The notes below the pieces were generated by a model. It saw only the letters and a list, made by a program, of their open reading frames with translations. It did not search any database and had not been told where the DNA came from. A DNA stretch of 32,000 bases. It comes from Candidatus Methylomirabilis limnetica. Its GTDB lineage: Bacteria; Methylomirabilota; Methylomirabilia; Methylomirabilales; Methylomirabilaceae. This document shows, in pieces, positions 1 to 32,000 of this stretch. The stretch's first letter is position 1. Every line of letters begins with the position of its first letter. The DNA lies in contig NZ_NVQC01000036.1 in NCBI RefSeq assembly GCF_003044035.1, forward strand, positions 1-32,000, given 5' to 3'. Made by a program: the position numbers and the translations under genes.

Positions 1-813
1 GGATTTCGACCGCAGCATGGAAAAGCCTCCGGCTTTCCCATGCTTCCCACAGGCCCGACTATCACTGAACAGAGGTGGGTTCCTTTTGCTTTATCACGGT
101 GGGTCCCTTTTGCGTTGTCAAAACGAGAAGGCTTCCGCCACTGGTGAAAAGCAACGAACCGGCGAATCCATGCCACATAGGCCTGTTCCGTGCGGTAGGC
201 GTAGTGTTCGAGCCGCAAGCATTCCCGCACCCGTGCATCCAACGCCCGCCAATTGACGGCCGTGTGTGTCTTCACCGTCGGCGCCCCTGTCGAGGGTGGA
301 GCCTCGGCAGTCCGAAGCGCCGGAGGGGCAGGGCCAACCGCGGCGCCGGGCTCCATGGCCAGGAGAACATGTTTCCGCTTGACATCCCTACGGCCTGCCG
401 CATATGTTTTGTGCGCATCCTTGCGACTACGCAACTCAGCGACAGGCGTGGGGGTTGGAGGGGAGGGTGGCTCTGAAGCGCTTTTCAGCTCACTTGCATC
501 AAGTCGCGGCGCCAGCGCGATGCCCCGCAACTGCTCGTAGTACAGTTCCATGGCGTCGCGAGCCTGCTGGACCTGCCAGTTGGACACACCCCCGCGTTGT
601 GCGATGTCCGCAAGAAATACCTCGATCTCCGTCCGTCCTAGGTCCCTGCGCCTGCGTCCCGGATGCCGCGCGAAAAACCTTCGCACCCACGCCATGCAGT
701 ACGGGATGGTTTTCTCCTGTGCCCCGGCCTCCCGCAGCACGGCGATGTACCCCCCCCGGCCACCGCGGCTGCGGGTTCAGCGGCGCCACCCCCCGTCGAG
801 TCGTTTGAGGCAT
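1..813 (-). CDS. Tyrosine recombinase, integron-integrase-like (N-terminal part only, runs off the left edge; possibly degraded)
   Basis: It is absent from the ORF track because it has no stop in the window. My hand scan found the minus-strand frame (codons 749-747, 746-744, ...) stop-free from 776 down to base 1. My translation reads ...YIAVLREAGAQEKTIPYCMAWVRRFFARHPGRRRRDLGRTEIEVFLADIAQRGGVSNWQVQQARDAMELYYEQ...NWRALDARVRECLRLEHYAYRTEQAYVAWIRRFVAFHQWRKP... The second block resembles the IntI1 N-terminus as I remember it ([29 protein letters not shown]). The ATG at 813-811 is in a different frame and joins only across a homopolymer run (C8 on the + strand, 750-757). A GTG at 740 is an alternative start. 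The catalytic domain and the IntI-specific insertion lie outside the window. Confidence 0.6.
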
Positions 814-867
814 ATCATCCCTCCCCCACCAGAATGCTATGCGTCGCGATTTCATGGAACATACTGG

Positions 868-896
868 TTGTCAAGCGGTTTTTAGACGCATATCAT
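868..896 (+). promoter_or_regulatory. Sigma70-like promoter pointing into the cassette array (Pc-like)
   Basis: TTGTCA (868-873), a 17-nt spacer, then TATCAT (891-896) on the + strand. It lies between the recombinase start and the first cassette. Confidence 0.4.
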
Positions 897-926
897 CCCA
901 GCGCGGCGTGCCGGCGGGATGCTATT

Positions 927-951
927 TTTGAGGCATAAGACTCTGTTAGCC
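927..951 (+). other. attI-like simple site ending in the core GTTAGCC
   Basis: The sequence is tttGAGGCATAAGactctGTTAGCC. The right core GTTAGCC (945-951) approximates GTTRRRY, and an imperfect inverted left core GGCATAAG lies 5 nt upstream. The motif TTTGAGGCATA recurs upstream at 804-814, with a variant TTTAGACGCATA at 881-892, each followed by TCATCCC. This resembles the direct-repeat integrase-binding sites of attI. Confidence 0.45.
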
Positions 952-982
952 CTTTCACCTCCAGACCTATGGGAGTCACTCG

Positions 983-1903
983 ATGAAAACGCCAATTGCA
1001 TGGATGCCAGTGATGGGCCGAATGGATCAGCGAAAAGACAGCATCATCTTCAAAGGCGGAAAGATCGACATTCCTGGGCAGGAACAGGAAGGATCTGAAA
1101 TCGGTCTTTTCCTGTGCAACCGAACCTTCTCAGAAGGGTCAATTGCAGTTGATGTCCGATTTGATGACGTTTCGCCAACCAGTTGTGCCGATGTCGTGCT
1201 CTTCTACGATCCTCAAAACCGATACACACTAAACGCGGGTCTTACGTATCAAAACCTATTCGCCATACGCCACTTCGACACACGATGGACTATTCATGCC
1301 ACAGCCGGCGCGGCAAACGCAATCGAAGCAAAGCGAACATATCGCCTTGAGGCATCATTGCGTGGTTCCACTGTTGCCTTGAAGTGCGACGGGGTAGAGG
1401 TTCTTCGAGTTGTGCTGCCTTTTGTGCTTCCACAAAGTCAGGTAGGCGTGTTCGGCGTTGATCGAACCAATATCGAGTTCAAGAACTTCCTGGTGAGCCC
1501 GGTCAAGCCTCGTGCCTTTGTAGTAATGCAGTTCAGTGCGCCATACAACGATGTCTACTCCGAAGTCATCAAGCAGGTATGCGACGAAGAGGAGGTAGAC
1601 GTAACCCGAATCGATGAAGAAGCTGGCCCCGGCTTAATCATTCAGGACATCAATCGAACGATCCGTGAGTCAAAGATCATTATTGCCGACATAAGTCCAA
1701 TCAACGCGAATGTGTTTTACGAGGTTGGGTTTGCACACGCCTTAAATAAGCCAACGATTCTTCTCGCCGAAAAAGGTACCAAGCTACCGTTTGATGTTTC
1801 TCCGTTCCGTACGCTCTTCTACGAGAACTCAATTGGAGGCAAGCGGTTGTTTGAAGAAGGTCTTCGGAAACATATCCGTGCCTGCCTACAGCAAAAGGGC
1901 TAA
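983..1903 (+). CDS. Uncharacterised two-domain protein: N-terminal beta-sandwich (LamG/DUF1080-like, tentative) plus C-terminal nucleoside 2-deoxyribosyltransferase/TIR-like Rossmannoid domain; integron cassette 1
   Basis: The ORF is 306 aa with a GGGAG Shine-Dalgarno (SD) 7 nt upstream of the ATG. C-terminal motif: FVVMQF...IIIADISPINANVFYEVGFAHALNKPTILLAE...LPFDV. This hhhADhS-x3-N-x-NVFYEhGhAHAhxKPhhhh pattern is what I associate with NDT/TIR-like (STIR-class) domains. The N-terminal half is rich in beta-strand pattern and ends ...VGVFGVDRTNIEFKNFLV, reminiscent of DUF1080/concanavalin-like folds. The domain calls come from pattern memory, not a search. Confidence 0.85.
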   Translation: MKTPIAWMPVMGRMDQRKDSIIFKGGKIDIPGQEQEGSEIGLFLCNRTFSEGSIAVDVRFDDVSPTSCADVVLFYDPQNRYTLNAGLTYQNLFAIRHFDTRWTIHATAGAANAIEAKRTYRLEASLRGSTVALKCDGVEVLRVVLPFVLPQSQVGVFGVDRTNIEFKNFLVSPVKPRAFVVMQFSAPYNDVYSEVIKQVCDEEEVDVTRIDEEAGPGLIIQDINRTIRESKIIIADISPINANVFYEVGFAHALNKPTILLAEKGTKLPFDVSPFRTLFYENSIGGKRLFEEGLRKHIRACLQQKG

Positions 1904-1963
1904 CCCGGCAGTCCACCGGACCTGCGCGAAAAGCCGCGCAGGCCGGTGACTTCAACGTTGGAC
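1898..1963 (+). other. attC-like recombination site of cassette 1
   Basis: R'' is GGCTAAC (1898-1904, containing the TAA stop of the cassette ORF) and R' is GTTGGAC (1957-1963). The central imperfect palindrome is CACCGG-A-CCTGCGCG/AAAAGC/CGCGCAGG-CCGGTG, with extrahelical bases. R'' is the exact reverse complement of the GTTAGCC at the start of the cassette (945-951), as expected for a mobile integron cassette. Confidence 0.6.
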
Positions 1964-2032
1964 GAAAATGAGAAAATAGAGATGAGATCAAAACATCTTG
2001 CATCTGTGTTGCGAATGTGACACAATAGGATT

Positions 2033-2290
2033 ATGAAAACAGCAGTCGTCCACGCGCGTATTGAACCGCAAACAAAGCAAAAGGCCGAAGGGGTCCTTCG
2101 CAAGCTTGGCCTTACTCCCACGGAGGCGATCCGTATCTTCTACCGGCAGATATCCCTCCGTGGCGGATTGCCTTTCCCGGTCGCGATTCCGAACGAGCTG
2201 ACGGCGTCTACCCTGGAGAAGAGCCGTCGCGGCGAACACGTTCAGGAATACGAGTCTTTAGAAGCAATGTTCAAGAATTGGGAGAAATGA
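2033..2290 (+). CDS. dinJ: Type II antitoxin, DinJ/RelB family
   Basis: The 85-aa ORF reads MKTAVVHARIEPQTKQKAEGVLRKLGLTPTEAIRIFYRQI...GLPFP, which aligns by eye with E. coli DinJ. Its stop overlaps the toxin start in an ATGA. Confidence 0.85.
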   Translation: MKTAVVHARIEPQTKQKAEGVLRKLGLTPTEAIRIFYRQISLRGGLPFPVAIPNELTASTLEKSRRGEHVQEYESLEAMFKNWEK

Positions 2291-2559
2291 AGAAGGTCTC
2301 GCAGACCAGGCAGTTTTCCCGGGATATCAAGCGCATGCGGAAACGAGGGGAAGACCTGCACAAGCTGCAGGAGGTTGTCGAGCTTCTGGCCGAGGGCACT
2401 CCGCTTCCAGCAAACCACAGAGACCATCCACTCATCGGACCGTGGCAGCCGTCGCGCGACTGCCACATTGAAGCCGACTGGATCTTGATTTACACTGCAG
2501 ATAAAGACTCGCTTCGGCTTGAACGGACCGGCACGCACCGCGACCTTTTCAAGAAATGA
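2287..2559 (+). CDS. yafQ: Type II toxin, YafQ family mRNA interferase
   Basis: ...HRDHPLIGPWQPSRDCHIEADWILIYTADKDSLRLERTGTHRDLF matches the YafQ signature (DHPL.G.W...RD.H.EPDWILIY...L.FERTGTH). The ATG at 2287 overlaps the dinJ stop. The track ORF begins at a TTG at 2278. Confidence 0.85.
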   Translation: MKKVSQTRQFSRDIKRMRKRGEDLHKLQEVVELLAEGTPLPANHRDHPLIGPWQPSRDCHIEADWILIYTADKDSLRLERTGTHRDLFKK

Positions 2560-2563
2560 GATC

Positions 2564-2602
2564 GTCCAACAGGTCGCTCCAGTCGACGCCGTTAGAACGG
2601 CG
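2564..2602 (+). other. Partial or degenerate attC-like site of cassette 2
   Basis: GTCCAAC (2564-2570) lies 4 nt after the yafQ stop. It fits RYYYAAC and is the exact reverse complement of the GTTGGAC that opens cassette 2 (1957-1963). It is followed by a small hairpin, CGCCGT-TAGA-ACGGCG. No convincing full-length right arm or R' was found. A second GTCCAAC occurs at 2850-2856. Confidence 0.35.
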
Positions 2603-2620
2603 CGGATGAGCTTTGTCATT

Positions 2621-2746
2621 AGGCTAAGGTAGGCCGATAAGATGACCTCAGCTTGACCCCGCGTGCGGGTACCCTCAGCGCGCCCACTGCATTTCCCCGG
2701 AGTAGATCTTCATGATCTTCGTAAGCAGGTCGATGGCGTCGGAGCG
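2621..2746. repeat. Direct repeat copy 1 (aldolase 3' end plus downstream flank)
   Basis: It aligns with 3739-3863. A 25-nt block aggctaaggtaggNcgataagatga has one difference, the middle is more diverged, and the 54-nt coding tail has three differences (hand alignment). Confidence 0.8.
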
Positions 2747-2750
2747 CCGA
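2675..2750 (-). pseudogene. Orphan 3'-terminal fragment of a class I aldolase gene (duplicate of the fba tail)
   Basis: The minus-strand translation ...RRRSDAIDLLTKIMKIYSGEMQ matches the C-terminus of the intact aldolase at 3801-4733 (...RRRSDAIDLLTKIMTIYSGEMQ*). Here the stop codon is replaced by Trp. Confidence 0.8.
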
Positions 2751-2976
2751 CGGTTAGTACCTGCAAGCAGTTCCACCACTGTCAGCAGAAGAGTATAATG
2801 CTCAGAAGCGATCCCCCGTGCCGAGGAGAATGCAATGGCTACCAAAGTTGTCCAACTGACAGATGACGAACTAAGAGCCATAATCGACGAAGTCGTCGCG
2901 CAAACCACCATCAATCTTGACAGTTGACCTGTTTATGGACTATATTCAGTCATACTCAAGTAATGGAGGTACCATT

Positions 2977-3252
2977 ATGAAACTGTCCAGCCAGATCAAG
3001 CCTATCAGTTATCTGAAAGCCCATGCCGCCGAAATCGTAAGGTGTCTGGACGAGCAGCGCGAGCCACTGGTCATCACGCAGAACGGCGAAGCCAAAGTAG
3101 TCATGCAGGGCATCAAAAGCTACGAGCAAACTCAAGACACGTTGGCTCTCCTGAAAATCCTGGCACTCGGAACCCGTCAGATCGAGGAAGGCAAGGTCCA
3201 GCCCGCTGAGAATGTACTCAAACGCCTGCGCGAGCGACGCGGTACCCACTGA
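2977..3252 (+). CDS. phd: Type II antitoxin, Phd/YefM family
   Basis: MKLSSQIKPISYLKAHAAEIVRCLDEQREPLVITQNGEAKVVMQGIKSYEQTQDTLALLK is a typical Phd/YefM N-terminus. A GGAGG SD precedes the ATG at 2977. The track ORF starts upstream at a TTG at 2917. Confidence 0.85.
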   Translation: MKLSSQIKPISYLKAHAAEIVRCLDEQREPLVITQNGEAKVVMQGIKSYEQTQDTLALLKILALGTRQIEEGKVQPAENVLKRLRERRGTH

Positions 3253-3578
3253 TGCCGTTCGCGGTTCTGCTGACCAGTGACGCAGCGCGTGATCTCGACG
3301 AAATTTATGACTATATCGCTCTGCACGATGTACCTCAAAAAGCAGATTACGTATTGGAACAGATTGAGAAAGCTTTCTCCAGACTGTCCGAATCCCCAGA
3401 GCGGGGTGCCTATCCGAAAGAGCTGCTATCGCTGGGCATTCGGGAATACCGCGAGGTTTTCTTCAAACCCTACCGCATCATTTACCGAGTTATGGGTAAT
3501 AACGTGTACGTTCTGCTGATTGTTGATGGTCGTCGTGACATGCAGTCGCTGCTGCAGCGGCGATTGCTCGAGGCGTAG
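3252..3578 (+). CDS. parE: Type II toxin, RelE/ParE family
   Basis: The 108-aa ORF has a start overlapping the antitoxin stop (TGATG). The motif ...YREVFFKPYRIIYRVMGNNVYVLLIVDGRRDMQ is typical of ParE/RelE-fold toxins. Confidence 0.85.
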   Translation: MPFAVLLTSDAARDLDEIYDYIALHDVPQKADYVLEQIEKAFSRLSESPERGAYPKELLSLGIREYREVFFKPYRIIYRVMGNNVYVLLIVDGRRDMQSLLQRRLLEA

Positions 3579-3628
3579 TGCACATTGCCCGGTTGGTATA
3601 TGTGGACGAGATATGGGAAGCCTTGAAC

Positions 3629-3657
3629 AAAAAAGAATTCGGGCATTATGGCCGAAC
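3629..3657 (-). terminator. Possible rho-independent terminator (minus strand) downstream of fba
   Basis: The minus strand reads gTTCGGCcataatgCCCGAAttcTTTTTTg, a short imperfect stem followed by a T6 run. Confidence 0.3.
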
Positions 3658-3738
3658 AAGGGCATTCAGTAGATTCTGGAATACTTGGGTTGTGGAAGCT
3701 CGATCGCCGCGACCGGTGCCACTGATGCTCAGCGCGTC

Positions 3739-3863
3739 AGGCTAAGGTAGGACGATAAGATGAGCGATGCAGACCCTGCACGCGGGTGCCCGCAACGTGC
3801 CTACTGCATCTCCCCGGAGTAGATCGTCATGATCTTCGTGAGCAGGTCGATGGCGTCGGAGCG
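3739..3863. repeat. Direct repeat copy 2 (functional 3' end of fba plus flank)
   Basis: See copy 1 at 2621-2746. Confidence 0.8.
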
Positions 3864-4733
3864 GCGGCGCTGGAACGAGTTGCGGCCGATGATCGTGCCG
3901 AACCTACCGCCATCGCGGATAGCCCGGATCTCATCCAGGACGGCATTATCGTCCTCCTTTGCCGCCCCGCCGGAGAAGATCACCATCCGTCGCCCATCGA
4001 AAGCGCTCTGGACCACATGCCGGACGCGATCCGCCAAGGTCCCGATCGGTACCTTGGTCTTCTCGTAGACCTTCTTGGCCTCCGGCTGCTCGATGTGGGC
4101 GGTGGGTAGCTTCACCTTGATGAGGTGGGCGCCAAGCTGCGCGGCGATCTGTGCCGCGTAGGCCACCACGTCGATCGCCGTCTCGCCCTCCTTGCTTAGA
4201 CCGGTGCCGCGCGGGTACGACCAGCAGACGGCGATCAGGCCGGACGCCTTGGCCTCAGCCGCGATCTCGCGGAACTGCTGGTACATCGTAGCGCAATGAG
4301 CCGAGCCGGGGTAGATCGTGAAGCCCACGCCGACACACCCCAGGCGCAGCGCATCTTTCACGCTGGCCGTCACCGCCGAAAGCGGGTCCTTATCGTCGTA
4401 CAGCACGTCGTGGCTATTGAGCTTCAGGATCATAGGGATCTGGCCGGCGAAGTCCGCCGCGCCTGCCTCGATGAAGCCAAGCGGCGCCGCGTAGGCGCTC
4501 AAGCGCGCCTCAATCGCCAGCTCAAAGTGGTAGTGCGGGTGGTAGGCAGGCGGATTGATCGCGAAGCTACGCGCCGGACCGTGTTCAAAACCTTGATCCA
4601 CCGGCAAGATCACCAGTCGGCCTGTGCCGCCAAGGTAGCCATGGTTCAACAGGCGCGCCAAGTTCGTCAGCTTTCCCGGATTGTCACCACTGTACCATCC
4701 GAGAATCTCACGGGTACGTGTATTCAGGCGCAT
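3801..4733 (-). CDS. fba: Fructose-bisphosphate aldolase, class I (DhnA/FbaB type)
   Basis: The 310-aa ORF contains LVILPVDQGFEHGP...ILKLN...LIKVKLP, which resembles DhnA-family class I aldolases. Confidence 0.85.
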   Translation of the reverse strand: MRLNTRTREILGWYSGDNPGKLTNLARLLNHGYLGGTGRLVILPVDQGFEHGPARSFAINPPAYHPHYHFELAIEARLSAYAAPLGFIEAGAADFAGQIPMILKLNSHDVLYDDKDPLSAVTASVKDALRLGCVGVGFTIYPGSAHCATMYQQFREIAAEAKASGLIAVCWSYPRGTGLSKEGETAIDVVAYAAQIAAQLGAHLIKVKLPTAHIEQPEAKKVYEKTKVPIGTLADRVRHVVQSAFDGRRMVIFSGGAAKEDDNAVLDEIRAIRDGGRFGTIIGRNSFQRRRSDAIDLLTKIMTIYSGEMQ

Positions 4734-4795
4734 CGCCTTCTTCGAATCGGCCCGCAGGTCAAGTTCCGGCCCGGGCCGCGCGCAGGGTGAGCGCG

Positions 4796-5815
4796 TTACC
4801 GCTTCCCTTGGTAGAACTCCTCGGCGAGGATCACGTCATCGGGGCTGCCGATGATTATTGGCACGCGCTGGTGATATTCCGACGGCTCGATGTCCAGGAT
4901 CCGCTCATCGCCGGTGCTGGCCCGTCCCCCAGCCTGCTCCACGATATAGGCCATTGGTGCTACCTCATAGAGAAGTCGGAGCTTTCCTTTGGCATTCTTT
5001 CCCTCGCCGGCCTCGCCCGGGTACATAAAGAGCCCGCCTTCAAGCAGCGTGCGGTGCAGATCCGCCACCATCGACCCGACGTAGCGGAGCGAATAAGGGC
5101 GGCCTGTCGCTTTGTCCGGCGTACTCAGATAATCGACCACCCGGCGAGTCGGTTCGGACCAGCGATGGTAGTTCCCATGGTTCACACTGTACGTCTTGCC
5201 CTGTCGCGGAATCCGAATGTCGGGGTGTGTCAGGACGTAATCGTCCAGCGTATGATCCCATGTAAAGCCATGCACTGCATGACCAGCGGCGTAAACGAAC
5301 ATGGTACTGGGGCCATACATCACATAGCCGGCCGCCACCTGCTCTGTCCCTTTCCGCAAGATATCCGCCGCCATATGTTCCCGCCCATGGCCACGCCGGT
5401 GCCGCACCGAAAAGATCGTTCCCACTGTCCCATTGATGTCGATATTCGACGAGCCATCGACCGGATCGAAACAGACCACATAACTCCCGGGGAGGCAGTT
5501 GCGGTCGACATGTAACGGCGCTTCCATCTCCTCTGAGACCATCGTACAGACGAGGCCGGTCTCCTTTAGCGCATCCACGAGCACATCGTTCGACCAGAGA
5601 TCAAGCTGGGCGATCTGCTCTCCCTGAACGTTTATCTCCCCGGTATATCCCAATTTGCCGTGCAGCGCCGCTCTATTCACCTCCCGCGAAATCAGTTTAG
5701 AGACAGTGCCTATCTTAATGAGAAGCGCGCCCAGGTCGCCCTCTATCGGTGTCCGGTCGTCCAGAAGATGACGGGTAAGGGTGATGCCTTTGCTGATCAT
5801 CGGATCCCCCATCAT
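4796..5815 (-). CDS. fbp: Fructose-1,6-bisphosphatase class 1 (likely FBP/SBPase)
   Basis: The 339-aa ORF contains ITLTRHLL..., VVCFDPVDGSSNID, YVGSMVADLHRTLL.GG.F.YP and KLRLLYE, all class I FBPase hallmarks. There are several possible Met starts (M1/M2/M6). Confidence 0.9.
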   Translation of the reverse strand: MMGDPMISKGITLTRHLLDDRTPIEGDLGALLIKIGTVSKLISREVNRAALHGKLGYTGEINVQGEQIAQLDLWSNDVLVDALKETGLVCTMVSEEMEAPLHVDRNCLPGSYVVCFDPVDGSSNIDINGTVGTIFSVRHRRGHGREHMAADILRKGTEQVAAGYVMYGPSTMFVYAAGHAVHGFTWDHTLDDYVLTHPDIRIPRQGKTYSVNHGNYHRWSEPTRRVVDYLSTPDKATGRPYSLRYVGSMVADLHRTLLEGGLFMYPGEAGEGKNAKGKLRLLYEVAPMAYIVEQAGGRASTGDERILDIEPSEYHQRVPIIIGSPDDVILAEEFYQGKR

Positions 5816-6546
5816 GGGTCTCTGCGTTGTTGTACTGTGACCGTATCGCCGTCCTGCACCAGGACCGTGTCAGCCATACCGATGAAGAGCCCCGTTCCGA
5901 CCACCCCAGGGACCCCAAGGATCGCCTGCTCGAAGGCGGCCGGATCAGAGAGAGGCGAGATGCTGCAGTCAAGAATGTAATTGCCGTTATCGGTCACGAA
6001 CGGCTGTCCGTCATGCTCGCGCACCGCCGGCCGGCATCCGAGTTCTGTGAGACGGCGGCGGCAGAGGGGCAGCCCGAACGGCACGATCTCTACGGGAAGG
6101 ATGCCACGGCTCCCCAGGACCGGCACCAGCTTTTCGGCCCCAACCAGGATGATCAGCCGTCGTGACGAGGCGGCCACAATCTTCTCGCGAACCAGCGCGC
6201 CGCCGTAGCCCTTGATAAGGTCGAGCCGAGGATCGACCTCATCCGCGCCATCAAATGTGACGTCGATATGTGACACCTCATCGAGCGTAGCCAGCGGTAT
6301 CCCAAGCTGCGTAGCCAACGCAGCCGTGACCTGCGAAGTCGAAACCGCCGTAACCCGAAGACCTGCCTTCACCGCTTGGCCCAGGGCGCGGACAAATGCG
6401 GTCGCAGCCCGCCCGGTCCCCAGACCGACTATATCGCCGTCCCTGATGAAATCTAGAGCCATGCTAGCCATGGACGGCTGAGCCCCCAGCGCGCCAGGGG
6501 CATTAGAATGTAGCTGTTGATTGTGAGTATGCGATTCTTGATTCAT
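5812..6546 (-). CDS. rpiA: Ribose-5-phosphate isomerase A
   Basis: It contains DGDIVGLGTGRAAT, FDGADEVD and LIKGYGGALVREKI. Its stop overlaps the fbp start by 4 nt. The N-terminal start is uncertain (His/Gln-rich leader). Confidence 0.9.
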   Translation of the reverse strand: MNQESHTHNQQLHSNAPGALGAQPSMASMALDFIRDGDIVGLGTGRAATAFVRALGQAVKAGLRVTAVSTSQVTAALATQLGIPLATLDEVSHIDVTFDGADEVDPRLDLIKGYGGALVREKIVAASSRRLIILVGAEKLVPVLGSRGILPVEIVPFGLPLCRRRLTELGCRPAVREHDGQPFVTDNGNYILDCSISPLSDPAAFEQAILGVPGVVGTGLFIGMADTVLVQDGDTVTVQQRRDP

Positions 6547-6855
6547 AGAATGATGAAAGACCCCCCAGTCCCCTCTTAAAGGTTACAGGTCTATTTATCG
6601 CAGATATTATTACTATGTCGGATATCCGGATGTCAAGAAGCGCTTCAGACGCCGGGTGTTCACGACAGCGGAGAAGATGTGCCGCTCGTGAAGCGTCATA
6701 GTGCGCCATAAAGGAAACCTTATGATAAGTTCCATAATTTTCTATTTGACCTTATGCTAAGAACTGATAACTTAAGGCCACGAATAGGAATGAGACAGGA
6801 TCCGATCAGACTCACCGAAGAGTGAAGGCAAGAGGTGAATCATCCGAGATCTCCA

Positions 6856-7000
6856 GGGGAATGAACTACCCCGCAGCAAGCCGCGGGGTATCGTCTTCTG
6901 TTCTGGCCCGTCATTCCGTGCTTGACACGGAATCCAGTCGGGCCCTCTGGATACCGGCTTCCGCCGGTATGACGAACTCGCGGCAAGCCGCGGGGTATCG
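6856..7000 (+). repeat. MITE-like repeat, family A, copy 1 (in the rpiA/cbbL divergent control region)
   Basis: It is near-identical to 29941-30085 and inverted relative to 28858-28990. It contains hairpins ATTCCGTG-cttgac-CACGGAAT and ATACCGGC-ttcc-GCCGGTAT, and it generates the spurious peptides ...VKHGMTGQNRRRYP... Confidence 0.85.
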
Positions 7001-7056
7001 ACCCTCGACGAGAATAAAACAACGGGACAGTAGAACAGAGTAAACACGCAGACTGA

Positions 7057-8538
<1,482 letters not shown>

Positions 8539-8558
8539 GTGAAAAGGGAGGAAGCATT

Positions 8559-8981
8559 ATGCGAATCACTCAGGGTGCCTTCTCGTTCCTGGCTGATCTG
8601 ACCGATGAACAGATCAGAAAGCAGGTGGAGTATGCGTTGAAAAATAAATGGGCCGTCAGTGTCGAGTTTACGGATGACCCGCATCCCCGCAATACCTTCT
8701 GGGAGATGTGGGGCTTGCCGATGTTCGACCTGGAAGACCCGGCTGGGATTGTGTACGAGATCAATGCTTGCCGCAAGGCCTATCCCAACCACTACATCAA
8801 GGTGAACGCCTTCGACCATACAAAAGGCTGGGAAACTATCCGTATGTCTTTCATCGTTCACCGGCCGACTAATGAGCCCGGCTTTAGCCTTGTGCGCCAG
8901 GAGGTGAAGGGCCGAACCATCAGCTACACCCTACACAGCTATGCCACCGACAAGCCGGAGGGCAAGCGGTATACGGACTGA
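8559..8981 (+). CDS. cbbS: RuBisCO small subunit (red-type, with C-terminal extension)
   Basis: [57 protein letters not shown]. An SD GGGAGGA precedes the ATG at 8559. The track ORF starts upstream at 8433, inside cbbL. Confidence 0.95.
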
Positions 8982-9000
8982 GCACGTTATCGGACATTAT

Positions 9001-9038
9001 GGGAGGGAGAGGGGGGTTCACCCCCCCTCTCCCTCCCC
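9001..9038 (+). promoter_or_regulatory. Perfect 16-bp GC hairpin between cbbS and cbbX (attenuator or mRNA-stabiliser candidate; related to repeat family B)
   Basis: GGGAGGGAGAGGGGGG-ttca-CCCCCCTCTCCCTCCC, with no following U-tract. Confidence 0.5.
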
Positions 9039-9095
9039 ACGCTATGCGGTTCCGAGCAATAGTTGTGAGGACCGCCAGGTGGAGTGAGGAAGTCA

Positions 9096-10058
9096 ATGAG
9101 TGAAACGGAAGTTGAACAAACCCCTGAAGAGAAGGCCTTGTCAAGAATTCCCGACGATACGCCGGTGGATCTTGAAGGTATCGTTCGCGATTCCCAGGTT
9201 CAGGAGGTCCTTGATAAGCTCGACCGGGAACTGATAGGCCTGACGCCGATCAAGACGCGGATTAGAGAAATAGCGGCCTTGTTGCTGATTGACAGGGTGC
9301 GGAAAGGCTTGGGGCTCATGTCAGGACCGCCCAGCCTCCATATGTGCTTTACCGGTAATCCCGGTACGGGGAAGACCACCGTAGCGATGCGGATGGCCGA
9401 GATTCTGCACCGCCTCGGTTACGTCCGTAAGGGCCATTTGGCGGCGGTGACACGCGATGATCTCGTCGGCCAATACATCGGGCATACCGCGCCGAAGACC
9501 AAAGAGGTCTTGAAGAGAGCCATGGGCGGCGTACTGTTTATCGACGAAGCCTATTATCTCTACCGTTCGGAGAACGAGCGTGACTACGGCCAGGAGTCCA
9601 TCGAGATCTTACTCCAGGTCATGGAAAATCAGCGGGAGGATCTCGTCGTCATCCTGGCCGGTTACAGGGACCGCATGCAAACATTCTTCCAAGGCAATCC
9701 AGGGATGTCCTCCCGTGTCGCACATCACTTGGATTTTCCGGATTACTCAGCGGAAGAACTCATAGCGATTGCCAAACTGATGTTGGAAGAACAGCAATAC
9801 CGTTTCAGCCCAGAAGCTGAAAAGGTCTTTCATGCGTATCTTCTCAAGCGCATGCAAATGCCCAACTTCGCTAATGCCCGTAGTGTGCGGAATGCCCTTG
9901 ATCGGGCTCGCCTGCGCCAGGCCAACCGCTTGTTCGCACAACATAGAAACACACTCACGAAAAAAGATCTGGTGACCATCGAGGCTGAAGATATCCTTGC
10001 CAGCCGCGTATTCATGGATGTTCAGCCGGAATCCGATCAGAAAACAGATCGAAAGTAG
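9096..10058 (+). CDS. cbbX: CbbX, red-type RuBisCO activase (AAA+)
   Basis: It has a Walker [12 protein letters not shown] and a Walker B VLFIDEAY, and the overall sequence resembles CbbX. The ATG at 9096 follows the SD GGAGTGAGGAAG. The track ORF starts at a GTG at 9084. Confidence 0.92.
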
Positions 10059-10062
10059 AGCG

Positions 10063-11559
10063 ATGATCGATATCGAGACCCATCGCCGTATCCCCCGCTG
10101 TATGAGCACCCAGCATCCGGACAACGTAACCGTCCCCTTCTTCGCCCAAGGGCCTGTGATGGAGGGGATGGACGAGATCCGGGAGGCCTACTACGCCTTC
10201 TCCCATTTAGGCTGTGATGAGCAGATGTGGGACTTCGAGGGGAAGGAGGTCGATGAGTTCGTCGTCGAGAAGCTCTTGACGACCTACGAGGGGTTCTTCC
10301 GGGAGTTTCCCTTAGGACGGGAGATGTTCCTGACCTTACGAGTTCCGAACCCTGCCGTGGAAAAGGCACAGGGGAAGATCCTCCTCGAAGTCCTCCACGG
10401 AATCCCCAGAGCTTACGATGTGGCCCGCCTCTTCTACGGGGAGGATGTAGCCCCCATCTTCGAGGTCATCCTTCCCATGACCACCTCGGCGGAGGAGCTG
10501 AACCGTGTACTCCGGTACTATCAGGTCTTCGTCACGGGGAAGGGGTCGGCGGTTCTTACCCCCGGTGATATCTCTCTCAAAGAATGGATTGGAGAGTTCC
10601 ACCCCACCACGATCCAGATCATCCCTTTGATCGAGGATAAGGAGTCGCTGCTTCGAGCCGATGCCATCGTCCGCACGTACCTTCAAGACAAAGACCTCTC
10701 GTACCAGCGCGTCTTCTTAGCTCGTTCCGATCCCGCCTTGAACTATGGAAGCCTGGCGGCTAGCCTCCTGGTAAAGGTAGCCTTGAGCCGTCTGGAAAGG
10801 CTGGAGCAGGAGCGGGGGATCCCCATCTATCCGATCCTTGGGGCCGGAAGCGCCCCGTTTCGTGGCAATTTCCGACCCGATACAGTGGAACGACACCTTG
10901 CTGAGCACCCAAGCGTGCAGACGTTCACAATCCAGTCGGCCTTTAAATACGACCATCCGGCTCCTGCGATCATCCAGGCCATCGAGACTCTCAAGAACGC
11001 ACCTAGAAAGAGTGCCCGGCCGGTGGAGCCGGAGGGGAAGGTCATCGATCTGATTGAGCGGATCTCCGCTTGCTACCAGCGTCAAGTAAGAGCGATAGCG
11101 CCCCTTATGAATAACGTAGCCCCCGCCGTTCCCAGGCGGCGGATGCGGAAACTCCATATCGGTCTTTTCGGCTACAGCCGGAGCATCGGCGGGGTCTCGC
11201 TCCCCCGGGCCATCTCCTTCTGTGCCGCCCTTTACTCCTTAGGCCTTCCCCCCGAGATCCTCGGCCTCTCCTGTCTTGGTCAGGAGGATCTGGCCCTTCT
11301 TCGGGAGGTCGACCCGGGGTTCGAGGCCGACCTCGGAGATGCCCTTCAGTATCTGAACGAGGAGGCGCTCACCCTCCTCCCTCCCGCTGAAGCAGGGGAG
11401 ATACAAAGGACCATCCGACTCCTCGGCCTCCCCCTCTCCCCGAATCATGCCCACCGTGAGGTCACTACGACGATTATCAAGCGGGTTGGAGAGGGGAGTG
11501 TCAAGGACCTCGGCGATCTCATCCTCCGGGCAGCCTGGATTCGAAAGTTTCTGGGCTGA
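10063..11559 (+). CDS. ppcA: Archaeal-type phosphoenolpyruvate carboxylase
   Basis: The N-terminal hallmark is RIPRCMSTQHPDN, and the length is about 498 aa. The ATG at 10063 lies 4 nt after the cbbX stop. Confidence 0.85.
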   Translation: MIDIETHRRIPRCMSTQHPDNVTVPFFAQGPVMEGMDEIREAYYAFSHLGCDEQMWDFEGKEVDEFVVEKLLTTYEGFFREFPLGREMFLTLRVPNPAVEKAQGKILLEVLHGIPRAYDVARLFYGEDVAPIFEVILPMTTSAEELNRVLRYYQVFVTGKGSAVLTPGDISLKEWIGEFHPTTIQIIPLIEDKESLLRADAIVRTYLQDKDLSYQRVFLARSDPALNYGSLAASLLVKVALSRLERLEQERGIPIYPILGAGSAPFRGNFRPDTVERHLAEHPSVQTFTIQSAFKYDHPAPAIIQAIETLKNAPRKSARPVEPEGKVIDLIERISACYQRQVRAIAPLMNNVAPAVPRRRMRKLHIGLFGYSRSIGGVSLPRAISFCAALYSLGLPPEILGLSCLGQEDLALLREVDPGFEADLGDALQYLNEEALTLLPPAEAGEIQRTIRLLGLPLSPNHAHREVTTTIIKRVGEGSVKDLGDLILRAAWIRKFLG

Positions 11560-11606
11560 ATACTCCGATAGATATTCTAAGCTACAAGAGCTGGCCTTAA
11601 GATCAG

Positions 11607-12236
11607 ATGATCTCCGCACGGGAAGCACTCAAACGTCTTCGTGAAGGAAACCGCCGTTTCACCTCGAACGTGCAGAGCTTCGACACGCTTCTGAGCCAGA
11701 CCAGACGCGGTGAGCTCCTCACAGGCCAGCAGCCTGTCGCAATCATTCTTGGCTGTTCAGATTCACGTGTTCCAGCAGAAATCGTGTTCGACCAGGGGCT
11801 CGGCGATCTCTTCGTCATCCGGGTTGCTGGTAACATTGTCGCTCCGTGCCTAGTCGGGAGCGTTGAGTATGCCGCTGCCTACTGCGGAACACGTCTAGTG
11901 GTTGTACTTGGCCATTCCCAGTGCGGCGCTATTCTGGCCACATTAGAGGCACTGAGGCAACCTATGACGGTCCAGTCCCGCAATCTGCACTCCATCATCG
12001 ATCATATCCGCCCGTCAGTCGAGGGCCTCCTCAGTGCTGAACCCCAGCGCGATGCGAACGACCTTATTCGAGATGCAGTTCGCGCTAACGTCCTCGCCTC
12101 TGCTAACCACCTGCGACACGGCTCTGAACTTCTCGAGAAACTGATCCTCAATGATGGCCTGCTTGTCGTTGGCGCTGAGTACTCGCTCGAGACTGGTCTG
12201 GTCGAATTCTTCGATGGCGTACCGGACGCTGCCTGA
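11607..12236 (+). CDS. Beta-class carbonic anhydrase
   Basis: It has the zinc ligand motifs LGCSDSRV and GHSQCGA, plus FVIRVAGN. Confidence 0.9.
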   Translation: MISAREALKRLREGNRRFTSNVQSFDTLLSQTRRGELLTGQQPVAIILGCSDSRVPAEIVFDQGLGDLFVIRVAGNIVAPCLVGSVEYAAAYCGTRLVVVLGHSQCGAILATLEALRQPMTVQSRNLHSIIDHIRPSVEGLLSAEPQRDANDLIRDAVRANVLASANHLRHGSELLEKLILNDGLLVVGAEYSLETGLVEFFDGVPDAA

Positions 12237-12332
12237 CTACCGCTCGATGACAGGCTTAACCTCCTGGTCATGCATGATAGCGGGAATGCATGATTGAGGT
12301 AGTTTGACCTTCAGAGCTGAGAATAGGAATCA

Positions 12333-13490
12333 ATGAGCAACCATCAGGGTCTCGGCTGGGCAGCCGATCGGGTTCCCTCTACCCGCCGCGCCTGGGTAGA
12401 GGTCGATCTCGGGGCGATCCGACGAAATGTGCAGGCGATCCGACGGCTGCTGAGACCGTCGACGCAGTTCATGTCGGTCGTCAAGGCTGATGGCTACGGC
12501 CATGGCGCCGTTGCGGTCGCCCGGACGGCGCTCTCGGCCGGTGCCTCGTGGCTTGCGGTGGCCACGCTTGAAGAGGGGATCCAGTTGAGGCAGGCTGGGA
12601 TTGAGGCGCCGATTCTCCTCTTCGGTCCCACGATCTGTAAAAAGGAAATCGAGGCAGTTGCCGAGCATCGGCTGCAGCCTACCGTCTGTAGCCTCGATCA
12701 TGCCCGTCGGTTCTCCGAGGCGGGTCTGGGGCCGATCCAGATTCACCTGAAGGTCGATACCGGCATGTCCCGTCTGGGAGTAGCCTGGCAGGAGGCTCAG
12801 GATCTCCTCAACACCATCAGACTCTTGCCCAATGTCACTGTCGCCAGTCTCTACAGTCATCTGGCCACGGCGGATGCAGCAGATCCCGTCACGACCGCCC
12901 AGCAATTCGAGCGATTTGCCAGGCTGGTAGCCATGCTGGAGAAGCAGGGGACCAGGCCTCCATTGGCGCACCTGGCCAACTCTGCCGCTACATTAGCGCT
13001 CCCAGAGACCCACTTCGATCTGGTCCGAATCGGGTTGGCTCAGTATGGCCTGTACCCAGCCTCTCACCTTCAGGAAGTTGTGGTCCTTCACCCCGCCCTC
13101 TCTGTCAAAGCAAGGATCGTCTTCATCAAGACGGTTCCACCAGGGACCGGGGTCAGTTACGGTCACACCTTTCGAACGGGACGCCCGACGCGACTGGCCA
13201 CCGTGTCCATCGGCTATGGCGATGGTATCCCCCGCGCCCTCTCAAACAGGATCGACTTCCTGGTTCGCGGTCGGCGGGCTCGGCAGGTGGGAACGATCAC
13301 GATGGACCAATGTCTGATCGATGTCACCGATATGCCGGATACGTTCGAGGGAGAGATCACCACGCTGCTTGGGCAGGACGGGGACGAGCGTATCTCGGTC
13401 GCGGAGTGGGCAGAGCGCCTGGGGACTATCCCGTATGAGATCCTCACGGTCCTCTCCCCTCGCCTGCCGAGGATTTTCTCCCAGGACTGA
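12333..13490 (+). CDS. alr: Alanine racemase
   Basis: It has the PLP-lysine motif VVKADGYGHGA and a C-terminal beta-barrel region with SYG..F, plus MDQCLIDVT. Confidence 0.93.
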   Translation: MSNHQGLGWAADRVPSTRRAWVEVDLGAIRRNVQAIRRLLRPSTQFMSVVKADGYGHGAVAVARTALSAGASWLAVATLEEGIQLRQAGIEAPILLFGPTICKKEIEAVAEHRLQPTVCSLDHARRFSEAGLGPIQIHLKVDTGMSRLGVAWQEAQDLLNTIRLLPNVTVASLYSHLATADAADPVTTAQQFERFARLVAMLEKQGTRPPLAHLANSAATLALPETHFDLVRIGLAQYGLYPASHLQEVVVLHPALSVKARIVFIKTVPPGTGVSYGHTFRTGRPTRLATVSIGYGDGIPRALSNRIDFLVRGRRARQVGTITMDQCLIDVTDMPDTFEGEITTLLGQDGDERISVAEWAERLGTIPYEILTVLSPRLPRIFSQD

Positions 13491-13565
13491 TATCACCGGC
13501 CCACCAATATCGAATTTTTGGTTCTTCCGGGTTTTCCATGGGTACCATGGCCTGCCAGCGGAAGT

Positions 13566-13628
13566 GACGCCTCTTGTGGACTCCTCCCCCCTCCGAGGGG
13601 GAGGATACAGGTGGGGGGGAGGGGGGCC
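13566..13628. repeat. GC-rich palindromic repeat, family B
   Basis: ...cttgtggactcctcccccctccgagggggaggatacaggtggggggg... is related to 14676-14739, 20494-20551 and 27129-27244. Confidence 0.7.
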
Positions 13629-13724
13629 ATATGCCATGCACGATGTCCGCAGGTGACACTCACGCGCCCATCCAGCCCAAGTTTGAGCTTGCACTATATC
13701 GTGGATCGATATACAGTAAAGTCC

Positions 13725-14003
13725 ATGATAAAGACCTTCCGCAATCAAGACGCGCAAGCGTTGTTCGAGGGTCGTTGCCCACGCCGCTGGCAGGCCATCC
13801 GGCAAGTGGCTGAGCGCAAACTCGCGATGTTGCATGCCGCAGCCACGCTGGATTTTTTGCGCTCGCCCCCAGGCAACCGGCTGAAGGCCCTGAAAGGCGA
13901 CCGCATTGGTCAGTGGAGCATCCGCATCAACGATCAATGGCGAGTATGTTTCCGCTGGGCTGAAGGAGATGCGTGTGATGTTGAGATTGTGGACTATCAC
14001 TAA
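13725..14003 (+). CDS. higB: HigB-type toxin (plasmid maintenance system killer family)
   Basis: MIKTFRNQDAQALFEGR...LKALKGDRIGQWSIRINDQWRVCFRW..GDACDVEIVDYH is the canonical HigB/killer-protein pattern. The start is taken at the internal ATG at 13725. Confidence 0.9.
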   Translation: MIKTFRNQDAQALFEGRCPRRWQAIRQVAERKLAMLHAAATLDFLRSPPGNRLKALKGDRIGQWSIRINDQWRVCFRWAEGDACDVEIVDYH

Positions 14004-14015
14004 GGAGGCGTTGGT

Positions 14016-14318
14016 ATGACAAAGAACCGTATGCGGCCAATCCACCCAGGAGAGATTCTGCATGAAGAGTATATGGTGCCGCTTGGAATCTCTGCGAATG
14101 GACTGGCGCGGGCACTGGGCGTTACTCCTGCCCGCATCAACGAGATCGTCAGGCAAAAACGTGGTATCACGGGGGACACAGCCTTGCGCCTCGCCCGCTA
14201 TTTCGGGACGGACGCCCAATCCTGGTTGAACCTGCAAACCGCATATGATTTGCGGGTTTCAGAGTTAGCATCCGGTGATACTATTGAGCGCCAAGTAAAG
14301 CCCCGCGAGGCGGCTTGA
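14016..14318 (+). CDS. higA: HigA antitoxin (XRE-type helix-turn-helix)
   Basis: IHPGEILHEEYMVPLGISANGLARALGVTPARINEIVRQKRGITGDTALRLARYFGTDAQSWLNLQTAYDL. Confidence 0.9.
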   Translation: MTKNRMRPIHPGEILHEEYMVPLGISANGLARALGVTPARINEIVRQKRGITGDTALRLARYFGTDAQSWLNLQTAYDLRVSELASGDTIERQVKPREAA

Positions 14319-14536
14319 GTGTGCCGCTGTGGCCTATCGAATTTAAATCCGGCCAGACCGTAACCCGCGACTACCTGATCGGCCTGCAGAAATGGCTGGC
14401 CCTTGCCGGGGCCTTCGCATCGAAGCCCCTCTCGGGCGAAACACTGGTTAATGAACACGTCAAAACTGTGTTACGTATGTTGGCTCACAGACCTGAGGTT
14501 GTGATGAACAGACCGTTCGCCGCTTTCGGCGAATAG
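14315..14536 (+). pseudogene. Possible C-terminal remnant of a DUF4143/COG1373-type ATPase
   Basis: ...PIEFKSGQTVTRDYLIGLQKW... resembles the C-terminal IE(I/V)KSG motif of those ATPases. There is no N-terminal part. The call is weak. Confidence 0.25.
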
Positions 14537-14675
14537 GCGTTTGCGTACAGGGACTACCTGGAAGGATGTGGCCCGCTATCTCTATCTCTTCGCAAGGGAC
14601 ACTCCATGAGGCGCTGCCGCACCACGGCAAACGAAAAGGCATCTTCCCCCCCGGATCGAGTCCGGGGCAGACTCT

Positions 14676-14739
14676 CATGGGGAGGGGAAGGGACACCCCT
14701 TGTGGACCTCCCCCCGGTAGCCTCTGGGTGGGAGGAAGG
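14676..14739. repeat. GC-rich palindromic repeat, family B
   Basis: catggggaggggaagggacaccccttgtggacctcccccc... is similar to 27159-27200. Confidence 0.65.
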
Positions 14740-14893
14740 AACATAGCTACCCTCTTCTCCAGACGTGATGTTGAGATCTCTCGTATCCACGCTCATGCCG
14801 GAAGAACCGAATTGTTGAGATTGACTAGTGCAAGAAATATTGCGAGAAACACTGGCGGCCAGTCGGACCACTCTCACCCGGAGGGCAGTTTTG

Positions 14894-14922
14894 TGGACAG
14901 AGGCTTGACCGTATGGTATAGT
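14894..14922 (+). promoter_or_regulatory. Candidate sigma70 promoter for tRNA-Leu/tig
   Basis: TGGACA, a 17-nt spacer, then TATAGT, ending about 27 nt upstream of the tRNA 5' end. Confidence 0.4.
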
Positions 14923-14949
14923 TTTACTGGTTCCTGCTCGGAGGCTCAA

Positions 14950-15036
14950 GCGAGAGTGGCGGAATGGCAGACGCGCTGGACTTAGGATCCAGTCCGCCTT
15001 TGGCGGATGGGGGTTCAAGTCCCCCCTCTCGCACCA
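14950..15036 (+). tRNA. tRNA-Leu (anticodon TAG), with long variable arm and encoded CCA
   Basis: The hand-folded cloverleaf has acceptor GCGAGAG/CTCTCGC, anticodon stem CTGGA/TCCAG with loop CTTAGGA (TAG at 14983-14985), variable arm CCGCC-tttg-GCGG, T arm GGGGG-TTCAAGT-CCCCC, and a 3' ACCA. Confidence 0.93.
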
Positions 15037-15065
15037 TGAAACTGGCCTGTAATTCCAAGGTGCCC

Positions 15066-16361
15066 ATGAAAGTAGATATCGAAGAGATCAGCAGTACCAA
15101 ACGCGCGCTTCGAATTGAATTGCCCCCTCAAAGCCTCCTGGAGAAGCTGGAGGTGGTATACCTGCACCTCGCTAAAAAGGCTCGCCTGCCAGGCTTCCGC
15201 CCCGGCAAGATTCCGCGGGACGTCTTGCGTTCGCGCTTCAAGGAGGAGGCGAAGCGGGAGGCCCTTCAGGAACTCGTCCCGGAAAGCTATAGTCAAGCGC
15301 TCAAGGAGGCCAATCTGAATCCTGTATGCGAGCCCAGCCTGGACGAGGTGGTCTGCGAGGAGGGGGAGCCTTTCAGCTACCGGGCTACTTTCGACGTAAA
15401 GCCTGAACTGCAGCTTTCGGGGTACACGGGGGTTGAGGTCCACAAGGAGAAGGTCGAGGCAACGGACGCGGAGGTGGATCGGGCACTGGAGTACCTTCGG
15501 GATCGAGCGGCAGAGTATGTACCGATGGATGGCTGGCCCGCCCTGCAGGAAGACCTCCTGGTGGTCGACTACGAAGGCTTTGCCGGCGGTAAACCGCTCA
15601 AGGGCGTGAGTGGCCAAAATGCCTCTATCCTTCTCGGCGCCCACCAGTTCCTCCCTGAGTTTGAGGCCCAACTCCATGGTCTCAAGAAAGGGGAGACCAA
15701 GGAGTTCTCCTTGGAATTCCCAAACGATTATGGGCGACGGGAGCTGGCTGGGAAGCGGGTACTCTTCAGAGTCACCGTCAAAGAGGTTAAGAAGAAACAG
15801 GTGCCGCCTCTGGATAATGATTTCGCCAGGTCGGCGAGTGCTTGCGAGGATGTTAGTGAGCTCAGGGAGAAGGTGAGGCAGGATCTGCTGGCGCACAAGG
15901 AGCTGGAGCATGTGGGGCGTCTGAAGAGTCAGATCCTTGAAAAGTTGCGTGCTGCCCACCCCTTCGATTCTCCGGAGTCGCTGGTTGATGCGGAGGTCGA
16001 GGCAATCCTCGCTGATCTGAGACGTGACGGCGGCGGGCATAGGGCAACCCCTATTCGGAGCGAAGACGAGGCGACGCGGACCAGGGCGAAAGATCTTGCC
16101 TTAAAACGGGTACGAAACTCCCTCTTGCTGGAGGCGGTGGCGAAGCAGGAAGCGCTTGCCGTGTCGGAGGAGGAATTGCAGAGCGAGATCGAATTGACCG
16201 CCGCCGCCTTGAACCAGAAGCCGGAGGCCTTCCGCAAGTTGCTAGAGCGGGAGGGGCGAATTGAGACCATTCGAATGCAAGTGCTGGAGCGCAAGGCGCT
16301 TGATCTTCTGTACGAGCGGGCCAAAGTGGTAGAAGGGGTCAATCTTGTGACCCTCGCCTGA
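15066..16361 (+). CDS. tig: Trigger factor
   Basis: [20 protein letters not shown]...[12 protein letters not shown]... (ribosome-binding GFRxGxxP motif). It has the conserved position upstream of clpP-clpX. The track ORF start at 14964 lies inside the tRNA and is rejected. Confidence 0.93.
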
Positions 16362-16387
16362 GCGTCACGCAAAGGGAGTATCACGCA

Positions 16388-17008
16388 ATGCAACTGATTC
16401 CAATGGTAGTGGAACAGACCAGCCGGGGTGAGCGAGCCTACGATATTTTCTCTCGTCTCTTGAAGGACCGGATCCTGTTCATCGGTACCCCGATAGATGA
16501 CGCTGATGCAAATCTGGTGATCGCCCAGCTCCTCTTTCTGGAAGCCGAAGACCCTGACAAAGACATCCATATCTATATCAACTCACCAGGCGGGTCGGTG
16601 ACTGCCTCACTCGCTATCTATGACACCATGCAGTATATCAAGCCTGCCATCGAGACAATCTGCATGGGCCAAGCGGCCAGTGGCGCCGCGCTCCTTTTGA
16701 CGGCCGGCGCCAAGGGGAAGCGCTATGCCCTCCCCCACGCGCGGATCATGATCCACCAGCCCCATGGGGGAGCCCAGGGGCAGGCATCCGACATCCAGAT
16801 CCAGGCGAAAGAGATCCTTCGGATGCGACAGGAACTGGATCGGATCATCGCCAGTCACACCGGCCAGCCGCTGGAGCGGATTGAGAAAGACAGCGACCGT
16901 GACTTTTTCATGTCACCTGAGGAGGCCAAGGAATACGGCCTGATTGACGAGGTGATCCACTCGCGCGAGGGCCTTCCATTAACGCTACAGCCCCAGCACC
17001 ATGGATGA
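16388..17008 (+). CDS. clpP: ATP-dependent Clp protease proteolytic subunit
   Basis: It contains [17 protein letters not shown], the catalytic-Ser context [11 protein letters not shown], and MIHQP. Confidence 0.96.
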
Positions 17009-17062
17009 TCCAGATGTTGAACCAACTTGTCCAGAGTTGCGCCTCACAAATGCCTTTACAGT

Positions 17063-17165
17063 CCGTTCGTGGTGAGCCCTTCGACTGGGCTCAGGACAGG
17101 CTTGTCGAACCCATGAACGGAACCCATTGAAGTACTTCACCCTTCGACAAGCTCAGGGCGAACGG
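17063..17165. repeat. Palindromic repeat, family C (clpP-clpX spacer)
   Basis: ccgttcgtggtgagcccttcgac...gtcgaacccatgaacgg, plus a second arm cacccttcgacaagctcagggcgaacgg. A related inverted unit ttcgacaggctcaccacgaacgg lies at 29006-29028. Confidence 0.65.
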
Positions 17166-17211
17166 ATTGTGTAAAGAAGCGTTGGATACGCTACGCTATG
17201 GGGAGGGGTAG

Positions 17212-18459
<1,248 letters not shown>

Positions 18460-18560
18460 TCGCCAAACCCATTGCGGATTGACGACGCCTCTTTCTGCCT
18501 TTGTTTTGCCGTTTGGTAATCCGACATCTGCAATTCGATCGCTGCTCGACAGTCTTTTGT

Positions 18561-18589
18561 TCGCTTCATGTCGCGAGAAGCGAGTTTTT
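18561..18589 (+). terminator. Candidate rho-independent terminator after clpX
   Basis: TCGCTTC-atgtcgcga-GAAGCGA followed by GTTTTT. Confidence 0.5.
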
Positions 18590-18614
18590 CTCCAACTGCT
18601 CGGAGATGCTCGAT

Positions 18615-19529
18615 ATGAGGTCCTATTTGCGGCGCCAGCTACTCGTGGCAGGTTGCCTTATTCTCCTACTATCGGTCTCGGGGTGCGCTGCTCTCGACCT
18701 CTTTTCACCGAAGCAGGCCGAGACACCAGCCGGATCGGATCGGGAGTTGATGAGCCAGGCCGAGGCGGCCATCGCCCTGAAGGAGTATGCTGATGGGCGC
18801 AAACACCTACAACGCCTGATCAACCAATTTCCTGAAAGCGAATTGGTTCCTACGGCTCGTCTGAGCGTTGGTCGTGCCTACTTCGATGAGAATAGGTACG
18901 ATGAGGCACGCGCCGAGTACCAACGGTTCATTGAACTGTTCCCACAACATGAGCAGCTTGATGAAGCCCAGTATTACACGGCACTTTCTTACTTCCGCCA
19001 GATAGAGAAGGTAGACCGTGATCAGACGATGACCAGAAAGGCGGTGAGAGAGTTTCGGACCCTGATCAGCGAATTCCGTAGCTCCCAGTTCGCACCAGAC
19101 GCGCAGGCCATGTTGGCAGAGAGCCAGCGGCGACTGGCCCATAGGGAGCTATTCGTCGGCAAGTTTTACTTTCACCGCGCGGCATATGGCGCCGCCATCT
19201 CGCGGTTCGAGTCTGTCCTGAAGGAGTACCCGGGATCCGAGTACAACGACCAGGCACTTTACTATCTTGGAGAGTCGCTCTGGGAACTCGAGCAGAAGGA
19301 GCTGGCCAAGGCTGCTTTTCAGCGCCTCATCGCGGATTTTCCGGGTTCTGACGTGACTCCGCTGGCCGCGAAACGGATCGGCATGACCTTCGTCCAGGAT
19401 CCGGGTAACCGTAAGCCCCGCACGAGCTTCCTGAACACCGCGCTCGCCGCGATGTCCGATGCTATGTCAGAATTGAAGGACGCTATCTTGGACAGTTCGA
19501 TCTGGGCGCCCGCGTTACCACAGCAATGA
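18615..19529 (+). CDS. bamD: Outer membrane assembly lipoprotein BamD/YfiO-like (TPR)
   Basis: It has a lipoprotein signal MRSYLRRQLLVAGCLILLLSVSGC, then TPR-like repeats (Y..A...F....Y..A). The start is either the ATG at 18615 or at 18606; the track start at 18501 is unlikely. Confidence 0.8.
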   Translation: MRSYLRRQLLVAGCLILLLSVSGCAALDLFSPKQAETPAGSDRELMSQAEAAIALKEYADGRKHLQRLINQFPESELVPTARLSVGRAYFDENRYDEARAEYQRFIELFPQHEQLDEAQYYTALSYFRQIEKVDRDQTMTRKAVREFRTLISEFRSSQFAPDAQAMLAESQRRLAHRELFVGKFYFHRAAYGAAISRFESVLKEYPGSEYNDQALYYLGESLWELEQKELAKAAFQRLIADFPGSDVTPLAAKRIGMTFVQDPGNRKPRTSFLNTALAAMSDAMSELKDAILDSSIWAPALPQQ

Positions 19530-19554
19530 CGACGCGTTCGTAGGGGAGAGCTTT

Positions 19555-20568
19555 ATGCCCTCCCGTTTTTCAGGCGGAAATAAACCCCGCCCCTACCTTA
19601 CTAGCGGGACTAGCCACTCAAATCGGCCGCCATCTCTTGGGCACGAGACCCGTGCGCTACTTCGCCAATATCATCTGCTGCCGAAACGAGGCCTCGGGCA
19701 AAGTTTTCTCATCGCCCCTACGGTCCGCGATCTGATCCTTCGCGCGGCAGAGGTGGAACCGCACGACCTCGTGGTAGAGATCGGTCCCGGTACGGGTGTT
19801 CTGACCGAGGGTCTCGCTGAACGGGCGGGCTGGCTGATGGCTATTGAGCGGGATCCTGGGCTCCATCGTCTGCTGGTGGATCGCCTCAAAGATCATCCCA
19901 GGGTTTCATTGATCTGCGATGACGCCCTCAGCTTCGATTTCGTGAGTGTTCTCGATGAAATGTTCCCAGGACATAAACCGGCCAAGCTGGTTTCAAACCT
20001 TCCCTATTCGGTGGCCACTCCTCTGATCCTTCAGTTGATCCCGTTGCGGCAGCACTTTTCCTTCCTCCTGGTTATGGTGCAACGAGAAGTGGCGCAGCGG
20101 CTCCTGGCGGCCCCCAACGAAGAGGGGTATAGTGCCTTGACACTCCGTTGTCACTACGAGGCAGACGTCTCAGTGGTGGCGCAGGTCTCAAGGACAGCCT
20201 TCTATCCGAAGCCTGCCGTTGATTCTACCATCGTTCGTCTCGATCTACTCCATGGACCCAGGGTGTCAGTGCAATCCCCTGATCTGCTGTTTCGCATTGT
20301 GCGAGCTGCTTTCGGACAGCGCAGGAAGATGCTCCGCAATGCGTTACTCCATGCCGACATCATGGCGGAGCCCACAGCCCTAGAGCGGACCCTGGTGGAT
20401 GCGGACATCGATCCGAAGCGCCGCGGCGAGACCCTGAGCCTCGATGAATTCGCCAAGCTAGCCGATCGCCTGCATGCGATGGGAATGTTCCTGCCCACCC
20501 CCCCTCACTCCCCCCTCTCCCCCACTGTGGGAGAGGATCAAGGTGAGGGGACTGACGACGACAGATGA
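19555..20568 (+). CDS. rsmA: 16S rRNA (adenine1518/1519-N6)-dimethyltransferase RsmA/KsgA with repeat-derived N- and C-terminal extensions
   Basis: It contains PKRGLGQSFL and the SAM-binding motif VVEIGPGTGVLTE, plus VSNLPY. No in-frame ATG/GTG/TTG lies between 19555 and the conserved core. Confidence 0.88.
   Translation: MPSRFSGGNKPRPYLTSGTSHSNRPPSLGHETRALLRQYHLLPKRGLGQSFLIAPTVRDLILRAAEVEPHDLVVEIGPGTGVLTEGLAERAGWLMAIERDPGLHRLLVDRLKDHPRVSLICDDALSFDFVSVLDEMFPGHKPAKLVSNLPYSVATPLILQLIPLRQHFSFLLVMVQREVAQRLLAAPNEEGYSALTLRCHYEADVSVVAQVSRTAFYPKPAVDSTIVRLDLLHGPRVSVQSPDLLFRIVRAAFGQRRKMLRNALLHADIMAEPTALERTLVDADIDPKRRGETLSLDEFAKLADRLHAMGMFLPTPPHSPLSPTVGEDQGEGTDDDR
20494..20551. repeat. GC-rich repeat, family B, embedded in the 3' end of rsmA
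   Basis: cccaccccccctcactcccccctctcccccactgtgggagaggatcaaggtgagggga encodes the tail PTPPHSPLSPTVGEDQGEG. Confidence 0.6.
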
Positions 20569-21602
20569 GAATTTCGGCTATCGGGGAGTTTGCCCTGATC
20601 GAACGGATCAGAAGGATTCTGCCCAAGCCGCACGATGCCCTTCTTGGAATCGGTGACGACTGCGCCGCGTTGCGGCCCACAGCAGGCAGAGATCTTCTAC
20701 TCACGACTGATCTGCTCGTTGATGAGGTCGATTTTACGCGACAGACCATCACGCCTTTTCGTCTCGGACGTAAGGCGATGGGAGTCAATCTGAGTGACAT
20801 TGCCGCCATGGGGGGTCTGCCGCGCGCCGCGCTTGTCACTCTGGCAATCCCTCCCGAAGAAGAGATCGAGTTTGTCGATGAACTCTATCGTGGCCTCCGG
20901 GAGGAAGGTGCGCAATTCGCAGTCGAGGTCATCGGCGGCGATCTTTCCGCCTCTGCAACACTCATGATTGGCGTGACCCTGGTAGGAGAAGTTGAGGTGG
21001 GTAAAGCTGTCACACGTTCCGGGGCGAAACCGGGGGAACGGATTTGGGTTACGGGCCGATTGGGTGCGGCGGCGGCAGGTCTCATAGCGCTTAAGGCCGG
21101 TTTCCGTCTCCTGGACGATCATGTCGAGACCCCATATGAAGTCTCCGGCTCGCTCCAGGAGGATATCAGACAGGCCATCGAACGACATCTCTGCCCTATC
21201 CCAAGGATCCGGGAGGGAAGGGCCCTTGCGCAGGCTGGAGTCGCGTCAGCAATGATTGATCTGAGTGATGGGCTGGCTTCTGACCTGACACATCTCTGCC
21301 GCGAAAGCGGGGTCTCGGCGACGATCAGAGAGGATCAGATCCCGATCGATCAGGCGGCATCAGCCGTCGCGCAGCGCTTCGCTCAAGAACCACTTGCCCT
21401 GGCACTGCAGGGTGGAGAAGACTTCGAGCTGCTCTTTACCTCTTCGTGGGATCCTGCCGATATTGTCGCCATGTTCCCTGATGCGGTAACTGTGACAGCG
21501 ATTGGGAAGGTCTGGGAAGCAGGTCACGGATGCCGCCTCGAACGGCAAGATGGCAGAGCGGTTGCGCTTGCCGGTGGTTACGATCATTTCTGGCAACAAT
21601 AG
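20565..21602 (+). CDS. thiL: Thiamine-monophosphate kinase
   Basis: It contains IGEFALIERI...LGIGDDCAAL and the AIR-synthase-related fold motif GGDLS. Its start overlaps the rsmA stop (ATGA). Confidence 0.9.
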   Translation: MRISAIGEFALIERIRRILPKPHDALLGIGDDCAALRPTAGRDLLLTTDLLVDEVDFTRQTITPFRLGRKAMGVNLSDIAAMGGLPRAALVTLAIPPEEEIEFVDELYRGLREEGAQFAVEVIGGDLSASATLMIGVTLVGEVEVGKAVTRSGAKPGERIWVTGRLGAAAAGLIALKAGFRLLDDHVETPYEVSGSLQEDIRQAIERHLCPIPRIREGRALAQAGVASAMIDLSDGLASDLTHLCRESGVSATIREDQIPIDQAASAVAQRFAQEPLALALQGGEDFELLFTSSWDPADIVAMFPDAVTVTAIGKVWEAGHGCRLERQDGRAVALAGGYDHFWQQ

Positions 21603-21635
21603 CTGTTAGCTATAAGCTATTAGCTGTCAGCTTTG
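21601..21635. repeat. Tandem heptad array (AGCTNNN x5)
   Basis: AGCTGTT AGCTATA AGCTATT AGCTGTC AGCTTTG, read directly. Related AGC-containing heptads lie at 29903-29923, 30249-30265 and 31781-31815. Confidence 0.75.
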
Positions 21636-21651
21636 GCAAGGAGGGAAGAAT

Positions 21652-22095
21652 ATGCGAGCACTGAGAGAGATATTTCACGGCCTGTTGTCGCTGGGGTCGT
21701 TTATCGGCGCCGCCCTCAGGGGGGTCATCACGATCATGGCCTTTACCGAAGGCGGCCGAATGCGGCAGTTTTGCCTTTCAAGGCGGATCGTCGTCATCTC
21801 CTGCATTATGCTGACGGTCCTGACCGTTGGTTCAACCGTGACGCTGCTCAACCTGGTTCGGGGCCAGTACTACCTGACCCGTATGCAATATTTGGAGCGA
21901 GAAAATCTCGCGATGACCTCGCTCCTGCAAGGGCAGGCCGAGCAACTGAGCAAACTCAAGCTGGAAATGGACAAGCTAAAGGAGTTCGAAGAGAGCGTGC
22001 GGCAGGTTGCCGGTCTCGGCGTCGCGTCCGATCTCCAGGCAAGCGACCCCGAACCCGCTAGCGGACGCAGACACTCAAAGAACCGTCGACCGTGA
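21652..22095 (+). CDS. Hypothetical membrane/coiled-coil protein (resembles the N-terminal region of M23-type peptidases, no catalytic domain)
   Basis: A strong SD AAGGAGGG lies 6 nt upstream. It has two hydrophobic segments, then LERENLAMTSLLQGQAEQLSKLKLEMDKLKEFEESV. Confidence 0.5.
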   Translation: MRALREIFHGLLSLGSFIGAALRGVITIMAFTEGGRMRQFCLSRRIVVISCIMLTVLTVGSTVTLLNLVRGQYYLTRMQYLERENLAMTSLLQGQAEQLSKLKLEMDKLKEFEESVRQVAGLGVASDLQASDPEPASGRRHSKNRRP

Positions 22096-22103
22096 CCAAC
22101 ACC

Positions 22104-24646
<2,543 letters not shown>

Positions 24647-24799
24647 CCTGATGTCCCCTGCTCTCGCTTGGTTACTAGCGCCCGTCGCTACACGCCGAGC
24701 GCAACGACGCTACGCACTGCCACCACTCCACCAACAACAACGCCTCAAAACAGCCTGAATGCTATCACGTTCAAGGCCTCCATGACTAGATGAAACGCA

Positions 24800-25800
24800 G
24801 GCGGTCACTTGAGGTAGGATGGAATCAATGGAAACCAGGGTCGTGTAAAATATAACGACGGAGGTGTCAAGATGAAGGGGATTCCACAGGGAAGGTACAC
24901 GAAGGAGTTTCGAGAAGAAGCGGTAAAACTGGGCACTGAAGGGAACATGACGATACCGGCAGCAACCCGGAGGGTGTCATTGCCGCCGTCAACGTTGGGG
25001 AACCGGCTGCGAACGAGTAAATCGGGAAAGCTATCTGAGATAGGCAAGAGCCAGAAGCCGCTGACCGGGATCGAGATGGAGTTGGCCAGGACAAAGCAGG
25101 AACTGGTTGAAGTAAAGATGGAGCGGGACATCTTAAAAAAATCCGCCGCGTACTTTGCGAAAGAGTCGCTGCCCGGTACGCGGTGATGCAAGAGATGCGA
25201 CGACAATATCCTGTATCGCTGATGAGCCGGGTATTGGAGGTATCGGCAAGTGGATATTACGCTTGGCTTGAGCGGTCCCCCTCTGATCGGACGCAGAAGA
25301 ATGCGCGTCTGGAGGTTGAGATCAAGGCCGCACCTACGCGTACACGCCAGACATGCGGTCCTGAACCCTTACAGCACGATTTGGCGGAACACGGGGCGTC
25401 CATGCCGACGTTTGCCGAATCAAACGCCTCCGCAAAAAGCTTGGGATGCGCTGTAAACAGACGAAGAAATTCACAGTGACTACCGATTCACGGCATACCC
25501 TCCCGGTAACCGAGAATGTGCTGGATCAGCAATTTAAGTCAGCACCACCCAATAGCGTGCGGGTGAGCGATATGACCTATACGCCGACCGATGAAGGATG
25601 GCTCTCTCTTGCGGGTCACAAGGATCTTTCCAACGGTGAAATCGTGGGCTATGCGATGGGAGAGCGTATGACGAAGAACTTGGTCAGCCAATCGTTGTGC
25701 CGAGCTGTCACCTCAAAGCGACCGGTAAGGGGGTTGATTCACCACTCTGATAGGGGAAGCCAGTATTGTTCGTATGAGTACCTCCATCAGGGCCCGACCT
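24800..25800 (+). mobile_element. IS3-family insertion sequence remnant (orfA intact, orfB frameshifted and 3'-truncated)
   Basis: It has orfA plus a -1-frame orfB, with an A AAA AAA slippery heptamer at 25135-25141. The left end is approximate (a TGA... candidate lies near 24791-24810). I could not identify a right inverted repeat. Confidence 0.8.
24872..25186 (+). CDS. IS3-family transposase OrfA (helix-turn-helix plus leucine zipper)
   Basis: ...YTKEFREEAVKL...ELARTKQELVEVKMERDILKKSAAYFAKES has the typical IS3 OrfA C-terminus. Confidence 0.85.
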   Translation: MKGIPQGRYTKEFREEAVKLGTEGNMTIPAATRRVSLPPSTLGNRLRTSKSGKLSEIGKSQKPLTGIEMELARTKQELVEVKMERDILKKSAAYFAKESLPGTR

Positions 25801-25808
25801 CCACGTGA
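25183..25808 (+). pseudogene. IS3-family transposase OrfB, disrupted
   Basis: It contains YPVSLMSRVLEVSASGYYAWLERSPSDR.... The frame then changes near 25393-25399: the expected ...HGVHADVCRIKRLRKKLGMRCKQTKKF is readable only after a 1-nt shift. The integrase core ends at ...HHSDRGSQYCSYEY, with no third catalytic-residue region. Confidence 0.8.
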
Positions 25809-25999
25809 GCCGGTCCCCCCCCATAGCTCCGCAGTATGTCCAGGGTCTCGTCCGTGGAGCCCCCGTCCATGACGAGGTATTCCAATCTGGGATAGTCCTG
25901 CGAGAGAACGCTCTCGATGGTATCCCGGATGAACCGTCCCTGGTTGAGAGAAGGGGTGATGATCGAGACCAGCGGGAGCGGGTTTACGCCATTAGACAT
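25787..25999 (-). pseudogene. Glycosyltransferase family 2, N-terminal fragment only
   Basis: [47 protein letters not shown] is a GT2 N-terminus. The homology stops at the junction with the IS3 remnant (about 25785-25815). Confidence 0.75.
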
Positions 26000-26026
26000 G
26001 GCCCGTCCACGAAAGCTGCTTCGGCT

Positions 26027-27043
<1,017 letters not shown>

Positions 27044-27128
27044 TCAGGTTAGCATAAAGTTACGCGCTCGATCTAATGAAGTCAAGGAATTTGGCTCATG
27101 GCACGAAAGCATGGCTACGCTTCGGTCC

Positions 27129-27244
27129 TCCACCCCCCCATCCTCACCTTCCCCCTCATGGGGGGAAGGGACACCTTTTGTGGATTCCTCTCCTCCCCTT
27201 ATGGATTTCCTCCCCCCTTGAGGGGGAGGATGAAGGTGGGGGGT
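27129..27244. repeat. Composite family B element (two inverted ~36-bp GC-rich arms around a spacer)
   Basis: The left arm is ccacccccccatcctcaccttccccctcatgggggga. The right arm is tcctccccccttgagggggaggatgaaggtgggggg, its approximate reverse complement. Confidence 0.7.
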
Positions 27245-27470
27245 AATCCCAGAACCGAACTACTCGATACCCGACGCTCTCAAGCCAAGCGGTCCGAATG
27301 CTGCCGATAGAAAGGGATCTCCCCGCACTGTCCTGCCAAGAGCCAGGAGCTTGAGGGGTGGCTATCATTTCGTAGTGCGCTTGGAGCCAAAGCAGGCGGT
27401 CCTCAACCTTGGCGAGGGATGGGGCGGTGGGAATTGGCTGAGTGCCGGCGGCTGGACGCTTCTCAGCAGC

Positions 27471-28829
27471 CTATACCTCGACCACCTCGTCGGGCATGAG
27501 GGGATGGATCGCCAGGCCGGTAAGGAGCTTGGGGTAGAAGAAGGTTGACTTTGGCGGCATCCGTAAGCCGGCCTCGGCCACCGCCTGGACCTCGGCGATT
27601 TTCGTTGGATTGAGCAAAATGGCCGCTGCCCACCCCCCTTGCTGGACCAGTCGGATGGCCTCTGCGGCATCATGGTGATAACTCAGCGCATCCTCCGGAA
27701 GATCGCACAGCCCTTGCCGGGACCACGGCCCCTCGATCAGAAGCGCATGAACGATGGTGACATCCAGTTGCCTGTAGACGGGTGGCTTGTCCTCATCCGC
27801 CTTAGCCTCCAGGGCCTGTTCATCGGCGAGCGTCAGGAGGTATGCACGCTCCTCTCCACCGTACAGGCCGAAACAGTGCGTCCCCTCTTTGGTCTGTCGC
27901 AGCCGGCTGAGCAGGGCCGAGGCGGCGGCCGCAGGGTCGCGGGGGACAGGCAGCCTCTCGACGGTGAATTGCCGGGCAAGCTGGGCCAGATATCCATCCA
28001 GGCTACCGCCCGGCAGGTGTCTGAGCAGCCGATGAATCGGAAGGATGACCAGGCCGGGGTCCTCGGCGCTGACCAGCGTCATCATGATGTAGTTGTAAGG
28101 CCGTCTCTGCGTCTGGGCGGGGTCACCCTTCTCTTTCTCCCGCATGAGATCTCGGAAGGTCAGCGCAGTCTCATACCGATGATGACCATCCGCGATGAAG
28201 AGCGGCGTTGACGCACACTCCGCCTGAAGTCTCTTGATCGCTGCACGATCCTGACAGGTCCAGACCCGATGGTGGATGCCGTCCCAATCGATGAGGTCAA
28301 TGGTCGGCTTGGACTCCTCGGCGGCAGCCGTCAGCCGATCCAGTTCAAGAAAGCGACCGGGATAGATGCCGAAGACAGAACTCAAGTTCGCGTGACAGGC
28401 CTGTATCAGACGAAGTCGGTCGGCCTTGGCTGCCCCCATTGTTCGCTCATGAGGGAAGACCGTACGACTACCGAACTCCTCCAGACGAACCAGCCCGATC
28501 AGACCGTATCGCGTGAGCGTCCCGGCGCCAGGGAGCTGAAAGGTCTGCTGGTAGAGGTACACGGCGGGCGCAGGGTCACGAACCAGCACCTGTTCGGTTT
28601 GCCATCGGCGGAAGTAATCTCCCGCGCGACTGTATTGATTCCGTACCGCGTCGTCTCCCTCCAGCGCCTCGCCGAGGATCAGGCGAATCACATTCTGCTC
28701 ATGGCGGGCGTGGAAGGTTCGCTGCCCCTCCGGTGAAATAACGTCATAGGGCGGAGCCATGACCAGGCTCAGCTCTTTTACGAGGTCCGGATTGTACCGT
28801 AATCCTCTGAAAGGTGCGATTATAGCCAT
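27471..28829 (-). CDS. DUF1015 family protein (function unknown)
   Basis: The N-terminus IAPFRGLRYNP...APPYDVIS is what I recognise as the DUF1015 signature. The ORF is 452 aa. Confidence 0.8.
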   Translation of the reverse strand: MAIIAPFRGLRYNPDLVKELSLVMAPPYDVISPEGQRTFHARHEQNVIRLILGEALEGDDAVRNQYSRAGDYFRRWQTEQVLVRDPAPAVYLYQQTFQLPGAGTLTRYGLIGLVRLEEFGSRTVFPHERTMGAAKADRLRLIQACHANLSSVFGIYPGRFLELDRLTAAAEESKPTIDLIDWDGIHHRVWTCQDRAAIKRLQAECASTPLFIADGHHRYETALTFRDLMREKEKGDPAQTQRRPYNYIMMTLVSAEDPGLVILPIHRLLRHLPGGSLDGYLAQLARQFTVERLPVPRDPAAAASALLSRLRQTKEGTHCFGLYGGEERAYLLTLADEQALEAKADEDKPPVYRQLDVTIVHALLIEGPWSRQGLCDLPEDALSYHHDAAEAIRLVQQGGWAAAILLNPTKIAEVQAVAEAGLRMPPKSTFFYPKLLTGLAIHPLMPDEVVEV

Positions 28830-28857
28830 AGTGCCCTTTCGGCTGAATGTACTGAAG

Positions 28858-28990
28858 ATTCATTCCCCGCAGCTTGCCGCGAGTTCGTCATACCGGCGGA
28901 AGCCGGTATCCAGAGGGCCCGACTGGATTCCCCCGTATCCAGTACGGGGCAGGCGTGTCAAGCACGGAATGACGAGCCAGAACAGAAGTC
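28858..28990 (-). repeat. MITE-like repeat, family A, copy 2 (inverted, 5'-truncated, with a ~24-nt insertion in one hairpin)
   Basis: Its reverse complement aligns with 6893-7000. The extra segment gcctgccccgtactggatacgggg lies within the CACGGAAT hairpin. A family C unit is adjacent at 29006-29028. Confidence 0.8.
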
Positions 28991-29049
28991 GAAGGGTAAT
29001 TGTGGTTCGACAGGCTCACCACGAACGGCTAAAGTGAACAGTATTGACT

Positions 29050-29883
29050 CTAGGTCAACCCGGCGTAGATCTCGGGGCGACGGTCTTGGAGGAAGGGCCA
29101 GATGTCCCTGATCGTCTTAACCCATCCCAGGTCGACCTCGGCCAGGATCACGCCTTCGCTGGCACCGCTTGGTTCCACCACGAAGTCGCCGTTCGGATCA
29201 ACACAAAAGCTCCTGCCGTAAAAGGGCAGCCCGTCCTCGCCCTCGATGCGATTGACCCGAAATACAAAAACTCCGTTGTAGACCGCGCTCCCGACAATCG
29301 CCCGCTCCCACTTGGCGGAAGATGCGACCACCGAAGCGGACATCGGCGCATAGATCACGTCGGCCCCCTGAAGGGCGAGCAGGCGCGACCCTTCCGGGAA
29401 GAACATATCCCACGAGATTTGGATGCCGATCGTGGCGTATCGGGTATGGAACACGGGGAATCCCTGATTCCCGGGCTGGAAATAGAACCGTTCCTGATAG
29501 TTCTGGATCTGCGGGATATGATTTTTTCGGTAGCGACCCAGCAGGATCCCATCAGCGTCAAACACCAGGGCCGTATTGTAATAGGCGGCATCGTCCCCAC
29601 GCTCGAAGATCGGCGCGATCACAACGACTTGGTGATCCCGTGCAAATGCGGCAATCGTCTCACTGAGCGGCCCAGGAACCGGCTCGGCGACGGCAAACTG
29701 CGACTGATCGACCTGACTGGGAAACCAGGGCCAGGCAAAACACTCCGCAAAGCAGATAACCTTCGCCCCCCGTTCAACCGCAACCCGGCCGAGCTCCAGC
29801 GCTCTCTCCAGATTGGCCCGAGGGTCAGCCACACACCCCATCTGGATCCCTGCAATCGTCAGCATACTGTTGTCCATTCCCAC
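29050..29883 (-). CDS. Carbon-nitrogen hydrolase (nitrilase superfamily) with Ser at the nucleophile position
   Basis: Its motifs are ICFAECF (Glu47), YRKNHIP (Lys120) and IGIQISWDMFFPE. The last is the hhhC(W/Y)DxxFPE motif with Ser157 (TCG, + strand 29413-29415) where Cys is expected. The start could also be Met7. Confidence 0.85.
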   Translation of the reverse strand: MGMDNSMLTIAGIQMGCVADPRANLERALELGRVAVERGAKVICFAECFAWPWFPSQVDQSQFAVAEPVPGPLSETIAAFARDHQVVVIAPIFERGDDAAYYNTALVFDADGILLGRYRKNHIPQIQNYQERFYFQPGNQGFPVFHTRYATIGIQISWDMFFPEGSRLLALQGADVIYAPMSASVVASSAKWERAIVGSAVYNGVFVFRVNRIEGEDGLPFYGRSFCVDPNGDFVVEPSGASEGVILAEVDLGWVKTIRDIWPFLQDRRPEIYAGLT

Positions 29884-29885
29884 TC

Positions 29886-30281
29886 GTAACTACTTAGGCG
29901 TTTAGGCTGAAGGCTGAAGGCTCTACAGTATCTCGCAAGGCACGAATGAACTACCCCGCAGCAAGCTACGGGGTATCGTCTTCTGTTCTGGCCCGTCATT
30001 CCGTGCTTGACACGGAATCCAGTCGGGCCCGCTGGATACCGGCTTCCGCCGGTATGACGAACTCGCGGCAAGCGGCGGGGAATGAACCCCCAGTGGATTC
30101 AAGACCTTCTCGGTTTCCACGACCTTTAGTTCTATCAGAGAGGACTCCTCATTGGGCAAGAAGTCCAAACGCTCCGACAAATTGCGACGTCATCAGCCAG
30201 CTCACATGCCCGAAGTGTTGCGTGATTACTGCTTTACCCCTAACGGTCTTCAGCCTTCAGCCTATCTACCTGAGTAGTTAC
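29886..30281. repeat. IR-bounded ~396-bp element carrying a nested family A copy (29941-30085)
   Basis: The 36-nt terminal inverted repeats at 29886-29921 and 30246-30281 match at 30 of 36 positions by hand alignment. Each contains GGCTGAA heptad duplications. The element fills the whole spacer between the DUF35 gene and the CN-hydrolase gene. Confidence 0.75.
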
Positions 30282-30289
30282 TCCCACTC

Positions 30290-30619
30290 TTAGATCAGCC
30301 GAAAGACCGGCCCATACGGGAGGACCTCTTCAAAAACCGCCGGATCGCCGATCTCCGCTGCTCTCCCAGCCGGGACGGTGAGTCGAGCCGTGACCCGCAG
30401 CCCCTCTTCCAGATCGATGACCGCGATGTCGTACGGCTCCTGCCCCAGGAAGACGGTCGGCGGCACTCGAATAGTCGTGAAGGAGGTGAGCGTGCCTCTA
30501 CCCGACAGGTTCACTGGCAGGATGGTTATCGCCCCACAGCGCCGGCAGGAGTGTTGAGGCCTGGCAAACAGGCCTTTGCAGGCGTCGCACGCAAACGCCT
30601 CGAATGAGGCCATCCTCAT
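30290..30619 (-). CDS. DUF35 zinc-ribbon/OB-fold protein (thiolase partner)
   Basis: It has a four-Cys ribbon CDACKGLFARPQHSCRRCG followed by an OB-like region. Its start overlaps the stop of the upstream thiolase-like gene by 4 nt. Confidence 0.8.
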   Translation of the reverse strand: MRMASFEAFACDACKGLFARPQHSCRRCGAITILPVNLSGRGTLTSFTTIRVPPTVFLGQEPYDIAVIDLEEGLRVTARLTVPAGRAAEIGDPAVFEEVLPYGPVFRLI

Positions 30620-31776
30620 CGCCGCTTCAGGATGTGGACCGTACTGACCGCACCGGTCCCACCAAGGTTGTGAGCCAGGCCGATTTGGGCGCCCTTTACC
30701 TGGTTGATCGCTTCACCCCTCAACTGCCCGACGATCTCATAGATCTGGGCGAGACCTGTGGCGCCGACCGGGTGACCCTTACTCAGCAGGCCTCCGCTCG
30801 GATTGATCGGAAGCTTCCCGTCAAGCGCCGTGAGCCCATCGGCGACGGCCGGTCCCCCCTTCCCTTTCTCTACGAATCCCAGGTCTTCGATGGCCGTAAT
30901 CTCAGCGATGGTGAAGCAATCGTGCACCTCGGCCACATCGATATCGCGCGGGGCGATACCGGCCTCTCGGTAGGCCTGCTGCGCGGCGGCCACCGAGGCC
31001 TCAAAGGTGGTCAGGTCCGCCATCTCGAACAGCGTCGCGGGACCAATGGCGTGACCGGAACCGATGACATCAATTGGCCGCTGGGTGAACTCGCTCGCCA
31101 GATCGGCCGCACATAGGACGGCAGCCGCAGCGCCATCGCTGATCGGCGTGCAATCATACAGTCGAAGCGGATCGCAAATTAGCCTTGAGCCCATGACCTC
31201 CTCCAAGGCTACTGGCTTCTGAAAGTGGGCTTTTGGATTGGCGCTGCCATTCTGCCGGTTCTTGACCGAGACCATCCCCACCTGCTCGCGCGTCGTCCCG
31301 TACTGGTGCATATGCCGCCGCATGATGATCCCGAAGGTCCCCGGGAAGGTGAGACCCAGTCGCATCTCGCTCTCTGCGTCGCCGGCTGAGGCCAGCGCCT
31401 CCGTCACCGCCCCTGTCTCCGCCGAGGTCATCTTTTCGACACCGGCGGCGAGCACGATATCGCACAGCCCCGATGCGATCAGCAGCACCCCATGACGGAA
31501 GGCGATACCTGATGAGGCGCACGCCCCTTCCACCCTCGTACAGGGAATCGGCCCGAGGCCGAGCCGATACGCGACGATCGGGGCCAGCGACCCTTGATGG
31601 ACCAGAGCCTCTGAGGCGAAGTTGCCGAGGTAGAATGACTGCACCAGGCTCGTGGGGACCTGTGCATCGTGAAGGGCTTCCCGGCATGCTTGCAGCGCCA
31701 GGTCAGTGATGCCGACGCCGGTCTGTTTCCCGAACGGCGTACATCCGACGCCAATGACCGACACCCCACGCATCAT
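30616..31776 (-). CDS. Thiolase-like protein (SCP-x/archaeal acetoacetyl-CoA thiolase type)
   Basis: It contains VSVIGVGCTPFGK, the active-site Cys context VEGACASSG, C-terminal NPSGGLLSKGHPVGATG, and GLAHNLGG. Confidence 0.88.
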   Translation of the reverse strand: MMRGVSVIGVGCTPFGKQTGVGITDLALQACREALHDAQVPTSLVQSFYLGNFASEALVHQGSLAPIVAYRLGLGPIPCTRVEGACASSGIAFRHGVLLIASGLCDIVLAAGVEKMTSAETGAVTEALASAGDAESEMRLGLTFPGTFGIIMRRHMHQYGTTREQVGMVSVKNRQNGSANPKAHFQKPVALEEVMGSRLICDPLRLYDCTPISDGAAAAVLCAADLASEFTQRPIDVIGSGHAIGPATLFEMADLTTFEASVAAAQQAYREAGIAPRDIDVAEVHDCFTIAEITAIEDLGFVEKGKGGPAVADGLTALDGKLPINPSGGLLSKGHPVGATGLAQIYEIVGQLRGEAINQVKGAQIGLAHNLGGTGAVSTVHILKRR

Positions 31777-31780
31777 GTTA

Positions 31781-31815
31781 CCGTCAGCCGTCAGCGTTCA
31801 GCTATCAGCTCAAGC
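31781..31815. repeat. Tandem heptad array between secA and the thiolase gene
   Basis: CCGTCAG CCGTCAG CGTTCAG CTATCAG CTCAAGC. The last unit overlaps the secA stop. Confidence 0.6.
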
Positions 31816-32000
31816 GCCGCAGCACTTCTTATATTTTCGGCCGCTGCCGCAGGGACAGTCGTCGTTCCGCCCAATCTTCTTTCCAACCACTTTGATGGGA
31901 GCGGTCGCGGATAGCGGCCGGAGGGAGCGCTCCGCAGCCCTCGGTTGCGGAGCGGATGGAGGACGAAGGACATGGTCGCTATCCCCGCCCCCGCCAGGTG
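31810..32000 (-). CDS. secA: SecA C-terminal tail with SEC-C zinc-binding motif (3' end only; gene runs off the right edge)
   Basis: It is not in the ORF track. My minus-strand translation ends ...[30 protein letters not shown] (TGA at 31812-31810). This matches the SecA C-terminal consensus (K.GRNDPCPCGSGKKYK.C). Confidence 0.7.

What the first reader, a model, noticed from the sequence alone, without database searches (positions are those of the whole stretch)
1..2602. Small chromosomal integron: intI-like gene, attI-like site, outward promoter, and cassettes that obey the R'/R'' rule
Seen directly: a minus-strand recombinase ORF whose N-terminus resembles IntI. The cassette genes lie divergent from it, on the + strand. 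The 7-mer opening cassette 1 (GTTAGCC, 945-951) is the exact reverse complement of the 7-mer at that cassette's 3' end (GGCTAAC, 1898-1904, which contains the ORF stop). The site closing cassette 1 ends in GTTGGAC (1957-1963). The exact complement of that, GTCCAAC, sits 4 nt after the stop of the next cassette's last gene (2564-2570). This pairing is expected when cassettes are cut and rejoined at G|TT by an integron integrase, and two consecutive exact matches are unlikely by chance. The 1898-1963 site folds as an imperfect hairpin with bulged bases, like attC. An integron next to a core Calvin-cycle operon in this type of organism would be worth documenting.
Basis: partly seen in the sequence, partly recalled or inferred. 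Interest (0 to 1): 0.8.

Follow-up and report, generated by a model that had tools for sequence, protein, structure and literature searches.

The report
Decayed chromosomal integron in Methylomirabilis
This is a genuine but disabled integron (a bacterial gene-capture platform) holding three captured gene cassettes beside the carbon-fixation genes of a methane-oxidising Methylomirabilis bacterium. It is a well-documented new example of a known kind of element, not a new kind.

Summary
All four heptamers are where stated. The minus-strand gene is the 5' part of an integron integrase (intI). A 99%-identical uninterrupted allele, with one frameshift repaired, scores 452 bits on the integron-integrase model (cut-off 265). 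In this window intI is dead: an IS21-family element cuts it at about position 121, and an 8-C run (750-757) shifts the frame.

- **attI junction:** in eleven relatives the sequence is conserved up to GTT (945-947). A different first cassette follows in each.
- **attC sites:** covariance models trained only on relatives hit the 32-kb window at three places only: 1898-1963 (E 5e-8), 2564-2624 (E 5e-4) and 3651-3735 (E 0.012).
- **Cassette mobility:** other metagenomes carry the RelB/YafQ cassette behind three other cassettes. One variant has a TerC cassette inserted exactly at 1957|1958.

The array runs past the reported end, to about 3741. Its third cassette (Phd/ParE) carries a diverged copy of the neighbouring aldolase gene's 3' end. 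This is a new member of a known kind, of moderate interest.

The parts
1..121 (.). End of an IS21-family insertion sequence that interrupts intI. Terminal repeats GGTGGGTYCCTTTTGC lie at 74-89 and 98-113. The element extends leftwards out of the window.
   Evidence: The two repeats occur nowhere else in the window. The same repeats sit about 80-110 nt upstream of a transposase gene in L087 that scores 224 bits on NF033546, IS21 family transposase, cut-off 160. Homology to the uninterrupted intI of L093 starts at window 127. Several metagenome contigs break at window 74 or 99, as expected for a multi-copy element.
122..813 (-). intI pseudogene remnant, about 229 codons. The ATG is at 813-811. 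It encodes an extra N-terminal SAM-like domain, a Pro/Ala-rich linker, and then the first ~40 residues of the canonical IntI. One extra C in the C8 run at 750-757 shifts the frame.
   Evidence: Matches TIGR02249 positions 4-43 and PF13495. Homologues read MPQTTRRGVAPLNPQPRWPGG-YIAVLRE without a shift. The reconstructed full-length allele scores 452 bits on TIGR02249.
814..951 (+). attI site. The crossover lies between G945 and T946, within GTTAGCC. There are three direct copies of a TTGAGGCATA-type motif at 806-823 (the first overlaps the intI ATG at 811-813, so it starts 8 nt before the range given), 884-899 and 930-940.
   Evidence: The sequence is conserved in ten aligned loci up to GTT and unrelated after it. 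L091/L092 share GTTAGCC and then diverge.
868..896 (+). Promoter-like site facing the cassettes (TTGTCA, 17-nt spacer, TATCAT). Candidate Pc.
   Evidence: Consensus scan, 10 of 12 matches. The -35 region (TGTCAAG) is largely conserved in relatives; the -10 hexamer varies among them. No expression data.
946..1957 (+). Cassette 1. ORF 983-1903 encodes 306 aa with a C-terminal TIR / nucleoside-deoxyribosyltransferase-like domain and an unassigned N-terminal domain. GC content is 0.51, against 0.59 for the backbone.
   Evidence: PADLOC 'Effector TIR' PDLC00733, E 2e-13, residues 169-300. Pfam PF05014 scores below its cut-off. GC values. The cassette begins TTAGCC, the complement of its own R'' GGCTAA.
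1898..1963 (+). attC1. R'' is GGCTAAC and R' is GTTGGAC, with an unpaired spacer on each side and an L stem with two bulged bases on the 5' arm.
   Evidence: Model R2 41.7 bits, E 4.6e-8. Model R1 25.4 bits. DNA fold z = -3.7 and -4.2.
1958..2618 (+). Cassette 2, a RelB/DinJ antitoxin (2033-2290) and YafQ/RelE toxin (2287-2559) pair.
   Evidence: Pfam and NCBIfam matches. The same cassette, always starting TTGGAC, follows TerC, DUF4160/DUF2442 or DUF2283 cassettes in L176, L178, L179 and L180. Homology breaks at window 1955-1956 in L176, L178, L179 and L181 (at 1941 in L180) and, on the right, at 2620-2621.
2564..2624 (+). attC2. R'' is GTCCAAC and R' is ATTAGGC, so the crossover is A|TT rather than G|TT. 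Two substitutions weaken the stem compared with the copies in relatives.
   Evidence: R2 24.7 bits, E 5e-4 in the window. The same site scores 42.6 bits in L176, L178 and L181. L180 diverges right after ...GTCA|TT.
2619..3735 (+). Cassette 3, composite. It holds a diverged copy (2621-2752) of the array-flanking DNA plus the last 25 codons of the aldolase gene, a GTTAGTA junction at 2753-2759, a promoter-like site at 2917-2946, a Phd/YefM antitoxin gene (2977-3252) and a ParE toxin gene (3252-3578).
   Evidence: Direct repeat 2621-2752 versus 3739-3869, 84-88% identical. Pfam matches. Promoter-like site.
3651..3741 (+). attC3, degenerate. R'' is GCCGAAC. The L stem has the usual two bulges, and R' has decayed to GTCAGGC. 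It is homologous to the single attC next to the aldolase gene in Methylomirabilis sp. bin48.
   Evidence: R2 19.0 bits, E 0.012, with the R' positions unaligned. Two-bulge fold. The bin48 site L006 4812-4909 scores 36.4 bits.
3742..4733 (-). Backbone flank. Class I fructose-bisphosphate aldolase gene (3801-4733), followed by FBPase, RpiA and the RuBisCO genes (Calvin cycle cluster).
   Evidence: NF006704 500 bits. Neighbouring genes carry FBPase, Rib_5-P_isom_A, RuBisCO_large and RuBisCO_small domains. 95% aa identity to Ca. Methylomirabilis sp. bin48.

Best explanation
Window 1-3741 is a chromosomal integron of a Candidatus Methylomirabilis (NC10) bacterium. Its platform has decayed.

**Layout.** An integron-integrase gene (intI, minus strand) faces an attI site whose crossover is G|TT at 945|946. 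Three cassettes were inserted there in one orientation, each ending in an attC site:
1. a TIR-like effector gene,
2. a RelB/YafQ toxin-antitoxin pair,
3. a Phd/ParE toxin-antitoxin pair.

The array abuts the 3' end of the class I aldolase gene of the Calvin-cycle cluster.

**Mechanism (inferred from established integron biology).** IntI binds the folded single strand of attC. The bulged bases of attC define its polarity. IntI exchanges strands between the first and second base of the R' core. Each cassette therefore carries the last six bases of its own core at its 5' end. That is why a cassette's first bases are complementary to its own R''.

**Shown here:**
- the family identity of the integrase;
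- the conserved attI junction with variable cassettes after it;
- attC sites recognised by an independent covariance model;
- natural variants in which cassettes are inserted or exchanged exactly at the predicted crossovers.

**Inferred:**
- In this strain the platform cannot recombine by itself, because intI is cut by an IS21-family element and frameshifted. The cassettes are frozen unless an integrase acts in trans.
- The first cassette is read from the promoter-like site at 868-896.
- The two toxin-antitoxin cassettes use their own promoters and help retain the array.
For: **Integrase**
- The window fragment matches TIGR02249 positions 4-43.
- Allele L093, with one frameshift repaired, scores 452 bits (cut-off 265) over the whole model. 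XerC/XerD models score about 155 bits against cut-offs of about 330.
- An intact 516-aa relative, P0123, scores 443 bits.

**attI**
- Homology to six relatives stops at window 947-951.
- Ten distinct junctions read ...GGGATGCTATTTTTGAGGCATAATACTAT|GTT followed by unrelated sequence. An eleventh is in L091.

**attC**
- The chained R'/R'' rule holds for four consecutive cassettes in L101, and in L086, L129, L130, L118 and L141.
- Models R1 and R2 were trained only on relatives, and no training site is more than 70% identical to the window's sites.
- In the window they hit only 1898-1963, 2564-2624 and 3651-3735, all on the + strand and all after stop codons.
- Across 58 sites, 83% of cells are paired, against 31-38% when the partners are slid by 1-3 columns. 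There are 190 double-sided changes against 78 in shuffles, and all 13 L-stem pairs covary.
- 51 of the 58 hits in relatives lie on the strand opposite to intI.

**Mobility**
- L176, L003 and L005 carry a TerC cassette inserted exactly between attC1 and TTGGAC.
- L179 and L180 carry cassette 2 behind other cassettes.
- L180 diverges after attC2 at A|TT.

**Composition**
- Cassettes are 0.51-0.54 GC, against 0.59 for the backbone and 0.65 for intI.
Against: - The window itself holds only the first ~229 codons of intI, without the catalytic domain. Family membership therefore rests on a near-identical allele from another sample, and that allele is itself frameshifted.
- attC2 has ATT instead of the canonical GTT and scores only 24.7 bits here.
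- attC3 is marginal (E 0.012) and has lost its R' core.
- The promoter is a consensus match only.
- No recombination or expression was measured.
- In every sample that carries the exact ParE protein the array is the same as in the window, apart from the TerC insertion polymorphism. There is therefore no sign of ongoing shuffling in this particular strain.
Confidence: 0.92

Rival explanations
1. The recombinase is a generic XerC/D-type or phage/island integrase. The heptamers and hairpins are then chance matches or transcription terminators in a fixed gene neighbourhood.
For: Only the N-terminal SAM-like part of the gene lies in the window, and that domain is shared by many tyrosine recombinases. 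A loose R''/hairpin/R' scanner finds 48 candidate sites in the 64 kb of both strands. An exact 7-mer complement alone occurs downstream of 15% of control GTT sites.
Against: The orthologous full-length allele passes the integron-integrase cut-off and fails the XerC/XerD cut-offs. Independent covariance models hit only the three predicted sites. Relatives show eleven different first cassettes and natural insertion and exchange variants at the exact crossovers. No hairpin is followed by a T run.
Confidence: 0.02
2. The array is still actively reshuffled in this strain, because a second, intact integron integrase elsewhere in the genome acts in trans on these attC sites.
For: Cassette gain or loss (the TerC cassette) occurs between genomes that are 99% identical in the flanking cassettes, so recombination is recent in the population. 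Intact members of the integrase clade exist (P0123). A group IIC-attC intron, which targets attC sites, has been reported elsewhere in the Ca. M. oxyfera genome (PMC3001079).
Against: No second intI or further attC site lies in the 32-kb window. The window's attC2 carries stem-weakening substitutions relative to its copies in other genomes (24.7 versus 42.6 bits), and attC3 has lost its core. Both fit relaxed selection. The rest of the genome could not be searched.
Confidence: 0.15
3. The third 'cassette' (2619-3735) is not an integron product. The A-B-A structure would instead have arisen by homologous recombination or tandem duplication at the aldolase 3' end, or by an island that targets that gene end and carries a replacement copy of it.
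For: Two 131-nt copies, 84-88% identical, flank the Phd/ParE module. That is the generic footprint of Campbell-type integration through a shared segment. attC3 is weak (E 0.012). The 7-mer rule fails for this unit: no GCCTAAT lies downstream.
Against: The left edge of the duplicated segment coincides with the R' core of attC2 and of attC3 (ATT|AGGC and GTC|AGGC). Its right edge is a GTT (GTTAGTA, 2753). attC3 has the family's two-bulge geometry and a well-scoring homologue at the same place in bin48. R'' GCCGAA differs from the complement of the cassette's first six bases (TTAGGC) at one position only. No second integrase or island genes are present.
Confidence: 0.35

Closest known systems
Degraded chromosomal integrons: attC clusters (CALIN) with a neighbouring intI pseudogene, as catalogued by IntegronFinder (Cury et al. 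2016, PMC4889954)
   Same: A short cluster of attC-bounded cassettes lies next to an inactivated integron-integrase gene, with an insertion sequence involved. That paper reports intI pseudogenes near 15 of 279 CALIN and IS elements in a quarter of complete integrons.
   Different: Here attI and the first 229 codons of intI are still in place. The decay can therefore be read step by step (IS21 insertion, homopolymer frameshift), and sister genomes still show cassette turnover.
Xanthomonas chromosomal integrons fixed next to a housekeeping gene (ilvD), with frequently inactivated intI. The ilvD location and the frequent inactivation of intI are from my own knowledge; see also bioRxiv 10.1101/2025.06.18.660453, listed.
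   Same: A small sedentary integron sits beside a core metabolic gene. Cassette content varies between strains and the integrase is often decayed.
   Different: The phylum differs (NC10 rather than Gammaproteobacteria), and the neighbour is the Calvin-cycle aldolase gene. The integrase carries a ~200-aa N-terminal extension that IntI1 and VchIntIA, as I know them, do not have.
Vibrio cholerae superintegron (from my own knowledge)
   Same: A chromosomal array in which toxin-antitoxin cassettes (RelBE, ParE and Phd families) with their own promoters are interspersed and are thought to stabilise the array.
   Different: Three cassettes rather than about 180. The attC sites are heterogeneous (no pair is close in sequence) rather than the uniform VCR repeats.
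Class 1 integron platform (intI1, attI1 with a simple site plus direct repeats DR1/DR2, Pc)
   Same: The intI and cassette orientations are divergent. The crossover is at the first base of a GTT core. Direct repeats lie upstream of the crossover in attI, and the R'/R'' complementarity rule applies.
   Different: The IntI1-type equivalog model is not passed (345 bits against a cut-off of 435). There is no Tn402 backbone and there are no resistance genes. The candidate promoter lies in attI rather than inside intI. One attC type here recombines at A|TT.

Membership tests
Integron (intI + attI + attC-bounded cassettes) | A tyrosine recombinase of the IntI family, including the IntI-specific additional domain | tested here: met
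   The window fragment covers TIGR02249 positions 4-43 only. The allele in L093 is 99.4% identical over window 127-614. With one 1-nt frameshift repaired it scores 452 bits (cut-off 265) over positions 4-315, including ...[31 protein letters not shown].TRRHH....
Integron (intI + attI + attC-bounded cassettes) | intI intact in this locus | tested here: not met
   The gene is cut at about 121 by an IS21-family end. One extra C in the run at 750-757 shifts the frame relative to homologues.
Integron (intI + attI + attC-bounded cassettes) | attI beside the intI start: conserved on the integrase side, crossover at G|TT, unrelated sequence beyond it in different genomes | tested here: met
   Eleven distinct junctions share ...TTTTTGAGGCATAA.ACT.TGTT and diverge after it.
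Integron (intI + attI + attC-bounded cassettes) | attC sites: R'' (..AAC) and R' (GTT..) cores, unpaired spacers, an L stem with extrahelical bases on the double-prime arm, a variable loop, one orientation, and a position at the 3' end of each cassette | tested here: met
   Covariance models from relatives hit 1898-1963 (E 5e-8), 2564-2624 (E 5e-4) and 3651-3735 (E 0.012), and nothing else. Bulges lie 17 and 23 nt from the start of R''. Covariation across 58 sites is strong. Deviations: attC2 has ATT, and the R' of attC3 has decayed.
Integron (intI + attI + attC-bounded cassettes) | Cassettes are independently mobile units bounded at the crossover | tested here: met
   A TerC cassette is inserted at 1957|1958 in L176, L003 and L005. 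Cassette 2 follows three other cassettes in L176/L178, L179 and L180 and always starts TTGGAC. L180 diverges after attC2 at A|TT.
Integron (intI + attI + attC-bounded cassettes) | A platform promoter (Pc) that transcribes the cassettes | tested here: inconclusive
   A promoter-like site lies at 868-896 on the cassette strand, 10 of 12 matches. Its -35 region is largely conserved in relatives; the -10 hexamer varies. There are no transcription data.
Integron (intI + attI + attC-bounded cassettes) | IntI-catalysed recombination of the folded attC bottom strand with attI | not testable with these tools
   This needs a recombination assay.
Sedentary chromosomal integron in the sense of Cury et al. 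2016 | More than 19 attC sites, or presence in all genomes of the species | tested here: inconclusive
   Only 3 attC sites are present (4 in the TerC variant), so the size criterion is not met. The same locus recurs in contigs from at least 5 samples. No set of complete genomes of the species was available.
Mobile integron classes 1-5 | An integrase of classes 1-5, carried on a transposon or plasmid | tested here: not met
   The IntI1-type equivalog NF011946 scores 345 bits against a cut-off of 435. The flanks are chromosomal Calvin-cycle genes.
XerC/XerD or phage-type integrase island | The recombinase passes XerC/XerD or phage-integrase models, and the island has fixed content | tested here: not met
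   XerC scores 153 bits and XerD 156 bits, against cut-offs of 335 and 330. The content varies between genomes.

The most novel reading that the evidence does not exclude
Cassette 3 is a natural record of an integron integrase capturing chromosomal backbone DNA. In a related strain, the integrase would have excised the last cassette (Phd/ParE) through a secondary site inside the aldolase gene. That would produce a circle carrying attC3 plus 131 nt of flank and aldolase 3' end. The circle would then have been re-inserted here at the core of attC2. This reading explains three things:
- the duplicated segment starts at an R' core;
- it ends at a GTT (2753);
- it is 12-16% diverged from the resident copy.

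It would be a field example of one route by which integrons pick up non-cassette DNA.
Probability: 0.3. Interest if true: 0.6.

Novelty: new member of a known kind. Interest (0 to 1): 0.4.

Why it matters
It documents an integron in Methylomirabilis (NC10). I found no published description of one there. Two full-text searches returned nothing specific. The one paper that mentions both words lists an attC-targeting intron in Ca. M. oxyfera as lying outside any integron.

It is also an unusually complete natural demonstration of integron rules from metagenomes alone:
- the same cassette appears in four contexts;
- an insertion polymorphism falls exactly at the predicted crossover;
- an attC type is exchanged at A|TT.

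Three side observations could interest specialists:
- an integrase clade with a second N-terminal SAM-like domain;
- an attI with three direct repeats;
- a cassette that contains a fragment of the neighbouring housekeeping gene.

For the organism, it marks a hot spot of gene flux (a TIR-like defence candidate and toxin-antitoxin pairs) right next to its carbon-fixation genes.

Tried and rejected
- **Rfam:** a scan of 1-4200 at E <= 10 gave only chance matches and no attC family.
- **Hairpin scanner:** my loose R''/hairpin/R' scanner is not specific on its own, with 48 hits in 64 kb. I used it only together with the chaining rule and a control.
- **Alignment:** MAFFT alignments of natural attC sites misplaced the 3' arms. 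I therefore bootstrapped a model from end-anchored trimmed sites and rebuilt it from Infernal's own alignment of 58 natural sites.
- **Genome collection:** the scan gave only short contigs for the two closest genomes, both ending just past the aldolase gene. It identified the organism but not the array in those genomes.
- **Sequence left of the window:** it could not be retrieved for this strain, because all of its contigs that reach the left end break in the IS end.
- **Cassette 2/3 boundary:** I first considered GTTAGAA at 2591 as the R' of attC2 and rejected it, because the resulting site would be only about 34 nt long. I also considered GCTTGAC near 2650 and rejected it, because the model and the L180 breakpoint place the end at 2624.
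- **Deaminase gene:** I asked whether the deaminase gene next to the aldolase in bin48 is a cassette that also occurs beside intI in L093. No attC follows it in L093, and the relation remains unresolved.
- **Literature:** the supplementary tables of the IntegronFinder paper are not held, so I could not check whether FP565575 was scored there.
- **ORF1 N-terminal domain:** sequence searches of solved structures and of Pfam gave nothing significant.

Full report
**Observation.**
- GTTAGCC at 945-951;
- GGCTAAC at 1898-1904, overlapping the stop codon of ORF 983-1903;
- GTTGGAC at 1957-1963;
- GTCCAAC at 2564-2570, 4 nt after the stop codon of the YafQ gene.

Region 1898-1963 folds as single-stranded DNA into a long imperfect hairpin. 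Its z-score against shuffles is -3.7 on the top strand and -4.2 on the bottom strand. Complementary heptamers alone are not rare. In the rest of the window, 15% of GTT sites have an exact complement 100-3000 nt downstream. Only 2.6% also have a hairpin of the right geometry there, and 0.7% have one as stable as the weaker of the two sites. Two chained steps are therefore improbable, at roughly 5e-5 to 7e-4.

**Organism and surroundings.** The aldolase gene at 3801-4733 is 95% identical at protein level to that of Candidatus Methylomirabilis sp. bin48, and 89% identical to another Methylomirabilota genome. It is followed by genes for FBPase and ribose-5-phosphate isomerase, and by divergent RuBisCO large and small subunit genes. 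The locus therefore does sit beside the Calvin-cycle cluster of an NC10 bacterium.

**The recombinase.**
- The minus-strand frame from 813 down to about 122 matches the integron-integrase model TIGR02249, but only at positions 4-43 of 315.
- Homologues show that the true N-terminus is MPQTTRRGVAPLNPQPRWPGG followed by YIAVLRE. In the window these two parts lie in different frames, because the C run at 750-757 has eight bases rather than the seven implied by a continuous reading frame.
- The same run is present in contig L001 from another assembly, which is 100% identical over 74-5000.
- Homology to integrases stops at about 122-127. There the sequence becomes two tandem 16-nt repeats, at 74-89 and 98-113.
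- The same repeats lie about 80-110 nt upstream of an IS21-family transposase gene in a related contig (224 bits, cut-off 160).
- Contigs of this strain from several samples break inside this repeat region, as expected for a multi-copy element.
- Contig L093 is 99.4% identical to window 127-614 and continues uninterrupted.
- Its integrase has a 1-nt deletion within ...DPRSG/HTRRHH.... With that repaired, and with the window's N-terminus added, it scores 452 bits on TIGR02249 (cut-off 265) across the whole model. The match includes the integron-specific insertion. XerC and XerD models stay at about 155 bits, against cut-offs of about 330.

The gene family is therefore integron integrase. This copy is dead twice over, and the sister allele is dead in a third way.

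**attI.**
- DNA homology between the window and relatives with 78-91% identical intI regions ends at window 947-951 in every case.
- Ten distinct junctions read ...GGGATGCTATTTTTGAGGCATAA(T/G)ACT(A/C)T|GTT, followed by unrelated sequence. An eleventh, in L091/L092, shares GTTAGCC and then carries a different gene.
- This is the expected signature of an attI crossover.
- The attI region holds three direct copies of a TTGAGGCATA-type motif. One overlaps the intI start codon and one lies immediately before the crossover.
- A promoter-like site (TTGTCA, 17-nt spacer, TATCAT) faces the cassettes at 868-896. Only the sequence match is shown.

**attC sites.**
- Starting from each attI junction, I searched for the reverse complement of the cassette's first 7-mer, followed by a hairpin ending in NTT. 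This recovers four consecutive cassettes in L101 and single cassettes in L086, L129 and L130. Linking scanner hits by the same rule adds pairs in L118 and L141.
- Most of these sites share one geometry: R'', then 3-8 unpaired bases, a stem of 4-6 pairs, one bulged base on the 5' arm at position 16-17, a second stem, a second bulged base at position 23, a variable loop, and R'.
- Bulges on the R''-L'' arm are the polarity marks of canonical attC sites (established knowledge of attC structure).
- A covariance model built from nine such sites of relatives found 58 sites in 77 related loci. Of these, 51 lie on the strand opposite to intI.
- On that alignment 83% of cells are paired, against 31-38% when partners are slid. 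There are 190 double-sided changes against 78 in shuffles, and all 13 L-stem pairs covary. The alignment was fitted to the structure, so it leans that way.
- A second model was built from those 58 sites. None of them is more than 70% identical to a window site.
- Run without filters over the whole window, the second model gives three hits and nothing else below E = 1:
  - 1898-1963: 41.7 bits, E 4.6e-8;
  - 2564-2624: 24.7 bits, E 5e-4;
  - 3651-3735: 19.0 bits, E 0.012.
- All three are on the + strand, after the stop codons of ORF1, yafQ and parE.

**Cassette mobility in nature.** I looked up where the exact RelB protein of cassette 2 is encoded and compared those contigs with the window.
- L176, L003 and L005 carry attC1 followed by G|TTAGAC and a 1.15-kb TerC cassette with its own attC (41.8 bits). 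After that attC comes G|TTGGAC and cassette 2. The flanks are 99% identical to the window. This is an insertion polymorphism exactly at 1957|1958.
- L179 has cassette 2 behind a DUF4160/DUF2442 cassette.
- L180 has it behind a DUF2283 cassette whose attC ends ...GTCA|TTGGAC.
- In all contexts cassette 2 begins TTGGAC, the complement of its own R'' GTCCAA.
- L180 diverges from the window after attC2 at ...TTTGTCA|TT. Exchange therefore also occurs at this A|TT site.
- The window's copy of attC2 has two stem-weakening substitutions and scores 24.7 bits, against 42.6 bits for the copies in L176, L178 and L181. This fits decay after loss of the integrase.

**Cassette contents.**
- *Cassette 1.* It encodes a 306-aa protein. 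The C-terminal 130 residues match a TIR-type defence effector profile (E 2e-13) and, below cut-off, nucleoside deoxyribosyltransferase. The N-terminal half is unassigned.
- *Cassette 2.* A RelB/YafQ toxin-antitoxin pair.
- *Cassette 3.* A Phd/ParE toxin-antitoxin pair, preceded by its own strong promoter-like site at 2917-2946.
- *Composition.* Cassette GC is 0.51-0.54, against 0.59 for the rest of the window.

**The third cassette and the duplicated aldolase end.**
- Region 2621-2752 is an 84-88% identical copy of 3739-3869. The latter is the DNA that follows the array plus the last 25 codons of the aldolase gene.
- The copy begins inside the R' core of attC2 (ATT|AGGC), just as the resident segment begins inside the decayed core of attC3 (GTC|AGGC). 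The copy ends at a GTT (GTTAGTA, 2753).
- attC3 is homologous to the single well-scoring attC that lies between a deaminase gene and the aldolase gene in bin48 (36.4 bits).
- My preferred reading has probability about 0.3. A circle was excised in a related strain through a secondary site within the aldolase gene, and was re-inserted here at attC2. Cassette insertion outside att sites by integron integrases has been reported (bioRxiv 10.1101/2022.09.11.507474, abstract).
- Homologous recombination through the shared segment gives the same A-B-A structure and cannot be excluded.

**Comparison and novelty.**
- The locus meets the sequence-level criteria of an integron, except for an intact integrase. 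It fits the described category of a short attC cluster with a neighbouring intI pseudogene (PMC4889954).
- It is not a class 1-5 mobile integron. With three attC sites it does not meet the size criterion for a sedentary chromosomal integron.
- I found no paper describing an integron in Methylomirabilis or NC10. One paper lists a group IIC-attC intron in Ca. M. oxyfera as not lying within an integron. The library is incomplete, and the large IntegronFinder surveys may already include this genome.
- The integrases of this clade carry a ~200-aa N-terminal extension made of a second SAM-like domain and a low-complexity linker. An intact 516-aa example exists (P0123). The extension alone has 444 relatives at E <= 1e-3, most of them fragments. 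A literature search for such an extension gave nothing relevant.

**Verdict.** Three corrections apply: the platform is inactivated, the array is longer than reported, and the promoter is unproven. It is a new member of a known kind, and the case is unusually well supported by comparative data. The interest is moderate. The taxon, the integrase extension, the A|TT exchange and the backbone fragment inside a cassette are worth a note, but none overturns current understanding.

Noticed in passing
window 500-813 (minus strand); intact example P0123: The integron integrases of this clade have a ~200-aa N-terminal extension. It consists of a second Phage_int_SAM_4-like domain (residues ~20-105) and a Pro/Ala-rich linker ahead of the normal IntI. 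The extension alone has 444 relatives at E <= 1e-3. I found no published description of it.
   Followed up: partly
window 806-823, 884-899, 930-940: Three direct copies of a TTGAGGCATA(T/G)CATCCC-like motif lie in attI and are conserved in nine relatives. The first overlaps the intI start codon and the last abuts the crossover. They could be accessory integrase-binding sites, possibly for the extra N-terminal domain.
   Followed up: partly
window 1-121: The end of an IS21-family element, with two 16-nt terminal repeats, interrupts intI. Assemblies of this strain from several samples break here, so the element is probably multi-copy in the genome.
   Followed up: yes
window 2621-2752 versus 3739-3869: A diverged duplicate (84-88% identical) of the aldolase 3' end and its downstream flank lies inside the third cassette. 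Its edges fall at integron core-like sites.
   Followed up: partly
window 983-1903: The cassette 1 protein combines an unassigned N-terminal domain with a TIR / deoxyribosyltransferase-like C-terminal domain (PADLOC TIR effector, E 2e-13). It is a candidate anti-phage defence gene carried as an integron cassette.
   Followed up: partly
L093 about 1385-1455 and 2250-2330 (locus coordinates): Two copies of a ~95-nt repeat (CTTCGACAGTGCCCGCTCTTTCACGCGAATGGAGGGTGCGGCCACGG...) flank a BrnT/BrnA-like gene pair just downstream of the uninterrupted intI. The attC model does not hit them, and their nature is unknown.
   Followed up: no
L006 4812-4909 and L093 2389-2634: In Methylomirabilis sp. bin48 a deaminase-like gene and a single attC lie directly next to the aldolase gene. 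In the window's own species the same deaminase gene lies on the far side of intI. Either the whole integron was deleted in bin48 or it was inserted in this lineage.
   Followed up: partly
L087 (reverse strand) about 2700-2745; L091 (reverse strand) about 11960-11995: A shared GGGATTCCGGGGACAC.ATACTAAATTC element follows the cassettes in two relatives. In L091 it lies next to an IS200/RAYT-like ORF and seems to interrupt an attC.
   Followed up: no
proteins P0003, P0008, P0011, P0111; L093: Many metagenomic homologues of this integrase are truncated, internally deleted or frameshifted in different ways. This points to repeated independent inactivation of intI in this clade.
   Followed up: partly
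window 2564-2624; L180 499-570: One attC type in this family ends in ATT rather than GTT and is still found exchanged between contexts. The integrase therefore tolerates A at the first core position.
   Followed up: partly

What the first reader, a model, noticed from the sequence alone, without database searches (positions are those of the whole stretch)
983..1903. Cassette 1: orphan beta-sandwich plus NDT/TIR-like fusion protein, a candidate single-gene defence or nucleotide-processing effector
The only non-TA cargo of the integron is a 306-aa protein I cannot assign to a characterised family. The C-terminal ~130 aa carry the pattern FVVMQF...IIIADIS-PINANVFYEVGFAHALNKPTILL...LPFDV. I associate this with the Rossmannoid clade that includes nucleoside 2-deoxyribosyltransferases and TIR-like domains. 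Glu247 (GAG at 1721-1723) sits where those enzymes place their catalytic Glu. Such domains cleave or transfer N-glycosidic bonds (NAD+, nucleotides) and are recurrent effectors in anti-phage systems. The N-terminal ~170 aa look like a lectin/LamG/DUF1080-type beta-sandwich that could act as a sensor or binding module. Integron cassettes are known to be enriched in compact defence genes, and this one is followed by two TA cassettes. The fusion, the cassette context and the lack of partner genes make it the best candidate here for an undescribed system.
Basis: inference. Interest (0 to 1): 0.85.

Follow-up and report, generated by a model that had tools for sequence, protein, structure and literature searches.

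The report
Lectin-fold plus nucleotide-glycosidase integron cassette protein
This is a real, mobile integron cassette encoding a widespread but unstudied two-domain protein (a lectin-like beta-sandwich fused to a DNPH1/NDT/TIR-like N-glycosidase domain) that most likely acts as a stand-alone anti-phage protein, though no experiment has tested this.

Summary
The ORF at 983..1903 (+, 306 aa) is real and under strong purifying selection (dN/dS about 0.04). It is a genuine integron cassette. Homology to a 95%-identical copy inside a roughly 30-cassette array elsewhere begins and ends exactly at the predicted recombination points (945 and 1959). An attC covariance model hits 1897-1964 at E 1e-9.

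AlphaFold2 and Foldseek confirm both domain calls:
- **aa 7-174:** a concanavalin-A-like jelly roll. The best match is CBM66 (TM 0.82). It has no conserved catalytic acids.
- **aa 176-303:** an NDT/DNPH1/TIR-type fold. Glu247 is invariant in 130 representatives down to 31% identity. Asp222 aligns with the DNPH1/Rcl catalytic Asp.

The protein is not an orphan. There are about 264 clusters at 50% identity, and relatives occur in at least 541 GTDB species across many phyla. No partner gene is conserved. Members recur as integron cassettes, prophage or satellite cargo, and plain chromosomal genes. The effector domain alone also occurs in Streptococcus prophage lysogeny modules, and on plasmids fused to TPR-S sensors next to ThsB-like TIR genes.

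The best reading is a single-gene, sensor-plus-N-glycosidase defence protein (confidence 0.55). It is a new variant of a known kind, and its function is untested.

The parts
3..776 (-). N-terminal fragment of an integron-type tyrosine recombinase (intI), divergent from the cassettes. It runs off the window and is probably interrupted below about position 115.
   Evidence: Pfam Phage_int_SAM_4 matches in two stretches. NCBIfam TIGR02249 'integron integrase' scores E 6.5e-17 but covers only model positions 4-43. The open frame is shown.
868..896 (+). Sigma-70-like promoter (TTGTCA-17-TATCAT) in the intI-attI spacer, pointing into the cassettes. It is a candidate Pc-type promoter.
   Evidence: 10 of 12 matches. 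It is the only site found in 600-2100, where shuffles give 0.8, so on its own it is weak evidence.
944..950 (+). Core site GTTAGCC at the attI/cassette junction. Cassette 1 begins at 945.
   Evidence: Homology to L006 starts exactly at 945. The site is the reverse complement of R'' GGCTAAC at 1897-1903.
983..1903 (+). Cassette 1 ORF, 306 aa: a ConA-like beta-sandwich fused to an NDT/DNPH1/TIR-like domain.
1001..1504 (+). N-terminal domain (aa 7-174): an all-beta jelly roll, the putative sensor or regulatory module.
   Evidence: The AF2 model has pLDDT 90.2 and pTM 0.86, with 14 strands. Foldseek matches CBM66 4azz/4b1m at E 3e-8 and TM 0.82, followed by GH16, DUF1080-type and galectin structures. 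Across the wide alignment only glycines are conserved.
1508..1891 (+). C-terminal domain (aa 176-303): a Rossmann-like alpha/beta N-glycosidase-type effector domain.
   Evidence: The AF2 model has pLDDT 85.4. Foldseek matches DNPH1, T. brucei NDT, BcmB and SARM1 TIR, and viral CMP/hmCMP hydrolase and Cap12/Pycsar TIR. Other hits: Pfam PF05014 E 2e-5, PADLOC PDLC00733 E 2e-13, phrog_3634 E 1e-29.
1646..1648 (+). Codon for Asp222 (GAC), aligned with the catalytic Asp of Rcl/DNPH1.
   Evidence: In the alignment, QDIN aligns with QDLN. This Rcl position is D, N or A in three PDB constructs. Asp222 is conserved in at least 90% of 130 representatives.
1721..1723 (+). Codon for Glu247 (GAG), the predicted catalytic nucleophile.
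   Evidence: It aligns with the Y-E-L-G Glu of Rcl/DNPH1. It is invariant in 57 and in 130 sequences.
1897..1964 (+). attC of cassette 1. R'' GGCTAAC (1897-1903) contains the TAA stop. R' is GTTGGAC (1957-1963).
   Evidence: Covariance models built from an independent array give E 1e-11 and 1e-9. The DNA hairpin folds at -22.6 kcal/mol, z -4.9. Homology to L006 ends at 1959.
1958..2625 (+). Cassette 2: RelB antitoxin (2033..2290) and YafQ toxin (2278..2559), with attC at 2563-2625 (R'' GTCCAAC is the complement of the cassette's 5' GTTGGAC; R' is degenerate, ATTAGGC).
   Evidence: Pfam RelB and YafQ_toxin. attC covariance model E 3e-5.

Best explanation
The gene encodes a stand-alone, cytoplasmic anti-phage protein of the 'sensor fused to toxic effector' type, and it spreads as an integron cassette.

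**Shown:**
- It is a mobile cassette.
- It belongs to a large, purifying-selected family with a fixed two-domain architecture and no partner gene.
- The C-terminal domain has the NDT/DNPH1/TIR fold, with an invariant Glu247 and a conserved Asp222 at the positions of the DNPH1 nucleophile and catalytic Asp.
- The N-terminal domain is a ConA-like beta-sandwich. It lacks conserved catalytic or ligand-binding residues and evolves about three times faster than the C-terminal domain.

**Inferred mechanism:**
1. In uninfected cells the beta-sandwich keeps the glycosidase domain inactive, either by blocking the dimer or oligomer interface that NDT/TIR enzymes need or by covering the active site.
2. 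A phage-derived ligand (a protein, glycan or modified nucleic acid) binds the sandwich and releases the effector domain.
3. Glu247 then attacks C1' of a ribose or deoxyribose, cleaving the N-glycosidic bond of NAD+ or of (deoxy)nucleotides.
4. The pool is depleted and phage replication stops, as abortive infection or growth arrest.

Because the gene sits in the first cassette position next to a promoter-like site, it would be expressed constitutively.
For: **Cassette mobility.**
- Homology to the L006 array spans exactly 945-1959.
- A 99%-identical copy has different downstream neighbours.
- The attC covariance model gives E 1e-9, and all 66 attC hits in 1.18 Mb lie on the strand of the family gene.
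- An attC sits at the stop codon of family members in at least 13 of 85 loci from different phyla. By the cruder heuristic alone, 10 of 85 loci score against 2.4% of random windows.

**Other mobile or defence-type locations.**
- In Burkholderia the gene lies directly after P2-type gpU/gpD tail genes.
- In Herbaspirillum it lies between an integrase and capsid/portal genes.
- Arrays that carry homologues also carry DUF4062 and HEPN_AbiU2 cassettes and many TA modules.

**Effector-domain relatives.**
- The domain matches a PADLOC defence-effector HMM labelled TIR (PDLC00733; E 2e-13).
- It occurs in 48 temperate-phage records, for example prophage 315.2. There it lies between the repressor and cro genes on the same strand as the repressor, and hhalign gives probability 99.2%.
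- It occurs on 104 plasmids, for example fused to a TPR-S sensor next to two ThsB-like TIR genes and a DUF4231 gene.

**Catalytic residues.**

**No conserved neighbour.**

**Precedents.**
- Retron Ec86 NDT-like effector with catalytic E106 (10.1101/2023.08.16.553469).
- Single-gene DUF4062 TIR-like NADases with variable auxiliary regions (10.64898/2026.06.25.731849, 10.64898/2026.05.01.722283).
- SpbK (PMC12847820).
Against: - No experiment exists for any family member.
- Many distant members (for example Hymenobacter and Bryobacterales) sit in ordinary chromosomal contexts without attC sites, and some are followed by terminators.
- The Pfam NDT hit is below the gathering score, and no TIR Pfam model hits at all.
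- Matches to solved structures are moderate (TM 0.6-0.78, 17-20% identity).
- Nothing identifies the substrate or a trigger.
- The N-terminal domain shows purifying selection, not diversifying selection, at the whole-domain level.
- Co-location with TA and defence cassettes in integrons is expected for any cassette, so it is weak evidence.
- The autoinhibition step is pure inference. The model coordinates could not be inspected.
Confidence: 0.55

Rival explanations
1. The protein is a nucleotide-pool 'sanitiser' like DNPH1. It would be a constitutively active N-glycosidase that removes non-canonical or modified (deoxy)nucleoside monophosphates, for example 5-hydroxymethyl-dUMP/dCMP or damaged bases. 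The beta-sandwich would serve as an oligomerisation or substrate-recognition module. This could be housekeeping. It could also be a non-abortive defence that starves phages that build modified DNA.
For: - The best structural and sequence matches are DNPH1, Rcl and CMP/hmCMP N-glycosidases rather than canonical TIRs.
- Both the Asp and the Glu of the DNPH1 dyad are conserved.
- The segment AD-I-S-P-x-N-x-N-V-F-Y-E-V-G resembles the DNPH1 segment AEVTQPSLGVGYELG.
- Some members are in plain chromosomal contexts.
- Invariant R276 and conserved K256 could bind a phosphate.
Against: - The DNPH1 Tyr24 and the GSIRGG phosphate loop have no counterpart in the aligned region (DNPH1 features recalled from my own knowledge; alignment).
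- The distribution across integron cassettes, prophage cargo and plasmids, with no vertical conservation, is not that of a housekeeping enzyme.
- Relatives of the effector domain are fused to TPR-S sensors and sit next to TIR genes.
Confidence: 0.2
2. The gene is an addiction or stabilisation module. It would be a fused toxin-antitoxin-like gene whose N-glycosidase domain is toxic and whose beta-sandwich is a cis-acting antitoxin. It would be kept in integron arrays because it stabilises them, like the neighbouring TA cassettes, without any dedicated phage sensing.
For: - It sits in arrays that are rich in TA cassettes.
- It is a single gene with no partner.
- The predicted effector chemistry is toxic.
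- TA cassettes are known to stabilise chromosomal integrons (10.1101/2024.07.02.601686).
Against: - A covalently fused antitoxin cannot give post-segregational killing unless it is degraded differentially. No protease site or labile linker is evident.
- The AF2 model shows a compact two-domain protein (pTM 0.86).
- Prophage-cargo locations fit defence better than addiction.
Confidence: 0.1
3. The protein is a carbohydrate- or nucleoside-linked metabolic or resistance enzyme. The lectin/CBM66-like domain would bind a sugar or glyco-nucleoside. The NDT-like domain would cleave or transfer its base, for example inactivating a nucleoside antibiotic or processing a nucleotide-sugar.
For: - The best match of the N-terminal domain is a fructan-binding CBM66 (TM 0.82). 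DUF1080-type sugar-processing proteins also match.
- BcmB/MilB-type enzymes of nucleoside-antibiotic pathways are among the C-terminal domain matches.
- Integron cassettes often carry resistance genes.
Against: - There is no signal peptide or transmembrane segment in the sequence, so the lectin-like domain is cytoplasmic.
- No polar residue is conserved in the N-terminal domain across 130 representatives. Only glycines are conserved, which argues against a fixed small-molecule site.
- No biosynthetic or transport genes are conserved nearby.
Confidence: 0.08

Closest known systems
DNPH1/Rcl and nucleoside 2-deoxyribosyltransferases (Pfam PF05014), including the CMP/hmCMP N-glycosidases BcmB/MilB
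   Same: - The fold of aa 176-303 matches (Foldseek E 1e-5, TM up to 0.78).
- The Y-E-x-G catalytic Glu and the upstream Asp are conserved at aligned positions.
   Different: - Identity is only 17-20%, and the Pfam score of 25.1 is below the 28.8 cut-off.
- The protein carries a 170-aa ConA-like domain that those enzymes lack.
- Its genomic context is mobile.
- It has family-specific invariant motifs, LPFD and R276...Y280.
NDT-like effectors of type II retrons (Ec86/Eco1, Sen2 RcaT)
   Same: Both use an NDT-fold N-glycosidase with a catalytic Glu as the toxic arm of an anti-phage system (10.1101/2023.08.16.553469).
   Different: - No reverse transcriptase or ncRNA lies nearby, and the gene has no conserved neighbour.
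- No PADLOC retron-effector model hits it.
- The regulator here would be a fused protein domain rather than msDNA.
Single-gene TIR or TIR-like NADase defences: DUF4062 systems (Swarozyc, Evangelion) and SpbK
   Same: - Both have one polypeptide that combines a TIR/NDT-superfamily effector with a variable auxiliary or sensor region.
- Both are carried on mobile elements (10.64898/2026.05.01.722283, 10.64898/2026.06.25.731849, PMC12847820).
   Different: - The effector domain is not DUF4062 (no Pfam hit; hhalign E 0.24).
- It is not a ThsB-type TIR either.
- The auxiliary domain is a ConA-like jelly roll. I found no report of that fold in this role.
PADLOC PDLC00733 'Effector / TIR' model, and Cap12/Pycsar-type TIR effectors
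   Same: - The C-terminal 130 aa match profile positions 234-373 of 388 (E 2e-13).
- A BFVD protein annotated as a Cap12/Pycsar TIR matches structurally (TM 0.75).
   Different: - The first 233 profile positions are not matched.
- No cyclase gene is in the window or conserved near homologues.
CBM66 and ConA-like lectin/glucanase domains, including DUF1080 (PF06439)
   Same: The jelly-roll fold of aa 7-174 matches (4azz/4b1m E 3e-8, TM 0.82; 3imm, 3u1x, 3s5q and 8v31 also match). One homologue carries a precomputed PF06439 hit.
   Different: - Identity is about 14%, and there is no Pfam hit for this protein.
- The protein is cytoplasmic.
- It has no conserved GH16-type acidic residues and no conserved polar ligand-binding residues.

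Membership tests
Integron gene cassette | Bounded by recombination core sites (GTTRRRY), with the crossover after the G | tested here: met
   GTTAGCC lies at 944-950 and GTTGGAC at 1957-1963. Homology to the copy in array L006 runs exactly from 945 to 1959.
Integron gene cassette | A 3' attC site: an imperfect palindrome R''-L''...L'-R' with bulged bases | tested here: met
   A covariance model trained on 14 attC sites of L006 hits 1897-1964 at E 1e-11, and the second model gives E 1e-9. The DNA fold is -22.6 kcal/mol, z -4.9, with bulges.
Integron gene cassette | R'' is complementary to the first bases of the same cassette (the circular-form R') | tested here: met
   GGCTAAC (1897-1903) is the reverse complement of GTTAGCC (944-950). 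The same holds for cassette 2: GTCCAAC at 2566-72 and GTTGGAC at 1957-63.
Integron gene cassette | The same cassette is found in other arrays with different neighbours | tested here: met
   L006 (95% aa identity) sits in the middle of a roughly 30-cassette array. L098 (99% aa identity) has different downstream genes.
Integron gene cassette | An adjacent, divergently transcribed, intact integron integrase with the IntI-specific insertion | tested here: inconclusive
   Only an N-terminal fragment is visible. TIGR02249 is the best hit but covers model positions 4-43 only, and similarity is lost below about window position 115. The catalytic domain lies outside the window.
NDT/DNPH1 superfamily (PF05014) | Scores above the Pfam gathering threshold | tested here: not met
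   The score is 25.1 bits against a cut-off of 28.8 (E 2e-5, aa 209-267).
NDT/DNPH1 superfamily (PF05014) | Rossmann-like alpha/beta fold superposable on NDT/DNPH1 | tested here: met
   Foldseek matches DNPH1 9i9q/8osc/8rpt, 2a0k, 7o62 and 4jen at E 1e-5 to 3e-4 and TM 0.55-0.78.
NDT/DNPH1 superfamily (PF05014) | Catalytic Glu nucleophile in the Y-E-x-G helix, plus the catalytic Asp | tested here: met
   E247 and D222 align with the Rcl residues. E247 is invariant and D222 is conserved in at least 90% of sequences.
NDT/DNPH1 superfamily (PF05014) | N-glycosidase or transferase activity on nucleosides or nucleotides | not testable with these tools
   This needs an enzyme assay.
Canonical TIR domain NADase (PF01582, PF13676, PF08937) | Match to a TIR Pfam model | tested here: not met
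   No TIR family is listed even at E<=10. hhalign against a ThsB-type TIR gives E 0.37.
Canonical TIR domain NADase (PF01582, PF13676, PF08937) | TIR-like fold with a catalytic Glu | tested here: met
   SARM1 and TIR-1 TIR structures match at TM 0.66-0.71 (8p2m, 7cm7, 9mw2). E247 is invariant.
DUF4062 TIR-like NADases (Swarozyc, Evangelion) | PF13271 domain | tested here: not met
   There is no PF13271 hit. hhalign against a genuine DUF4062 protein gives E 0.24.
CBASS/Pycsar effector | Encoded next to a CD-NTase or pyrimidine cyclase, with a nucleotide-sensing domain | tested here: not met
   Only the effector part of PDLC00733 matches. No cyclase is in the window, and no neighbour is conserved over about 84 loci.
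Retron type II NDT effector | Adjacent reverse transcriptase and msr/msd ncRNA | tested here: not met
   The neighbours are the intI fragment and TA cassettes. No PADLOC retron model hits.
CBM66 / ConA-like lectin | Beta-jelly-roll fold | tested here: met
   4azz/4b1m match at E 3e-8 and TM 0.82.
CBM66 / ConA-like lectin | Conserved sugar-binding residues and carbohydrate binding | tested here: inconclusive
   No polar residue is conserved in the N-terminal domain across 130 representatives. Binding itself cannot be tested here.

The most novel reading that the evidence does not exclude
This is a previously unrecognised, phylum-spanning single-gene immune family. A cytoplasmic lectin-fold domain would act as the phage sensor. 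A DNPH1-like domain, rather than a TIR-like NADase, would attack the deoxynucleotide pool or phage-specific modified nucleotides. That would be a new sensor fold and a new effector chemistry for a stand-alone defence protein, disseminated as an integron cassette and as prophage cargo.
Probability: 0.25. Interest if true: 0.75.

Novelty: new variant of a known kind. Interest (0 to 1): 0.55.

Why it matters
If the family does defend against phages, three things follow.
- It would add a compact (0.9 kb), partner-free system found in many little-studied phyla, including NC10/Methylomirabilota, Nitrospirota, Planctomycetota, Acidobacteriota and Bacteroidota.
- It would be direct evidence that environmental chromosomal integrons trade immune genes across phyla.
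- It would introduce a ConA-like jelly roll as an intracellular infection sensor.

The conserved Asp/Glu dyad also raises a testable question. Stand-alone NDT-fold defence proteins might deplete deoxynucleotides or modified nucleotides rather than NAD+, which would distinguish them mechanistically from TIR, SIR2 and DUF4062 NADases.

If the protein is instead a nucleotide sanitiser, it would be a bacterial counterpart of DNPH1 with an unusual regulatory domain.

Tried and rejected
- **DUF4062 membership:** rejected. There is no Pfam hit, and hhalign gives E 0.24.
- **ThsB or canonical TIR membership:** rejected.
- **CBASS, Pycsar or retron operon:** rejected. No cyclase or reverse transcriptase is present, and no neighbour is conserved.
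- **GH16- or DUF1080-type catalysis in the N-terminal domain:** rejected, because no acidic residues are conserved.
- **Diversifying selection on the N-terminal domain:** not seen at whole-domain level. dN/dS is about 0.04. The domain simply evolves about three times faster in dN.
- **An attC after the Phd/ParE module:** none found, so a third cassette is not demonstrable.
- **First hand-written attC heuristic:** it required near-perfect R''/R' pairing and was too strict, finding 5 of 85. The relaxed version gave 10 of 85 against 47 of 2000 random windows, but still missed sites that the covariance model found.
- **RNAalifold on the MAFFT attC alignment:** it gave a poor consensus, so the structure was entered by hand.
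- **Literature searches for the fusion:** nothing specific was found.
- **Inspecting the domain interface or active-site occlusion:** not possible, because model coordinates are not exposed.
Full report
**1. The observation**

The window contains an ATG-to-TAA ORF at 983..1903 on the + strand, encoding 306 aa. A GGGAG ribosome-binding site lies 8 nt upstream.

The ORF is not a chance frame.
- A search of 5.8 billion proteins returned 1469 homologues with E<=1e-3. Nearly all are about 300 aa and aligned end to end.
- An exhaustive HMMER scan of 1.84 billion 50%-identity representatives gave 264 representatives at E<=1e-30 and 6030 at E<=1e-10.
- Against close homologues, dN/dS is about 0.04 in both halves.

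So the gene is real and functional, and the word 'orphan' does not apply.

**2. Cassette status**

Upstream, on the minus strand (3-776), lies the N-terminal part of a tyrosine recombinase. Its best NCBIfam match is 'integron integrase' TIGR02249 (E 6.5e-17), and Pfam finds two Phage_int_SAM_4 stretches. Only model positions 4-43 are matched. Similarity disappears below about position 115, so the integrase is truncated by the window and probably interrupted.

The cassette itself is unambiguous.
- blastn against locus L006, a 16.5-kb metagenomic contig of about 30 co-oriented small ORFs, aligns window 945-1959 and nothing beyond (88.5% identity). L006 encodes a 95%-identical protein.
- Those ends are the crossover points of GTTAGCC (944-950) and GTTGGAC (1957-1963).
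- R'' GGCTAAC (1897-1903) contains the stop codon and is the exact reverse complement of the cassette's 5' GTTAGCC, as expected for a circularisable cassette.
- The site folds as single-stranded DNA at -22.6 kcal/mol (z -4.9), with bulged bases.
- A covariance model built only from 14 other attC sites of L006 hits 1897-1964 at E 1e-11. A second-generation model gives E 1e-9.
- All 66 hits of the second model in 1.18 Mb of homologue loci lie on the strand of the family gene.
- A 99%-identical copy (L098) has different downstream genes.

Cassette 2 (RelB/YafQ) obeys the same rules, with an attC at 2563-2625 (E 3e-5).

The Phd/ParE module has no attC. It lies between two 131-bp copies of the fba 3' end.

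**3. What the protein is**

AlphaFold2 on a 57-sequence alignment gave a confident two-domain model (pLDDT 90.2, pTM 0.86).

*N-terminal domain (aa 7-174).* This is an all-beta jelly roll.
- Foldseek against the PDB puts CBM66 of B. subtilis levanase first (E 3e-8, TM 0.82). GH16 glucanases, DUF1080-type proteins and galectins follow.
- No acidic or polar residue of this domain is conserved across 130 representatives. Only glycines are conserved.
- It therefore looks like a binding or regulatory scaffold, not a glycosidase.

*C-terminal domain (aa 176-303).* Modelled alone it has pLDDT 85.4.
- PDB matches are DNPH1, T. brucei and Desulfotalea NDTs, the CMP N-glycosidase BcmB, and SARM1/TIR-1 TIR domains (E 1e-5 to 5e-4, TM 0.55-0.78).
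- In the viral library it matches a 'CMP/hydroxymethyl-CMP hydrolase' (E 2e-9, TM 0.77) and a Cap12/Pycsar-type TIR protein.
- At the sequence level, Pfam gives only a sub-threshold NDT hit (25.1 bits against 28.8). PADLOC gives 'Effector/TIR' PDLC00733 (E 2e-13, effector part only). NCBIfam gives nothing.

*Catalytic residues.*
- In HMMER alignments to Rcl/DNPH1, Glu247 falls on the Y-E-L-G glutamate.
- Asp222 (QDIN) falls on the QDLN aspartate. That Rcl position is D, N or A in three different PDB constructs, which marks it as the engineered catalytic Asp.
- Glu247 is invariant in 57 and in 130 sequences. Asp222 is conserved in at least 90%.
- Other invariant residues are N243, G249, F270, D271, R276 and Y280.

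*Placement.* The domain is not DUF4062 (hhalign E 0.24) and not a ThsB-type TIR. It forms its own clade within the NDT/TIR superfamily and has no Pfam model.

**4. Distribution and context**

A scan of one genome per GTDB species found at least 541 species with a relative. They include Nitrospira (70% identity), Omnitrophota, Latescibacterota, Gemmatimonadota, Verrucomicrobiota, Bacteroidota, Acidobacteriota, Planctomycetota, Chloroflexota, Bacillota, Spirochaetota and several Proteobacteria.

All-against-all comparison of ORFs within 4 kb of the gene in about 84 loci found no recurrent neighbour. The most widely shared neighbour family appeared in 4 loci, at varying positions. The gene therefore works alone.

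An attC sits at the stop codon of the family gene as follows.
- By the covariance model, in 11 loci: window, L006, L011, L025, L032, L033, L037, L043, L065, L066, L082.
- An independent hairpin heuristic adds L008 (Aeoliella mucimassa) and L013.
- The union is at least 13 of 85 loci. The heuristic alone scored 10 of 85 loci, against 2.4% of random windows.

In cultured isolates the contexts are:
- In Burkholderia sp. Bp8992 the gene lies directly after P2-type gpU/gpD tail genes.
- In Herbaspirillum autotrophicum it lies between an integrase and capsid/portal genes.
- In Hymenobacter it sits in ordinary chromosome.

Arrays that carry homologues also carry a DUF4062 cassette, HEPN_AbiU2 and many TA modules.

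The effector domain alone recurs in two further settings.
- It is found in 48 temperate Streptococcus and Staphylococcus phage records. In prophage 315.2 the gene lies between the repressor and cro on the lysogeny strand, and hhalign gives probability 99.2%.
- It is found on 104 plasmids. On an E. coli IncP plasmid it is fused to a TPR-S sensor and followed by two ThsB-like TIR genes and a DUF4231 gene.
- Four PHROG families of unknown function match it (E down to 1e-29).

The window itself probably comes from a Methylomirabilota (NC10) bacterium. Its aldolase is 89% identical to those of Candidatus Methylomirabilis MAGs.

**5. Mechanism**

The best-supported reading is a single-polypeptide defence protein.
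1. The beta-sandwich senses infection or holds the effector inactive.
2. Once released, the NDT/DNPH1-type domain uses Glu247 as nucleophile, with Asp222, to cleave an N-glycosidic bond in NAD+ or (deoxy)nucleotides.
3. The pool is depleted and phage replication stops.

What is shown: the fold, the catalytic residues, the mobility, the stand-alone status, and the association of the effector domain with conflict systems.

What is inferred: autoinhibition, the trigger, the substrate, and the phenotype.

Precedents exist for each element.
- Retron Ec86 uses an NDT-like effector with a catalytic Glu (10.1101/2023.08.16.553469).
- DUF4062 proteins are single-gene TIR-like NADases with variable auxiliary regions (10.64898/2026.05.01.722283, 10.64898/2026.06.25.731849).
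- SpbK is a TIR protein that binds a phage protein (PMC12847820).

The main rival is a DNPH1-like nucleotide sanitiser. It is favoured by the Asp/Glu dyad and by the best matches being nucleotide glycosidases. It is disfavoured by the mobile, patchy distribution. Addiction-module and carbohydrate or nucleoside-metabolism readings are less likely.

**6. Novelty and verdict**

No paper describing a ConA-like plus NDT-like fusion was found in six full-text searches and three targeted readings. None of the 5027 PADLOC models covers the whole protein.

The general design, a sensor fused to an NDT/TIR-superfamily effector and carried by mobile elements, is by now well known. I therefore rate this as a new variant of a known kind.

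Interest is moderate (0.55) rather than 0.85.
- A specialist would not be very surprised by another TIR/NDT-type single-gene system.
- The lectin-fold sensor, the cross-phylum cassette spread and the DNPH1-like dyad make it a good and easily testable candidate.

Noticed in passing
window 2621-2752 and 3739-3869: This is a 131-bp direct repeat (87-96% identity). It consists of the last ~23 codons of the class I aldolase gene (3801..4733, -) plus about 60 nt downstream. The left copy starts 3 nt after the crossover point of attC2's degenerate R' (ATTAGGC). The right copy is preceded by the R'-like GTCAGGC. Homology ends exactly at GTTAGTAC (2753). The Phd/ParE module lies between the copies and has no attC. 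The origin is unexplained: it could be an element carrying a replacement 3' end, or an IntI secondary-site event.
   Followed up: partly
window 1-776 (- strand): The integron-integrase gene has two N-terminal SAM-like segments separated by a Pro/Ala-rich linker. It loses all integrase similarity below about position 115. Positions 1-110 hold a perfect stem-loop (GCATGGGAAAGCC/GGCTTTTCCATGC) and the repeats AAAAGGGACCCACC and AAAAGGAACCCACC. An independent metagenome contig with the same gene order (L099, 686x coverage) begins at window position 74. This suggests a repeated element interrupts intI.
   Followed up: partly
window 3801-6546 (- strand): The genes next to the integron are class I fructose-bisphosphate aldolase, FBPase and ribose-5-phosphate isomerase. 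The aldolase is 89% identical to proteins of Candidatus Methylomirabilis/NC10 MAGs, so the window probably comes from a Methylomirabilota genome.
   Followed up: partly
L009 12218-13246 (Gemmatimonadota array): A DUF4062 protein (E 2e-31) is encoded about 1.3 kb downstream of the family homologue, in the same co-oriented array. DUF4062 was reported in 2026 as a TIR-like NADase defence family. No PADLOC 2023 model hits this protein.
   Followed up: partly
L006 8235-10512: An IS21-like pair (Mu-transposase C-terminal domain plus IstB ATPase) is inserted in the cassette array just after the 95%-identical copy of the cassette.
   Followed up: no
L096 4974-8170 (E. coli IncP plasmid pKMi029_2): This is a four-gene cluster: a protein with an NDT/TIR-like N-terminal domain and TPR-S sensor repeats, two ThsB-like TIR proteins, and a DUF4231 protein. 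It looks like an undescribed TIR-based conflict system on a conjugative plasmid.
   Followed up: no
L056 3010-8960 (Burkholderia sp. Bp8992): A family member (43% identity) lies directly downstream of P2-type tail genes gpU and gpD and is followed by a strong terminator. It appears to be cargo of a P2-like prophage.
   Followed up: partly
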